Below, in pieces: positions 1 through 64,000 of a stretch of 64,000 bases of DNA (positions are counted from its first letter, which is position 1; each line of letters opens with the position of its first letter). Position numbers and translations under genes: made by a program. The notes below the pieces were generated by a model that searched no databases, had not been told where the DNA came from, and saw nothing but the letters and a program-made list of their open reading frames with translations. The DNA is from Myxococcales bacterium (lineage in GTDB: Bacteria; Myxococcota_A; Polyangia; Polyangiales; DASUME01). The stretch lies in NCBI GenBank assembly GCA_047601445.1, contig JASGJH010000001.1, forward strand, positions 8,992,001 through 9,056,000. The letters run 5' to 3'.

Positions 1-420
1 CTTCAGCGCGGCGTCACGGTGAACGGCGTGGATCCAGCGGACATGGAGCCGAGCGTGATGGCATTCGAGGGGCCCCAGCGCGCTCGACTCACCCACCACG
101 CCGTCCCCGTCGCGGCCCTCACGCGAGAGATGTTGCCGGCTCACGTAGACTGGCTGTTGCTCGACGTGCACTTGGCGCCTCAAGTGGCGTTGCGCTCCGC
201 TCGACGCATGGCGAGCTGGTATCGCAAGAGTTTGCTCGGCGCGGTGCTCACGCTGAAGCTCAACGACTGGTCGTTTGCAGACCAGGTGGACTCGTTCCTC
301 CAGCAAGCGCAGGAGATGGGCCTGCAGGAGCCGCGCGCCAAGCAGTTCGTCAGTCATCGGCAGGAGCTCGCGGTGGTGGGCCTCACGTCGCGCGGGCAAA
401 AGCGCGGTCGAAAGGGCTGA
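1..420 (+). CDS. 23S rRNA (C2498) 2'-O-methyltransferase RlmM-like / FtsJ-family methyltransferase, C-terminal part (5' truncated by window edge)
   Basis: Frame is open from base 1: LQRGVTVNGVDPADM ... VDWLLLDVHLAP ... VLTLKL resembles RlmM C-terminal motifs. Confidence 0.65.
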   Translation, partial: LQRGVTVNGVDPADMEPSVMAFEGPQRARLTHHAVPVAALTREMLPAHVDWLLLDVHLAPQVALRSARRMASWYRKSLLGAVLTLKLNDWSFADQVDSFLQQAQEMGLQEPRAKQFVSHRQELAVVGLTSRGQKRGRKG

Positions 421-437
421 GCGACTTCGATGTCGCT

Positions 438-659
438 TCAACTCGACTTGGCGGTGCCCACGGCCCCGGACTGAAACTCGCGGACCTGGGCCAAGCGCAA
501 CAGCTCGAACATGGACGTGATGACGTCGGCTAGTCGGTCGACCTCCGCTTCGCTGAGCATGATGGGGCCAGCGCTGCCGATGGGCGAGTCGAGCCATACG
601 ACGACCTGCTGAGCGTAGCCTTCTTCGAACTCGAGCGTGAAAGAGCCATGAAGTGACAC
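438..659 (-). CDS. Small hypothetical protein (73 aa)
   Basis: GTG start at 659, 7 nt after a strong AAGGAGG SD; lies downstream of the cro-like gene on the same strand. Confidence 0.65.
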   Translation of the reverse strand: MSLHGSFTLEFEEGYAQQVVVWLDSPIGSAGPIMLSEAEVDRLADVITSMFELLRLAQVREFQSGAVGTAKSS

Positions 660-771
660 GTTAGAGCCTCCTTGCGAGACGTTGGGGGAGAGGAACGTAC
701 GAAAGCGAAGCAGACGAGGGCGCCTTCGAATGCGCCCGCAATGGCGCGCTCTACGCGCCAAGGATTCAGCG

Positions 772-1008
772 TCAGCCCGTCAATAGAGCGCCGCCGAGGG
801 GAGATGAGCGCGAGAGCTGGTTGAAGAGCTCGCCGACGGGACATTCGAACACGCTCGCGATGCGCTCGAGGTCGTTGGCGTCCGGGACCGAAAGTCCGCG
901 TTCCCACCGCGAGATGGTCTGCGGATCTCTCTTGATGTTGCGCGCCAGCTGCTGCGCGCTCACGCCGCGGGCACGCCTCATTTGTGCGATGCGTTGACCA
1001 ATATGCAT
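772..1008 (-). CDS. XRE-family helix-turn-helix protein (Cro-like, 78 aa)
   Basis: IGQRIAQMRRARGVSAQQLARNIKRDPQTISRWERGLSVP is a typical HTH_3 motif. Confidence 0.9.
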   Translation of the reverse strand: MHIGQRIAQMRRARGVSAQQLARNIKRDPQTISRWERGLSVPDANDLERIASVFECPVGELFNQLSRSSPLGGALLTG

Positions 1009-1012
1009 TGAC

Positions 1013-1055
1013 CAACAATTGGTTGTTGATGACTAGCTGTCAACGTTGATTGTTG
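1013..1055. promoter_or_regulatory. Operator-like palindromes plus minus-strand sigma70 promoter between divergent XRE genes
   Basis: CAACAA-TTGG-TTGTTG (1013-1028) and CAACGTTGATTGTTG (1041-1055); minus-strand TTGACA (1043-1038), 17 nt spacer, AATTGT (1020-1015). Confidence 0.6.
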
Positions 1056-1090
1056 TGTGCGGGCGATTCCGTCATGCTCGCTAGGCAAAA

Positions 1091-1723
1091 ATGCCTAGGC
1101 GTGGAAGAGATCCCGAGCAGGTGCGGGAAGCAGTGGGTGGACGGGTCGTCGCGGCGCGCAGGCGCATAGGCCTGACCCAGGTGCAGCTGGCGCAGGCGGT
1201 GGGCGTGGATGGCCAAACGATCTCGAAGATCGAGCGCGGCCTGCAAACGCCCACCGGCACTACGCTGCGCGGGTTGTCCGAGGTACTGCGCGTGTCCTCG
1301 AGCCACTTGCTCGGCGAGGGGGACGGCTGGGGCGAAGTGCGTGCGAGCAAGGCGACGGCGCCCGCGGATCTCACGCAGCAAGGGCGTCGCATGATCGAGG
1401 AGTACCTCGGCAGCACCCACGGACGTTCGGCGCCCAAGGACGTGAAGGCGCGGCTGCGGGAGGGCCAGGTCTTCACCTCGCTCGGGGTCACCTCTCCGGG
1501 CTGGCGAGACGTCGAAGACCTGCGCAACATCCTCGAGCGACAAAGCTCACAGGGGGCGGCAAGTCCGTCTGCGCTCACGGCTCGGGATGGGGCGCGAAAG
1601 CTCGGCAATTCCTATCGCCGCGGCAGAACGGCGCAGGAAGACGACGCGAGTTTGGCAGTGGAACCTCTTCCACGGTCGGCGGCGCGGAAGACGAAGCGCC
1701 CGCGCAAGCGACGCGACGGCTGA
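1091..1723 (+). CDS. XRE-family transcriptional regulator (CI-like N-terminal HTH, uncharacterised C-terminus)
   Basis: VGGRVVAARRRIGLTQVQLAQAVGVDGQTISKIERGLQTP HTH_3 motif. Confidence 0.88.
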   Translation: MPRRGRDPEQVREAVGGRVVAARRRIGLTQVQLAQAVGVDGQTISKIERGLQTPTGTTLRGLSEVLRVSSSHLLGEGDGWGEVRASKATAPADLTQQGRRMIEEYLGSTHGRSAPKDVKARLREGQVFTSLGVTSPGWRDVEDLRNILERQSSQGAASPSALTARDGARKLGNSYRRGRTAQEDDASLAVEPLPRSAARKTKRPRKRRDG

Positions 1724-2123
1724 AGGCAGCGCGCCCGCGGCGTTCCGGAGCAAGCCAGGTTTCAGCGTGCTCCGCGCGCCAAGGCAGGCGTGTTTTCGTG
1801 AGCCTCGCCGCGAACCGAGCGCACACCACTGCGAGCCCATGAAACAATTCTGCGTGCGTGAAAGAGACTTCGCCATCGTGGGAACCGGGGGGCCCCGGCC
1901 GAGCCGCGCCCCGTCACCCGTCTTTCAGGGTGATCCTCGCTAGAATCGCGGGTTTTTCCTGGCACAAAGGTCCGCGAAGCTCGAGGTGCGTGATCGCGTC
2001 AGCGATGCGCGCGCTCTCAAGTGCTTCTGCCCGGTCATTGGGAGGTGGCCGGGCTTCTTTATTTCGTGCTCCGAGCTTTCCGAATTTCTCGCGGTAGGGT
2101 GGAGAGTGCCGAAACAAACGTCG

Positions 2124-3065
2124 ATGACGATGGCCTTGCCGGATGGTGCGCTCGACGTCGAGCTCGCGTGGGCTCTGCTACTTACTCTCGCTCAGAAGGC
2201 GCGCGAAGGCCGTCCGTTGACGCGTGAAGCGGGCTTTGCGCTGGTGCGCGACGGCTTCCGCCAAGTGCCCATCGAAGACGCTCTGTGCATCATCAACCCG
2301 CGTGCCACCCCTGGCCGCCAAGTCGAGGTGCGGCGGCGCCTCACGGTGCATCCGGACGTTCGCGGTCTGTTCGAGCTCTATCTGCCGCTCGTGATTGGGG
2401 AACGTGCGAGAGAGCTCACGGTGGGCCACCTGGGACCGGACTCCGACGAGTCGCGTTCCCAGTCAGGGGAGGGGCAAGCGCTCCAGCCGGCCCGTGAGGA
2501 GCAGCTCCACACCCACCGCATGCGGGCCTTGTTCGATGCCACGATCCTCGGTGTCCGCACGGTGCTCTGGGACGATCCATTGGTCACCACTCGACTCGTG
2601 CCCGGGCCTCATCCCACGCGCGTCATCCTCGACCCGCACGGGCGACTCGAGAGCGCTCGCAGGGTGCTCACCGAGCCCGACGCGCACACCATCGTGTGTG
2701 TCGACCCCGCGCTCCTGCCGCAGCGCACGAACCAGGGCCACCTCGATTACCTTGGGATCCCCACGGGGCCCGACGGCTTCGAGGCGTCCGCGCTATTGCA
2801 CGCTCTGCGCAGCAGGTTCGGGTTGCGCCGTATCTTCGTGGAAGGCGGGAGCACCACGGTCTCGCGGTTGGCTGGCGCGGGTCTCCTCGATCGCGTGCAG
2901 GTCAGCGTGGCGCCCGTGGTGCTTGGCTCGGGGCCGGTGCTGCGACTGTCGCCCTTGAACGCGCTCAAAGAGACGCTCTCGCCGAGCTGTCGTCATCTGC
3001 GCCTCGGCACGGAAGCCTTCTTCGACTTCGACCTCGTCAGTACGCCGGGTGCCCTGCAGGCCTGA
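2124..3065 (+). CDS. RibD C-terminal (reductase-like) domain protein with degenerate motifs; start uncertain
   Basis: HRMRALFDA..G..TV..DDP..T.R, RVILDP, IFVEGGSTT, LLDRVQVSVAPVVLGSG. Confidence 0.8.
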   Translation: MTMALPDGALDVELAWALLLTLAQKAREGRPLTREAGFALVRDGFRQVPIEDALCIINPRATPGRQVEVRRRLTVHPDVRGLFELYLPLVIGERARELTVGHLGPDSDESRSQSGEGQALQPAREEQLHTHRMRALFDATILGVRTVLWDDPLVTTRLVPGPHPTRVILDPHGRLESARRVLTEPDAHTIVCVDPALLPQRTNQGHLDYLGIPTGPDGFEASALLHALRSRFGLRRIFVEGGSTTVSRLAGAGLLDRVQVSVAPVVLGSGPVLRLSPLNALKETLSPSCRHLRLGTEAFFDFDLVSTPGALQA

Positions 3066-3190
3066 GCCGGCTTCGGCCGCGCGTCGGAAGGGTGAGCAGC
3101 TCCCTCGAGGATAGAAGGAAGCGGTGCTCGGGATATCCTGAGCGCTTCGACTTCTCGTGCTGGAGAGGCTGCCTCTTGGGCAGGGGAAAG

Positions 3191-3266
3191 TGGAGCCCGG
3201 AACTGGATTCGAACCAGCGACCTGCGCATTACGAATGCGCTGCTCTACCGACTGAGCTATCCGGGC
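3191..3266 (-). tRNA. tRNA-Thr (anticodon CGT)
   Basis: 76-nt cloverleaf GCCCGGATAGCTCAGTCGGTAGAGCA GCGCA-TTCGTAA-TGCGC ... GGTTCGAATCC ... TCCGGGC T CCA. Confidence 0.97.
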
Positions 3267-3295
3267 AAGACACCGAAATCCCGAAACGGGGCGCA

Positions 3296-3324
3296 TAGGT
3301 AGCCCGCGGGGCCAGCCCTGTCAA
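3296..3324 (-). promoter_or_regulatory. Putative sigma70 promoter of tRNA-Thr
   Basis: TTGACA-17 nt-TACCTA about 30 nt upstream of the tRNA. Confidence 0.55.
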
Positions 3325-3378
3325 ACTCCAGTCCGGGCCACCGCGGGTGCGGTTTTTCTGGCCGAAGACGGGGGAGCG

Positions 3379-4443
3379 ATGGGTGCCACCAAGCGCGCGG
3401 GCAGCGGGGACCGCACGAGCGGCAAGTCCGTGGTTGATCTGCGTTCGGATACGCTGACCAAGCCCAGCGCCGAGATGCGCAAGGCGATGGCGGCGGCCGA
3501 GGTGGGCGATGATGTCTACGGCGAGGACCCCACCGCGCTCGAGCTCGAGGCGCGCGTGGCGGAGCTCCTGGGCAAGGAGGCGGCGCTGTTCGTTCCGTCG
3601 GGCAGCATGGGCAATCAGATCGCGCTCATGTTGCACTGCCGACGCGGCGATTCGGTGGTGGTGGGCGAGGGCACGCACTGCATGGTCTACGAAGCGGGCG
3701 CCGCGGCCGCGCTGGCTGGGGTGCAGTTCAGCGTGGCGGGGAAGGGGGGCCTGTTCTCGCCGGCCGAGCTGGAGGCGGCCTTCATCCCGGATCACGTAAG
3801 TGCGTCGCGCTCGAGGCTCGTGGTGCTCGAAAATACGCACAACCGCGCCGGGGGGCGCGTGTTCCCGCAGCCCGAGCTCGAGGAGGTCGCGCGTCGGGCG
3901 CGCGCGCTGGGGCTCGCCGTGCACATGGATGGAGCGCGGCTCTGGAACGCGGCAGCGGCCACCGGGCTCGCGCTTTCCGTGCTCGCTGCGCCGGCGGACA
4001 CCGTGAGTGTTTGTTTCTCCAAGGGGCTCGGCGCGCCGGTGGGCTCGGCGTTGCTCGGCTCCCGCGAGCTCGTGCGTGAAGCGCGCAGGCTGCGCAAGCT
4101 GCTCGGTGGCGGCATGCGGCAAGTGGGCGTGCTGTGCGCGGCGGCGCTGTTCGCGCTGGAGCATCACCGCGATCGGCTGCAGGAGGACCACGCCCTGGCA
4201 CGTCGGCTGGCTCACGGTCTCGTGGGCCTGGCTGGCTTGCGCGTGGATCCGGAAACGGTCGACACGAACATCGTCAACATCGATATCTCCGGGCTCGCTG
4301 CCGGGGCCATGGTGAGCCGGCTCGCCGAAAATGGCGTGCTGGTGAACGCGGTGGGTCAATTTCGGCTGCGCGCGGTCACCCATCGGGACCTGGAAATCAG
4401 GGATATCGACGCGGCGCTGGACGGGTTTGCGCGCTCCGTGTAG
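3379..4443 (+). CDS. ltaE: Low-specificity L-threonine aldolase
   Basis: [49 protein letters not shown] (PLP lysine), GGGMRQ. Confidence 0.95.
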
Positions 4444-4454
4444 TACCTTTGCCT

Positions 4455-5504
4455 ATGCTTAGCCGGGTCCTGCTCGTCGCCTCTGTCTGCTCGCTATCTG
4501 CCTGCGCGCCCACCATCTCCATGCCGCGCGGCGAGGACCACCTCAACGCGCTCGCCGAGGCCGAGGCGCATCAGGTGCACGGTCGCGATGAAGAGGCCAT
4601 CAAGGCCTTCGGCAAGGCCGCCGAGACCGCAGAGCGGCGCGTGGATCGCGATGAGGCCCTCTACCGACAGAGCCGCGTCTACGCCCACATGCGCGACTAC
4701 AAGAACGCGCTGGCGATCTGTGACCGGCTCGCCGAGGCCGACCCGCCCGCGCGTCGAACCATGCGCGCCAAGCTGGACGGTGCACGCTATCGCATCCAAC
4801 TCGGCGACACGGCCCGCGCCGAACGCGACCTGCGCGCCATCGTGGTGGAGTATCCCGACGACGCCGCCGCCAAGGGAGCGCTGCGCACGCTGGTGCAGAT
4901 CCACGTGAAAGACTCGGACAAGATCGAGGACGCGCTGTTCTGGCTCAAGACGCTGGAATCCGAGATCGAAGAAGGCAACACCACGCACGAGGCGTTGCTC
5001 AGCCTGGAAGCCGATCTCTTGATCGCCAAGGGCAAGAAGTCCGAGGCCATCGAGGTGCTCGAGCAGCAAATCGAGCAGTACCCGTATCCGCACGGCCGAC
5101 GCTGGGACGACGCGCTCTGGCTGCTGGCGGACCTGGCGCTCGAGGACAACGACCCGCAGACCGCCATCGATCGGCTCCAGAGCATGATCGCGGTGCACGA
5201 GTCGAGCTTCATCCTGGGCAGCTACACGCGCCCGCTGTTCTCCAAGGCGGCCCTACGCATCGCGCGCATCTACCGCGATAACCTCGACGATGACAAGGCC
5301 GCGCTCAAGGCGTTCGCGCGGGTGCGTAGCGAGTTCCCCAACTCACTGGTGGTCGACGACGCGCTCGAAGAAGAAGCCATGCTGCGCATCGAGAACGGCG
5401 ACTCCAAGCAGGGCTGCAACTTGCTGCGCGAGGTGCTGCAGAAGCACGAAGTGGGTTCGGCCCGTCGTCACGCCGAGGAACGCATCTCCCAGCACTGCCA
5501 GTGA
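4455..5504 (+). CDS. TPR-repeat lipoprotein (BamD/YbgF-like repeats)
   Basis: Signal peptide with LSAC lipobox; helical TPR repeats with EYPD, QYPY and EFPNS turns. Confidence 0.75.
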   Translation: MLSRVLLVASVCSLSACAPTISMPRGEDHLNALAEAEAHQVHGRDEEAIKAFGKAAETAERRVDRDEALYRQSRVYAHMRDYKNALAICDRLAEADPPARRTMRAKLDGARYRIQLGDTARAERDLRAIVVEYPDDAAAKGALRTLVQIHVKDSDKIEDALFWLKTLESEIEEGNTTHEALLSLEADLLIAKGKKSEAIEVLEQQIEQYPYPHGRRWDDALWLLADLALEDNDPQTAIDRLQSMIAVHESSFILGSYTRPLFSKAALRIARIYRDNLDDDKAALKAFARVRSEFPNSLVVDDALEEEAMLRIENGDSKQGCNLLREVLQKHEVGSARRHAEERISQHCQ

Positions 5505-5690
5505 GATCGTCGCGGGCCTAGCGGCTGGGCCCGGCGCTCGAACACACGGCTGTGTCAGCGAGCGAGCGCACACGTGCTCGGCCGGCCGGCGACCTGGCGG
5601 TTCGGCTCGAAAGTGATCGGTGAGCTCGCGACTCCGGGCGAAAGCAGGGCGATCCCGACGGGGTCGCGCTTTCGCGCACGAGAGTGGGGA

Positions 5691-6083
5691 TCAGAGCAGT
5701 TCGTCGTCGGAGGCGGGGGCGTCGGCGTCGTCTTCGTCGCCGTCGTCATCATCCTCGTCGTCGTCTGCTTCGGCCTCTTCCTCTTCCTCTTCCTCTTCCC
5801 CGGTCGTACGCGCGTACTTGAGGTCGATGCCGACGTCGACAAGCGCGGACTCGAGCAGCTCGAAGAGCTCATCGACATCCTCACCCGACCACTCGTCCAG
5901 CATCTCGGAGAGGAAATCGTAGAAGTCGCCGCTGTCGATGCGACGCTCGATCTCTTCGACCTGTTCTTCGGTGAACGCCTCCATGATGTCTTCACGGAGC
6001 GTGTCGGTGTCGCCTTCCTCGATCGCCTCGTCCGCCGAGATCTTGATTTGCCGAACGGCACGTTTGTCGAGGTAAATGTCCAT
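5691..6083 (-). CDS. Highly acidic hypothetical protein (130 aa, poly-E/D tail)
   Basis: GC3-biased ORF; GAAGGA SD; about 55 of 130 residues are D/E. Confidence 0.85.
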   Translation of the reverse strand: MDIYLDKRAVRQIKISADEAIEEGDTDTLREDIMEAFTEEQVEEIERRIDSGDFYDFLSEMLDEWSGEDVDELFELLESALVDVGIDLKYARTTGEEEEEEEEAEADDDEDDDDGDEDDADAPASDDELL

Positions 6084-6110
6084 GGTCGGGTCCTTCCAGA
6101 AGCGCGCGGT

Positions 6111-6138
6111 AATATATGTTTGCGACTTGGCCTGTCAA
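6111..6138 (-). promoter_or_regulatory. Near-consensus sigma70 promoter of the acidic-protein gene
   Basis: TTGACA-16 nt-TATATT on the minus strand. Confidence 0.65.
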
Positions 6139-6478
6139 CAACGTGAAGCGCTTGTGGCTGGGGCGGGTCGCGCCGCAGGTCTCGCGTAAATTTCTGGCAC
6201 TTGCACCGTTTTCTGCAAGCACCGTCTGTGGTCGTTGTTTACGATGCTGCCGGATGCGGACGCCCACGCGATGCGGCTCGCGCGCCAGTCTGCGCGCCGG
6301 TTTGGAGAGCACGTGGCGCCCCGGGCGCGGCGGACCCGACCTCGCACACGCCTCGCAGAGGGCAGTGAGGGGTGCAGGCAGCAGTTTCCACATCCCATGC
6401 GCCGGGTCGGCCCCCCAGCGTAGCGGGCGCTGCGATGCGCGGCGCGTCCGCTCAGGGGATGGGCCTGGTCGCGCTCGG

Positions 6479-7159
6479 GTGAGCCTGAAAAGGGCCGCCT
6501 GCGATGCATCACGCTGGCTCCTCGTCGTCTTGTTCGTGCTCCTCGTCGGCTCGGCAATGCCGGCAAGCCGCGCCCACGCTGGGGCACCCGAACAGCGGAC
6601 CAAGGCCGTGGCGTTCGAAATTCCACCCGCGCCCGCGCGTGCCAAGCCGCGCCTCGCGCTGGAGCTGCACGCCACCTTCGCGAGTCCGCTGGACAATCAC
6701 TCCCTGTGTCCCAGTGGTGTCGGCTGTGTATTGCAGAGCGGCGGCGGTCTCGGTGGTTCGCTCGAACGACGTTGGCCGACCGGTCTCGGGGCCTTTGGTG
6801 CCTACGACGTCTGGTTCCTGGACAGCGACTCGGTCTACGAGCTCGGGGTGCAGCAGGCTTTCCGCGGCGGTGTTCGGTACACCATGCCCACCGAGAACAT
6901 CTTTCACCCATTGTTCGATGTGAGCCTTGGCGTGATGGGATATGGGGATACCTTCCGCGTTGCCACCGTAGGAGCCCTCGTGGAGTTTTTCGCGGGTGGA
7001 GAGGTCGAGCTGAGCGCCACCTTCGGGGTGCGGGCAGGCATCGGCCTGCGGGTTTTTACCGTCAGCCCCTTCCGCACCGAGCGCGACAGCATCGAGCGCG
7101 GTCAAAGCGGGGTCTTCGCGGAGATGTTCTTGGCCCAGATGGGCCTTACCGTGATGTAG
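6479..7159 (+). CDS. Secreted/outer-membrane beta-barrel-like protein; start uncertain
   Basis: Hydrophobic signal ending AHA, then Gly/aromatic-rich alternating beta strands. Confidence 0.6.
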   Translation: MSLKRAACDASRWLLVVLFVLLVGSAMPASRAHAGAPEQRTKAVAFEIPPAPARAKPRLALELHATFASPLDNHSLCPSGVGCVLQSGGGLGGSLERRWPTGLGAFGAYDVWFLDSDSVYELGVQQAFRGGVRYTMPTENIFHPLFDVSLGVMGYGDTFRVATVGALVEFFAGGEVELSATFGVRAGIGLRVFTVSPFRTERDSIERGQSGVFAEMFLAQMGLTVM

Positions 7160-7320
7160 GTGTGGCGGACCTGCACTCGTGGGCGCCCCCCTGGTGAGAA
7201 CCGGAGGGCGTGCGAGGCGCCGGTTGGACCCGGGCAGGGCCCGGATGGGGCGACCTTAGGCGATGGAATCGTTGACGAACCTTGACGGGGGCCATGGGAC
7301 CACGGTTCACTGCCGGTGAC

Positions 7321-8490
7321 ATGCGTTGTGGCAGCTGTGGGTGGGACAACCCAGCAGGCATCATCTTCTGCACCAATTGCGGCAAGCGCGGCCTCGACGA
7401 GGCAGCCGCGGAGCCAGCGCGTGCGCCTTCTGGCCCGCTCCAGGAGCGTGCTCGTCCGCCGACGATGGCCTACCGCGTAGGGCAGGCGGAGATCGCGCGC
7501 CCCGCTCCCGCTGGGGCGGCCTGTCAACGCTGTGGCGCCGCGAGCGCGCCCGGGCTGCGATTCTGTCGCGAGTGTGGAGCGCCCATCGAAGGCGCGGCTC
7601 CTCCGCCGGCGGCCTCCCCGGCACCCGCGATCGACTACGGACACCCTGCGCAGGATGCTGGGGGCTTCGGAGCCCCGGCACCGGTCCAGGTCCGCACCTT
7701 CACGCCTCCGAGTCCTGCCACGCCCCAGCCGTTCGCCCCGCCAGCGCCAGCGCCCGCGGCCTACGCGAGCCCGGCTGCGAGCGTGGCCCGGCTCGTGATG
7801 CTGCTCCGGGATGGCTCGGAGGGCAGGACGATCCCCCTCAACGAGGGAGACGCCGATATCGGCTCCCGAGAGGGCGAAATCATCTTCGGGGACGATCCCT
7901 ACCTGTCTCCGCGCCACGCGCGGGTCTCGTGTCGGGCAGGAGCGTACACACTGCGCGATCTGGATAGCGCCAATGGCGTCTACGTGCGTTTGCGTGATGT
8001 CCAGGACCTGCACGATCGGGATATGATTCTCCTCGGCCAGCAGGTGTTACGATTCGAGCTCCTTCTGGACGGAGAGTTGCCCCTGGGGCCGGCTTGGCAA
8101 GGCGGGGTGCTCGTCTTCGGGACCCCCGAAGTGTCGCGGTTCGCGCGGCTCGTTCAGTACACCACCGAAGGCGTAGGACGGGACGTGCACTACCTTTTTC
8201 GTGACGAAACCGTAATTGGGCGTGAGAATGGGGACATTGTCTTTACCGACGACCCATTTCTGTCACGGCGCCATGCGGCGATTCGCATCGATCACGCAGG
8301 GCACCGCTTTACGCTGCACGATCTGGGCTCGTCCAATGGGACCGCACTTCGCATTCGTGGAGAGCATGTGCTGAGGGATGGGGACCAGTTTCGGATCGGC
8401 AGGCACTTGTTCCGCTTCGAAAACACGCTCGCGGGCGGTCCCGCCCGCTTCGACGCCGCAGGCTCCGTGGGAGGCCGCTCTGAACGATGA
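7321..8490 (+). CDS. Double zinc-ribbon + tandem FHA-domain protein
   Basis: CxxC..CxxCG twice, Pro/Ala linker, two FHA domains (IGR/IGS..LS.RHA..DL.S.NG). Confidence 0.9.
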   Translation: MRCGSCGWDNPAGIIFCTNCGKRGLDEAAAEPARAPSGPLQERARPPTMAYRVGQAEIARPAPAGAACQRCGAASAPGLRFCRECGAPIEGAAPPPAASPAPAIDYGHPAQDAGGFGAPAPVQVRTFTPPSPATPQPFAPPAPAPAAYASPAASVARLVMLLRDGSEGRTIPLNEGDADIGSREGEIIFGDDPYLSPRHARVSCRAGAYTLRDLDSANGVYVRLRDVQDLHDRDMILLGQQVLRFELLLDGELPLGPAWQGGVLVFGTPEVSRFARLVQYTTEGVGRDVHYLFRDETVIGRENGDIVFTDDPFLSRRHAAIRIDHAGHRFTLHDLGSSNGTALRIRGEHVLRDGDQFRIGRHLFRFENTLAGGPARFDAAGSVGGRSER

Positions 8491-10220
8491 GCGACGCGCA
8501 GCGCGAGGGGACGCAGGGGAAAGGGGCCACGCGTAATGCGGACTCCGTCGACGCCTCGCGCCCATCGCACGCCGAACCTTTGGGGCTCGAAGACGTGAGT
8601 TTCGAGCAAGACGAAGAGGGACCGACCTTGCCTCCTGAGGCTGCGTTCGAGAATGGCGCCGACGGCGAGGTGTCGCTCGCCCCCAAGCCGATCACGGCTC
8701 AGGTCGTGGGGCGCACCGACGTGGGCCTCGTGCGCGAGCACAACGAGGACAACTACCTGCTCGCGGATCTCTCCACGGGCAGCCGCGATTCCTCCACGTT
8801 CCACGAAGTCCCCATGGCGGGCCTGCTGCTGGGCGTGTGCGACGGCATGGGCGGCGCCGCGGCCGGCGAGGTGGCCAGTCAAATGGCTGTGGACACCATC
8901 TTCGAGATGATGCGCCGCAGCGTGCCCGCCAGCGATCGGGACGCCCTGGCCAGGGCTCTCGTGCGGGCCATCGAGGAAGCAGGCAGCCGCATCTTCGAGG
9001 CGGCGCGGGCCGACCGCAGCCGGCGCGGCATGGGCACTACCTCCACGATCGCCTCCCTGATGGACAAGACCTTGTTCGTCGGCCAGGTGGGAGACAGCCG
9101 GGCGTACATCTTGCGCGGCGGCGAGCTCAAGCAGATCACCAAGGACCAGAGCCTGGTGAACCAGTTGATCGAGGCCGGTCAGCTCACCGAGGACGAAGCC
9201 GAAGCCTTCGAGCACTCGAACATCATTTTGCAGGCGCTCGGCACCACCGAGCAGGTCAGCGTCGATCTCACGTTCCTGGAGCTGCGTCGGGGAGACCGTC
9301 TCTTGATGTGCTCCGACGGCCTGAGCGGCCTGGTGCACGGCGACGTCATCCGCGAAGTGATGGCGGAGTACAAGGACCTCGACGCCTGCTGTGAGCGCCT
9401 GATCGAGCTCGCCAAGGCGGGTGGCGGTCACGACAACGTGACCGTGATCCTCACCGAGTTCGGCGGCGAAGGTTTGGCTTTGCCGCAGACCGGCGACCTG
9501 GCCGGCTACCAGCAATACCCGCTGCCGCTCGATGGTGATCCGCGCAGCGCGGGCCCCATTCATAGCGAGGTTCCCACGCTGGCCCCTCCGGGCGCGCGGG
9601 GCCATGCAGGCGACGATGCGAACTACGGCGCGGGCGGCCAGGGGCCTTCGCGTGCCGCCTCGAGCGTGCGCTTCGTGGGACTTCTGGTGCTGCTCTTGGC
9701 AGCGCTCGGCGCCGCGTACTACTGGAGCGGCGCCGTCGACAGCCGCGCGCGCTCCCGGGACAACAACACCAACACGCAGCTGGTGGAGTTGCCGCCGAGT
9801 GAGACGCAGGGCCCTCCGCGTGTGGAAGTGGTCGTGCGCAGCGATGTCGAGGGCGGCGAGCTGTTCGTGGACGGCGAGAGCTACGGCAAGGCCGAGGGCG
9901 GCCGTTGGGTACTCGACCTGGTGCCAGGCCCGCACAAGCTCGAAGCGAAGGCCGGCGGCAGCACGGTGACCTCGTCGGTGGTGACCGTGCGCGAGGGCGT
10001 GCCGGCTACCGTCGTGCTCTCCATGCCCGAAGGGGCGGGCGCTTTCGGCGCCGACGCGGCGGCGCAGGCCGGTGCGGCGGACGACAAGGCTCGGGTCCAG
10101 CATAGCGAGCCTCTGGCTGAGACCGGAGATGGCGGCCTGAGCGATCGCGAAATGCGCCGCCGCAAGCGCCGCGCCGCACGCGACGCCAGCGGCGGCAGCG
10201 ACAAAGCGCCCACGCCCTGA
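8487..10220 (+). CDS. PP2C-family Ser/Thr phosphatase with TM helix and C-terminal PEGA-like domain
   Basis: TDVGLVREHNEDN, CDGMGG, VGDSRAY, CSDGL, GGHDNVT; TM FVGLLVLLLAALGAAYYW; ATGA overlap with the FHA gene. Confidence 0.92.
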   Translation: MSDAQREGTQGKGATRNADSVDASRPSHAEPLGLEDVSFEQDEEGPTLPPEAAFENGADGEVSLAPKPITAQVVGRTDVGLVREHNEDNYLLADLSTGSRDSSTFHEVPMAGLLLGVCDGMGGAAAGEVASQMAVDTIFEMMRRSVPASDRDALARALVRAIEEAGSRIFEAARADRSRRGMGTTSTIASLMDKTLFVGQVGDSRAYILRGGELKQITKDQSLVNQLIEAGQLTEDEAEAFEHSNIILQALGTTEQVSVDLTFLELRRGDRLLMCSDGLSGLVHGDVIREVMAEYKDLDACCERLIELAKAGGGHDNVTVILTEFGGEGLALPQTGDLAGYQQYPLPLDGDPRSAGPIHSEVPTLAPPGARGHAGDDANYGAGGQGPSRAASSVRFVGLLVLLLAALGAAYYWSGAVDSRARSRDNNTNTQLVELPPSETQGPPRVEVVVRSDVEGGELFVDGESYGKAEGGRWVLDLVPGPHKLEAKAGGSTVTSSVVTVREGVPATVVLSMPEGAGAFGADAAAQAGAADDKARVQHSEPLAETGDGGLSDREMRRRKRRAARDASGGSDKAPTP

Positions 10221-10361
10221 GCTCGAGTCCGCTGAGCCTACCTTGCCGGCGGACCTGCCCGTTTCGACTCTGTCGCTTTTTTGACCGCACGATCCCGCAC
10301 CGGTAACCAACGTGTTGCGCGGATCCCAGGCGGGAATGCCTCGGCCGCGAGTCGGAGGGTG

Positions 10362-10968
10362 GATGACGGCTGGTGCTCGGATCACCGATGCGGTGACCCA
10401 TTTCGCGCGACGCGGCAATTTCCGCAGCGCCGTCAAGTTGGTGCGTACGAGGCCGCCGGAGCGCCTGCGCTGGCGTGCGGCAGTGGGCACCCTGACGCTC
10501 GACGCGGGACGCTTGCTCGGGACGGATCGCATGCGGCTCGAGGAGCCCATTCGCGAGCTGGTACTCGATCTGGACGACCTGTTCTTGAAGCGTGAGATCG
10601 TGCTCGACGCGCGGCTGCATCGCGTGGACCTGGACCGCGGCGAAGTCTTGCCGCGCTGGACCCTGGGTGATCTGCGCAGGCTCTCGTTCCTGGCGCGCAC
10701 GGAGCTCGATCCGCTGCGTCGCTATGTGGCGCTGCCGACCTCCTTCGAAGCCCAAATCGACACTGCCGCCGTGGTCCTGGCTGGTCGCGCCTTCGCCAAC
10801 GCCCACCGCCAGCGCGCGGAGCGCCTGTGGCTGAGTGTTCCTGACCAGGACGGTCCCGAGCCCCTCAAGCTGCATCAGCGCTACATCCTCGAGCGCGCCG
10901 ATCTGGAGGCCGAGCGCAGCAAGCGTTGGGCCGCCCTTGCCAAGACGCTCGCGTCGCAGCCCGCCTGA
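10362..10968 (+). CDS. Hypothetical protein
   Basis: GC3-biased ORF; GGAGG SD before ATG 10362. Confidence 0.7.
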
Positions 10969-10974
10969 GCACGC

Positions 10975-12540
10975 TCAGGCAGTCACGCCGCGTACGCACG
11001 AGGCGAGCCATGAAAGCGTGGCTTCCGCCCGCGCTTGGGCCGCAGCGAGAGGCTCGTCGGGGCTCACGCTCTCCGACGCCTCCAGGTAGAACTTGAGCTT
11101 GGGCTCGGTGCCGCTCGGACGCACGCAGATGCGCCCGCGCGCGCCAACCCTGAAGATGAGCAAGTCGGCGCGCTCCTCCCGCTGCAGGTAGTCCTCGCGG
11201 GTGGTCTCAGCGTCCAGCCAGTCGCGCGGGGCGCGTTGTCGCAAGTCGCTCAAGATGGCGCGCGTCCTATCCATCCCGCTCGCCCCGCCTGCGCTCACGG
11301 TGAGCTGGCGGCTCGCGAACAGTCCGTGCGTGCGCGCCAGGCGCTCCAGCTGCTGCTCGAAGCCGATTCCATGGGCGCGCAGTTTGCGCGCGAGCTGCAG
11401 CAATACGTAGAGCGCCGCGATACCGTCCTTGTCATCTCCCAGGGCACCGAAGCAGTAGCCGAGTGCCTCTTCGTAGCCGAACAGATAACGCAGTCCACGT
11501 TCCCGCTCGAGCCTGCGCCCACCTGCAGTGATCCACTTGAATCCTGTCAGAGTGCGTTCGAAGTGCGCGCCGAAATGCGTGGCGATGCGCTCGACAAGGC
11601 CCCCGCTCACCAGTGTGGAGATGATCGCGACCTGCCCTGGCTCCGGCTCTTGATCAAGCAGATAGTCGGCCAACAACGCACCGATTTCGTCGCCGCTGAG
11701 CGCCCTGAGCTTCCCTTCGTTCCCGCGCGCCACGACCGCCAAACGATCGGCGTCTGGGTCGTGGCAGAAGCCGAGCTCGGCACCGATCTCGCTGCTCAGC
11801 CGGACGAGCTCGACGAGGGCTTCGGCGTGCTCGGGATTCGGCGAGCGCAAGCCGCCAAAATCCGCGCGCGGTGTCGCCTGCGAGGGCACCTCGATGAGCA
11901 TTGCTCCGGTACGCTGGGCGAGTGCCCGCGTGAGCTTGGTGCCCACGCCGCAGAGCGCGCTGTACCCCACCTTGGGCAAGGGCTCCGGTCGCGTCGGCAC
12001 CAACGCCAAGACGGCGTCGAGATAGGCCCGCTGCTCGTCTCCGCCCAAGTCGTACAACTGACCGCTGGCGCGCGCCGCGTCCAGATCCATCGGAGCCCTG
12101 GAGGGACCGCCGCTGACGCCGATACGGCGCGCAATCTCGGCGTCGTGGGGGGGCAGGATCTGCGCGCCCCCTTGCCAGTAAACTTTGATCCCGTTGTCCG
12201 CAGGAGGATTGTGGCTGGCTGTCACCATCAGGCCCAGCGCCGCGCCGTGGAGCTGCGTAGTGAACGCCAGCAGCGGTGTGGGGACCACGTCCTCGAACAT
12301 CCGCACAACGAAGCCCTCGGCCAGGGCCACACCGGCGAGTACGTGGGCGAACTCCCGGCTCCCGGTGCGCCCATCGAACCCGATGCAGAGGCCTTTGCTT
12401 CGCGAGTTAGCGTCCAGCGCGCCCACGTACTCACAAACGGCCAGCCCCACCACCGCCACGGTGCGTGAGTTGAGCTCGTCGTCCCCGTCCCCGAGAGGAG
12501 CTCGAATGCCTGCCGTTCCGAACGAGAGTCGTGCGCCCAT
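10975..12540 (-). CDS. Phosphoglucomutase/phosphomannomutase (phospho-sugar mutase)
   Basis: FGTAGIR, TASHNP, DPDADR, TLTGFKW, YEEALGY, RPSGTEPKLKFY. Confidence 0.95.
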   Translation of the reverse strand: MGARLSFGTAGIRAPLGDGDDELNSRTVAVVGLAVCEYVGALDANSRSKGLCIGFDGRTGSREFAHVLAGVALAEGFVVRMFEDVVPTPLLAFTTQLHGAALGLMVTASHNPPADNGIKVYWQGGAQILPPHDAEIARRIGVSGGPSRAPMDLDAARASGQLYDLGGDEQRAYLDAVLALVPTRPEPLPKVGYSALCGVGTKLTRALAQRTGAMLIEVPSQATPRADFGGLRSPNPEHAEALVELVRLSSEIGAELGFCHDPDADRLAVVARGNEGKLRALSGDEIGALLADYLLDQEPEPGQVAIISTLVSGGLVERIATHFGAHFERTLTGFKWITAGGRRLERERGLRYLFGYEEALGYCFGALGDDKDGIAALYVLLQLARKLRAHGIGFEQQLERLARTHGLFASRQLTVSAGGASGMDRTRAILSDLRQRAPRDWLDAETTREDYLQREERADLLIFRVGARGRICVRPSGTEPKLKFYLEASESVSPDEPLAAAQARAEATLSWLASCVRGVTA

Positions 12541-12560
12541 GTTTCCGCGATTCTATCGCG

Positions 12561-14423
12561 TCAGCCCACGATGTCGTCCACCTGCACTTCGACGCCCGCC
12601 ATGGCCAGCAAGCGCAAAGCGTTGCTCGTGCGCACCACGCCGTCCCGCAGCTTGAAGTCGAACTTCATCTCGCCGTGCTCGAACACATCGGTGAAGTGGA
12701 CGTTGCCGACCTGACCGGGTCGTTCGCGCTCTAGCTCGGAGAGCGCCACATCGTGGGTCGCCACGAGGCCCATGGCTCCCCGCGAGAGCAGGTGCAGAAT
12801 CACCGCTCGCGCGCCCTGATGTCGCGCCCTGGCGTTGGTGCCCCTGAGCAGCTCGTCGAGCAGAAACAGCACAGGAGGCTCGCGGTCGAGCTCCCCCACC
12901 ACCATGCGCAAGCGCGTGAGCTCGGCGTGGAAATAGCTGGCCCCACGCTGCAGGGAGTCCTCGATGCGCATGCTTGCGCGCAGGCGCACCAAGGGCAGCG
13001 CGAACCTGCGCGCGCAGACCGGCCCCCCTGCCAGAGCCAGCGCCACGTTCAGGCCGAGCGCCCTCAGCAGGGTGCTCTTGCCCGCCATGTTGGAGCCTGT
13101 GACCACGAGCGCGGCAGAGGGTGACAGCTTCGGCAGATCGTTCGCGATGCGCGAGCCCACCGGGATCAGCGGGTGCACCAGGCCCTCCGCCACGAGCCCT
13201 TGCTCCTTGCTTACCAGGGCCGGAAAGCTGGCGTCGGGGTCCACGTGATGCAGGGTGGCGAAGGAGGATAGGAGCTCCACCTCGCCGATGGCCTTGAACC
13301 AGCGCTCGGAGGCCGGCCCCACGTCGTCCACGAAGCGTTCGATGCGCTCGAGCACGAACAGGTCCCACAGCGTGAGCACGTTGACGACCAGGTACACTGG
13401 CCCCTGGGTCCGCAGCTGCCCATAGCCCTCGTAGCGCGCGAGGCGCGCCATGTGCGCGGAGGGCGAGAGTCCTTTCACATCCAGGCCCGCGCGCAGGTCC
13501 CGCAAATAGGGCGCTTGCCAGCGCTCCTCCTCCAGCAAGCGCAGCATGTGCTCGTAGGCCTGCGCGAAGCCGAGGCGCGCCGTGATCAGATCGAGCGTGG
13601 CGTGCACGGGGCCGCTCAGCCTGTAGAGCAAGACCCCCTGCGCGAACAAGCACGCCCAGAACACCCGGCCGTCGAGCATGCCCAGCTGGGACAGCACAAA
13701 GCTCGCCGTAGTCGCACTCAAGAGGACGAAGGCCAAAGGCTTGAGCCAGGGGCGCGTCGCGAACACGCGAGGCATCTCGAGCAGGGCCATGAACGGACGG
13801 TGGTCGAGCTTCTCGTTCCGCCTCTGGTGCACCGCCCCGCGCACCTCGAATTCCTCGCGGAAGGTCGGCTTGCCGCTCAGCTCGAGCACAGCCGCTTGGC
13901 GCGCGTGGATCACCTCCAGCGTGGCCGGCGCGCTCAGTGCCTGGGCCAGGGCGGTCTCTCCTTCGGCCGTTTGCGACACGTCGATGCGCTGGAACAACGA
14001 GCCCGCGCCCACCAAGTCGATGTCGCTGGCGTACGGGTGCTCTGCGGGGAGGTGGTTGCGCCCATCTTTGGCCGTGGCGAGCTGCTCACCGCGAATGCGC
14101 TTCAGGTGGCGTTCGTGAATGGCGATCCGAACGTCGACCTCGTGGCGCTTGGCGAGCACCCGAGCGTGCCAGACCACCGCGCCGAAGAAGCCCAAGCCGA
14201 GGCCCGCTCCCACCAACCAGGCCAGCGGCACGCCGCGGCTCACAGCCGTGGTGATCGCCGCCGCGGCCGCCAGGAATAGGGCGAGACGAAGCAAGGAAAG
14301 GCGCGTCTCCTGGGCACTCAGGGCGGCGCGTTCGCGTCCGAGCTGCGTGACGCGCTCCGTGTGAGAGCGCAAGCGTTCTTCGAGGGAGCTCACGCTGGCT
14401 TCATAGCGCACCCGCTGAGCCAT
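12561..14423 (-). CDS. Membrane-anchored MutS-related ATPase (MutS domain V only)
   Basis: TGSNMAGKST Walker A, SYFHAEL, LDELLRGTN, ATHD; N-terminal TM segments. Confidence 0.9.
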   Translation of the reverse strand: MAQRVRYEASVSSLEERLRSHTERVTQLGRERAALSAQETRLSLLRLALFLAAAAAITTAVSRGVPLAWLVGAGLGLGFFGAVVWHARVLAKRHEVDVRIAIHERHLKRIRGEQLATAKDGRNHLPAEHPYASDIDLVGAGSLFQRIDVSQTAEGETALAQALSAPATLEVIHARQAAVLELSGKPTFREEFEVRGAVHQRRNEKLDHRPFMALLEMPRVFATRPWLKPLAFVLLSATTASFVLSQLGMLDGRVFWACLFAQGVLLYRLSGPVHATLDLITARLGFAQAYEHMLRLLEEERWQAPYLRDLRAGLDVKGLSPSAHMARLARYEGYGQLRTQGPVYLVVNVLTLWDLFVLERIERFVDDVGPASERWFKAIGEVELLSSFATLHHVDPDASFPALVSKEQGLVAEGLVHPLIPVGSRIANDLPKLSPSAALVVTGSNMAGKSTLLRALGLNVALALAGGPVCARRFALPLVRLRASMRIEDSLQRGASYFHAELTRLRMVVGELDREPPVLFLLDELLRGTNARARHQGARAVILHLLSRGAMGLVATHDVALSELERERPGQVGNVHFTDVFEHGEMKFDFKLRDGVVRTSNALRLLAMAGVEVQVDDIVG

Positions 14424-14522
14424 GCCCTTACAGAGCGGTGCGCGCCTCGGAATAGCAGGCGTGAATCCCGCGTTGGGAGCCCAAAAGCGAAGAACCTTGC
14501 TATGCTCCAATCAACCTCAGGA

Positions 14523-15059
14523 ATGGCTTCGACACGTCGAGAGGGCACGAGTTTGCGCAGGGGCGTGCTGTGGGTGAGCGCCGCGCTCGCAGCGCTCGGA
14601 ATCTACTGGATCGCGCGTGCGTTCGTGGTCGACGGACACGTGCGCTTCGGCAACCCCGTGGGCGAGGTCTTGAGCGAGCTCCCGTCCACGTTGGCCGCTC
14701 CGCTGCAGATTCGCGCGGAGGTCACGCTGGTCAAGGGGGAGTGCGGAGTTAGCGCCGGAGACAAGTGCGAGTTCCTGGTGGAGCAGCGGGCACGCGGAGA
14801 GGGCACCTTCTATTGCAACGCCCAGGTGACCTGCGCGGGCCGCCTGCTCTACGGTGGCCCCGACCGCGGTTACTTCGCCTGCCGCTTCTTCGAGACCCCT
14901 CAGCGTGGCGTCATGGGCAGCGATCCGAGCACCACCGGTTCGGATCAAGATGCGGCCATCCACCTCGACACACGCTCCGGCGTTCTCCGCATTTGGGATG
15001 ACGGGCGCGGCCCCCACGGCGCCTTCACGGTCGAGGCCGACGTTCTCTCCGCGCAATAG
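14523..15059 (+). CDS. Single-pass membrane protein with Cys-containing extracytoplasmic domain
   Basis: TM GVLWVSAALAALGIYWIA; five Cys in the C-terminal beta domain. Confidence 0.7.
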   Translation: MASTRREGTSLRRGVLWVSAALAALGIYWIARAFVVDGHVRFGNPVGEVLSELPSTLAAPLQIRAEVTLVKGECGVSAGDKCEFLVEQRARGEGTFYCNAQVTCAGRLLYGGPDRGYFACRFFETPQRGVMGSDPSTTGSDQDAAIHLDTRSGVLRIWDDGRGPHGAFTVEADVLSAQ

Positions 15060-15065
15060 GGCAGG

Positions 15066-16469
15066 TCACGGCAACACGAGGCGTTCGACCTGGTCGGGAC
15101 TCTTCTCGAGCGCGGCGGTAAGGACCTCAGGGCCTGCGGTCGTCACGAGCACGTCGTCCTCGATGCGGATGCCGCGCACGTCCGCGTAGCGCGCAAGGCG
15201 TGTTCGATCGATGGCGTCCGCCCTGAGCCCCACGCGCGCAGGATCGGCGAGCAGCGAAGGCACCTGGTAAAAGCCGGGTTCGACGGTCACCACCATGCCC
15301 GGCTCGAGATCGCGATCCAGTCTCAAGTAGGAGAGCCCGAATTGCTGGCTTCGTACGCGGCCACTCGCGTAGCCCGCTAGGTCGCCCAGGTCTTCCATGT
15401 CGTGCACGTCGAGTCCCAAGAGGTGCCCCACGCCGTGCGGGAAAAACAGGGCATATGTGCCGTCTTCCACCAGCGCATCCACCTCGCCCCTCAGCACCCC
15501 GAGTTGACACAGACCGTCGACCAGCACGCGCGCCGCCGTCAAATGCACGTCGCGATAGCGCACGCCCGGCGCCAGTTTGGCGATGGCGGCTTCCTGCATC
15601 GCGAGCACGAGCTCGTACAACTCACGCTGGCTCGACGAGAAGCGGCCCGAGACCGGCCAAGTGCGGGTGATGTCGGAGGCGTATCCGGTGTCGCTCTCGG
15701 AGCCTACGTCGGCCAGCAAGAGGTCGCCCGCCTGCAGGGCGTGGTGGTGGTGATGGTTGTGCAGCACTTCACCGTGGACGGTGACGATCGAGCCGTAGGC
15801 CGTTCCAAAGCCAGCGCGCCCGCACACCGCCTCCATCGCAGCGCAAACCTCGCGCTCGAACCCGGCGCCGCGCGTGGCGGCCATGCCCGCGCGATGGGCT
15901 GCCACGCTCACGCTGGCTGCCCGCCGCAGCTCGGTCAGTGCTTCCGCGTCGTGGACCAGGCGCAAGGCGATCATGGCCAGCGCCAGCGCGTGGTCGGCGT
16001 CCTTGGCTTGCACAGGACGCGCAGCGCGCACGGCTCGCACGCTCGCGAGGCCTTGAGCGTGCATGCACGGCGTCAGCGCCGGGATGCGATCCCCCAGGGC
16101 GGTGCTCAACTCGCTCAGCGCTCGCACCTCCAGGCCCAGAGCTGCTGCCAGCGCTGCGCGGCCGGGCAGCGGACCGTGCCAGAGGTCATCGAAGGCGTCG
16201 CGTTCGGGCACGAACAAGGTGGCACCCGCCTCGTCCAGCAGCACCACGGCGCCCTCGAGGCCGTGGCCCACCAGGTACAGGAAGTGGCTCGAGGCGCGGA
16301 AGGCGTAGGTGTTGCCTGGGTAGTTGCGGGAGGCCGGGACGCCCGCGGGGATCAGCGCGGCAAGCCGACCTAGGCGGCCGGACAGGGCGGCTCGGCGGCG
16401 GGCGCAGGCGGCCAGCAGGGCGGTGGCGGGCAGGCCGTCGGCGGCCCCGATGAGCGATTCGTTGAGCAC
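15066..16469 (-). CDS. pepP: Xaa-Pro aminopeptidase (M24B); start uncertain
   Basis: GYASDITRTWP, FPHGVGHLLGLDVHD, VTVEPGFY, GIRIEDDVLV. Confidence 0.92.
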   Translation of the reverse strand: MLNESLIGAADGLPATALLAACARRRAALSGRLGRLAALIPAGVPASRNYPGNTYAFRASSHFLYLVGHGLEGAVVLLDEAGATLFVPERDAFDDLWHGPLPGRAALAAALGLEVRALSELSTALGDRIPALTPCMHAQGLASVRAVRAARPVQAKDADHALALAMIALRLVHDAEALTELRRAASVSVAAHRAGMAATRGAGFEREVCAAMEAVCGRAGFGTAYGSIVTVHGEVLHNHHHHHALQAGDLLLADVGSESDTGYASDITRTWPVSGRFSSSQRELYELVLAMQEAAIAKLAPGVRYRDVHLTAARVLVDGLCQLGVLRGEVDALVEDGTYALFFPHGVGHLLGLDVHDMEDLGDLAGYASGRVRSQQFGLSYLRLDRDLEPGMVVTVEPGFYQVPSLLADPARVGLRADAIDRTRLARYADVRGIRIEDDVLVTTAGPEVLTAALEKSPDQVERLVLP

Positions 16470-16660
16470 AGCGCAGTATATCCGCGGCCGGGAGGGAACA
16501 GGTAAGTGCGTGTTTGTGAGGCGCCTTAGGCCTTTCTGTGCTGTTTCCAGTCCGTAAAAAGCGACGGGGATTTCGACAAAAACGCCCATCGTCCGAACAC
16601 TTCAATTGACTGCTGCCAACCGTACCCCATAACTGTTCGGTTCCGGACCCGAGCGGACTC

Positions 16661-17212
16661 ATGAAATTAGGCGACACCCAGCTCGACGAAACTGACCGCC
16701 GCATCCTGGCCCAGCTACAGGAGGACTGTAAAGTTCCCCTGGCTCATGTCGGCAAGCGTGTGGGTCTATCCGCGCCCTCGGTCATGGAGCGGATTCGTAG
16801 GCTCGAAGAAGCCGGCATCGTGACCGGTTACTGCGCCCTGGTGGATTCGCGGCGCGTCGGCCTCGATGTGACGGCCTTTATCGGCATCTCGATGACCCCC
16901 ACGGCCATCGATCGCTTCGAGTCGCAGCTCGAGCACGTGGACGAGGTGTTGGAGTGCCACCACGTGACGGGCGCTTACACCATGTTGCTCAAGGTCAAGA
17001 CCCAGAACACCCAGACGCTCGAGCGGTTGATCAGCCGCTTGCGTTTGATGGATGGTGTGCTCAGAAGCGAAACCCTCGTCGTGCTGTCCACGCGCATGGA
17101 GCGCACCCAGTTGTCCTTGGGGATTCACGCCGACGACCCCCTGCCTGCTAAGCGAGCCAACGGCTCGAATCACAAAGATTCCAAAGTAAACGCTGAGAGC
17201 GAAGGCGAATGA
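16661..17212 (+). CDS. Lrp/AsnC-family transcriptional regulator
   Basis: [43 protein letters not shown]. Confidence 0.95.
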
Positions 17213-17276
17213 GGCACCGCGAGCGGTGCTTGCAACTCGGAACGCGCGCGCTGCGCGTCAAGAAGGAGCGACTGTG

Positions 17277-20200
17277 ATGACTGCACCCTGGGAGCTCATC
17301 AAAGAGGCAAGCGAGAAGGGCCTCTATCGCCCAGAGACCGAGCACGATGCCTGCGGCGTCGGGTTCGTTGCGAACATCAAGGGCGTGCGCTCCCACGCGA
17401 TCGTGGAGCAGGCCCTGCAGGTGCTCGCCCACATGGAGCATCGCGGAGGTTGTGGCTGCGACCCACTGACCAGCGACGGCGCGGGCATCCTGTTCCAGAT
17501 TCCCTTCCGCTTCATGGGGGAAGAGGCCAAGCGACTCGGCTTCAGCCTGCCGCGCCCCGGTCAGTACGGCCTCGGCATGGTGTTCTTGCCCCAGGACGAA
17601 GAGAAGCGTGACGAGTGCATTCAGCTCGTGGACCGCGTCATCCGCAAGGAGTCCCAGACGCTGCTCGGCTGGCGCGACGTGCCAGTGGACGTGTCCAAGG
17701 CGGGCCCGCTGGCGCTCGAGTCCCTGCCCGTGATCCGTCAGCTCTTCATCAAGGGCAACGAGCAGGTCGATGACGAGCGTGAGCTCGAGCGTCGGCTCTA
17801 CGTGGTGCGCAAGCGCATCGAGCAGGTGGCGCGCGAGGCAGGCCTGTCGGGTCCCGGCGGCGGCTTCTACATCTGTTCGTTCTCGTCGCGCACGGTGGTC
17901 TACAAGGGTTTGCTCCTGCCCGAGCAGATGTCGCCCTTCTTCCTCGACCTGCAGGACCCGCGCGTGGAGAGCGCGCTGGCGGTGGTGCACTCGCGCTTCA
18001 GCACGAACACCTTCCCCACCTGGGAGCGTTCGCACCCCTACCGCATGATCGCCCACAACGGCGAGATCAACACCCTGCGCGGCAACGTGAACTGGATGCA
18101 CGCGCGCGAGAAGGCGCTCGAGTCTCCGCTGTTCGGCGACGACCTCGACAAGCTCACGCCCGTGATCGACGACAACGGCTCGGACTCGGCGATGTTCGAC
18201 AACGCCCTCGAGTTCCTGGTGCAGACCGGTCGCGAGCTGCCCCACGCCATGATGATGATGATCCCCGAGGCGTGGCAGAAGCACGAGAGCATGTCGGAGG
18301 AGGAGCGGGCTTTCTACCGCTACCACGCCTGCTTGATCGAGCCCTGGGACGGTCCGGCCTCCATGGCCTTCACCGATGGCCGTGTGATCGGCGCCTGTCT
18401 GGACCGCAACGGTCTGCGTCCCTCGCGCTTCTACGTCACGCACGACGACATGGTGATCATGGCGTCCGAGGCGGGCGTGCTGCCCGTGGATCCCAAGAAC
18501 GTCAAGTTCAAGAACCGTCTGCAGCCCGGCCGCATGTTCCTGGTGGACACCGAGGCTGGTCGCATCATCGACGACCGCGAGCTCAAGCAGCGTATGGCGG
18601 CACGTAAGCCCTACCAGGCGTGGCTCAAGGAGAACCTGCTCACGCTCGAGGACCTGCCCACGCCGGTCGCCAAGCGCGAGTCGCTGTTCCCGCCGGCCTC
18701 GCCCGATCGCCGCATGTCCGACATGCAGATGCACGGCTACTCCATGGAGGATCTGGACGTGCTGATCGCGCCGATGGCGCAGAACGGCGAGGAACCCACG
18801 GGGTCCATGGGCAACGACACGCCCCTGGCCGTGTTGTCCGACCGTCCGCAGGTCCTGTTCCAGTACTTCAAGCAGTTGTTCGCCCAGGTGACCAACCCGC
18901 CGATCGACCCGATCCGCGAGGAGTTGGTGATGTCTCTCAAGACGTACCTCGGCGCGCACGCGAACCTGTTCGCCGAGACGCCTGCCCACAGCCGCTTGAT
19001 CGAGCTCGATCACCCGGTGCTCACCAACGAGGAGCTCGAGAAGCTGCGCGGCCTCGAGGACGAGGAGAACAACAACGGCAGCGTGAAGGACTTCCGCTCC
19101 GCCACGCTCAACGCGACCTTCCGCGCCGACAAGCACGGCGATGGACTGGCGCGCGCGCTCGACAAGCTGTGCCGCGACGCCTCGGACGCCATCGAAGACG
19201 GCGTCAGCGTGATCATCCTGTCGGACCGGGCGGCCAACGAGAAGATGGCCCCCATCCCCAGCCTGCTGGCCGTGTCCGCCGTGCACCATCACCTGATGCG
19301 CGTCGGCACCCGCACCAAGTGCGGTCTGGTGGTGGAGTCCGGTGAGCCCCGCGAGGTGCACCACTTCGCGTTGCTGGTCGGCTACGGCGCCAGCGCGGTG
19401 AACCCCTACCTCGCCTACGAGGCCATCGACCAGCTCATCGAGCAGGGCACGGTGAAGCTGCCGCGTGACAAGGCCATCTACAACTACCGCAAGGCGGTGG
19501 GTAAGGGCCTGCTCAAGGTGATGAGCAAGATGGGCATCAGCACCCTGCAGAGCTATCAGGGCGCCCAGATCTTCGAGGCCATCGGGCTCAAGAAGGACTT
19601 CGTCGACCGCTACTTCACCTGGACCCCCACCCGCATCGAGGGCGTGGGTCTCGAGGTCATCGCCGAGGAGTCCCGTCGTCGTCACCACTACGCGTTCCAG
19701 GTGCGGCTGCACCTGTTCGATCCACTCGACCCCGGTGGTCAGTACAAGTGGCGTCGCCGCGGTGAGCGCCACCAGTACAACCCGGAGACCGTGCCCGCGC
19801 TGCAGCACGCGGTGCGCGCCGGCAGCTACAAGATGTGGAAGAAGTACTCGGACCTCGTTCACGAGGAGAACCAGCGCCTCTTCACCATCCGCGGCCTGTT
19901 GACCTTCAAGGAAGGCGAGTCCGTGCCGTTGGCCGAGGTCGAGCCCGCCACGGAGATCGTCAAGCGCTTCAAGACGGGCGCCATGTCGTTCGGCTCCATC
20001 TCGAAGGAAGCCCACGAGAACCTGGCCATCGCCATGAACCGCCTCGGCGGTCGCTCGAACACGGGCGAGGGCGGCGAAGACCCGTCCCGCTACATCCCCG
20101 ACGCCAACGGCGACTCGCGTCGTTCGGCCATCAAGCAGGTGGCCTCGGGGCGCTTCGGCGTCACCTCGCACTACCTGGTCAACGCGGACGAGCTCCAGAT

Positions 20201-21872
20201 CAAGATGGCCCAGGGAGCCAAGCCCGGTGAAGGCGGCCAGCTGCCCGGTCACAAGGTCGACGACCTGATCGCGCGCCTGCGTTACTCCACGCCCGGCGTG
20301 GGCCTGATCTCGCCCCCACCGCACCACGACATCTACTCCATCGAGGATCTCGCTCAGCTGATCCACGACCTCAAGTGCTCCAACGACAAGGCGCGCATCA
20401 GCGTGAAGCTGGTGAGCGAAGTGGGCGTGGGCACCATCGCGGCCGGTGTCTCCAAGGCCAAGGCCGACTTGGTCCTCATCGCGGGTGACACGGGCGGCAC
20501 GGGCGCTTCTCCGCTCACCTCCATCAAGCATGCGGGCCTGCCCTGGGAGCTCGGTTTGGCCGAGACCCAGCAGGTGCTCGTGATGAACAACCTGCGCGGT
20601 CGCGTGCGGCTCGAGACCGACGGTGGCGTGCGCACCGGGCGTGACGTGGCCATCGCTGCCCTGCTCGGCGCCGAGGAATTCGGCTTCGCGACCTCCGCAC
20701 TGGTGGCCAGCGGCTGCATCCTGATGCGCGTGTGTCACTTGAACACGTGCCCCGTGGGCGTGGCCACGCAGGACCCCAAGCTGCGCGAGAAATTCTCGGG
20801 CAAGCCCGAGCACGTCATCAACATGATGATGTTCATCGCGGAGGAGCTGCGCGAGATCATGGCGGAGCTCGGCTTCCGCACGGTCGACGAGATGATCGGC
20901 CGCGTGGACATGCTCGAGCGCGAAAAGGAGATCGACCACTGGAAGGCCAAGGAGATCGACCTCAGCGCGATTCTCTACTTGCCGGACGTGGGCCCCGAGG
21001 TCGCCGTGCGCTTCGTGGAGGCGCAGGATCATGCCCTGGGCGCCAAGATCGACAACGCGATGATCGAGCGCTGCAAGACCGCACTCGAGAACAAGCAGCC
21101 CGTGGTGGTGGAGATGCCCATCCGCAACGTGGACCGCACTGCGTGCACCATGTTGTCGGCCGAGGTCTCGCGTAAGTACGGCCTCGAGGGCCTGCCGCAG
21201 GACACCATCAAGCTCAAGTTCCATGGCTCGGCAGGCAACAGCTTCGCCGCGTTCCTGGCGCCCGGCATCTCCATCGAGTTGGAGGGCGACGCGAACGATT
21301 ACTTCGGCAAGGGCCTGTCGGGCGGTCGCATCGCGATCTTCCCGTCCAAGGACAGCTCCTTCATCCCCGAGCAGAACATCATCATCGGCAACGTCTCGCT
21401 GTACGGCGCGACCAGCGGCGAGGTCTACGTCCGCGGCCAGGCTGGCGAACGCTTCGGCGTGCGCAACAGCGGCGCTATCGCCGTCGTCGAGGGCGTGGGC
21501 GACCATGGCTGCGAGTACATGACGCGCGGCACGGTGGTGGTGCTCGGACCCACGGGCCGTAACTTCGCGGCCGGCATGAGCGGCGGCGTGGCCTACGTGC
21601 TCGACAAGGACGGGTTGTTCCGCTCCAACGTCAACACGCAGTCGGTGGAGCTCGAAGCGCTCGACGCCGAGGACCAGCTCACGGTGCGCGCTCTTATCGA
21701 GAAGCACATCGCGGAGACCAAGAGCGAGCACGCCAAGCGCATCCTCGAGAACTTCGAGCGCGAGGCGAAGCACTTCATCAAGGTGATGCCCACCGACTAC
21801 AAGCGTGTGCTTGCCGAGAAGAAACAGAAGCACGTTGTGCCCGTGCTCAAGCTGGCCGCAGCCACCGTTTGA
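17277..21872 (+). CDS. gltB: Glutamate synthase large subunit
   Basis: [62 protein letters not shown] repeats. Confidence 0.99.
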
Positions 21873-21887
21873 TGAGGACGAAGAACC

Positions 21888-23354
21888 ATGGGTAAGCTCA
21901 GAGGCTTTCTAGAGTACGAGCGCAAGGTTCCGAAGCGCCTGCCGATCGCAGAGCGTCTCACCAACTGGAGCGAGTTCGAGAAGAAGCTGGACGACGGCGA
22001 GCTCGCCAAGCAGGGCGGGCGCTGCATGGACTGCGGCATCCCGTTCTGTCACAAGGGCTGTCCGCTCGGGAACATCATCCCGGACTGGAACCACTTCACG
22101 TACCTGGGGAAGCCGGAGGAGGCCATCGACCGCCTCCACTCGACCAACAACTTCCCCGAGTTCACGGGGCGCGTGTGCCCTGCGCCTTGCGAGGAAGCCT
22201 GCGTCCTCAACATCAACGACAACCCGGTCACCATCAAGCTCATCGAGAAGCAGACCGCAGACAAAGGCTTCAGCCTGGGCCTCGTGAAGCCCGAGCCGCC
22301 CGAGTTCAAGACTGGTAAGACCGTGGCCGTGGTGGGCTCCGGACCCGCTGGCCTCGCGGCAGCTCAGCAGCTGGCGCGCGCGGGTCACGACGTCACGGTG
22401 TTCGAGCGCGCGGACCGCATCGGCGGCCTCCTGCGCTACGGCATCCCGGACTTCAAGATGGAGAAGGATCTCATCGATCGCCGCCTCGCGCAGATGGTCG
22501 AGGAGGGCGTGACCTTCAAGACGAGCGTCAACGTGGGCGTGGACATCACGGCGGCAGAGCTGCGCGAGCAGTTCGACGCGGTCGTGTTGGCCGGCGGCGC
22601 CACGCAGGCGCGCGAACTGCCCGTCGAGGGACGTGAGCTCAAGGGAGTCCATCTCGCGATGGAGTTCCTCACGCAGCAGAACCAGGTGGTCGCCGGTGAC
22701 AGCCTGCCCGACCAGATCAAGGCCACTGGCAAGCGCGTGGTCATCCTGGGGGGTGGCGACACTGGCTCCGACTGCCTCGGCACCTCGCACCGACACGGTG
22801 CCGCTCACGTCGCGCAGTACGAACTCATGGAGTGCCCGCCCGACCAGGAGAACAAGCCCCTGGTGTGGCCGAACTGGCCCATCAAGCTGCGCACCTCGAG
22901 CTCCCAGGAAGAGGGTGGTGATCGCGACTACGCCATCTTGACCAAGGGCTTCAGCGGCGACGCCGAGGGCAACGTCAAGAAGCTGCACGGAGTTCGCGTG
23001 CAGTGGATCACCGACGCCGATGGTCGCAGCAAGATGAGCGAAGTACCCGGTTCCGAGTTCGAAGAGGACGTGGACTTGGTATTGCTCGCGATGGGTTTCA
23101 CGGGTCCCGAAAAGGGAGCGCTGATCAAGGACCTCAAGCTCGAGCTCGATGAGCGCGGCAACGTCAAGGCCGACGAGAGCTACGAGACGAGCGTCGAGGG
23201 CGTGTTCGCCTGTGGAGACTTGCGGCGCGGTCAGTCGCTCGTAGTTTGGGCTATCTGGGAAGGCCGCGAAGCCGCCCGCGGTGTCGACGCGTTCCTGCGT
23301 GGTCACACGGATCTGCCTGGAAGTCCTCTGATGGCCGGCGGCCGCTCGCGCTGA
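21888..23354 (+). CDS. gltD: Glutamate synthase small subunit
   Basis: [45 protein letters not shown]. Confidence 0.98.
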
Positions 23355-23478
23355 TCGCTTCGGCGCACATCATCGAGTCCACCGCGAAACCATTCCTCAC
23401 GCGCGCCGATCGCGGCGTGCGTGAGATCCCGTTCGCGCACGGGGAAGGGCGTCTGTTACGATCACGTAAAGACCGCCG

Positions 23479-23850
23479 ATGGAACTCGCCATCTCCACGA
23501 CTCCGGAACAAGCAGTCGACCATCAAGCGCTGGATAATCTCAAGGCAATCGGCGGCGACGACCCGGCGTTCGTGAGCGAGATGATCGAGCTCTTCCTCGA
23601 GCAGGCCCCGCGCCATCTCGACACGATTCGGTCCGCGCTGGCGGCTGGGGATGCGCTAGCGATCACAAAGGCCGCGCACCACGTGAAGTCGTCCAGCTTC
23701 TATCTGGGAGCAAGGCGTCTCTCCGCGCTGTGTGCTCAAACGGAGACACTCGCGCGCACTGGAAACGCCATCGCCGTGACCGAGCTGATCACGGCGATGA
23801 TGGTGGAGTTCGAGATGGTTCGGCGCGCTCTGCGGGCTCAGGACGCCTGA
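23479..23850 (+). CDS. Stand-alone Hpt (histidine phosphotransfer) domain protein
   Basis: AAHHVKSSSFYLGARRLSALC. Confidence 0.9.
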   Translation: MELAISTTPEQAVDHQALDNLKAIGGDDPAFVSEMIELFLEQAPRHLDTIRSALAAGDALAITKAAHHVKSSSFYLGARRLSALCAQTETLARTGNAIAVTELITAMMVEFEMVRRALRAQDA

Positions 23851-23885
23851 CGGGTGTCCGAGAAACAGACGCCTGACGGGCGTCC
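23842..23885. repeat. Tandem 18-bp palindromic direct repeat between convergent genes
   Basis: GACGCCTGACGGGTGTCC (23842-23859) and GACGCCTGACGGGCGTCC (23868-23885). Confidence 0.75.
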
Positions 23886-23900
23886 TCCAAAGCGGTGCGC

Positions 23901-24815
23901 TCAGGTACCGGTGGCTGCAGAAGCGTCAGCAGTGATGGCCGGGTTCACCACGGGGTTCTGCGCATTGGTGTAGTCGTAGATGCCGCGGCCGGCCTTGCGA
24001 CCGAGGTGTCCTGCGAGCACCAGGCGGCGCAGCAGGGCCGGCGAGCGGTAGCGCTGGTCGCGGAGCTCGGTCTGCATGGTCTTGGCCATGGCGAGCACCA
24101 CGTCGAGGCCGATGAGGTCGGCCAGGGACAGCGGACCCATCGGGTGGCCACAGCCGAGCTTCATCGCAGTGTCGATGGCATCGGGGCTCGCTACGCCCTC
24201 CTCGAGGGTCTCGATGGCGTGCAGCATGTACGGAACCAGCAAGCGATTGACGACGTAGCCGGGCAGGTCCTGGATCAGGACGGGCGTCTTCTCGATCTGG
24301 GTGCAGAAATCGGTCGCGAGCTTGGTGACGGCGGCGTCGGTGGTGGGCACCGGGCTGACCTCCACGAGCTTCATCGCGGGCACGGGGTTGAAGAAGTGCA
24401 AGCCCAGGAAGCGCTCCGGGCGCTTGAGGAAGGCGGCCAGGTCGCGCAGGCGCAGCGACGAGGTGTTGGTGGTGAGCACGGCATTCTCACCCAAGTGCGC
24501 TTCCACCTTGGCGAGTACGTCGCCCTTGAGCGCGAGATCCTCGACGCAGGACTCCACCACCAGTTCAGCCGACGCGATGTCCGCCAGGTCCTGGGAGAAG
24601 CGGATGCGACCCATGATCGCGTCACGCGCTTCGGCGCTCAGCTTGCCGCGCTCGACGCGACGATCGAGGCCCTTCTGAATGGTGCGGCGCGGGGCGTCGA
24701 GGTCGCCTGCGGTGAGCTTGATGCCTACAACTTGCACACCGGAGGTCGCGGCACTCTCCATGATCCCGAGGCCCATTTGCCCGCATCCGATCACTGCAAT
24801 CTTCTCGATGGCCAT
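23901..24815 (-). CDS. 3-hydroxybutyryl-CoA / 3-hydroxyacyl-CoA dehydrogenase
   Basis: GCGQMG, TNTSSL, GLHFFNP, HPMGPLSLADLIGLD. Confidence 0.95.
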   Translation of the reverse strand: MAIEKIAVIGCGQMGLGIMESAATSGVQVVGIKLTAGDLDAPRRTIQKGLDRRVERGKLSAEARDAIMGRIRFSQDLADIASAELVVESCVEDLALKGDVLAKVEAHLGENAVLTTNTSSLRLRDLAAFLKRPERFLGLHFFNPVPAMKLVEVSPVPTTDAAVTKLATDFCTQIEKTPVLIQDLPGYVVNRLLVPYMLHAIETLEEGVASPDAIDTAMKLGCGHPMGPLSLADLIGLDVVLAMAKTMQTELRDQRYRSPALLRRLVLAGHLGRKAGRGIYDYTNAQNPVVNPAITADASAATGT

Positions 24816-25063
24816 GCGCTTCTCCCGTGTCGGCGACGTCGACTTTACACGTTCACCGCGATTGGGATGTAACGTGGTTGATCCGTCGGGTCAAGGGGCT
24901 GAAACCGCGCAAATCACGGGCCAATCTACAGGAATCGGGTGCGAACGGGGGCTTTACAAGTCAACGGGTCTGTAAACTCGGGCACTTTGGGGTGCCAATG
25001 TGGGCGGATCGGGCGAGTTCAGTGGCGGGGCTCACGAGAAGAGCGCAGTCGGGACCTTGCCGA

Positions 25064-26056
25064 CTACCAGGACAGCACCAACTTCCCGATCACCTCGTCG
25101 GCTTCGAGCCGACGGTGGGCCTCTCGAATTTCTGTCATCGGCATCACCTCGGCGATCACGGGCTTGAGCAGGCCGCGCTCGAACAGCGGCACCACGGAGC
25201 GCGCAAAGGCCTGGGCCAAGGCCGCCTTCTCTTCGAGCGGGCGACTGCGCAGCACGCTTCCACGCAGGCTCACGCGCTTGGCGACCACCAGGCCGAGCGG
25301 CAGCTCCGCCTTCACGCCTCCCAGGAGACCGATCGTCACGATGCGTCCACCGTTGGCCGCGGCCTTCACGTTCTCCGCCAGGTACTTCGCGCCCACGGTG
25401 TCGAGGATGACGTCGGCCAGCGCGCCCTGGGTAGCACCCTTGAGCTGCTCGGCGAAGCCCTGCTCATTCGGAACGATACCGTGCTCCAGACCGAGCTCCT
25501 TCACGCGCTCGAGCTTCTCCTGGCTGCGCGAGGTGCCGATCGGCAGCGCCCCTACCGCCAAGGCCAGCTGCAGCGCCGCGGTTCCCACTCCGCTGGCGAC
25601 GGCGTGGATCAGCACGCGTTCGCCCATCACCAGGCCCGCCTGCAAGAACATGGCGTCGTAGGCCGTCATGAACACTTCGGGGATGGCTGCCGCATCCACC
25701 AGGCTCACGCCGCGTGGGACTCTCACGAGCTCACGCTCGTGCATCACCAGGTGGGTGGCCATGGCGCCGCCAGCACAGATGCCCATCACCTCGTCGCCCA
25801 GCTTGAAGCCGCGAACGTCGGCGCCGATTTTGGCGACCTTGCCGGAGAACTCGAGGCCCGGCACATCGGGCACCGTGCCAGCAGGCGCCGGATAGACACC
25901 CTTCCGCTGCAGGGCATCGGCGCGGTTGAGGCCGGAGGCGGCGATTTGCACGAGCACCTCCTGGGCACCCGGGTCGCGTACTTGGATCTCGCCGAGACTC
26001 AGGACCTCGGGACCTCCGGCTTGCGTGATTCGAACGGCGCGGCTGAGCGTGGACAT
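25064..26056 (-). CDS. NAD(P)H-quinone oxidoreductase (PIG3/MDR family)
   Basis: GLNRADALQRKGVYP, PGLEFSG, HAVASGVG, GSVLRSR. Confidence 0.93.
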   Translation of the reverse strand: MSTLSRAVRITQAGGPEVLSLGEIQVRDPGAQEVLVQIAASGLNRADALQRKGVYPAPAGTVPDVPGLEFSGKVAKIGADVRGFKLGDEVMGICAGGAMATHLVMHERELVRVPRGVSLVDAAAIPEVFMTAYDAMFLQAGLVMGERVLIHAVASGVGTAALQLALAVGALPIGTSRSQEKLERVKELGLEHGIVPNEQGFAEQLKGATQGALADVILDTVGAKYLAENVKAAANGGRIVTIGLLGGVKAELPLGLVVAKRVSLRGSVLRSRPLEEKAALAQAFARSVVPLFERGLLKPVIAEVMPMTEIREAHRRLEADEVIGKLVLSW

Positions 26057-26120
26057 GGCCCGAGCGTAGAGCCGTGCTGCGGCCGGGCAAGTCCGCGCCA
26101 GCCCGACCGTGCCTGAAAGT

Positions 26121-26915
26121 TCAGGAGAGCTGACTGTTCGGCAGTCCACGCACGCGCGACAGCATGCGCTGGAGCGCGTCGTTGCTGCAGGGCAGCTCCA
26201 TCATGCTGTGGACCTCGCCGCTGGCCTCCGAGAGCCAGTGCTGGCCGAGTCCGTCGCCGTCGCCGATCAACACCCGCCGCACGTGCGGATGGTGCTGCAT
26301 CAAGAACTCCACCAGCTCGAAGCTCGGCAACTGCAAGGACTCCGCTTCGATCAGCGCAAAGTCCACGCGCTCGCCTTGCTCCACCAGGACTTGCACCGCG
26401 TCGAGCGGAGTGGCCACGGCCACCGAGGGTTGACCGAGTGCCTTGAGCTGCTGCATCAAGTTCCGGCGCGTCGCTTCGTTCGGTTCGATCACGAGCGCGA
26501 CATGCCCCTCCGCCTGCGCACGCAGGGTCGCGAAGGCTTCTACCACCAGATCCTGAATGCAATCCTCGGCGCGCGGCGTGGCGTGCTCGAAGCTGAGGCC
26601 CATGGTGGCTCCATCGACGCGCCTCACGACCGCCGTGATGCCCACGCTGTTGTGGCGCGGCAAATGCAACAACAGCTCGACCTGTTCGCCCACGGCGCGC
26701 CCGTCACCACCGCCGTCCAGCAAGCAGCCGCTGATGGAGAGGTCGCGCACGCCGTAGTAGCCGCACAGCCGGCCTTTGTGCCAGACGCCCGCATGCGCTG
26801 GGATCTGCACGCGGAATGAGTGGCGTCGTTCGGGGAAGAAGGTTGGGAGCGTCGTGTCTGCGCCGGGCCTGTGATGAGCAGAATCCGAGTCGTTTCCCAT
26901 ATGTGCTCGACCCAT
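26121..26915 (-). CDS. PilZ domain + atypical receiver-like domain protein
   Basis: RHSFR (RxxxR) and DLSISG c-di-GMP motifs; C-terminal CheY-like fold without the canonical Asp residues. Confidence 0.8.
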   Translation of the reverse strand: MGRAHMGNDSDSAHHRPGADTTLPTFFPERRHSFRVQIPAHAGVWHKGRLCGYYGVRDLSISGCLLDGGGDGRAVGEQVELLLHLPRHNSVGITAVVRRVDGATMGLSFEHATPRAEDCIQDLVVEAFATLRAQAEGHVALVIEPNEATRRNLMQQLKALGQPSVAVATPLDAVQVLVEQGERVDFALIEAESLQLPSFELVEFLMQHHPHVRRVLIGDGDGLGQHWLSEASGEVHSMMELPCSNDALQRMLSRVRGLPNSQLS

Positions 26916-27170
26916 GACGCAACCCCCTACGTCTGAAAACGGGGCGAACCTCCGTTGAGGCGGCCCGCGAGCGAAACACGGCCTCTGTCTGGCCCGCGCA
27001 AGTGCTTCGCTGCGAGCCTATGGGGACCATAACGACTTCGCTCCCGGCAACAAAGCGCGAAAAGCAGAGCCCACCATGTTGTCTTCGCCCACATGCCCCA
27101 AAGAGGACACGTGACGAAGTGTGCGCTCACGCGAAATCCTAGGGAAATCTACGGCCGAAGCGCGATCGAT

Positions 27171-27464
27171 TCATTCCGACTGGTAGTCGACGACATGGGA
27201 CTTTTCGAGCACGCCCGCGAGGAATCGTTTGACCTCGACGTGGACCGGATGGTCGGCGTACTCGTTCAAGCCCGCGAGGTCATCGAAACGTGTGATCAAA
27301 GCGAGCTCGAAGGCGCGCTCCGAGGGCACGCAGTTGAGTCCCACCTCGATGGAGCGCAAGCATTCGACGCGACCTCGCATGTCGAGCAAGAGTTCGCGCG
27401 CGCGCTCCAGGTTGGAGCGCTGGTTCTCGGGCTTGAACTTCATCAGCACCACGTGCGTGAGCAT
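27171..27464 (-). CDS. Dabb-family (stress-responsive A/B barrel) protein
   Basis: MLTHVVLMKFK...YADHPVH...VVDY. Confidence 0.9.
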   Translation of the reverse strand: MLTHVVLMKFKPENQRSNLERARELLLDMRGRVECLRSIEVGLNCVPSERAFELALITRFDDLAGLNEYADHPVHVEVKRFLAGVLEKSHVVDYQSE

Positions 27465-27508
27465 GGACGTTCCTTGTTTTGGCTCGCGGGCGCACGCGCC
27501 CGCTTCGA

Positions 27509-28387
27509 CTAGCGTGATGGCTTGCGGGCGACGAGCACGTGCTCGTCCGGCATGCCCCACCAACGCAGCGGGTGCGTCACGGCGAAGTCTGCTGCCACGT
27601 CTGCTGGCAACTGATCGAAGCTGACCTCGAAGCCGTGGTGCGCGAAGCGGCGCGCCATCTCGGGCGGCGTACTCGAGCTGCGCACGGGTTCGGAGATTAC
27701 GGCCAGGGCCGCGAGGCCGAAGTGCCCGAGCACGCTACCGCTGGCGATGATCTTCGGCGTGACATAAGTGGCGATGACGGTGCTACCGGGCGCGCTGAGG
27801 CGCGCGATGCGCTCGAGGCTGCCTTCTACCGCGGACTCGTCGAGGTACATGGTCACGCCCTCCCAGATCCAGATCGACGGCTGACCGGGCTCGAAGCCCT
27901 GCGCGAGCAACGCTTGCTCGAGCGACACTTTCTCGAAGTCACAGGGCGCGTAGCGCAGGTCCTTGGCCAACACCGGCAGCCCGGCGGCCTTGCGAATCTT
28001 CAGCGTCTGCGTGCTCGGATGGTCGACCTCGAACACGGTGGCGTCGCGCAAGTCCTGGATGCGATGCGCGCGCGCGTCGAGCCCTGCGCCGAGCAAGACC
28101 ACCTGTCGGACGCCCGAGGCCAGCGCGCTGCGGAGCGCGCGATCGATGACGCCCGTGCGCAAGGCCAGGTGATCGATCAAGCCCAGCGTGAGTCGACGCA
28201 GGTCACGGAAGCGTTGCGGCGCGCGCGGGGCCAGGCGGGCTGCGCGCAGCACGTTGCTCCAGGGCTTGGGCACGATGCGTTCGGCGATGGGGTCCTGGCA
28301 GGCCCTGGAGAGCTCCGGTTCGTGGGTGCCCACCGCGCGCGCGTAGGCGACGAACATGGCGGTGACGCTGGGGGTGTCTTCACGCAT
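27509..28387 (-). CDS. Class I SAM-dependent methyltransferase (LCM/Omt-like)
   Basis: QVVLLGAGLDARAHR, VFEVDHP, IWEGVTMYL. Confidence 0.92.
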   Translation of the reverse strand: MREDTPSVTAMFVAYARAVGTHEPELSRACQDPIAERIVPKPWSNVLRAARLAPRAPQRFRDLRRLTLGLIDHLALRTGVIDRALRSALASGVRQVVLLGAGLDARAHRIQDLRDATVFEVDHPSTQTLKIRKAAGLPVLAKDLRYAPCDFEKVSLEQALLAQGFEPGQPSIWIWEGVTMYLDESAVEGSLERIARLSAPGSTVIATYVTPKIIASGSVLGHFGLAALAVISEPVRSSSTPPEMARRFAHHGFEVSFDQLPADVAADFAVTHPLRWWGMPDEHVLVARKPSR

Positions 28388-28390
28388 GAA

Positions 28391-28879
28391 TCAGATGTTT
28401 TCCCAGCGCGGGTCGCTGGCACGGGACTGCTTGAGGAAGCGCCGCAGGTCGCTCATGGAGGTCACGCCGCGGGAGGCGCCGTAGGAGAGCACGCGCGGGC
28501 CGCCCTTCATCAGCAGACCCACGTACCCGCGCAAGAACAGCTTGGGGAAGCTGGCCAGGATGCGCAGGCCCACCTGCAGCTCCGGATCCTCCGAGACGAT
28601 GCAGTCGAACAGTGTGACCGCGAAGTCCGCGAGGTCGGAGCCCTGTACGGTGGCCAGGCGCTCGATGGCCTTGGGTGTGAAGTAGAAGGCGAAGTCCGGA
28701 TCCTTGGCCTGACCGGGCAAGAGGAGGCTCTTGCCGTCCTTCCGGATCATGTAGAAATCGCCCTTCAAGTGAGAAAAACTCACGCGGCTCTGGGCGCCCT
28801 CCTTGATGTGAGTGGCGGCATCGAGCCAGGCAGGGTGCGAGAGAAACAGGTCGCGCAGCTGGGCGATATGCGGATCCAT
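28391..28879 (-). CDS. Hypothetical protein (possibly SCP2-like fold)
   Basis: GC3-biased ORF co-oriented with the methyltransferase; PDFAFYFTP motif; fold is a guess. Confidence 0.7.
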   Translation of the reverse strand: MDPHIAQLRDLFLSHPAWLDAATHIKEGAQSRVSFSHLKGDFYMIRKDGKSLLLPGQAKDPDFAFYFTPKAIERLATVQGSDLADFAVTLFDCIVSEDPELQVGLRILASFPKLFLRGYVGLLMKGGPRVLSYGASRGVTSMSDLRRFLKQSRASDPRWENI

Positions 28880-28909
28880 GGCGTGGGCGCACTATACTGA
28901 GGGAAGCCC

Positions 28910-29998
28910 ATGTCGTCTCGCTTCGGACAAGTCTTCAGTCTCACGACCTTCGGTGAATCTCACGGGGGCGGGGTCGGCGTCGTCGTCGACGGTTGCCCCG
29001 CAGGCCACGCGCTCGATGTCGCCGCCATCCAAGCCCAGCTGAACCGCCGGCGGCCCGGCCAGAGTGCGCTGACGTCGCCGCGCGACGAGAAGGACCAGGT
29101 CGAAGTGTTGAGCGGGCTCGACCCCGACACCGGCAAGACCCTCGGCACGCCGATCGCCTTCCTGGTGCGCAACGAGAACCAGAAGAGCAAGGACTACGGA
29201 AATCTCGCCAATCTGTACCGCCCCTCACATGCCGACTACACCTACGAGGCCAAGTACGGCCTCCGCGCGGTGGCCGGCGGCGGGCGGGCGTCGGCGCGCG
29301 AGACCATCGGACGAGTGGCCGCCGGGGCGCTGGCCGAGCAGCTCCTGGCCGTGCTGTGCGGCACGGAGATCGTGGCCTGGGTCGAGCGCGTCGCGGACGT
29401 AGCGGCCGGGGAAATCGACGAAGACACCGTCAGCCGCTCCCTGGTGGACCGCAACGACGTGCGTTGCCCGGACGAACAAGCGGCCGAGGCGATGACCCGG
29501 GCCATCGAGGATGCGCGTCGCGACCGCGACAGCGTGGGCGGCGTGGTCCGCTGCGTGGTGCGCAAGGTGCCGCCGGGGCTCGGTGAGCCCGTCTTCGACA
29601 AGCTCACCGCGGACCTGGCCAAGGCCATGTTGAGCTTGCCCGCCACCCGCGGCTTCGAGGTGGGTGAGGGCTTCGCCTCCACGCGCCTGCGCGGCTCCCA
29701 GCACAACGACCCCTTCTACCGAGAGGGGGGCAAGGTTCGCACGCGCACCAACCACAGCGGCGGCATCCAGGGCGGCATCAGCAACGGTGAGGACATCCGC
29801 TTTGCCGTGGCCTTCAAGCCGGTGGCCACCATCTTCCTTCCGCAGGAGACGGTGACGCGCGAAGGGGAGTCCGTGACCTTCCAAGCCAAGGGGCGCCATG
29901 ACCCGTGCGTGCTGCCGCGGGCGGTGCCGATGGTGGAGGCGATGGCAGCCCTGACGCTCATCGACCACGTGCTGCGCCAGCGCGTTGCCAAGCTGTGA
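28910..29998 (+). CDS. aroC: Chorismate synthase
   Basis: [48 protein letters not shown]. Confidence 0.98.
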
Positions 29999-30002
29999 TC
30001 GA

Positions 30003-30848
30003 TTAGTTGGAGAACAGCGAGCGCTCAGCCGGGATGACGCGCGTGATCACGTTGTGGGCGGCGAAGGGCACGGGCTGACGCAGGACGAGGCGCATGAACG
30101 CGCGCGAGAGCATGACCCAGCCTCGCGTGTGCTCCTGTTGAGGGGAGAGCTTGCGTTCGGACAGGACCAGCTCGGCTAGCTCCGTGCCCGGGACCTCCGC
30201 AGGCGCGCCGAGCACGCGGCTCAGCCAGCGCATCGCTGCGGCGCGTTTCTCTTCGCCCGTGATCACCATCACGTTGCGGGCAGAGGCCGAGAAGCAGATC
30301 CCGGGATCGTAGGTCGCCACGTCGACGCCGAGCGGCCCGTACTCGGTGCGCGCGATGGCCGTGAAGGCGGAGATCCAGGCCTTGGAGGCCAGCTGCAAGC
30401 TGGAGTAGGGGACATGGGCGCGCGCGCCCTTGCCCACGATGTTCACGAGCTTGCCAGCGCGCTGCTTCTCGAGCTGGCGCAGCGCGCACACGCTGCAGTA
30501 GTAGGTGCCGAGCACGTCGGTGGCTAAAAGGCGCCGGCCACGCGCGATGGGGACGTCCGCGGTCTTGCCGAAGACGCCTTCGGCGGCTGCGTTGTTGATG
30601 AACACGTCGATGCGGCCGTAGCGCTTGACGGCGAAGGAGATCAGCTGTTCCACGTCGGTGGGATTGGTCACGTCGCACTTCACGCCCGAGAGCGCGTCGC
30701 GGGGGCCGAGAGAGCGCTCGGCCGAGCGGACGTCCGAGAGGTCCTCGGAGCAGATCACCACGTTGGCTCCAGCCTCCAGGCACGCGCGGGCGGTCGCCAG
30801 GCCAAAACCGCGGGTGCCCCCTGTAATCACGACGTTCTTCTGCAGCAT
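30003..30848 (-). CDS. Short-chain dehydrogenase/reductase (atypical, no YxxxK)
   Basis: ITGGTRGFG, CDVT, IDVFINNAA; QLASK at the YxxxK position. Confidence 0.85.
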   Translation of the reverse strand: MLQKNVVITGGTRGFGLATARACLEAGANVVICSEDLSDVRSAERSLGPRDALSGVKCDVTNPTDVEQLISFAVKRYGRIDVFINNAAAEGVFGKTADVPIARGRRLLATDVLGTYYCSVCALRQLEKQRAGKLVNIVGKGARAHVPYSSLQLASKAWISAFTAIARTEYGPLGVDVATYDPGICFSASARNVMVITGEEKRAAAMRWLSRVLGAPAEVPGTELAELVLSERKLSPQQEHTRGWVMLSRAFMRLVLRQPVPFAAHNVITRVIPAERSLFSN

Positions 30849-31098
30849 CCTTTCAGCGTTGGCCGCCTCGAGCGCGGTCGCAAGCATCTGTACAGCAACG
30901 GCACAGCTGTGGCGCCGAGCGCCCCGATTCCTGCGCACGAAAGCCGGACGATGTCGCCCGCAACGAACACTGAAGCGAGCGCTCGACCCGTCCCCGTCCG
31001 GGGTTCACCGCGTCCCATTGCTTGCGGGCTGGGCGTCGTGCACGATGCGTTCGTATGCGTGCGCGCGAAAACGGCGCGCGGTCACAGGGGGGCCGGAG

Positions 31099-32637
31099 AT
31101 GGCGGTTGCAAGGACCAGCACGAACGTGAAAGCCACCAAGCTCGAGGTGCGTAATCCCGCCACCGGAGAGGTGCTGGGTACGCTGCCCGTCCACGGCGCC
31201 GAGGACGTGTCGGCTGCGGTGCAGCGCGGGCGTCGCGCCTTCGAGGTGTGGGGCAGCTTGTCGTTCCGGGAGCGCCGCGCGCACCTCCTGGATTTCCGCC
31301 GCGAGATCGTGCGTCGCATGGGCGCCGTGATCGACACCATCCACAGTGAAAACGGCAAGCCGCGCAACGATGCCGCCAGCGAGGTGTTGTTGGCGGTGAC
31401 CCACCTGACCCACGCTGCCAACCGCGCCGAGCGCCTGCTCAGGAGCCGCAGCGTGTCGTCGGGGCTATTGGCCAACCACCGTGCCCGCGTGAGCTACGAG
31501 CCGCTCGGCGTGATCGGCGTGATCGGTCCGTGGAACTATCCGCTTTACACGCCCATGGGGTCCATCGCTTATGCGCTCGCCGCTGGCAACAGCGTGGTGT
31601 TCAAGCCGAGCGAGCTCACGCCGCTCACGGCACGCCTGCTGGCCGAGTGCGCCGAAGCGGCGATCCCCATTCCCGACGTGCTGCAGGTGATCACGGGCTT
31701 CGGGGAGACCGGAGCGCTGCTGGCCAAGTCCAAGGTCAACAAGCTGGCGTTCACCGGCTCGCCGGCCACCGGACGCCGTGTGATGGCGGCGGCCGCCGAG
31801 AACCTGACCCCCGTGCTGATGGAGCTTGGCGGCAAGGACGCGATGATCGTGGCGGCTGACGCGGATCTCGAGCGAGCTGCCAAGGGGGCAGTGTTCGGCG
31901 GGCTCGGAAACTCGGGGCAGGCCTGTGTGGCCATCGAGCGCGTCTATGTGATGCACAGCGTGTACGAGCCCTTCGTGAGCAAGGTGGTGGAGCAGGCTCA
32001 GCGGGTCACCGTGGGGACCGAGGACCGGGCTCACTACGGGGCCATGACCATGGAGCGCCAGATCGAGATCGTGCGCGACCAAGTGAAGGACGCCCTGGCC
32101 AAGGGCGCTCGCGCGGCGCTGGGTGGGCTCGACTCGTTCAAGGGGCGTTTCATCGACCCCATCGTGCTCACCGACGTCACGCCGGAAATGAAGGTGATGA
32201 CCGAGGAGACCTTCGGACCGGTGCTTCCCATCGTCAAGGTCTCCAGCGTCGACGAAGCCGTGCGGCTCGCCAATGCCACGTCCTACGGGCTGGGCTCGGC
32301 GGTCTACGGCAAGCACGATGTCGAGCGCATCGCGGATCGACTGCGGGCGGGCATGACCTCCATCAACTCGGTCCTGGCGTTCGCCGGCATCACCAACCTG
32401 CCGTTCGGTGGCGTGGGTGATTCTGGTTTCGGGCGTATCCACGGGGACGAAGGGCTCCTCGAATTCGTGCGGGTCAAGTCCACCAACCAGGAGCTATTCC
32501 AGGTGCCGGGCCTGACCATGGTGTTCCAGGAGCCGGAGGAGCAGCTGGCCCAGACGCAGAAGATGATCAAGGCGCTCTACGGTGGGAGCCTGCTCGACGA
32601 CGCGACGGGCCTGCTTCAGCGCATCACCAAGCGTTGA
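31099..32637 (+). CDS. Aldehyde dehydrogenase
   Basis: IGPWNYP, FTGSPATG, MELGGKD, GQACVA, EETFGP, PFGG. Confidence 0.96.
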   Translation: MAVARTSTNVKATKLEVRNPATGEVLGTLPVHGAEDVSAAVQRGRRAFEVWGSLSFRERRAHLLDFRREIVRRMGAVIDTIHSENGKPRNDAASEVLLAVTHLTHAANRAERLLRSRSVSSGLLANHRARVSYEPLGVIGVIGPWNYPLYTPMGSIAYALAAGNSVVFKPSELTPLTARLLAECAEAAIPIPDVLQVITGFGETGALLAKSKVNKLAFTGSPATGRRVMAAAAENLTPVLMELGGKDAMIVAADADLERAAKGAVFGGLGNSGQACVAIERVYVMHSVYEPFVSKVVEQAQRVTVGTEDRAHYGAMTMERQIEIVRDQVKDALAKGARAALGGLDSFKGRFIDPIVLTDVTPEMKVMTEETFGPVLPIVKVSSVDEAVRLANATSYGLGSAVYGKHDVERIADRLRAGMTSINSVLAFAGITNLPFGGVGDSGFGRIHGDEGLLEFVRVKSTNQELFQVPGLTMVFQEPEEQLAQTQKMIKALYGGSLLDDATGLLQRITKR

Positions 32638-32676
32638 GGCCTGGTGCGCCTTGCGTGAATGCGTTAGCGTCGCGCC

Positions 32677-33858
32677 ATGGATCTCTCGTTTTCGGCCGAA
32701 GAAGAGGCGTTTCGTGACGAGGTGCGCAGCTTCCTCGACGAGGCCATGCCGCCCGAAATCGCGCTCAAGGCTGAGCGCGGCGAATACTTTCACCATGACG
32801 AGATCATGGCCTGGCACAAGCTGCTCTTCGCCAAGGGCTGGGTCGCCCCGCATTGGCCGAAGGCGTTCGGGGGCGCCGAGTTCGACGCCACCAGGCGCTT
32901 CATCCTGGCGGAGGAGCAGGCCCTGAAGGGCTCGCCGCCGCTATCTCCGTTCGGGTTGTCCATGGTGGGCCCCTTGATCATGCGCTTCGGTACGCCCGAG
33001 CAGCAGGCTCGCCATCTGCCCGGCATCCTCAGCGGGGAGGTCGCCTGGTGTCAGGGATACTCCGAGCCCAACGCCGGTAGCGATTTGGCATCGCTGCGAA
33101 CCACGGCCATCGACGAGGGCGATCACTTCGTGGTCAACGGACAGAAGACGTGGACCACCTATGGGCAGTACGCAGATTGGATCTTCTGCCTCGTGCGCAC
33201 CGATGCGACCGCCAAGAAACAGGCTGGCATCAGCTTTCTGCTGATCGACATGAAGAGCGAAGGCGTGGAGGCCAAGCCCATGCTCACCCTGGGAGGCACA
33301 CCGGCTTTTTGCGAGACCTTTTTCGAGAACGTGAAGGTGCCCAAGGAGAACCTGCTGGGCCCACTCAACGGTGGGTGGACGCTCGCCAAGGCACTGCTCG
33401 GGCACGAGCGCACGTTGATTGGCTCGGTGGCCCCGGTGCTGCGTGGGCTCAAGCGCTTGAAGACCATCGCCCGGGACACCTCGCGGGACAGCCTGCCACT
33501 GTTCGATGACCCGGTGCTGCGCACCAAGATCGCGCGCCTCGAGCTGCGCGCGCAGGCGCACCAAATGGCGAACTTTCGGGCGCTCGCGGACCAGGCCGCG
33601 GGCAAGCACCCGGGGCCCGAGACGTCCATCTTGAAGATCGTGGCGACCACGCTGCAGCAGGAAGTCGACGAGCTCACGATGGAGGTCATGGGCCACAACT
33701 CGCTCAACTGGCAGAGCAACCCGGAGGGCGTGGTGTCGCCCCTCGAGGCCTGGGTGGGCTCGGGCTTCTGTTACAACCGCGCCGTCACCATCTACGGCGG
33801 ATCCAACGAAATTCAGCGCAACATCATCGCCAAGGCCATCCTCGGCCTGCCGAGTTGA
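32677..33858 (+). CDS. Acyl-CoA dehydrogenase (PimC-like subunit)
   Basis: WCQGYSEPNAGSDLASL, NGQKTWT, TIYGGSNEIQRNII. Confidence 0.95.
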   Translation: MDLSFSAEEEAFRDEVRSFLDEAMPPEIALKAERGEYFHHDEIMAWHKLLFAKGWVAPHWPKAFGGAEFDATRRFILAEEQALKGSPPLSPFGLSMVGPLIMRFGTPEQQARHLPGILSGEVAWCQGYSEPNAGSDLASLRTTAIDEGDHFVVNGQKTWTTYGQYADWIFCLVRTDATAKKQAGISFLLIDMKSEGVEAKPMLTLGGTPAFCETFFENVKVPKENLLGPLNGGWTLAKALLGHERTLIGSVAPVLRGLKRLKTIARDTSRDSLPLFDDPVLRTKIARLELRAQAHQMANFRALADQAAGKHPGPETSILKIVATTLQQEVDELTMEVMGHNSLNWQSNPEGVVSPLEAWVGSGFCYNRAVTIYGGSNEIQRNIIAKAILGLPS

Positions 33859-33870
33859 GGAACATCCGTC

Positions 33871-34995
33871 ATGGACTTCGAGTTTTCTGAGGACCAACAG
33901 CTGTTGGCCAAGACGGCCGCCGACTTCGTGAGCAAGCGATCTCCCGTCTCCCGCGCGCGCAAGCTGCGTGAGGACGCCACCGGCTACGAGATGTCGGTCT
34001 GGCGCGAGATGGCGGAGCTAGGCTGGCTATCGATTCCCTTTTCGGAACAGCTGGGAGGCATCGGCGGCAGCTTCGTCGATCTCGCACTGATCCTCGAGCA
34101 CCTGGGGCGTGAGCTGGTCCCGGAACCCTTCGTGCCCTCGGTGGTGCTGGCGGGGACCGTACTCGCACAAGGAGGGTCGATGGAGCAGCAGGAGCGCTTC
34201 CTCAAGCCCATGCTGGCCGGTGAGACCACGCTGGCGCTGGCCTACGCCGAGCGCGATCTGCGCTTCGACCTGGAGACCGTCAATACCGTCGCCACCAAGC
34301 AGAATGGGAGCTTCGTGCTGAGCGGCGAAAAGGTGTGGGTGCAGAACGGCCACGCCGCCCATCACATCGTGGTCAGCGCCGCGCACGACGGCTGGCTGCA
34401 GCTGTTCGTGGTCGATCGGGACACGCCCGGCCTCTCGATTCAGCGCGTGGACACCATCGATGGTCGCAGAGCTGCCGTGCTGCAGTTCGACGACGTAAAG
34501 GTCGCGAGCGACCGCCTGCTGGCGCAGAAGCCGGGCACCGAGTTGCTCGATTTGGCGCTCGACTACGGGGCCGCTGCGGCGGTGGCCGAGGGGGTAGGGC
34601 TCACGCAGCGCGTGCTCGACCTCACCATCGACTACCTCAAGACCCGCGAACAGTTCGACGTGAAGATCGGCGCCTTCCAGGCTTTGCAGCACCGCGCGGT
34701 CGACATGTTCATCGAAGCGCAGCTGATTCGCTCCATCGCCTTCAAGAGCAGCGTGTTGGTGGATCAGGCGGATCCCGGCGAGCGCCGCGCGGCCGTGAGC
34801 GCCGCCAAGGTTCAGCTCTCGGTGGGCGGTAAGTACGTCACGCGCCAGGCCATCCAGCTCCACGGCGGCATCGGCTGTACGGACGAGCATGACATCGGCC
34901 TGTATTTCAAGCGCATGCACGTGCTCAACACGCTCTACGGCGACGAGGAGCACCACGTGGAGCGCTACGCGAGCTCGGCCGACTTCAATCGCTGA
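33871..34995 (+). CDS. Acyl-CoA dehydrogenase (PimD-like subunit)
   Basis: REQFDVKIGAFQALQHR, IQLHGGIG. Confidence 0.93.
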   Translation: MDFEFSEDQQLLAKTAADFVSKRSPVSRARKLREDATGYEMSVWREMAELGWLSIPFSEQLGGIGGSFVDLALILEHLGRELVPEPFVPSVVLAGTVLAQGGSMEQQERFLKPMLAGETTLALAYAERDLRFDLETVNTVATKQNGSFVLSGEKVWVQNGHAAHHIVVSAAHDGWLQLFVVDRDTPGLSIQRVDTIDGRRAAVLQFDDVKVASDRLLAQKPGTELLDLALDYGAAAAVAEGVGLTQRVLDLTIDYLKTREQFDVKIGAFQALQHRAVDMFIEAQLIRSIAFKSSVLVDQADPGERRAAVSAAKVQLSVGGKYVTRQAIQLHGGIGCTDEHDIGLYFKRMHVLNTLYGDEEHHVERYASSADFNR

Positions 34996-35001
34996 CGAGT
35001 A

Positions 35002-36747
35002 CTAGGTGCGCTCGAGCAGCCAGTCGCCCAACACCAGCGCATCGAGCGGGCTGTCGACGAAGCGAGCCAGGGCTTCCGACGGTGTCGTCACCAGCACGTC
35101 GTTTTGGCTCAGGCCGGCCACCAAAAGCATGGGGATGCCACTGCGCGTCTGAAGCAAGGTCAAGAGCTCGAACAGGGTCGAGCTGCTCTCGCGCTCCACC
35201 GTGTGCACTCGGCCTGTGCCGTCGGCGCGTGCCGCGCCCGGGACCAACGGCAGCTTCTCGGGCCGCAGCGGGAACACCTTGTTCATGAAGGGCACGTCGT
35301 CGTGGAGCGCGTACCAGTCCTTGGCGTGGTCGCGTCGGATCGACGTTCCGAGACTCGCCACGGCGGGATCGATGGCGAGCGCCCTCGCAAGGGCCTCCCG
35401 GGCCTCCGGGCGCCGCGGATCCGCCAACACGACGCGATGCCCGAGCGGCTGGAAACCCCATTCCGCACGTCCCTCGCAGAGGGCCACGAGCTTGCCGCGC
35501 TCCAGCAACTCCACCACGGCGCGCGTTCGCTCCGCAGGGCGCTCGGGACGTTGAAGGCGCACACGCGCCGCTTCGAGCTCGGAACGACGATTCGCGAGCA
35601 GGGATGCCACTTCGTCCGCCTCGAAGTCGGGCCCGAGGTAGGCGTGTGCCAGCGGTCCGTGGTGCTTGGCTCCGCGCTCCTGAAAGGTCGCAAAGAGGGC
35701 TGCTCCCACTGCGCCGGCGGCGTCGCCGGCTGCGGGCGGGACGTAGGCGCGCTTGAAGGGCGTGTTGAGCGTGATCTTGCCGTTCGCGACGGCGTTGAAC
35801 GCGCAGCTGCCGGCCAACACCAGGTGCAGCGAGGGGCGCTTGCGGTGAATGGCGTGCAGCAAGTGAAAGAAGGCGCGCTCGTACATGGCTTGCACGGAGC
35901 GCGCGATGTCGAGGTGACGCGGCTCGATGGAGGCTCCGGGAGCGCGCGCAGGTCCGAGCAGATCCTCGAGGGCCGCCGTGTAGCCTGGCCCAAGCGTGGC
36001 GTCTGCACCGTGCACCTCCTGCGAGCTCGCCCAGCTGGGCTGTCGCAGGAAGCGAAAATCGAGTTCGAATCCGCCGTCGCCCCTGAGGCACACGACCTTC
36101 GCCAAGGACTCCACCTGGGTGGGCTTGCCCCGAGCCGACAGCTCCATGACCCGCTCCTCGTGGCCGCGCGCGAATCCCAGGTACTGGGTCATGGCCTCGT
36201 AGAAGAGGGCGAGCGAGTGAGGGAAGTGCAACCGCCCGTCGATCTCGAGCTGATTCTGATGTGCGTAGCACCAGGCTGCGCTGGCGAAGTCTCGCAATCC
36301 GCCGAGCGAAAGCCCCACCGCCTCCTGCCAGGGAGACGTGTAGTAGGCCGCGGCGAGCTGGGCCACGTGGTGCTCCACGAAGGCGATGCGTCCACCGAAG
36401 CGCTCCTCCGGGAACGCCTGCGCGAGCGAGTCCTCGAGCGAGTGGGGCTGAAGTCGGTTGCGAAGCTGCTGCATGACGACGCCCAGGTTGGGCCGGGTCT
36501 GCACCATCTGGGTCAAACGTTCGAGGTCGTTCGCGCGGGGGTCCTCGCTGACCGCCACGACGTGCACGTCGGCCAGGCGCAGCTTGGCTTCGGCCAAGCA
36601 AAAGCGAATCGCGTGGGCGGGGAAGCCGGACCAGTGCGCCGCGCGACGAAAGCGCTCCTCCTGGGCCGCGGCGAGCAACTTGCCGTCTACCACGATGCTG
36701 GCAGCCGCGTCGCCGTGGTTGGCATGGACCCCCAGAATGACGCTCAC
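35002..36747 (-). CDS. Carbamoyltransferase (NodU/CmcH/TobZ family) homolog with degenerate active-site motifs
   Basis: ILGVHANHGDAAA, QEERFRR, VEHH, PHSLALFY, NAVANGKI, PPAAGDAAG, DGTGRVHTV; GGGAGG SD before GTG. Confidence 0.85.
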   Translation of the reverse strand: MSVILGVHANHGDAAASIVVDGKLLAAAQEERFRRAAHWSGFPAHAIRFCLAEAKLRLADVHVVAVSEDPRANDLERLTQMVQTRPNLGVVMQQLRNRLQPHSLEDSLAQAFPEERFGGRIAFVEHHVAQLAAAYYTSPWQEAVGLSLGGLRDFASAAWCYAHQNQLEIDGRLHFPHSLALFYEAMTQYLGFARGHEERVMELSARGKPTQVESLAKVVCLRGDGGFELDFRFLRQPSWASSQEVHGADATLGPGYTAALEDLLGPARAPGASIEPRHLDIARSVQAMYERAFFHLLHAIHRKRPSLHLVLAGSCAFNAVANGKITLNTPFKRAYVPPAAGDAAGAVGAALFATFQERGAKHHGPLAHAYLGPDFEADEVASLLANRRSELEAARVRLQRPERPAERTRAVVELLERGKLVALCEGRAEWGFQPLGHRVVLADPRRPEAREALARALAIDPAVASLGTSIRRDHAKDWYALHDDVPFMNKVFPLRPEKLPLVPGAARADGTGRVHTVERESSSTLFELLTLLQTRSGIPMLLVAGLSQNDVLVTTPSEALARFVDSPLDALVLGDWLLERT

Positions 36748-36923
36748 ACAGCCTCCCGTCGAAGCGCGCCCGCGGGCGCGCAAGCGAAGATACGTGTGTC
36801 CCCACCAGGGACCACGTCGCCGCGAGGAGCGTAGCTGCTTCGCCCCCGACGGCACGTAGTGTTCCTCAGTATTTGCCAGTCTTCTCTTGACCGAATAGCC
36901 GGTTCGGCCCACAGGTAGAGATA

Positions 36924-37047
36924 CCCGCGGCGGGGGTTTCCGCTGCTGGGCAACCAGGCGACTCTGGTTGTGGGCTCGCGACGCCAGGTAGGCGCGCGCG
37001 CTTCGGCTGGGTCGCTGTCAGCGCGAGGACGGGGGTATCCGTCCCGC
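36924..37047 (+). promoter_or_regulatory. Structured thrS leader with two CGGGGGTWTCCG hairpins (candidate ThrRS operator)
   Basis: Hairpins at 36924-36950 and 37023-37047 share a core and a GGU-containing loop; the second ends 3 nt before the GGAG SD. Confidence 0.55.
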
Positions 37048-37064
37048 AACGGAGCAACGACAAT

Positions 37065-39035
37065 ATGATTAGCGTGAAACTCCCGGACGGAGGCGTCCGC
37101 GAGCTTGCCGAAGGTGCAAGCTCTTTCGACCTGGCCTCTGCAATCGGACCCGGACTCGCCAAGGCCTCCGTAGCCGCCAAGGTGAACGGCGAAGTGGTGG
37201 ACTTGAATCGCCCGTTGCCCAACGGCGCCGAGGTTCAGCTCCTCACCAAGCGCGACGCCGACGCGCTCGAGGTGCTGCGGCACTCGGCCGCGCACTTGAT
37301 GGCCGACGCCATCCTGCGCGTGTTCCCCAAGGCCCAGCTCACCATCGGCCCCGCCGTCGAGGACGGCTTCTACTACGACATCTTCCTGCCCGAAGGGAAG
37401 ATCACGCCCGACGACTTCCCCAAGATCGAGGAAGAGATGGCGCGCATCGCCGACAAGGCCGCGCCCTTCGTGCGCTGCGTGTCGAACTACGACGAGGCGA
37501 ACGAGCACTTCGCGCGCTACCAGGCCATCGATGGCGGCCACAACAAGTTCAAGCAGGAGATCGTCAGCGACATCAAGGCGCGCGGGGACGAACTCACCTT
37601 CTACAAGCACGGCGACTTCATCGACCTCTGTCGCGGCCCGCACGTGCCGAACACGGGGTGGCTCAAGCACGTGAAGCTCACCAAGCTCGGCGGCAGCTAC
37701 TGGCGTGCCGACGCCAACCGCGAGCAGCTCGTGCGCGTCTACGGCACGGCCTTCTTCGACAAGCAGGAGCTCAAGGACTACCTGCACATGCTCGAAGAGG
37801 CCAAGAAGCGTGACCACCGTGTGCTCGGCGAGAAGCTCGACTTGTTCAGCTTCCACGAGGAGGCCCCCGGCTTCCCCTTCTTCCACGAGAAGGGCGCCAC
37901 GCTCTTCAATCTGCTCCAGAGCTACATGCGCGGCTTGATCCGGCGCGCCGGCTACCATGAGGTCAAGACGCCTCTGGTGATGAGCGAGGAGCTCTGGCAC
38001 ACGTCCGGTCACTACGACAACTATCTCGAGAACATGTTCTTCACGAAGCTCAAGCTGCGTGATCCGAACCAGCCCGAGAACGTGCGCGACAACGTGATCG
38101 AAGAGCGCCCGATGGCGGTCAAGCCCATGAACTGTCCGGGCCACTGCATCGTGTACCGCACGCGCTTGCACTCGCACAACGAGTTCCCGTTGCGCATCGC
38201 CGAGATGGGCCTGGTCCACCGGCGTGAGCTGAGCGGCGTGCGTCACGGTTTGTTCCGCGTCCAGGCGTTCACCCAGGACGACGCTCACCACTTCTGCCGG
38301 CCCGATCAGATCGAGAGCGAGATCTCGATGTTGATCGACTTCTTCAAGGAGCTCTACACCACGTTCGATCTCAACGACGTGCGGCTCGAGCTGAGCACGC
38401 GGCCTGCCAAGAGCATCGGCTCCGACGAGATGTGGGAGACGGCCGAGGGCGCGCTCAAGCGGGCTCTCGATTCGAAGGGGGTCGCGTACCAGCTCAACCC
38501 CGGCGACGGCGCGTTCTACGGCCCCAAGATCGACTTCCACATCCGCGACGTGCTGAAGCGCTCCTGGCAGTGCGGCACGATCCAGCTCGATTTCTCCATG
38601 CCGGCTCGCTTCGGCCTCACCTACGTGGGCGCCGACGGTCAGCGTCACACGCCCGTCATGCTCCACCGCGCCGGCTTCGGTAGCATCGAGCGCTTCCTGG
38701 GCATCATCATCGAGAACTACGCGGGCGCCTTCCCGCTCTGGTTGTCGCCGGTGCAGGCCATCGTCATCCCCATCAGCGAGAAGTTCGCGGACTATGCCAA
38801 CGAGATCAACGGCAAGCTGCTCGACCTCGGGCTGCGCAGCCAGGTGAACCTCAGCGACGACCGCGTGGGCTACAAGATCCGTGAGGCGAGCCTGCAGAAG
38901 CTGCCCTACGCCATCGTGGTCGGTGAGAAGGAGCTCGAGAATCGCACGGTGAACGTGCGCTCGCGCGACAAGGGCGAGCTCGGTGAGATGGCCCTGGACG
39001 CCTTCGTGGGCTCGCTCGAGGCCTGGAAGAAATGA
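37065..39035 (+). CDS. thrS: Threonine--tRNA ligase
   Basis: TGS domain, RHSAAHLMA, DLCRGPH, RDHR, KPMNCPGH, GAFYGPKID, WQCGTIQLDF, HRAGFGSIERF. Confidence 0.99.
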   Translation: MISVKLPDGGVRELAEGASSFDLASAIGPGLAKASVAAKVNGEVVDLNRPLPNGAEVQLLTKRDADALEVLRHSAAHLMADAILRVFPKAQLTIGPAVEDGFYYDIFLPEGKITPDDFPKIEEEMARIADKAAPFVRCVSNYDEANEHFARYQAIDGGHNKFKQEIVSDIKARGDELTFYKHGDFIDLCRGPHVPNTGWLKHVKLTKLGGSYWRADANREQLVRVYGTAFFDKQELKDYLHMLEEAKKRDHRVLGEKLDLFSFHEEAPGFPFFHEKGATLFNLLQSYMRGLIRRAGYHEVKTPLVMSEELWHTSGHYDNYLENMFFTKLKLRDPNQPENVRDNVIEERPMAVKPMNCPGHCIVYRTRLHSHNEFPLRIAEMGLVHRRELSGVRHGLFRVQAFTQDDAHHFCRPDQIESEISMLIDFFKELYTTFDLNDVRLELSTRPAKSIGSDEMWETAEGALKRALDSKGVAYQLNPGDGAFYGPKIDFHIRDVLKRSWQCGTIQLDFSMPARFGLTYVGADGQRHTPVMLHRAGFGSIERFLGIIIENYAGAFPLWLSPVQAIVIPISEKFADYANEINGKLLDLGLRSQVNLSDDRVGYKIREASLQKLPYAIVVGEKELENRTVNVRSRDKGELGEMALDAFVGSLEAWKK

Positions 39036-39367
39036 GTACGCTGGACGATCCGCGTTTCACGCCAGTGGAGCTTCGCGCCCCGCATGGGTCCACGTTCGTG
39101 GAGATCGTGTGGGCCGACGGCAAGGTCACGCACTACGAGAACGACGTGTTGCGCGGCTTTTGCCCGTCGGCGCTGTGGCAGGGCCACCAGGGGCCGCTGC
39201 GCTACATCCCCGGCGGCCAGACCGAGCTACTCGAAATCGAGGAGGTCGGAAGCTACGGCCTCAAGATGAACTGGCCCGACAACAACACGGGCATCTACAC
39301 GTACCGCTTCCTGCGTCAGCTCGGCGAAGTCGAGGGCGATCCTCGCAACATCGAGTTCGGGCGTTAG
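39032..39367 (+). CDS. DUF971 / gamma-butyrobetaine hydroxylase N-terminal-like protein
   Basis: IVWADG..LRGFCP...VGSYGL..W.D..TGIYTY..LR; ATGA overlap with thrS. Confidence 0.85.
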   Translation: MSTLDDPRFTPVELRAPHGSTFVEIVWADGKVTHYENDVLRGFCPSALWQGHQGPLRYIPGGQTELLEIEEVGSYGLKMNWPDNNTGIYTYRFLRQLGEVEGDPRNIEFGR

Positions 39368-39408
39368 GGACAACCGGACAACCCCTAGCTAGGGCGCGCG
39401 CGGCGGAA

Positions 39409-40968
39409 TCATCGAGGGGGGGTGGCGTCGAATTCCTCCGCCTCTCGATGCCGCTGCGTTTGGTGCAGCATCTTGGCGAGGTTTTTTCGCATCTTGGGAT
39501 TGTCCGGAAAACGGGCGAGCCCATCCCGTAGGACCTGCTCTGCCTCCGCGAGCTGTCCTCGTCGTGCGAGCAAGCGAGCCAGATTGTTGGACGCCGATGG
39601 CAAGCGCGGATCGAGCGCGAGGGTCCCACGTCTGACCGCCTCTCGATAGGCGAGGATGGCCTCCGCGTCCTTGCCCTCGAGCTCCAGGGCTTGACCGAGT
39701 TGGTAGGGCGCGATGGTGTCCACGGTGGTCTTTTGCATGCCGTCGGCGAACAGCAGCATGTTGTCCGTGAAGAGCAGGACGCGCGAGAGAGTCGCGTTCG
39801 CAACGAGTAGCAGCACGACGCCGGCCAGCAGCTTCGGCCAGGCAGAGCTGCGACGCGCGAGCGCACCCTCGAGGAGCCAGCCGAACACGATGCAAGGGGC
39901 CATCACCGAAAGCCACAGATAGCGGTCGGCCATGCGGTTCTGCAGCGGCACCAACACCTGGCTCACCGGCAGTAGCGGCGCGAAGAACCACAACACCAGG
40001 AAAGCAGGGGCCCGCCTGCCACGTTTCATTGCAACGACCGCATAGGCGATGGAGCCCACCACGGCGGCCATCCCGAGCACCGCCGGCAGGTCCCACGTGC
40101 TGCGCACCGGCACGTCGTGCGTGATGCTCAGTGTCCAGGGAGCCAGGCTCGCCATCAGGTAGCGAAGCCAGACCGGCCCCATGCTGATCAACGCGTGATA
40201 GCGTGAGCCGCCGAGGGGCTCCGCGACCATGCCCACCACGCGCCCGACGTACACGTGGGCGGCCATGGTCGCGACCACGCCCGCGCAGCAACCGAGATAG
40301 AGGGCCCTGTTGAGGCGCCTACGTAGCCACAGGTCCTGCGCCAGGAGCAGCCCCAATACCGCCACACTCATCGACTTCGCGAGACTCGCGGCCACCACCA
40401 AAAGCGGCACCAACCACGTCCGGTGACGCTGCTCTCCTGCGTGCACGTAGAGCGCGGCGCCCACGAAGATCAGAGCGAGCACGTCCTTCTGCCCAGCGAG
40501 CCATGCCACGGACTCCGCGTGAACCGGGTGCAGCGCGAACAGCAGGGCGCTGAACTCGGTCCCCAGTCCAGCGCCGAGGCAACGCAGGAGCGCGCCGCGG
40601 AAGAAGAGCGCGGCCGCCAGGTAGAGCAGCACGCTGGTCGCATGCAGGCCGGGTGCCCACAGGCCGAAGGTGCGCGTCTCCAGCCAGGCGAGCACGTCGC
40701 GTAGGGGTAGATACTCGGCTCCCAAGACGAGGCGTGTCTCGCGCGAGAAGTCGCTGAAGGCCAGGAGCGGCGTGCGCACGGCGTCGGGCGCCAGCAGCGG
40801 ATTGTTTTGGTAGAGCCAGCCGTCATCGTAGATGAGAAAGCCGCCGAAGACGCTGGGGCCGTAGGTGAGCAACACCAAGACGACGAGCACCACGGCTCCG
40901 AGGCCCGTTGAGAAGCGTGCGGTGACGGCTCGTGCCGACGTGGCGTCGGAGCGCTGCTCGGTCATCAA
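39409..40968 (-). CDS. Multi-pass membrane protein with C-terminal TPRs (TMTC-like, GT-C glycosyltransferase-like)
   Basis: FLIYDDG, LFALHPVHAESVAW...KDVL, MADRYL, TPR tail. Confidence 0.85.
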   Translation of the reverse strand: MMTEQRSDATSARAVTARFSTGLGAVVLVVLVLLTYGPSVFGGFLIYDDGWLYQNNPLLAPDAVRTPLLAFSDFSRETRLVLGAEYLPLRDVLAWLETRTFGLWAPGLHATSVLLYLAAALFFRGALLRCLGAGLGTEFSALLFALHPVHAESVAWLAGQKDVLALIFVGAALYVHAGEQRHRTWLVPLLVVAASLAKSMSVAVLGLLLAQDLWLRRRLNRALYLGCCAGVVATMAAHVYVGRVVGMVAEPLGGSRYHALISMGPVWLRYLMASLAPWTLSITHDVPVRSTWDLPAVLGMAAVVGSIAYAVVAMKRGRRAPAFLVLWFFAPLLPVSQVLVPLQNRMADRYLWLSVMAPCIVFGWLLEGALARRSSAWPKLLAGVVLLLVANATLSRVLLFTDNMLLFADGMQKTTVDTIAPYQLGQALELEGKDAEAILAYREAVRRGTLALDPRLPSASNNLARLLARRGQLAEAEQVLRDGLARFPDNPKMRKNLAKMLHQTQRHREAEEFDATPPR

Positions 40969-42427
40969 GAACTCGCCGTGCGAAGGTCGTCGATGTGCTT
41001 CTTCACCGTACGCCGATCGAGCCCGGTGATGCGCGCCACCTCGACGTAGCTGTGATGCCGCTCGTAAAGCGCGCTGCAGTAGTGGCCCAACAGACGCTCC
41101 GCGCTCCAGTCCAGCATGGCCAGTTCCGCTCCGAAGTCACGGCCGCGAGCGGCTTCTGGGCCACAGCGTCCAGTCAAAAGCACCCGTCGCACACACTGCT
41201 CGAGTTCTCTCACGTTGCCCGGAAACGGATAGCTCGGCCCGAGGTCGCGCTCGATGGCGGTGCGCACTTCGTCGGCCAACGTGGCGTTACCCTCGCCCAC
41301 GATGCGCGTACACAGGTGGGTCACGAGCAGAGAGAGCTCGGCGGGATCTCTGCCAGCCGCGTACGCAGGCTGGGTAGCGTGATGGTATGTGTGCTCAGGC
41401 GGAAGAAGAAGTCGTCGCGCATGCGCCCTTCGGCGCGCAATTCCGGCAGAGAGCGGTGCGTCGCCGCCACGATGCGCCCGGCGAACCGTCGCACTTCGCG
41501 CCCGCCCACCGGGAAGTAGGTGCGCTCCTGCAGCACGCGCAATAGCTTCACCTGTACGGGCAAGCTCACTTCGCCGATCTCGTCCAGGAACAACGTGCCG
41601 TGTTCACGTGTGCGCGCGAGCACGCCCTCGTGGTTCTCGATGGCGCCGGTAAAGGCGCCTTTCCTGTGGCCGAAGAGCTCGGACTCGAGCAGCGTCTCCG
41701 GAAACTCGCTCAGGTGAATCGGCACATAGAGCTCTCCGTGGGAGCTCGCGAAGCGCTCGCGCTTCTCTTCGAAGGGAATGAACCCCGAGCGCCCGATGGC
41801 CTGCGCCGCCTCACCTTTGCCGCTCCCGGTTTCACCGATGAGCAAGGTCGCGAAGTCCTCCATGCGACTCCACAAGAAGCGCTCGTAGCGCCGGATGTCC
41901 TGGGTGAACAAGGTGTTCCAGAGCTCTTCCCGCAGCGCGCGCATGCTGGCCCCACCGCCGATCAGTCGCGTCGCCACCGCCGAGTGGGCACGTCGCATCT
42001 GATAGAAGAGCTCGATGGCCCGCACGGCCTCCTGCGCGCCAAAGCCGCGCGCGGCCAGGAACTGCAGCAGATCACGCGCGAACGGTACGCTTGCCGAGTC
42101 CACTTCGCGTCGCGCTTCGCGCATGATCAGCGTGTCGAAGGCCGGGGAGAATCGATGGAAGGCGTCGAAGAGCACGGCCGCGAACAACAGCTCTCGGTCG
42201 GCCTCGCAGTATTGGTCTAGCGACGCGGGCTTGCCGGCCTTGGAGCCCAACGACGCGAGCCTGGCCTGCACCTGGTTGGCTGCCTGCGCGACCACGTCGG
42301 GGTCGCGCGGTGACGTGTCGGCGATGGCACCGTCGAGGCGGTCTCGTTCTTGACCGAACGGGTTGGCGTAGGCAGCGCGTGACACCAACGAGAAGAAGGC
42401 CCGATCGGCGCCGTCGAGGCTTCTCAT
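40965..42427 (-). CDS. Sigma54-dependent enhancer-binding protein (AAA+ plus HTH), split by a 1-nt frameshift near 41348
   Basis: GETGSGKG, ESELFGHRKGAFTGA, LFLDEIGE, QVKLLRVLQE; FPGNVRELE and HTH continue in another frame. Confidence 0.88.
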
Positions 42428-44319
42428 GTCGAGAGCTCGGCCTCGTGTTTGAGCATGCTGCGCACTTGCTCCTCGAGGAGCTTGGCCGAAGCGTGCTCGG
42501 GCGCGATGGGCTTGCCGATGCTCAGCGTGATGCGTGCCCGGAAGCGGCGCGGCAGCTTGCGGAACGCCGGTCCATCCTTGCGGCTGAAGATGCTGCCCCA
42601 CAGGCCTTCCACGGCCATCGGCACCACCGGCACGGGCGTCTCGCGAAGAATGCGCTCGATGCCCGCCTTGAACGGGTTCATCTCGCCAGTCTTGGTGATC
42701 TTGCCCTCGGGGAAGATGCACACCACCTCGCCCGCGCGCAGCTCCTCGGCGATCTTGGCGAAGGCCCGCTCCATCAGCGCCTTGTCCTCGTGCTCTGGCG
42801 CAATGGGGATGGTCTTGCCGTGCCGAAACAGGATCGAGGCCCCAGGGGTCTTGGCGATGCGGTGGTCCATCACGAAGCGCGCCGGCCGTCGCACGGAGCC
42901 TGCCACGATGATGGAATCGTTGAACGCCACGTGGTTGCACACCAGTACCACTGGGCCCGTCTCCGGGATGTTCTCGTGTCCGATCACCTGCAGCCGGTAG
43001 AACAGGCGGCCCAGGATCCAGGCCACGAAGCGGATCAAGAACTCCGGCAACAGCGAGTAGATGTAGGTCGCACTCAGCAGCGAGCAGATGGCGAGCACCA
43101 AGAACACCTTCGGCACCGAGAAGTGCAGGGCGTCGAGTCCCGCCAGCATCGCAGCGCCGATCACCATGAAGAGCGCGTTCAGGATGTTGTTGCCGGCGAC
43201 CACGCGGGAGCGCTCGCTGGCCTCCGAGCGCTGCTGAATCAGCGTGTACAGAGGAACCGTGAAGAAGCCGCCGAACATGGCCATGCCGAACAGGTCGCCC
43301 AGGATGCGGTAGGCGTGCTCGGTCTCCAAAAAGGCCCAGATGTCGAGGGGCACGCTGGGGACCACACTGGGCGCACCCACGAAGTACAGGTCCAGCGTGC
43401 ACAGCGTCATGCCGACGGATCCGAAGGGAACCAGGCCGAGCTCCAGGTACTTACCCGAGATGCGCTCGGTGAGCAGCGAGCCCAACGCAATACCCACGCA
43501 GAACACGCTCAAGAACAGCGTGACCACGTTCTCGTGGGCGTGCAGCGTGTCGCGGGCATACACCGGGAGCAGCGAGAGCAGCACTGCGCCGAAGAACCAG
43601 AACCACGAGATGCCCAGCACCGAGAGGAACACCGCCCGCGTGCGCTTGACGATGCCCAGGATCTCGAAGGTGGGCGTGAAGGGGTTCGCGTGTATCCGCA
43701 CGGCAGGGGCGCCGCTCGGCAGGCGCATCATGCGGAAGCTCATCAAGAGTCCCAGCACGGCCACCGCCATGATCGCGATGGCGACGCCGCTTGGACCCCA
43801 GGGCTCGACCAGCACCAGCATGCCGCCGCCGATGGTGCCGCCCAGGATGGCGAGGAAGGTGCCCATCTCCACCAGCGCGTTGCCTTCCACGAGCTCATCG
43901 CTCGCGAGCAGCTGCGGCAAGATGCTGTACTTCACCGGCCCCAAGAACGCCGAGTGCACGCCCATCAGGAACAGCGCCGCCAGCATCGGCCAGAGCGCTC
44001 CGCTCACGAAACCCAGGGCCGCGAGGGCCAGGATGGCGACTTCGGCCATCTTCACGCCGCGTACGATCAAGGTCTTCTCGTAGCGGTCGGCGAGCTGCCC
44101 GGCCGTGGCCGAGAGCACGAAGAAAGGGGCGATGAAGATGCCTGAGCAGATGCTGATCATCTGGGCGGGCGACAGACCGAGCACGCTGGCCTGGTGCGCG
44201 CTGATCCAGAGCACCAAGGCGTTCTTGAAGAAGTTGTCGTTGAAGGCCGACAGCAGCTGCGTGCCGAAGAAGGCCGGAAAGCCCGGGCGGGCAAACGGCG
44301 AGCGAGCGTGAGATTGCAT
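42424..44319 (-). CDS. MFS lysophospholipid transporter fused to PlsC-type acyltransferase (LplT/Aas-like)
   Basis: TQLLSAFNDNFFKNA, GPVKYSILP, GISWFWF; NHVAFND and IFPEG acyltransferase motifs. Confidence 0.93.
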   Translation of the reverse strand: MQSHARSPFARPGFPAFFGTQLLSAFNDNFFKNALVLWISAHQASVLGLSPAQMISICSGIFIAPFFVLSATAGQLADRYEKTLIVRGVKMAEVAILALAALGFVSGALWPMLAALFLMGVHSAFLGPVKYSILPQLLASDELVEGNALVEMGTFLAILGGTIGGGMLVLVEPWGPSGVAIAIMAVAVLGLLMSFRMMRLPSGAPAVRIHANPFTPTFEILGIVKRTRAVFLSVLGISWFWFFGAVLLSLLPVYARDTLHAHENVVTLFLSVFCVGIALGSLLTERISGKYLELGLVPFGSVGMTLCTLDLYFVGAPSVVPSVPLDIWAFLETEHAYRILGDLFGMAMFGGFFTVPLYTLIQQRSEASERSRVVAGNNILNALFMVIGAAMLAGLDALHFSVPKVFLVLAICSLLSATYIYSLLPEFLIRFVAWILGRLFYRLQVIGHENIPETGPVVLVCNHVAFNDSIIVAGSVRRPARFVMDHRIAKTPGASILFRHGKTIPIAPEHEDKALMERAFAKIAEELRAGEVVCIFPEGKITKTGEMNPFKAGIERILRETPVPVVPMAVEGLWGSIFSRKDGPAFRKLPRRFRARITLSIGKPIAPEHASAKLLEEQVRSMLKHEAELST

Positions 44320-44331
44320 GGACGGCCCTAG

Positions 44332-44347
44332 AGCGAGTGGTGTGCCA
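44332..44347 (-). promoter_or_regulatory. Sigma54 -24/-12 promoter
   Basis: TGGCACACCACTCGCT = GG-N10-GC, directly upstream of the lplT-like ATG. Confidence 0.75.
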
Positions 44348-44387
44348 GAGAGAAAACCGAATGATTCCAAGAGTATGGTTTTCTGTC

Positions 44388-44427
44388 GTGTACACTGGGT
44401 GTGCAGGCGTGTTCACGCCGTGTACGC
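44388..44427. promoter_or_regulatory. Four phased GTGTACAC-like sites (candidate enhancer/UAS)
   Basis: GTGTACAC 44388, GTGTGCAG 44399, GTGTTCAC 44409, GTGTACGC 44420; spacing 11/10/11. Confidence 0.65.
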
Positions 44428-44561
44428 ATTCTACGCCAGGTCGCCCGCCCCAATTCCACTGACTTCTCGTGCCCTTCCCATCGCCCGCCCGAGTGGCGAG
44501 CGCGAGAAGCCGCGTTCCTGCGGCCCGGGAGCCCGCAGGCGAGAGGACGAGGACCGGTTCG

Positions 44562-46167
44562 CTAGAACCTGGGGTCCTGGGTCTCGTTCTCGGCGTACGG
44601 CAGCACCGGCCCGCGTCGACGGTCGCGCACGCGCACGAGGCCGTTCAAGACGCCCACATAGGCGGTGCCGTCGGGGGCCAGCGAGATGGCGGCCCAGTTG
44701 TTGTCGTAGCGAACTCCCGTGCCCGTGAGGACGCGATAGGCGGTGCGACCGCTCTCGAAGTCGATGGCCGTGAAGTAGTAGGCGTCGGTGCCCTCGGGAG
44801 CATTGGGCAGCTTGGTGTAAACGTAGATGAGGCCGTTGGCCGTGGAGAGCTTGGGCACCGCCGTTTGAGAGATTCTCGTTGCTCTCCCAGATGGTGTCGC
44901 AGCCACTCTCGTCGGCGCGCACGTCCACGCGCGCGATGCCAGGCGCGCTGGTCTTGCCCTTGCGCATCGTGCGGAAGATGTCGTAGCCCGCGTTGTTTTC
45001 CACGATGAGCGAGCGTCCGTAGCCGATCAACGTGTTCTCGGTGGCGCTCTGTCCAGGCTCGAAGACTGGGGTTCTGCATACGAGGCGTTGGTCCGCGCCT
45101 TGGTCCGCCAAGCCTTTGCGTCGGTAGACCATCACGTTCATGCGCGGCTCGGCGTTATCGGTGATGGCCACGTAGTCGTCGCCAAGCAGGGTAGGCGTGG
45201 TGCCCGATCCGCGGTTGATCTGTCCCACCTTCACGCGCGTGCCGCGGTCATAGGGCTCGCGCCAAACCTGGGTGGGCGGCTCGTCGGCACTCGCGAGGCC
45301 GAAGTGGTAGAGGGCGTGGTCCGAGACCACGTAGGCACCCTCCGGCGCGATGCTGAAGGAGTTCTCGATCTCCTCGCCGATGAGGTGGTTCACGTGCACG
45401 GCGCGCTTCTTGTTGACGATGCCCACCGTCCCGTAGCGACCCACGAACCAGTAGTTGCCCTCGTAGTCGGGCAGCACCGCCGTAATCTTGTCGAGCTGGC
45501 CGTTGGGCCGCAGCAAGTGATTGCCCAGCGCGATGCGCTCCTGGCGCTTGAGGCGCGGACCCGCCGGCGTGTCTTCGATGCCGATGATCTCGATGGCGCC
45601 GTCGGCCGTGCCGATGACCGCGCGGTCCAGGTTGTCGAGGTAGAAGTAGGCCCCGCCGGACGTGTCCTGCATCGCCTTCCGCATCCGCAGCAGCGGCGCG
45701 TTGCGGCGGGGCAGGGCCTGGCGGTCGATGACCTCGAGGGTTTCGGGATCGAGCAGCACCAGCGACGGACGTCGGTCACGCACGCACACGGTGACGATGC
45801 GGCCCTTGGAGTCGAAGTTCACGGTGGGGCACTCCCCACCCAGGAAACCCATCGCCCGCGACGACACCTCGGGCCGATGTCCGAGCGGGCCCGACCAGGG
45901 ATAGGTGTTCGTGGTGAACGAGTCGGCGTGCATGCAGCTCGCGCCGTGCTTGGCCATGAAAGGGTGGGGAGGCACATCTGTCGCCGCCATGGGACGCGGC
46001 GCATGCGGCGCTCCGTGACTCGCGGGCACCAGGCTCTCCGCCTTCGCCGAGCGGCGAATCGAACGCGCATCGGAGCCTTCACGCATGTGTCCGCAACCCA
46101 GGAGGGTCAAGCAGGCGAGGCCGGCCGAAAGCCGCCACGATCTCCTATTCCTGCTGCGGTTCCCCAT
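44562..46167 (-). CDS. Secreted lipoprotein (beta-propeller-like), split by a 1-nt frameshift near 44873
   Basis: LLGC lipobox; removing one base gives ..ESNEISQTAVPKLS.. and joins the two ORFs. Confidence 0.8.
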
Positions 46168-46225
46168 GTCCAAATCAGATCCTCTACAGGCTTTGCCAGC
46201 CGGGCACAACGCTGTTCTCGGGCGC

Positions 46226-48463
46226 TTAGTTTGTTTCCAACGTGTTGGCAGGCGGCGGCGTGCTCGCCCTCGAGACCCGTGGTTCGGTTTCGAGGAAACC
46301 TCGTAGCATCCGGCGCAGCTCGAAGGGCGAAGAGACACGTAATTTCGCGGCCGAGACGCCCGGGCCCACCCGCACACTAATGCTGCTCTCGGGCAGGGCG
46401 GCGAACAGGTCCTCGTCCGTGCGGTCATCTCCGGCGGCAAACACCAGGCTCCCCGATGGTGCCTCCCGAACCACGCGGGCCGTCACCACGCCCTTGTGCA
46501 CGCCGCGAACGCGCACCTCCACGACCTTGTGCCCCTCGAGGATCTCGGCGTTGGGGCCCAGCGCGATGGTGAGCTCGGCGCGCAGCGAACGTAAGCGCGC
46601 TTCCGCGAGATGGGGATCGACACGTCTGTAGTGAAACGCCACCGAAGCTGCTTTCTGCTCCACGAATGTTCCCGGCGTACGAAGCGAATGTTTCTTCATG
46701 ACGTCGTAGATCTGTTTCAGGAACTCCGGCGGACTCTCGAGCACCTGGGTCCAGCGGCCCGCGGGGTCGCGGCTCCAGAAGCCGTGCTCGATGTGCAGCG
46801 AGATTGGTGAGTTACCCAGCCAGGGTTCGAGTGAGGCGCGCGAGCGTCCCGAAACCACGTGCACCTCGGTGTTGGGCGAGATGGCCAGGCGCCGCAGCAG
46901 GTCGAGCAGCGCTTCGTCCGGTACGGCCAGGTCCGGTAGGGCTTGCAGCGGCACCAGCGTCCCGTCGTAATCGAGCAGGAAAATTCGATAGGGCGCCTGC
47001 CGCACGCGGGTGAGTGCCTGTTCGAGCTCGGCGGGTTGCGACACGGCGGGCACGGTGGGCGGTGCGGGTTCGGTGTGAATCAGGTCGTCCATGAAGGCGA
47101 GTGCCCACGAATGGACCGGATTGGCCTTCACGGAGGCCCGCAGCTTGCGCATGCGGACGGCCTGCTCGGCCTTGGGCATCAGCATGGCTTGGCGGATGGC
47201 CAAGGCTGTGGCCGCGATATCGTAGGGGTTCACGATAAGCGCGGCATCGAGCTCGGAAGCCGCTCCCGCGAACTCGCTCAGGATCAACACGCCCTCGTCG
47301 TCGGTGCGCGCGGCCACGTATTCCTTGGCCACCAGGTTCATGCCGTCGCGTAGGGGGGTGACCAGCATGACGTCGGCGGCGCGGTACAGGGCGAGCAGCT
47401 CGTCGGCGTCCACGCTGCGGTAGAGCAGCTGCACAGGGCTGCCCGTCGGCGAGCCGTAGTTGGAGTTGATGCGACCCACCAGCTCGTTCACGTTGCGACG
47501 CAGGTCGGCGTAGGCTTCGACCTTCTCACGCGTGGGCACGGCGAGCTGGATGAAATGCACATTGCTGCGCAGCTGGGGCTCGCGCTCGAGCAGGCGATCC
47601 ACCGCGAGCAATCGGCGCTGGATGCCCTTCGTGTAGTCGAGCCGGTCGACCCCGAGCAGCGTGACCTTGCCCTGGGTCCCGCGTCGCAGCTGCGCCACCT
47701 GGGCGTCCACGGCCTCCGAGCTGCGCTCGAAGGTCTCCACCTCGATGCTGATCGGGTAGACGCCGATGCGCACCGTCCGGTCGTCCCAGTTCAAGCTGTC
47801 CACGCCGATGTCCAGGCCGAGCACCTTGGCGGCCGAATGGATGAAGTTGTGGCGGTAGCTCTCGGTGTGGAAGCCGATCAGGTCGGCGCCGAGCAGGCCC
47901 TGCAGGAGCTGCTCGCGCAGAGGCAAGATCCGGAACACGTCCGACGAGGGCCACGGTACGTGAAGAAAGAAGCCGATACGGGCCTTCGGCACCATGCGAC
48001 GCAGGAGTCCGGGCACCAACATCAGCTGGTAGTCGTGGATCCACACCATGTCGTCAGGGCGCAGCTCGGCGGCGATGGCGTTGGCAAAGCGCTCGTTGAC
48101 CGTCTTGTAGGCACGCCACTCGTTGACGGCGTCGAGCCGTACCTTGTCGAGCAGGTAGTGAAACAGCGGCCACAGCACGGCGTTCGAGAAGCCGTCGTAA
48201 TAGAGCGAGACCTCGCTCGGGCTCAGCGGCACGTGCACCAGTCGCAGTGCCTCGAGTTCACGCGACAGCTGCTCGCGTGAGCGATCCGAAAGGCGCGAGG
48301 TGTCACCGACCCAGCCGATCCAACGTCCTTCACCCTGTGCGTGAACCTCGCGCAGCGCCGTGGCCAGTCCACCCGAAGACGGTGTCAGCGAGTAACCGGT
48401 GGGCGTCTGCGTGAGCGACACGGGTAGGCGGTTCGAAACCAGCAGCGTTCTCGGGTGACCCAT
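46226..48463 (-). CDS. otsAB: Bifunctional trehalose-6-phosphate synthase/phosphatase (OtsA-OtsB fusion)
   Basis: [45 protein letters not shown] and [11 protein letters not shown] motifs. Confidence 0.97.
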
Positions 48464-48799
48464 TCATCCTCCCGTCTGGAATCCGCATTCCCGTGCGAAA
48501 CAGCGGGGACGGGAGGCGCAACCAGAGTCCGATTTTCCCCAACGTGACGGCAGTTGGACTGCACGACGTATGCCTGTCGAGCGTCCCAGGCCGGCAGCTC
48601 CTCCCGGGTGTTGTCCGGGCCGCTGTTTCAAGGGCTTTTGCGTCGCGCTCCTGTGCGACCGGGGGCTGTTCGGTCCTGTCTTCGGGACGGCTTGCCTCCG
48701 CCAGCGCCGAGGCGAATTGCCCCGCGTGTGGCAAAGCGTTTCAAAGCCGCCGAGCGGTCGCCGTTCTCGGGACAGCACCTTGTGCTAACAAACCGCCCC

Positions 48800-50074
<1,275 letters not shown>

Positions 50075-50081
50075 CGACGCG

Positions 50082-50645
50082 TCAGGTGCGGGCCGTGCCG
50101 CGGGTCATCACGATCTTGCCGGACCGCACGACCTCTTGCACGTCGTAGGTCGAGAGCAGGTTCATCATGCTGTCGAGCTTCTTGCTCTCGCCGTACACGC
50201 GCAGCATCACGGTCTCCGTGCCGTAGTCGACGACCTTGGCCTTGAAGTGCTCGGCCACCTGCAGCATGTCGGTGCGGTTGTCGAGTGGCACGGCCACCTT
50301 GATCAGTGCGACCTCGGTCTCCACCAGCTCCTGATCGGTGTGGTCCTCGGCGCGGACCACGTCGACCAGCTTGGCGAGCTGCTTGATGATCTGCTCGAAG
50401 ACCTCCTCGTCCCCGGAGCAAGTGATGGTCATGCGCGCGAAGCCCTTCTCGGGGGTCGGGCTCACGACCAAGCTCTCGATGTTGTAGCCTCGGCGTGAGA
50501 ACACCAGGGCCACGCGCACGAGCACGCCAGGCTTGTTGTTCACGAACAGCGAGATGGTGTGCACGCCGCTGCTATCGTCTTGCTTCGCGCGCGGGAGGAT
50601 CGAGTTGCGCGCCTCGACGCCGTTCGAGGTTCCGTTGCTTGCCAT
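50082..50645 (-). CDS. ilvN: Acetolactate synthase small (regulatory) subunit
   Basis: HTISLFVNNKPGVLVRVALVFSRRGYNIESL, EQIIKQLAKLVDV. Confidence 0.96.
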   Translation of the reverse strand: MASNGTSNGVEARNSILPRAKQDDSSGVHTISLFVNNKPGVLVRVALVFSRRGYNIESLVVSPTPEKGFARMTITCSGDEEVFEQIIKQLAKLVDVVRAEDHTDQELVETEVALIKVAVPLDNRTDMLQVAEHFKAKVVDYGTETVMLRVYGESKKLDSMMNLLSTYDVQEVVRSGKIVMTRGTART

Positions 50646-50649
50646 GACT

Positions 50650-52434
50650 TCAGGTGCTCCCCGTGGGCTTCTCGAGCTTGGTCTTGGGACGTTCGATGAT
50701 CATGTTCTTGAGCGGTGCACCGGCAGGGATCATGGGGAAGACGTTGTCCTCCTTGACCACTTCGGCCTCCACGACGCAGGGGCCGTCGTTGTACTCGTGG
50801 GCCTTCTTGAGCACGCGATCCACGTCGGAGGCGCGCTTGATGCGGAATGCCTTCACGCCGTAGGCCTCGGCGAGCTTCACGAAGTCGGGGTTGCCCTCGA
50901 GATCCACGCCGCTCAGGCGGTTGTCGAAGAACAACTCCTGCCACTGGCGCACCATGCCCAGGTAGTTGTTGTTGATGATCAGCACCTTGACCGGCAGCTT
51001 GTGCACGAAGGCCGTGGCCAGCTCGCACAGGGTCATTTGGAAGCCGCCGTCGCCGACCACCGCCCAGACTTCCTTGTCGGGGCACGCGAACTGTGCGCCG
51101 ATCGCGGCCGGGAAGCCGAAGCCCATGGTGCCGGCGCCGCCCGAGCTCAGCCAGTGTCGGTTCTTGCGCGTGCGGCAGAACTGGGCCGCCCACATCTGAT
51201 GCTGCCCCACGTCCGTGGTGATGATGGCCTCGCCCTTGGTGATGGCGTCCAGCCGATCGAGCACGTGCTGAGCCTTGAGTCCGCCCTGCTTGTTGTATTT
51301 CAGCGGGTATTGCTTGCGCCACTTGTCGCACTGGGCGATCCACTCGTCGCTCTCGCAGCGCTCCACGTAGGGGATCAGGTCCTCCACTACGCGTCGCGCG
51401 TCGCCGTTCAAACTCACGTCGGGCCGAATCACCTTGTTGAACTCGGCGGGGTCGATGTCGACGTGGATCTTCATCGCGTCCGGGCAGAACTCGTCGACCT
51501 TGCCGGTGATGCGATCGTCCCAGCGCGCGCCGATGGCCATGATGAGATCGCAGCCGATCACCGCCTTGTTCGCGTAGGCCGTGCCGTGCATGCCCAGCAT
51601 GCCGAGGTGCAGGTTGTGGCGCTCGTCCACGGCGCCCTTGCCGAGCAGTGTGTTCACGAGGGGCGCGTTGAGCTTCTCGGCCAAGCGCATGATGGCGGGC
51701 CCCGCGTCGCTGATCACCGAGCCGTGCCCGACGTACAGCAGGGGACGGCGCGCGCGGCGCAGCAGCTTGGCCGCGCTCTCCAGGAGCTCGGGGCGCGCAG
51801 CGCCGGGGATCTCGTAGCCGGGCAGCTCGACCTCATCCACGAACGGCGCGTCGCAGGGGCCGCTGGTGACGTCCTTGGGCAGGTCAATCAGGACCGGTCC
51901 GGGGCGGCCGGTGCGCGCGATATAGAAGGCCTCGCGCAGCACGCGCGGGATGTCCGCCGCGTCTTTGACGAGGTAGCTGTGCTTCACCACGGGGTAGGTG
52001 ATGCCGGTGACGTCGGCTTCCTGGAAGGCGTCCTTGCCCAGGCTCGCGCGGATGGTCTGGCCGGTCAGCACGATCATCGGCACGGAGTCCATCTGGGCCG
52101 TGAGCAGACCGGTGACGGTGTTGGTGGCGCCGGGACCGGAGGTCACGAGGACGACGCCGGGCTTACCCGTGGCGCGCGCGTAACCATCGGCCATGTGCGT
52201 GGCGCCCTGCTCGTGGCGAACCAGGATCAACTTGATCTGCGAGTCCACCAGCGCATCGAAGATCGGGATCGCCGCGCCGCCCGAGAGGCCGAATACGTAC
52301 TCCACTCCCTCGCGCTCGAGGCACTGGATGAGCTTCTCCGCGCCGCTCACCGCCTTCTCCTGGTCGCGGGCGGGGGCACTTGTCTTGTTGTCTTGCTTGC
52401 GCCCGGGAGCGCGGGCTTCGACTTCGGGTTTCAT
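50650..52434 (-). CDS. ilvB: Acetolactate synthase large subunit
   Basis: RHEQGA, TSGPGATN, FQEAD, DVGQHQMW, GDGGFQM..NNYLGMVRQWQ. Confidence 0.97.
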   Translation of the reverse strand: MKPEVEARAPGRKQDNKTSAPARDQEKAVSGAEKLIQCLEREGVEYVFGLSGGAAIPIFDALVDSQIKLILVRHEQGATHMADGYARATGKPGVVLVTSGPGATNTVTGLLTAQMDSVPMIVLTGQTIRASLGKDAFQEADVTGITYPVVKHSYLVKDAADIPRVLREAFYIARTGRPGPVLIDLPKDVTSGPCDAPFVDEVELPGYEIPGAARPELLESAAKLLRRARRPLLYVGHGSVISDAGPAIMRLAEKLNAPLVNTLLGKGAVDERHNLHLGMLGMHGTAYANKAVIGCDLIMAIGARWDDRITGKVDEFCPDAMKIHVDIDPAEFNKVIRPDVSLNGDARRVVEDLIPYVERCESDEWIAQCDKWRKQYPLKYNKQGGLKAQHVLDRLDAITKGEAIITTDVGQHQMWAAQFCRTRKNRHWLSSGGAGTMGFGFPAAIGAQFACPDKEVWAVVGDGGFQMTLCELATAFVHKLPVKVLIINNNYLGMVRQWQELFFDNRLSGVDLEGNPDFVKLAEAYGVKAFRIKRASDVDRVLKKAHEYNDGPCVVEAEVVKEDNVFPMIPAGAPLKNMIIERPKTKLEKPTGST

Positions 52435-52706
52435 GGGGCTCTCGACCTTTCGGGCACGACGATCTGGGGGCAGTCGCCGGAGGAGAGCCAAATGTGCCCA
52501 CTCGGAAGGGGCTAGGCCAGTGGTTTTCTCGGCTTGAGCCACCGAAAGGCAGGCTTGGAAGGCCCAAAGGAATGATGGTGGGGGCTGTAGACCTCAAAAA
52601 CTATCGCGACATGGCTCCGTTTTGAGGCTGGCGCCCCGAATGCGTCACTCCAAAGGCAACTTCGAGTCAGCTCGAGGACCGCCGGGCGGGGCCTGCCCCG
52701 CGTTGT

Positions 52707-54332
52707 TCACTCGAGGGTCACGTCCGGAAGGGCGTCCGGCTCAGCGGCCCCGAAGAATACCTGACGCTCCCCGCCATAGATGTCCGTGTAGCCGTCTCGG
52801 TTCAGGTCGCCGACGAAGCTGGAACAAACGGGCAGGACCAAGTCGGGCGTCTCGCGAAGACTCGCGCCGCCAAAATACAAGTTGCCGCCGCCGCCCGAGG
52901 AGCACGTCAGCAGGTCGGGGAAGCCATCCCCGTTGAAGTCACCGAACCCGGCGAGAGACTGATCGGGCAGCCCCAGCGCGACGTCCCCATAGAAGGCGGA
53001 TCCGCCCAAGCGAACTTCTACAGCGCCATTTTCCAGCTCGAACGCCAAATCCATGAACTGATCGCCGTTGAGATCGCTGCCGCCTCGGATCGCCCCGTGG
53101 CGCCAGCCCGGGACCACGCCGAACAGCGAACGCGCCGTGGTGCCGTCGCTCGTGGGACCGCCTGCAATCAACGACACGTTGTCCTCACCGCTTATGGGAC
53201 CAAACAATGGCGTGACGGTCAGGTCAACGTTGTCGCTCGCCACCAGGTCTGCAAAGCCATCTCCATTGATGTCACCCGCGGGGGTCATGGCGCATCGATG
53301 GCCGCCGTAGGACCACCACCCGGCGAATATGCAAGCTCCGACCGTCGAGAACTCACGCACGAGGTCCGCATAACCGTCGGCGTTGAGGTCGACATTGCCT
53401 TCGACGAGGCCTTCGAACCAACTGCCTTGGTTGCGAGGCGAACCAACCATCGTCGTGGTGCGTCGCGTCCAGCTCGCGCCCCCATAGAGGACGTGCGCGA
53501 TTTCTGCGGGATCCCAGGTGGGCGACGGGCGATCGATGACGGCGAAATCAGCGAAGCCGTCCGCGTCGAAATCGCCGATGTCGTAGTTGCCGCGGAACAT
53601 GTGGTAGTAGTCACCGTCCTTGCCGATGTCGAGCGTGATGTTCTCGTCGGGTAGGCCGTCGAAGTCCGGGCCACCTAGATAGGTTCGGAAATGGCCTCTC
53701 CGGACCCCCTCCGCGTCGACAATCTCGGACCCAGCATCCAGGAGAAGGTCCGCATAGCCGTCTCCGTTGTAGTCGTTGAATCGTCGGTCCACGTCCACGT
53801 AGATCACGGGAGACCACGCATCGCAGCTGCTCTCCGTGCAAGCACGGTGACGCCAGTAGTAGCGCCGCCCGACCGGTGGCTCATCGTTGGCGGGTAGCGC
53901 GGTTGCCGGCGTGTAAATGGGCGCCGCTAGCGCAGTCTCGTGGATCTCCGGACTCTCGAAGGCGCACTCGGCAAAACCCGGCGTCACACAGGTGTCGTCG
54001 ACATCGAGCTCGTAGCGCGTCGCTCCAGCAGAAGCGGGCCAGTGGAATGTGGGCCTGCGTGCCAAGCGACCCAGCGTGTCGCCGGTGAGCTCGCCCGAGT
54101 AGGGGCGCACGCCAGGGGGTAAGGGCTGCGCCGTACTCGCATCCGCTTCGCTCGCGTCGCGCGGTCCGGCGTCGCGCGGTCCGGCGTCGCGCGTCATCCC
54201 ATCCGGGCCGGCATCGGCAGCGTCCGGGTCGAGCCCGCCGTCGGGGTGTCCTGTCTTCGTTCGCGCTCGCATCGGATCGTCAGCCCCTAGGTCGCACCCC
54301 GACGCGGCTCCGAGCAACAGACCCCATGCCAT
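52707..54332 (-). CDS. FG-GAP (integrin-alpha-like) repeat lipoprotein; start may be further upstream
   Basis: ASGC lipobox; repeated D(F/I/L)NGDG(Y/F)xDL Ca-binding motifs; Fn3-like YYWR segment. Confidence 0.85.
   Translation of the reverse strand: MAWGLLLGAASGCDLGADDPMRARTKTGHPDGGLDPDAADAGPDGMTRDAGPRDAGPRDASEADASTAQPLPPGVRPYSGELTGDTLGRLARRPTFHWPASAGATRYELDVDDTCVTPGFAECAFESPEIHETALAAPIYTPATALPANDEPPVGRRYYWRHRACTESSCDAWSPVIYVDVDRRFNDYNGDGYADLLLDAGSEIVDAEGVRRGHFRTYLGGPDFDGLPDENITLDIGKDGDYYHMFRGNYDIGDFDADGFADFAVIDRPSPTWDPAEIAHVLYGGASWTRRTTTMVGSPRNQGSWFEGLVEGNVDLNADGYADLVREFSTVGACIFAGWWSYGGHRCAMTPAGDINGDGFADLVASDNVDLTVTPLFGPISGEDNVSLIAGGPTSDGTTARSLFGVVPGWRHGAIRGGSDLNGDQFMDLAFELENGAVEVRLGGSAFYGDVALGLPDQSLAGFGDFNGDGFPDLLTCSSGGGGNLYFGGASLRETPDLVLPVCSSFVGDLNRDGYTDIYGGERQVFFGAAEPDALPDVTLE
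54154..54193. repeat. 15-bp coding tandem repeat (RDAGP, about 2.7 copies)
   Basis: GCGTCGCGCGGTCCG twice, plus a partial third copy. Confidence 0.85.
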
Positions 54333-54915
54333 GCCGACGCGCCCCCAGGCCCGCGCGCCTCGCGCCGAGAGCCCAAGAGTGGGCTCCTGAATGATGAGAC
54401 TTCTTCGCTCCACTTTGCCTCTCCCGCGCATCACCATCGGAAGGTCCGTTCTGAAGATTGGGCGAAGCCATCGACCGGGAATGCGTTCGATGGCCCCCGT
54501 CCCCGGTCTCCGCCGCCTGTTCTTTCCGGTCGGCCCCAACATGCACCGCAAACGAAGCGATTCCCGGCGCCGGGGTGAGCGGGGGAGCGACGCAGGGGCC
54601 GGGTGACCCGACCATGGGACACGTCAGTCCCCCTTTCGCGCCGATCGCCTCGAGCCCGTACTCTTTGCTGCTACGCGTCATGAAGCCGTGCTGCCCAGTT
54701 GCCATCTGAAAGGCGAATTGCGGTCACAATCTCGCGACCTTGCGCGCACATACCCACATCCAAGGGCTTGTTGATGGGCTGTGGATAAAGTTCGAAATGC
54801 GGTTCCTTTCCCGTCTGATCGCCGGCTTTCGAATTGTGAATTGTGATCTGCGACTGAAACATCGATTTGTCGTGGATTGGCGGCCGTTTGTGGGGCGTGT
54901 TACGTGCGTTGCACC

Positions 54916-55780
54916 GTGAGAGAACCGTCCGAGTCCGCGCCCAATCTCGCTGTTTTTGCCGATTTCGAGAACGTCGCTCTCGGAGTTCGGGACGCCAAGT
55001 ACCCGAGCTTCGACATCGACTTGGTGCTCCAGCGCCTCCTCGACAAGGGCAACGTGGTGGTCAAGAAGGCCTACTGCGACTGGGAGCGCTACCGCACGTC
55101 GGTGCGCCAGCTGCACGAGGCGGCTTTCGAGCTCATCGCGATCCCCCACGTCTCCTACTCCGGCAAGAACTCCGCCGATATCCGCCTGGTCGTGGACGCG
55201 CTCGACCTCTGTTACACGAAGGCCCACGTCGACGTGTTCGTGATCATCTCGGGCGACAGCGACTTCTCGCCCCTGGTCAGCAAGCTGCGCGAGAACAACA
55301 AGCAGGTCATCGGCCTCGGAGTGAAGAACTCCTCGAGCGACCTGCTCATCGATAACTGCGACGAGTTCATCTATTACGACGACCTGGTGCGCGACAAACA
55401 GCGTCCCAAGGGCGCGACCAAGGCCAAGAAGGCCAAGAATCACGGTGCCGCCACAAAAGAGCATTCCGGCGGCGGACGGCGGCGGGCGCGTGCAGCACGC
55501 CAAGCGCGAGCCGGAGAGCGCCGAGGACGCCAAGCTGGAGGCCATCGAGCTCGTGCTCGAGACCGTGGAGGGCCTGTTCCGCGAGCGCGAAGGCAACCTG
55601 TGGGGCTCGATGGTCAAGCAGACGCTGAAGCGCAAGCGCCCCATGTTCAACGAGAGCTACCACGGCTACGAGAGCTTCACGCAGCTGTTGGAAGACGCCC
55701 AAGAACGGGGGCTACTCAAGCTACAGAAGGAACCCAAATCGGGGGGGTACGTGATCCTCGGTTTCGGACCCGAAGCCTGA
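54916..55780 (+). CDS. NYN (LabA/PIN-like) domain protein with C-terminal OST-HTH/LOTUS domain, split by a 1-nt frameshift near 55438
   Basis: FADFENV, GKNSADIRL, SGDSDFSPL; WGSMVKQTLKRKRPMFNESYHGYESFTQLLEDA in the next frame. Confidence 0.88.
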
Positions 55781-56013
55781 GCTTCTCGAGCCGTCTCTGA
55801 TTTGTCTCGCTGGGGCTGCGCCCGCGGCGTCGACGTGTGTTATGTGGATCACCGCCCTCCGGCCCGTGTGAATCCGAACGCGCGGGGCACGGTCATTCGG
55901 GAACTTGCCCGGAGACCGCGGTTTCTGACGAGGGCGCTTCGCGCTTTCGCGCGGCATGTCTCGGGTGGTTGCGGGTGCGCTCTGGCGGGCGCCTTGGACG
56001 GAGAAAAGAAGAT

Positions 56014-56628
56014 ATGCGTTCGATGTACTTGATGGCCGTGGTGGGCGCGCTTTGCCTGGGTGGTCTGACGGCCGGTGCGAGCACGGCCGAGGCGCAGGCC
56101 AAGAAGTTCAAGGTGGAGCCGGCGGCGAGTCAGATCCAGTTCGTTTCGGACGCGCCGCTCGAGAAATTCACGGGCACGCTGAGCAATCCCACAGGCCACC
56201 TTACGGTGGATCCCAACAAGCCGAGCGACGCCAAGGGCAGCGTGAAGGTGGAGATCCACACCATCAAGACCGGCATCGAGCTGCGCGATGAGCACGTGCA
56301 GAACGAGAGCTGGCTCGATGCCAAGAAGTTCCCGCACGCCGACTTCGTGATCACCAAGGTGAGCGGCATCGACAAGCTCAAGGCCGGCGAGTCGGTCGAG
56401 GCCACGGTGACCGGTAAGTTCACGCTGCACGGTGTGACGCAGGAGGTCACGACCAAGGCCAAGGTCCGCTACACCCCCGCCGAGGCTGGCAAGGGAGAGG
56501 CTTTGCGCATCGTTGGTTCCTTCACCATCAAGCTCGAGGACCACAAGGTCTCGATCCCCAAGATCGTTGCCCTCAAGGTGTCACCGGATATCGTGGTGAA
56601 CATCGATCTACGCGCCGCAGCAGAGTAA
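56014..56628 (+). CDS. YceI-family periplasmic lipid/isoprenoid-binding protein
   Basis: Signal peptide ending AEA; TGIELRDEH..WLDAKKFP..F, GKFTLHGVT. Confidence 0.92.
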   Translation: MRSMYLMAVVGALCLGGLTAGASTAEAQAKKFKVEPAASQIQFVSDAPLEKFTGTLSNPTGHLTVDPNKPSDAKGSVKVEIHTIKTGIELRDEHVQNESWLDAKKFPHADFVITKVSGIDKLKAGESVEATVTGKFTLHGVTQEVTTKAKVRYTPAEAGKGEALRIVGSFTIKLEDHKVSIPKIVALKVSPDIVVNIDLRAAAE

Positions 56629-56748
56629 GCGAAATCGCAAGGGTTTCCGGCTCCGCACAGGTTTCTGTGGCGTTTCCATTTCAAACTTCTCATGACAATG
56701 GAAAATCGCCTTGTGCTCCCCAATCGGAACGCACACGATGTATCGATA

Positions 56749-56834
56749 GGGTGGTCACTAAGTCGTTGTCGTAATCAGAGCCACAGGGATTGTTGAGACT
56801 TCGTGGCCGCCCCGAAGCGTGCGTCACCGACGCA
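56749..56834 (+). ncRNA. Candidate structured leader RNA (long hairpin plus short hairpin)
   Basis: GGGTGGTCAC/GTGGCCGCCC, AAGTC/GACTT and an inner stem with G.U pairs; TGCGTC-ACC-GACGCA just before the SD. Confidence 0.4.
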
Positions 56835-56848
56835 GTAGGGAGGCGACT

Positions 56849-57112
56849 ATGATGCTCGAGCGGCACTCCTGGCCTGATGTCGATGGATTACCCGTGAGCG
56901 TGGGAGACTGGATCGAAGTCTTCTGCAGCTGGACCCACGATCCCAAGTTCGATGGTCGCGCTGTCCAGGTCGTGGACATCTTGCGTGGCGGACGCGGAGT
57001 CGTGTTCAGGCTCTATGACCCGCAGGCTGCCGATGCCTCCCATTTGTACGTGTTGGCGGACGGTCACGGCTACCGTCGCGTGAGCTTCACGGCGCCGCGC
57101 GAGCTCAACTAG
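56849..57112 (+). CDS. Small hypothetical protein (87 aa, possibly SH3/KOW-like)
   Basis: AGGGAGG SD; VSVGDWIEV..FDGRAVQVVDI. Confidence 0.7.
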   Translation: MMLERHSWPDVDGLPVSVGDWIEVFCSWTHDPKFDGRAVQVVDILRGGRGVVFRLYDPQAADASHLYVLADGHGYRRVSFTAPRELN

Positions 57113-57178
57113 CGCGGTCGTCCGGTCGAAGCGGACGCATCGACTCGCGAGCAGCAGGAACGGGACCTGGAGGCCTGG

Positions 57179-58534
57179 CTACTCGTCGCCTTGCGGCTTT
57201 ACGGAGGCGATCCAGGCGTCGTAGTCGCCCGCGTAACCGACCTTGCTCCAGAGCGCACGCACGCCCTCGTGGATGCGGCCGATCGCCTCGGGCGAGAGAG
57301 CCGGGCGTGCCGCCACCGCGGCATCCAGCGTGACCGCCGCGGCAGCGCGTGCGGCGGCGTGGGCCGAGTCCAGCGAGAACTCGCCGTCGAGACCGAGGTA
57401 GCGGAGGACCTGCTTGGAAATCTCCGCCGAGCTCTTGCGGCTTTCTTTGATGTTGCCCTTGCCGGTGAGCACGTTGCCCAGACCGAACACGTGATCGAGT
57501 CCGCGTACTGCGCCAGTGTCCCAGTCGGCGTAGTCCACGAGCTCGCCCTTCATGGGCAGGCCCTCGACGGGCGTGGGTACCGAGCCGATAGAACTCACCA
57601 CGAGGGGACTGCGCACGTCGACGACATCGCCGGGGATAGACTCGAGCTTGCCTTGGTTGGTGCGCGTGCGCTGGAAGCGAATGCCGACGAGGCGCCCATT
57701 CTCCAGCATGGGCTCGAGGGGCGAGTGATTACCGGCGAAGCGCACGAGGTACTTCTCCGTGACTTTGTCCATCACCTTGGCGCGTACCTGGGCGACCTTG
57801 GCCAGTTGCTCGGGCGTGGCGTTGTCGGGCGCCGAGGCCAGCGGCATCGCGGACTTCTCGCGGCGGTAGTAGAGAGTTGCGCCCTTGAGACCCAGGTCTG
57901 CCGCACTCAACGCGTGCTTGGCGAGGGTCTCCGGAATGCCCGCGTGCTCGAGGTCGAGCGTGGTCACGCGGATGCCGCGCGCCGCGAGCGCACGCTTGTA
58001 GAGCTCGCAGTTGATGATCTTGGCGACGTCGATGGAGGCCAGGCCTCCGCCGATCACCGCGGCGCCGTCGTGGACCTCGAAGTGCTGGCCGGAAAAGCCC
58101 TGGTCTGGGTAGTGGTTGTACCAGTAGACGAAGGGATTTTGATACACGAGGCCCGGGGCTTCCGAGGCGGGCGAATCGCCGAACAACGGTCGATCGCGCC
58201 AGGCGCCGCTGGCCAGCAGCACGGCGTTCACGCCCCATGCATGCAGCAGCGTATCGAGGGTGACGTCGCGGCCTAGCTTGGTGCGCGGCACGAACAACAC
58301 GCCGGATTTGGCGAGATTGCGGCCGATCTGGGCGTACTCCTTGTCCCGGAGCTTCTCGTGCCAGCGGGGCAAACCGTCCTCGATTTTGCCGAACGGACGC
58401 TCGTTTTGCTCGAGCACGATGGCGAGGATCCCGCGGTCTGCACACAGGCTCGCGGCTTCCGAACCGGCCACTGCGCCACCGACGATTGCGACCACGTGGC
58501 GAGGGCGGTCAGGGGTGGAAAATTCGTAGGCCAT
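57179..58534 (-). CDS. FAD/NAD(P)H-dependent oxidoreductase (ferredoxin-NADP reductase/GltD-like)
   Basis: IVGGAVAG, PFGKIEDGLP, VIGGGLASIDVA, YYRR, GKGNI. Confidence 0.85.
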   Translation of the reverse strand: MAYEFSTPDRPRHVVAIVGGAVAGSEAASLCADRGILAIVLEQNERPFGKIEDGLPRWHEKLRDKEYAQIGRNLAKSGVLFVPRTKLGRDVTLDTLLHAWGVNAVLLASGAWRDRPLFGDSPASEAPGLVYQNPFVYWYNHYPDQGFSGQHFEVHDGAAVIGGGLASIDVAKIINCELYKRALAARGIRVTTLDLEHAGIPETLAKHALSAADLGLKGATLYYRREKSAMPLASAPDNATPEQLAKVAQVRAKVMDKVTEKYLVRFAGNHSPLEPMLENGRLVGIRFQRTRTNQGKLESIPGDVVDVRSPLVVSSIGSVPTPVEGLPMKGELVDYADWDTGAVRGLDHVFGLGNVLTGKGNIKESRKSSAEISKQVLRYLGLDGEFSLDSAHAAARAAAAVTLDAAVAARPALSPEAIGRIHEGVRALWSKVGYAGDYDAWIASVKPQGDE

Positions 58535-58755
58535 GCAAGGTGTTGACTCTAAGGGAGTGCTCCCGGCGCACAAGTAAAATCGGCTGCCGCTACCCCCCGG
58601 CTCGAAACCGTTCACCCACCCCTTATGCCCGCTCGCCGCAAACTGGACCCGTAGCCCATCCGGCTTGGTAATCCTCTACCACTGGTTATCCGGAACCTGG
58701 GTCAACCGGCAGACTTTTCGGGCGAGGCCGCCCGCATCCACACGAGGCTTAGAGC

Positions 58756-60261
58756 ATGGCAACGGACAGCACGGACATCGGGATCAGCGGGTTTGCGGTG
58801 TATGCCCCGCCCTTCAGGGTGTCGCTCGAGCGTTGGTGCGAGTGGACCGGGAACCCCTGGGATAAGGTCTCGTCGGTGGTCGGCAGTGGTTTCCGCCAGC
58901 CTGGGCCCCACGAGAGCATCTACACGATGGCGGCCAACGCCGCGCTGCGCTTGATCGACCAGTACCAGATCGATCCGCGCGAGGTGGGCTACTTTGCCTT
59001 CGGAACCGAGTCGAGCACCGACAACGCGGCTGGCGCGGTGATCGTGCGGGGCATGGTCGACCGGGCGTTGGCTGCACGCGGACAGCCGCGGCTGTCGCGC
59101 GCCTGCGAGGTGCCGGAGCTCAAGCATGCGTGTCTGGGCGGCGTGTACGCCATCAAGGGCGCCGTGCGCTACCTCGCGACCGACGGTCGCGGCAAGAAGG
59201 CCATCGTGGTGTGCGGGGATATCGCCGAGTACGAGCGCGGTTCCAGCGGTGAGCAGACCCAGGGCGCCGGTACGGTGGCCGTGTTGCTCGAGCAGAACCC
59301 CAAGCTTTGCAAGGTCGACTTGCGCAACTCGGGCTCTTCCTCGGACTACCGGGGCCTCGACTTCCGCAAGCCCGTGAGCCGGCACTTCGCCGACGAATAC
59401 GCGCCCAACACGCACCGCTACGCGGACTTTCCGGTGTTCAACGGGAAGTACTCCACGTTCTGCTACCTCGACGCGGTGACCCACGCGGCCAGTGCGATGT
59501 TCGAGCGGCTCGGCGTGGAGCCCAAGGCGTTCTACGAGGGGGTCGCCGGCATCTTCATGCACCGGCCCTACCACTGGATGCCGGTCAACGGCATGACGGC
59601 CATGTTCGTGTGGGGCTTGGCCGACAGCGAAGAAGGTCGTCGTGAGCTCGCCGCGTTGGCGGACCAGGCGCGTGTGTCACTCGACGCCGTGCTGGCCGAG
59701 ATCCGTGAGAGTCGTGACCTCCTGGACGGTGCTTTGAGCCAGGGCATCGACTCCGATCCCTACCCGAATGCAAGCGCCGTGGTGAAGGCGGCCCGCAGTT
59801 CGGCGTCGCTCAAGAACATCCTCAAGAACAAGATGCGCCTCGGCTCCGAGGGCATGCGCGAGCTCGGCAACCTGTACACGGCCGCGTTGCCTGCCTGGCT
59901 GGCGGCGGGCTTCGAGGAAGCGCGCACCGAGGGCGCGGACCTGGCCGGCAAGACCTTGCTCGCCGTGGGCTACGGCAGCGGCGACGCGGCCGAGGCGATT
60001 CCGCTCCAGGTGGTGGAGGGCTGGCAGGAAGCGGCCGGCAAGATCGGCTTCGCGCGAGCCCTCGCGGGTGCGGTCGACCTGACGCGAGAGCAGTATGAGA
60101 AGCGTCACGATGGCTTCGAAGTGGACGTGCCCTACGAGGCGCGCGGTGCCTTCGTGGTGGAGCGCGTCGGGCAGCGCTTGAGCGGCGATCTGCTCGACAT
60201 CGGCATCGAGTACTACCGCTACATTCCGCAGGCCGGCGAAATCGCCAACGCCGCGGAGTGA
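58756..60261 (+). CDS. Hydroxymethylglutaryl-CoA synthase family protein
   Basis: GTESSTD, ELKHACLGG (catalytic Cys), GEQTQGAG, DFRKP, HRPY, GNLYTA, GYGSG. Confidence 0.9.
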   Translation: MATDSTDIGISGFAVYAPPFRVSLERWCEWTGNPWDKVSSVVGSGFRQPGPHESIYTMAANAALRLIDQYQIDPREVGYFAFGTESSTDNAAGAVIVRGMVDRALAARGQPRLSRACEVPELKHACLGGVYAIKGAVRYLATDGRGKKAIVVCGDIAEYERGSSGEQTQGAGTVAVLLEQNPKLCKVDLRNSGSSSDYRGLDFRKPVSRHFADEYAPNTHRYADFPVFNGKYSTFCYLDAVTHAASAMFERLGVEPKAFYEGVAGIFMHRPYHWMPVNGMTAMFVWGLADSEEGRRELAALADQARVSLDAVLAEIRESRDLLDGALSQGIDSDPYPNASAVVKAARSSASLKNILKNKMRLGSEGMRELGNLYTAALPAWLAAGFEEARTEGADLAGKTLLAVGYGSGDAAEAIPLQVVEGWQEAAGKIGFARALAGAVDLTREQYEKRHDGFEVDVPYEARGAFVVERVGQRLSGDLLDIGIEYYRYIPQAGEIANAAE

Positions 60262-60362
60262 GCAGCGCGAGCGGGCGCCTGTGTGCGCTTCGCTGAGCGG
60301 GCTTGCGGGGGACTGCCCCCATGACTTGCTCTTGCTCCAATGACGGGACACACCTCGGGCCC

Positions 60363-61364
60363 ATGAGTGCCTTGAGCAAGCCCATCGCGGGCAAAGTGGT
60401 GGTCACCGGCGCCAGCGGCTTCATCGGCGGGCAGCTGCGGGACGCGCTCCTCGGCAGCGGCGCCGACGTCGTCTCGTTGGTACGACCGAACTCGCCCCCG
60501 GTACGGCGTGGGCGGGGCGCGGCGGTGAACTACACGGACATGGCGGGCCTGCGCGAGTTCTTCGAGCGCGAGCGGCCGGACTACGTGTTCCATGTGGCGG
60601 GCGCGACCAAGGGCGTGACCTACGCCGATTTTCACGCGGGCAACGTGATGCCCACTGTGAACGTGATGCGCGCGCTGCGCGATACGCACCCGGAGGTCAA
60701 GCGCTTCGTCTTCGTGTCGTCACTGACCGCCTACGGACCGAGCAAGGGGCGTACGAGGCTGCGCGAGAGCGATCCACGCGAGCCCGTGGAGCACTACGGA
60801 CGCAGCAAGCTGGAAGCGGAGCTGGCGGTGGAGGCTCTGGGGGACGCGTTGCCCTGGACCATCATTCGACCGCCGACCGTATACGGGCCTGCCGAGGTCG
60901 ACATGTTCACCCTCTTCAAGGCGGCGCACTCGGGTGTGAACCTGTTCTACGGCAACCGCGAGAAGCTGGCATCGGCCGTGTACGTGGATGATCTCCTCGA
61001 CGGCATGGTGCTCGCCGCGCAGTCGGACGCAGCGGTTGGTCGCGGGTATTTCCTGACGGATGGCGAGTCGTACACGTGGGAGCAAATCCAGCGGCACATC
61101 GTGGCGGCGGTGGGCCGGCGCACGCTCACGGTGAGCCTCCCGGGGTTCCTGGTGCCTGCCGCGGGCGCGGCGGGTGAGCTGCTGACGGCCTTCGACAAGA
61201 AGCCGAGGCTCATGAATCGGCAGAAGGCCATCTTGGATGCGCAGCACGCCTGGCTGTGCTCCCACGACGCGGCCAGCAAGGACCTCGGCTACGCACCTCG
61301 CATAGGCATGGCCGAGGGAACGCGGCGTGCCTACCGCTGGTACCAGGAGAATGGCTGGCTCTGA
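60363..61364 (+). CDS. NAD-dependent epimerase/dehydratase
   Basis: VTGASGFIG, FVSSLTAYG, YGRSK, RPPTVYGP. Confidence 0.92.
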   Translation: MSALSKPIAGKVVVTGASGFIGGQLRDALLGSGADVVSLVRPNSPPVRRGRGAAVNYTDMAGLREFFERERPDYVFHVAGATKGVTYADFHAGNVMPTVNVMRALRDTHPEVKRFVFVSSLTAYGPSKGRTRLRESDPREPVEHYGRSKLEAELAVEALGDALPWTIIRPPTVYGPAEVDMFTLFKAAHSGVNLFYGNREKLASAVYVDDLLDGMVLAAQSDAAVGRGYFLTDGESYTWEQIQRHIVAAVGRRTLTVSLPGFLVPAAGAAGELLTAFDKKPRLMNRQKAILDAQHAWLCSHDAASKDLGYAPRIGMAEGTRRAYRWYQENGWL

Positions 61365-61438
61365 TCAGTTCGGCGTCCAGAACGCGCCAAGGCGTCAGGA
61401 CGCGTGCGGCTCGAGCAACTGACTCGTACGCGCGCTGA

Positions 61439-61822
61439 TCAGTTCAGCGTGTACGGCATGCTCAGCGAAAACGGCGCGATGGTGGCGCGAAACACGCTGT
61501 CGTCGTCGCGCTTCATTTCGTAGCTGCCGTGCATGGCGCCGTGTGGCGTGGAGAGCACGCAGCCGCTCGTGTACTCGAAATGCTGACCGGGCTCGAGCCG
61601 CGGCTGGGCTCCGACCACGCCGGGACCGCGCACTTCTTCGACGCGACCACTGCCGTGCGTGATGACCCAGTGACGACTCACGAGCTGGACCGGTCGCCGA
61701 CCTTCGTTGGTGATGCGAACCGTGTACGCGAAGACGTAGCGCTGTTGGCGCGGCGCCGATTGATCGGCGATGTAGGAACTCTTGACGCTCACGCGCACGC
61801 CTTGAGTGACCGCTTCGCTCAC
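61439..61822 (-). CDS. apaG: ApaG (Co2+/Mg2+ efflux-associated) protein
   Basis: YVFAYTVRITN, QLVSRHWVIT, GPGVVGAQP, FEYTSG. Confidence 0.96.
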   Translation of the reverse strand: MSEAVTQGVRVSVKSSYIADQSAPRQQRYVFAYTVRITNEGRRPVQLVSRHWVITHGSGRVEEVRGPGVVGAQPRLEPGQHFEYTSGCVLSTPHGAMHGSYEMKRDDDSVFRATIAPFSLSMPYTLN

Positions 61823-61854
61823 AACTCCGTGTTTACCACAGGCGGGGTATTTCT

Positions 61855-62655
61855 TCAGCGACCTTCAAAGCGCGGGGGCCGTTTTTCGAGGAGCGCTCTC
61901 ACCCCCTCCAGGTGATCGGCCGTGTTCTGTGCGATGCCTTGGTAGGTGGCCGCGGCGTTGAGCGCTTGCTCGAGGGTCATGTGCTGTGCCTGGTATGCTG
62001 CGACTTTGGTGAGGCGCACCGCCAGGGGAGCGTTGTCTGCGATCTGTTTCGCCTTGGCACGCGCCGCCGGCAACACCTCCTGCGCGGGCACCACTTGGTG
62101 CACCAGGCCGATGCGCTCCGCTTCCTCGCTGTCGATGAGACGACCGGTGAGCATCAGCTCCAGCGCGCGCGGAAAGCCCACCACGCGTGAGAGCACGAAG
62201 GCACCGCCGTCTCCGGGCACGAGCCCGAGCTTTACGAACGTGGAACCGAACTGGGCGTCTCGCGAGGCGATGCGCACGTCTCCCATGCACGCGAGGTCGA
62301 GACCCGCGCCGATGGCCGCACCGTTGAGGGCGACCACGATGGGCTTCTCGAAGCGTGCAATGCGGCGCGGGACACGATGGATGCCGTCGAGGTAGCGCTG
62401 TCGCAGTGCGGAGGGCCCACCCTCGAACATACCGGTCTTGTCCAACATGGCCTTCACGTCGCCGCCCGCGCTGAAGGTCTTGCCGGCGCCCGTCAGCACG
62501 ACGCAACGCACGTTGGCATCGGCGTCTGCCGCATCGAAGGCGGCCTCGATGCTGTGGATCATCTCGTTGCTGTAAGCGTTGCGAGCGGACTCGCGATCGA
62601 GCGTGATCTCGGCGATATGTTCCGAGACTTCGTATTTCAGGTCGACGAGCTTCAT
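61855..62655 (-). CDS. Enoyl-CoA hydratase/isomerase family protein
   Basis: FSAGGDV, NGAAIGAGLDLACMGD, LGLVPGDGG. Confidence 0.95.
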   Translation of the reverse strand: MKLVDLKYEVSEHIAEITLDRESARNAYSNEMIHSIEAAFDAADADANVRCVVLTGAGKTFSAGGDVKAMLDKTGMFEGGPSALRQRYLDGIHRVPRRIARFEKPIVVALNGAAIGAGLDLACMGDVRIASRDAQFGSTFVKLGLVPGDGGAFVLSRVVGFPRALELMLTGRLIDSEEAERIGLVHQVVPAQEVLPAARAKAKQIADNAPLAVRLTKVAAYQAQHMTLEQALNAAATYQGIAQNTADHLEGVRALLEKRPPRFEGR

Positions 62656-64000
62656 GGCGCGTCGAGCGTACCATCGGCCTCGCGGGTGGTCTCTCCCCCC
62701 GCGTGCTCCCGCCCGGGCGCGCGCTTGAGCAGCTCGTGAGACAGCCAGACCCCGAAGGCGGCCACCGCCGTCCCCACGCCGAAGCTCACCCGGTAGGCGG
62801 ATGCGCTGGCCACACCGCCGCTCGCCTCCACGACCGCGAACATCACGGCCATTCCCAACGCATTCGCGAGATTGGCGGTGAGCGTCATGATGGCCGACAC
62901 CGTGCCGAGCAGCTCGGAGCCGACGCGCTCGGTGACCACCGAGACCGAACCCGGCGCGCACAGGCCCAGACCTACGCCGGCCAATGCCAGGCCCAGCACG
63001 ACCAGCACCTGGTTGGGATGGGCGTCCAGCCAGACGAAGCCGGCGGAGGCGATCAAGATGCAGTAGCCGCCCCACACCACGAGCCGGGCGGCGCCGAAGC
63101 GCGGCGCGAGGTTGCCGGCGAAGGGGCCGGTCAAGCCCATGGCGAGCGGGCGCCAGACGAGGAGCAGCGAGCTCGCGAGCGCGGAGAGGTGCCAGAGCTC
63201 CTTGAAGAGGTAGGGCAGGATCATGAACGCGCCCATGTAACTGAAGGTGAGCGCGACCCGCGCGAGCAGGCTCAGGCTCACCACCGGCTGCTGCAGCAGG
63301 TGGGGCGGCAAGACAGGCAGCGCGGCTCGACGCTCGATGCGCACCGCCCACAGACCGGCGACCAGCGCCGCAGTCAGTGCAGCGGGCACCCAGGTCGTGC
63401 GTCGCTCCGGATGACCCAGCCAGCTCGCAGCAAGGGTCAATGAGAGAGCCGCCGCGCCGATGGCGATGGAGCCGCGCACATCGAAGGGGCCTTCGGTGGG
63501 GATCTTCTTTTCCTCGAAGCCCCACATGGCGGCGGCCAGCGCGGGCAAGCCGAGCAAGACCTGACCAGCGAATAGCCAGCGCCACGAAATCACGTCGAGC
63601 AGGGAGCCGCCAATCAAGACACCCACCAAGGGCGAGATGGCCACCGCGGAGGTCCAATAGCCGATCGGCGTGGCACGCTCTTCGGGAGGAAACAGGTCGG
63701 TGCTGATGGCCAGCGCGGCGGGTACGAGGAGGGCGGTGCCCACCGCCGTGACCACGCGCGCCAGGAGCAGCGGGCCGAGGGATGGTGCGAACGCTGACGC
63801 CGCCATGCCGAGCAGCGAGATGCCGAAGCCACCCACCCAGGCTCGCTTGCGGCCGAGCACGTCGGAAGCGCGCCCGGCGGCTGGCGTGAACAGCGCCACG
63901 ACCAGCATCGGACCGAGCGTGACCCAGTTGGTGGCCGCAGGCTCCGCCTGCAGATCACGCGCGATGTAGGGCAACGCGAGCGTGAGGATGGTCAGCGTGA
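62652..64000 (-). CDS. MFS transporter (DHA2/EmrB-like), 5' truncated by window edge
   Basis: GRASDVLGRKR motif A, SWRWLF, multiple TM helices. Confidence 0.92.
   Translation of the reverse strand, partial: TLTILTLALPYIARDLQAEPAATNWVTLGPMLVVALFTPAAGRASDVLGRKRAWVGGFGISLLGMAASAFAPSLGPLLLARVVTAVGTALLVPAALAISTDLFPPEERATPIGYWTSAVAISPLVGVLIGGSLLDVISWRWLFAGQVLLGLPALAAAMWGFEEKKIPTEGPFDVRGSIAIGAAALSLTLAASWLGHPERRTTWVPAALTAALVAGLWAVRIERRAALPVLPPHLLQQPVVSLSLLARVALTFSYMGAFMILPYLFKELWHLSALASSLLLVWRPLAMGLTGPFAGNLAPRFGAARLVVWGGYCILIASAGFVWLDAHPNQVLVVLGLALAGVGLGLCAPGSVSVVTERVGSELLGTVSAIMTLTANLANALGMAVMFAVVEASGGVASASAYRVSFGVGTAVAAFGVWLSHELLKRAPGREHAGGETTREADGTLDAP

Follow-up and report, generated by a model that had tools for sequence, protein, structure and literature searches.

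Twin anticodon-like hairpins upstream of thrS as a probable translational operator in a Myxococcales genome

What do two small hairpins, each with a threonine anticodon in its loop, do immediately upstream of thrS, the gene for threonyl-tRNA synthetase (ThrRS)? The question is raised by a window of 64,000 nucleotides from a Myxococcales genome (the whole stretch of DNA analysed), for which a preliminary description had reported such a pair of hairpins and proposed a feedback operator analogous to that of Escherichia coli, with a different sequence. Both hairpins are present where they had been placed, and the proximal one, at -42 to -18 relative to the ATG at 37065, does abut the Shine-Dalgarno sequence (SD), which begins 3 nt past the stem (Table 1). 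Comparison with related leaders, together with the analogy to E. coli, makes it very probable that this leader serves as a translational operator through which ThrRS represses its own synthesis; the enzyme would bind both loops and block its own ribosome-binding site. The mechanism itself, autorepression by anticodon mimicry, is not new, being the textbook E. coli case.

Table 1. Features of the thrS locus in the window, and the corresponding region of sister clade-B leaders.
Feature	Position	Strand	Remarks
Divergent NodU/CmcH-type carbamoyltransferase	35002-36747	-	PF02543, PF16861 domain matches
Putative promoter: TTGACC (-35-like), 17 nt, weak -10-like CACAGGT	36887..36916	+	inferred
Distal hairpin mimicking an anticodon arm (cf. 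E. coli domain 4)	36924..36950	+	loop GGGUUU (36934-36939); G35/U36 equivalents 36936/36937; folding, covariation
Linker, 72 nt, one long irregular stem 36957-37016	36951..37022	+	6 unpaired nt each side
SD-proximal hairpin mimicking an anticodon arm (cf. E. coli domain 2)	37023..37047	+	loop GGGUAU (37033-37038); G35/U36 equivalents 37035/37036, G at -30; folding, conservation, model R1
Shine-Dalgarno GGAG	37051..37054	+	3 nt 3' of proximal stem, 10 nt before ATG
thrS, threonine--tRNA ligase, 656 aa	37065..39035	+	TGS, SAD, class II core, anticodon-binding domain; TIGR00418
Small GBBH-like_N gene, overlaps thrS stop	39032..39367	+	PF06155 domain match
Clade-B short, often Thr-rich leader ORFs, then GC hairpin and U run	L043, L049-L053, about -250 to -50 of thrS (e.g. 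L051 1323-1418)		

The thrS reading frame scores 666.7 bits against TIGR00418 (cut-off 383.65), and no other thrS exceeds the cut-off in the whole genome. When the leader is folded alone, the distal and proximal hairpins form with probabilities (P) of 0.99 and 0.999, respectively, and the proximal hairpin keeps P 0.999 at each of five folding lengths. The folding z-score is -2.53 for 36921-37070, yet only -1.92 for the wider 36880-37080. Both loops comprise 6 nt, are G-rich and lack U33, and their first and last bases can form a G-U pair that closes the loop to 4 nt. The three tRNA-Thr genes of the genome (anticodons GGU, UGU, and CGU) all have 7-nt loops. The preferred linker fold is the single long stem (P 0.92). 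A third stem reported earlier between the hairpins, CAACCAG/CUGGUUG, is indeed base-complementary, but it lies 1.9 kcal/mol above the best fold, has P 0.08, and is, according to the folding model, probably not the dominant linker structure.

Relatives of this locus were gathered from close relatives, the order, and GTDB contigs. Clade A comprises ThrRS proteins with 69-95% identity to the window protein, its sister clade B those with 60-65%, and the other loci analysed lie at about 40-52%. The leaders analysed number 38 from clade A, 6 from clade B, and 50 from the outgroup; 5 duplicates had been set aside, as had loci whose start was unclear or whose upstream sequence was <150 nt. Records in clade A are labelled Myxococcota, Planctomycetota, Spirochaetales, Deltaproteobacteria, and Zetaproteobacteria, labels that may be wrong in the case of MAGs. 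Within a sample of 301 genomes from the order, thrS of the A/B type was found in 20 at E 1e-230.

Hairpins of this kind are a regular feature of clade-A leaders. An initial scan, whose motif was defined once the data had been seen, found an SD-proximal GU hairpin in 23/31 clade-A, 0/6 clade-B, and 3/50 outgroup leaders; the hairpin scans miss the wobble-closed domain 2 of E. coli, so the low outgroup count is compatible with operators of another build there. Dinucleotide shuffles (n = 3100) produced a proximal match in 4% of cases and two matches in 2%, compared with 23/31 and 21/31 of the real clade-A leaders. A second scan took the most stable SD-proximal hairpin without requiring GU. This GU-blind scan located GU at loop positions -4/-3, corresponding to anticodon positions 35-36, in 34/38 clade-A versus 3/50 outgroup proximal hairpins, and the best distal hairpin carried GU in 30/38 clade-A leaders. 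Both hairpins are present in 36/38 clade-A leaders in a looser, combined set that is partly hand-picked (registers were chosen by eye for the proximal hairpins of L019 and L093 and the distal hairpin of L041, the distal hairpin of L070 was dropped, and L120 was relabelled). The exceptions are L070, which has a bulged distal stem, and L057, which lacks the proximal hairpin. Counted from the AUG, G35 is placed between -26 and -33 in 33 of the 36 proximal hairpins; in L120 the hairpin is found at -63.

The base that precedes GU is free to vary. Tallies of loops selected for GU, which show variation around GU and not its invariance (the GU-blind scan shows that), give GGU 29, CGU 19, AGU 13, and UGU 12 among 73 loops. 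All four Thr anticodons occur among the 36 proximal loops (GGU 13, CGU 9, UGU 8, AGU 6), and position 38 is U in 57/73 loops. The loops had been described as GGU; the GU is conserved, but the conserved signal is NGU, with all four letters at the wobble base. The loops might, as had been allowed for, have proved not to be conserved, and this is now excluded, since position 34 is free and G35 and U36 are fixed. ThrRS recognition predicts a free position 34 and a fixed G35 and U36, and NGU conservation therefore fits a ThrRS ligand and supports, at the level of sequence, the proposed analogous operator. The earlier caveat that the loops have 6 nt instead of 7 holds for the window and for 14/16 same-genus loops, but 41/57 loops of other clade-A members have 7 nt. 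The 6-nt form is thus a local variant that characterises this genus.

According to PMC4756836, bacterial ThrRS specifically contacts the second and third anticodon bases, and the E. coli enzyme also touches positions 34, 37, and 38 via Asn575, Arg583, and Arg589. Arg583, Glu600, and Arg609 are named as binding residues of ThrRS in PMC6430810. The window protein keeps these three as R606, E623, and R632, as does the outgroup, so that they do not discriminate between the groups; Asn575 and Arg589 are replaced by Asp598 and Lys612. A further trait common to clades A and B is an insertion in the catalytic domain, some 16 residues long (ThrRS ~330-345, about 38050-38100 in the window), which is absent from E. 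coli ThrRS and from the outgroup consensus. The insertion immediately precedes the motif that carries the zinc-binding cysteine.

Both stems covary on MAFFT alignments, a check that the preliminary description had proposed. For the proximal stem, 15 cells have changed on both sides (0/500 shuffles), the covariation score is reached by 1/500 shuffles, and the percentage paired is equalled by 27/500. The distal stem has 30 such cells and is 90% paired (0/500 shuffles), on an alignment whose distal regions were chosen by hairpin detection and in which three rows are misaligned. These shuffle controls are inflated by kinship, as the relatives are not independent, and the alignments were not fitted to structure. 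Whole-stem inversions in L003, L055, and L093 retain the NGU loop. In L003 (1422-1454), the distal mimic has a fully inverted stem and a 7-nt UGU loop followed by a short U run, and is terminator-like too. L010 may have a third hairpin, with GU in its loop, upstream of the two mimics (about -95 to -75 relative to thrS, oriented strand). Across the stems, GU pairs outnumber AC mismatches (30 vs 8), which favours the + strand acting as RNA.

Since the genome has 66% GC, GC-rich hairpins could also be non-regulatory, either REP-like elements or chance structure. The single core motif alone occurs 693 times in the genome. The shared 12-mer CGGGGGT(T/A)TCCG would have spoken against the proposal had it been a common genome-wide repeat, but the 9.5-Mb genome contains 5 copies, of which 2 are in this leader, where Markov models predict about 0.9-2.2 copies for both words together. 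The looser pattern of a twin core with SD and ATG occurs once in the genome, at this leader. A covariance model built from 31 proximal regions (R1) has one strong genome match (E 3.2e-8; next 0.44), namely this leader, which belongs to the training set. The counts of 12-mer, model R1, and twin pattern over the genome revealed no REP-like dispersed copies. Model R1 recovered the proximal hairpin in 8/8 held-out clade-A loci (E 4e-8 to 0.022) and gave nothing below E 0.6 on 69 other loci, including the E. coli leader. Across 150 other genomes of the phylum, 27 had weak matches (E 0.005-0.05), and thrS was found at 0/32 of the weakly matching loci checked, of which the phylum scan supplied 29 and the genome itself 3.

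In metagenomes, the loose twin pattern mostly marks unrelated DNA: among the 80 loci listed of 121, a biased sample, one precedes thrS (L153, 71% identity). Several of the metagenome matches (L137, L150, L195, L200, and L201) are short palindromic repeats with a CTAC tail, unrelated to thrS. These repeats resemble REP elements. For the clade-A hairpins, the fixed position, the covarying stems, the single twin pattern in the genome, and the low shuffle rates already largely refute repeats or chance, which we consider extremely unlikely.

The arrangement of the leader suggests a compact transcription unit. TTG is found at -49..-44 of the distal loop in 18/36 clade-A leaders, against 0-6 in the other 6-nt bins, and a -10-like hexamer often follows. 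Judging by this placement and the frequent hexamer, transcription probably starts at the distal hairpin itself, here at about 36921-36924. A consensus promoter scan gave no match in the window leader, in which the -10 is weak, and the single RNA run located (share 0.06, contigs only) gives no coverage of the leader. The spacing from G35 to G35 is 29-37 nt in 29/36 leaders and 51-112 nt in the other 7. The linker measures 0-12 nt in most clade members, and a long linker like that of the window is also found in L002. In the long-spaced leaders, the extra sequence folds into helices that leave 8-15 unpaired nt in 7/7. Such folded inserts were discarded as evidence of preserved spacing, as 90% of shuffled window linkers are equally compact. 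The long linker might nonetheless loop out as a stem, which would leave the two loops at about the usual spacing.

The distal arm has another possible partner. Positions 36931-36946 are complementary to the early coding sequence at 37071-37086 (about 15 bp), and in equilibrium folding the distal hairpin has P 0.0 when 30 nt of coding sequence are added, 0.09 at +60, and 0.99 at +100. ThrRS might thus bind the loops without simple ribosome occlusion, for example by affecting mRNA stability, or by releasing the distal arm from its partner in the early coding region and raising translation. With 30 nt of coding sequence, the alternative pairing is favoured by 7.8 kcal/mol, and the absence of a single-stranded domain 3 of the E. 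coli kind would also suit such a mechanism. However, the alternative pairing depends on folding length and is not general: at +30, 27/36 distal and 25/36 proximal hairpins of the clade keep P >0.5. The complementarity is probably due to chance, as the codons concerned encode the conserved start of the TGS domain. The distance between proximal hairpin and AUG, moreover, is the same as in E. coli, and a mode of action other than occlusion is unlikely.

The binding partner could in principle be something other than ThrRS: another RNA-binding protein, an enzyme that modifies tRNA, or a regulator that recognises two dyads in the DNA. The CGG/CCG sequences of the stems are more conserved than base pairing would demand, and one stem position retains its 3' U also where it is unpaired, as might be expected for such a factor. 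Against this, the element travels with thrS alone across phylum labels. The upstream neighbour gene varies among clade-A relatives, while the element stays with thrS; the carbamoyltransferase is upstream of thrS in 2/35 clade-A loci (the window and one other). In another relative, an acyl-CoA dehydrogenase gene lies directly upstream. Downstream, the small GBBH-like_N gene accompanies thrS in 7/36 clade-A loci, all of the same genus, and it is probably co-transcribed with thrS in this genus only. A DNA dyad would also be at odds with an asymmetric loop in which position 34 is free, and with the excess of GU pairs over AC mismatches. Recognition by a factor other than ThrRS is therefore very unlikely, and ThrRS remains the preferred candidate.

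Leaders of thrS can also be tuned through transcriptional attenuation, by a T-box or a leader peptide, and attenuator-like leaders do occur in the sister clade. A scripted search found a terminator-like hairpin in 4/6 clade-B leaders (6/6 by eye), and a short ORF with at least 3 Thr in its last 10 codons in 3/6 clade-B vs 3/38 clade-A leaders. Judging from these sequences, clade B apparently relies on a Thr leader-peptide attenuator. In clade A, the same script found terminator-like sites in 0/38 leaders, and the window leader has none. A search of Rfam over the window leader returned nothing at gathering score and only chance-level matches by E-value; the leader has no T-box match in Rfam, no terminator or antiterminator, and no Thr-rich leader peptide followed by an intrinsic terminator. 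For the window, attenuation of either kind has a practically negligible probability, and a translational operator remains the favoured reading.

How did this gene come to reside in the genome? Most other members of the order examined have thrS between a tRNA gene of the same sequence and infC. At the corresponding position here (G000 C1:734794-737500), tRNA-Val(GAC) is directly followed by infC, rpmI, rplT, and a pheS-like ORF, and thrS is missing. The names infC, rpmI, and rplT at this locus were assigned from the translations. In phylogenetic trees, clades A and B unite on a single branch (support 100) that is separate from the thrS native to the order. AU tests, run on 22 of 103 proteins with a single-matrix model and with groups named after the first tree had been seen, rejected joining A+B to the native group (p 0.0017) and joining them to E. 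coli together with one further Pseudomonadota row (p 0.0012). The clade-A gene is the only thrS in 5/5 genomes checked. The empty native locus, the separate branch, and the sole copy make this thrS look like a xenologous replacement that carried its operator with it.

These observations allow a broader and more tentative reading, plausible but on balance slightly doubtful. The clade-A locus might be a portable, self-limiting thrS cassette, consisting of promoter, compact twin operator, and gene, with an operator independent of that of E. coli. It would have spread from phylum to phylum and replaced the native thrS of several lineages, the present one among them, and the family would have switched between translational feedback and the ribosome-stalling attenuation of clade B. 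The 6-nt loops would then represent a non-canonical minimal ThrRS ligand. Such a history would suggest how an essential gene acquired horizontally can bring its own dosage control.

A literature search found no description of such an operator in these phyla. The 2002 work of Torres-Larios is said to discuss conservation of the operator in other bacteria, and comparative-genomics papers reportedly describe thrS attenuators in some proteobacteria; either could lower the novelty of the present case. Five relevant terms are all absent from the main text of PMC11109978, and passages of PMC3997798 and PMC5723415 contain nothing on the phylogenetic range of the operator. If the reading is correct, the presence in Myxococcota and Planctomycetota records of a covarying twin operator that is built differently would mean that the mechanism is either widespread or repeatedly invented. 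The roughly 70 natural loop variants would, in turn, define what ThrRS needs in a ligand (NGU, in 6 or 7 nt).

Several known systems share features with this leader. T-box elements control thrS in Firmicutes, and, like leader-peptide attenuators, they tune thrS to threonine or tRNA status, as the present leader is proposed to do. Both act on transcription, whereas a T-box, a terminator, and a Thr-rich leader peptide are absent here; a terminator in the Bacillus subtilis thrS leader is mentioned in PMC3997798. Binding of an aminoacyl-tRNA synthetase to an anticodon-like loop in its own mRNA is also known for AspRS and others in yeast, according to PMC9976931. The yeast mimics, unlike this leader, are eukaryotic, involve other synthetases, and do not occlude an SD.

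The closest counterpart is the E. coli thrS operator, whose complex with ThrRS is PDB 1KOG. In E. coli, autorepression involves dimer binding, 30S exclusion, and tRNA competition, as described in PMC11088916, PMC9976931, and PMC3858243. By analogy, transcription here would start just before the distal hairpin, and the two short GC-rich stems, whose structure and conservation emerge from the comparison, would each present an NGU loop imitating the tRNA-Thr anticodon loop. When ThrRS is in excess over tRNA, the dimer would hold both loops with its pair of anticodon-binding domains; the enzyme at the proximal hairpin, whose stem ends 3 nt before the SD, would exclude the 30S subunit, and competition by tRNA-Thr would relieve repression.

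The two operators differ in build. Sequence likeness is confined to the loop, and model R1 misses the E. coli leader. Clade-A stems are short and GC-rich, with loops 29-37 nt apart in most leaders, and 6-nt loops are common, as in both window hairpins, while the E. coli loops have 7 nt (domain 2) and 8 nt (domain 4). E. coli has a single-stranded, A/U-rich domain 3 that splits the ribosome-binding site, whereas the window linker is GC-rich and folded; the single-stranded enhancer between the E. coli hairpins, reported in PMC7297116, likewise has no counterpart in this leader. Unlike the thrS-infC-rpmI-rplT operon of E. coli, infC follows thrS in 0/36 clade-A loci. As to common descent, R1 gives no match and the genes do not group, although short RNA elements diverge quickly. 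What the two share is the gene itself and two leader stem-loops with NGU loops, together with a U at position 38 in most loops. In both, the proximal stem lies just upstream of the SD, with its loop G at about -30 here and at -32 in E. coli, where the genome record gives UUCGUGU as the domain-2 loop.
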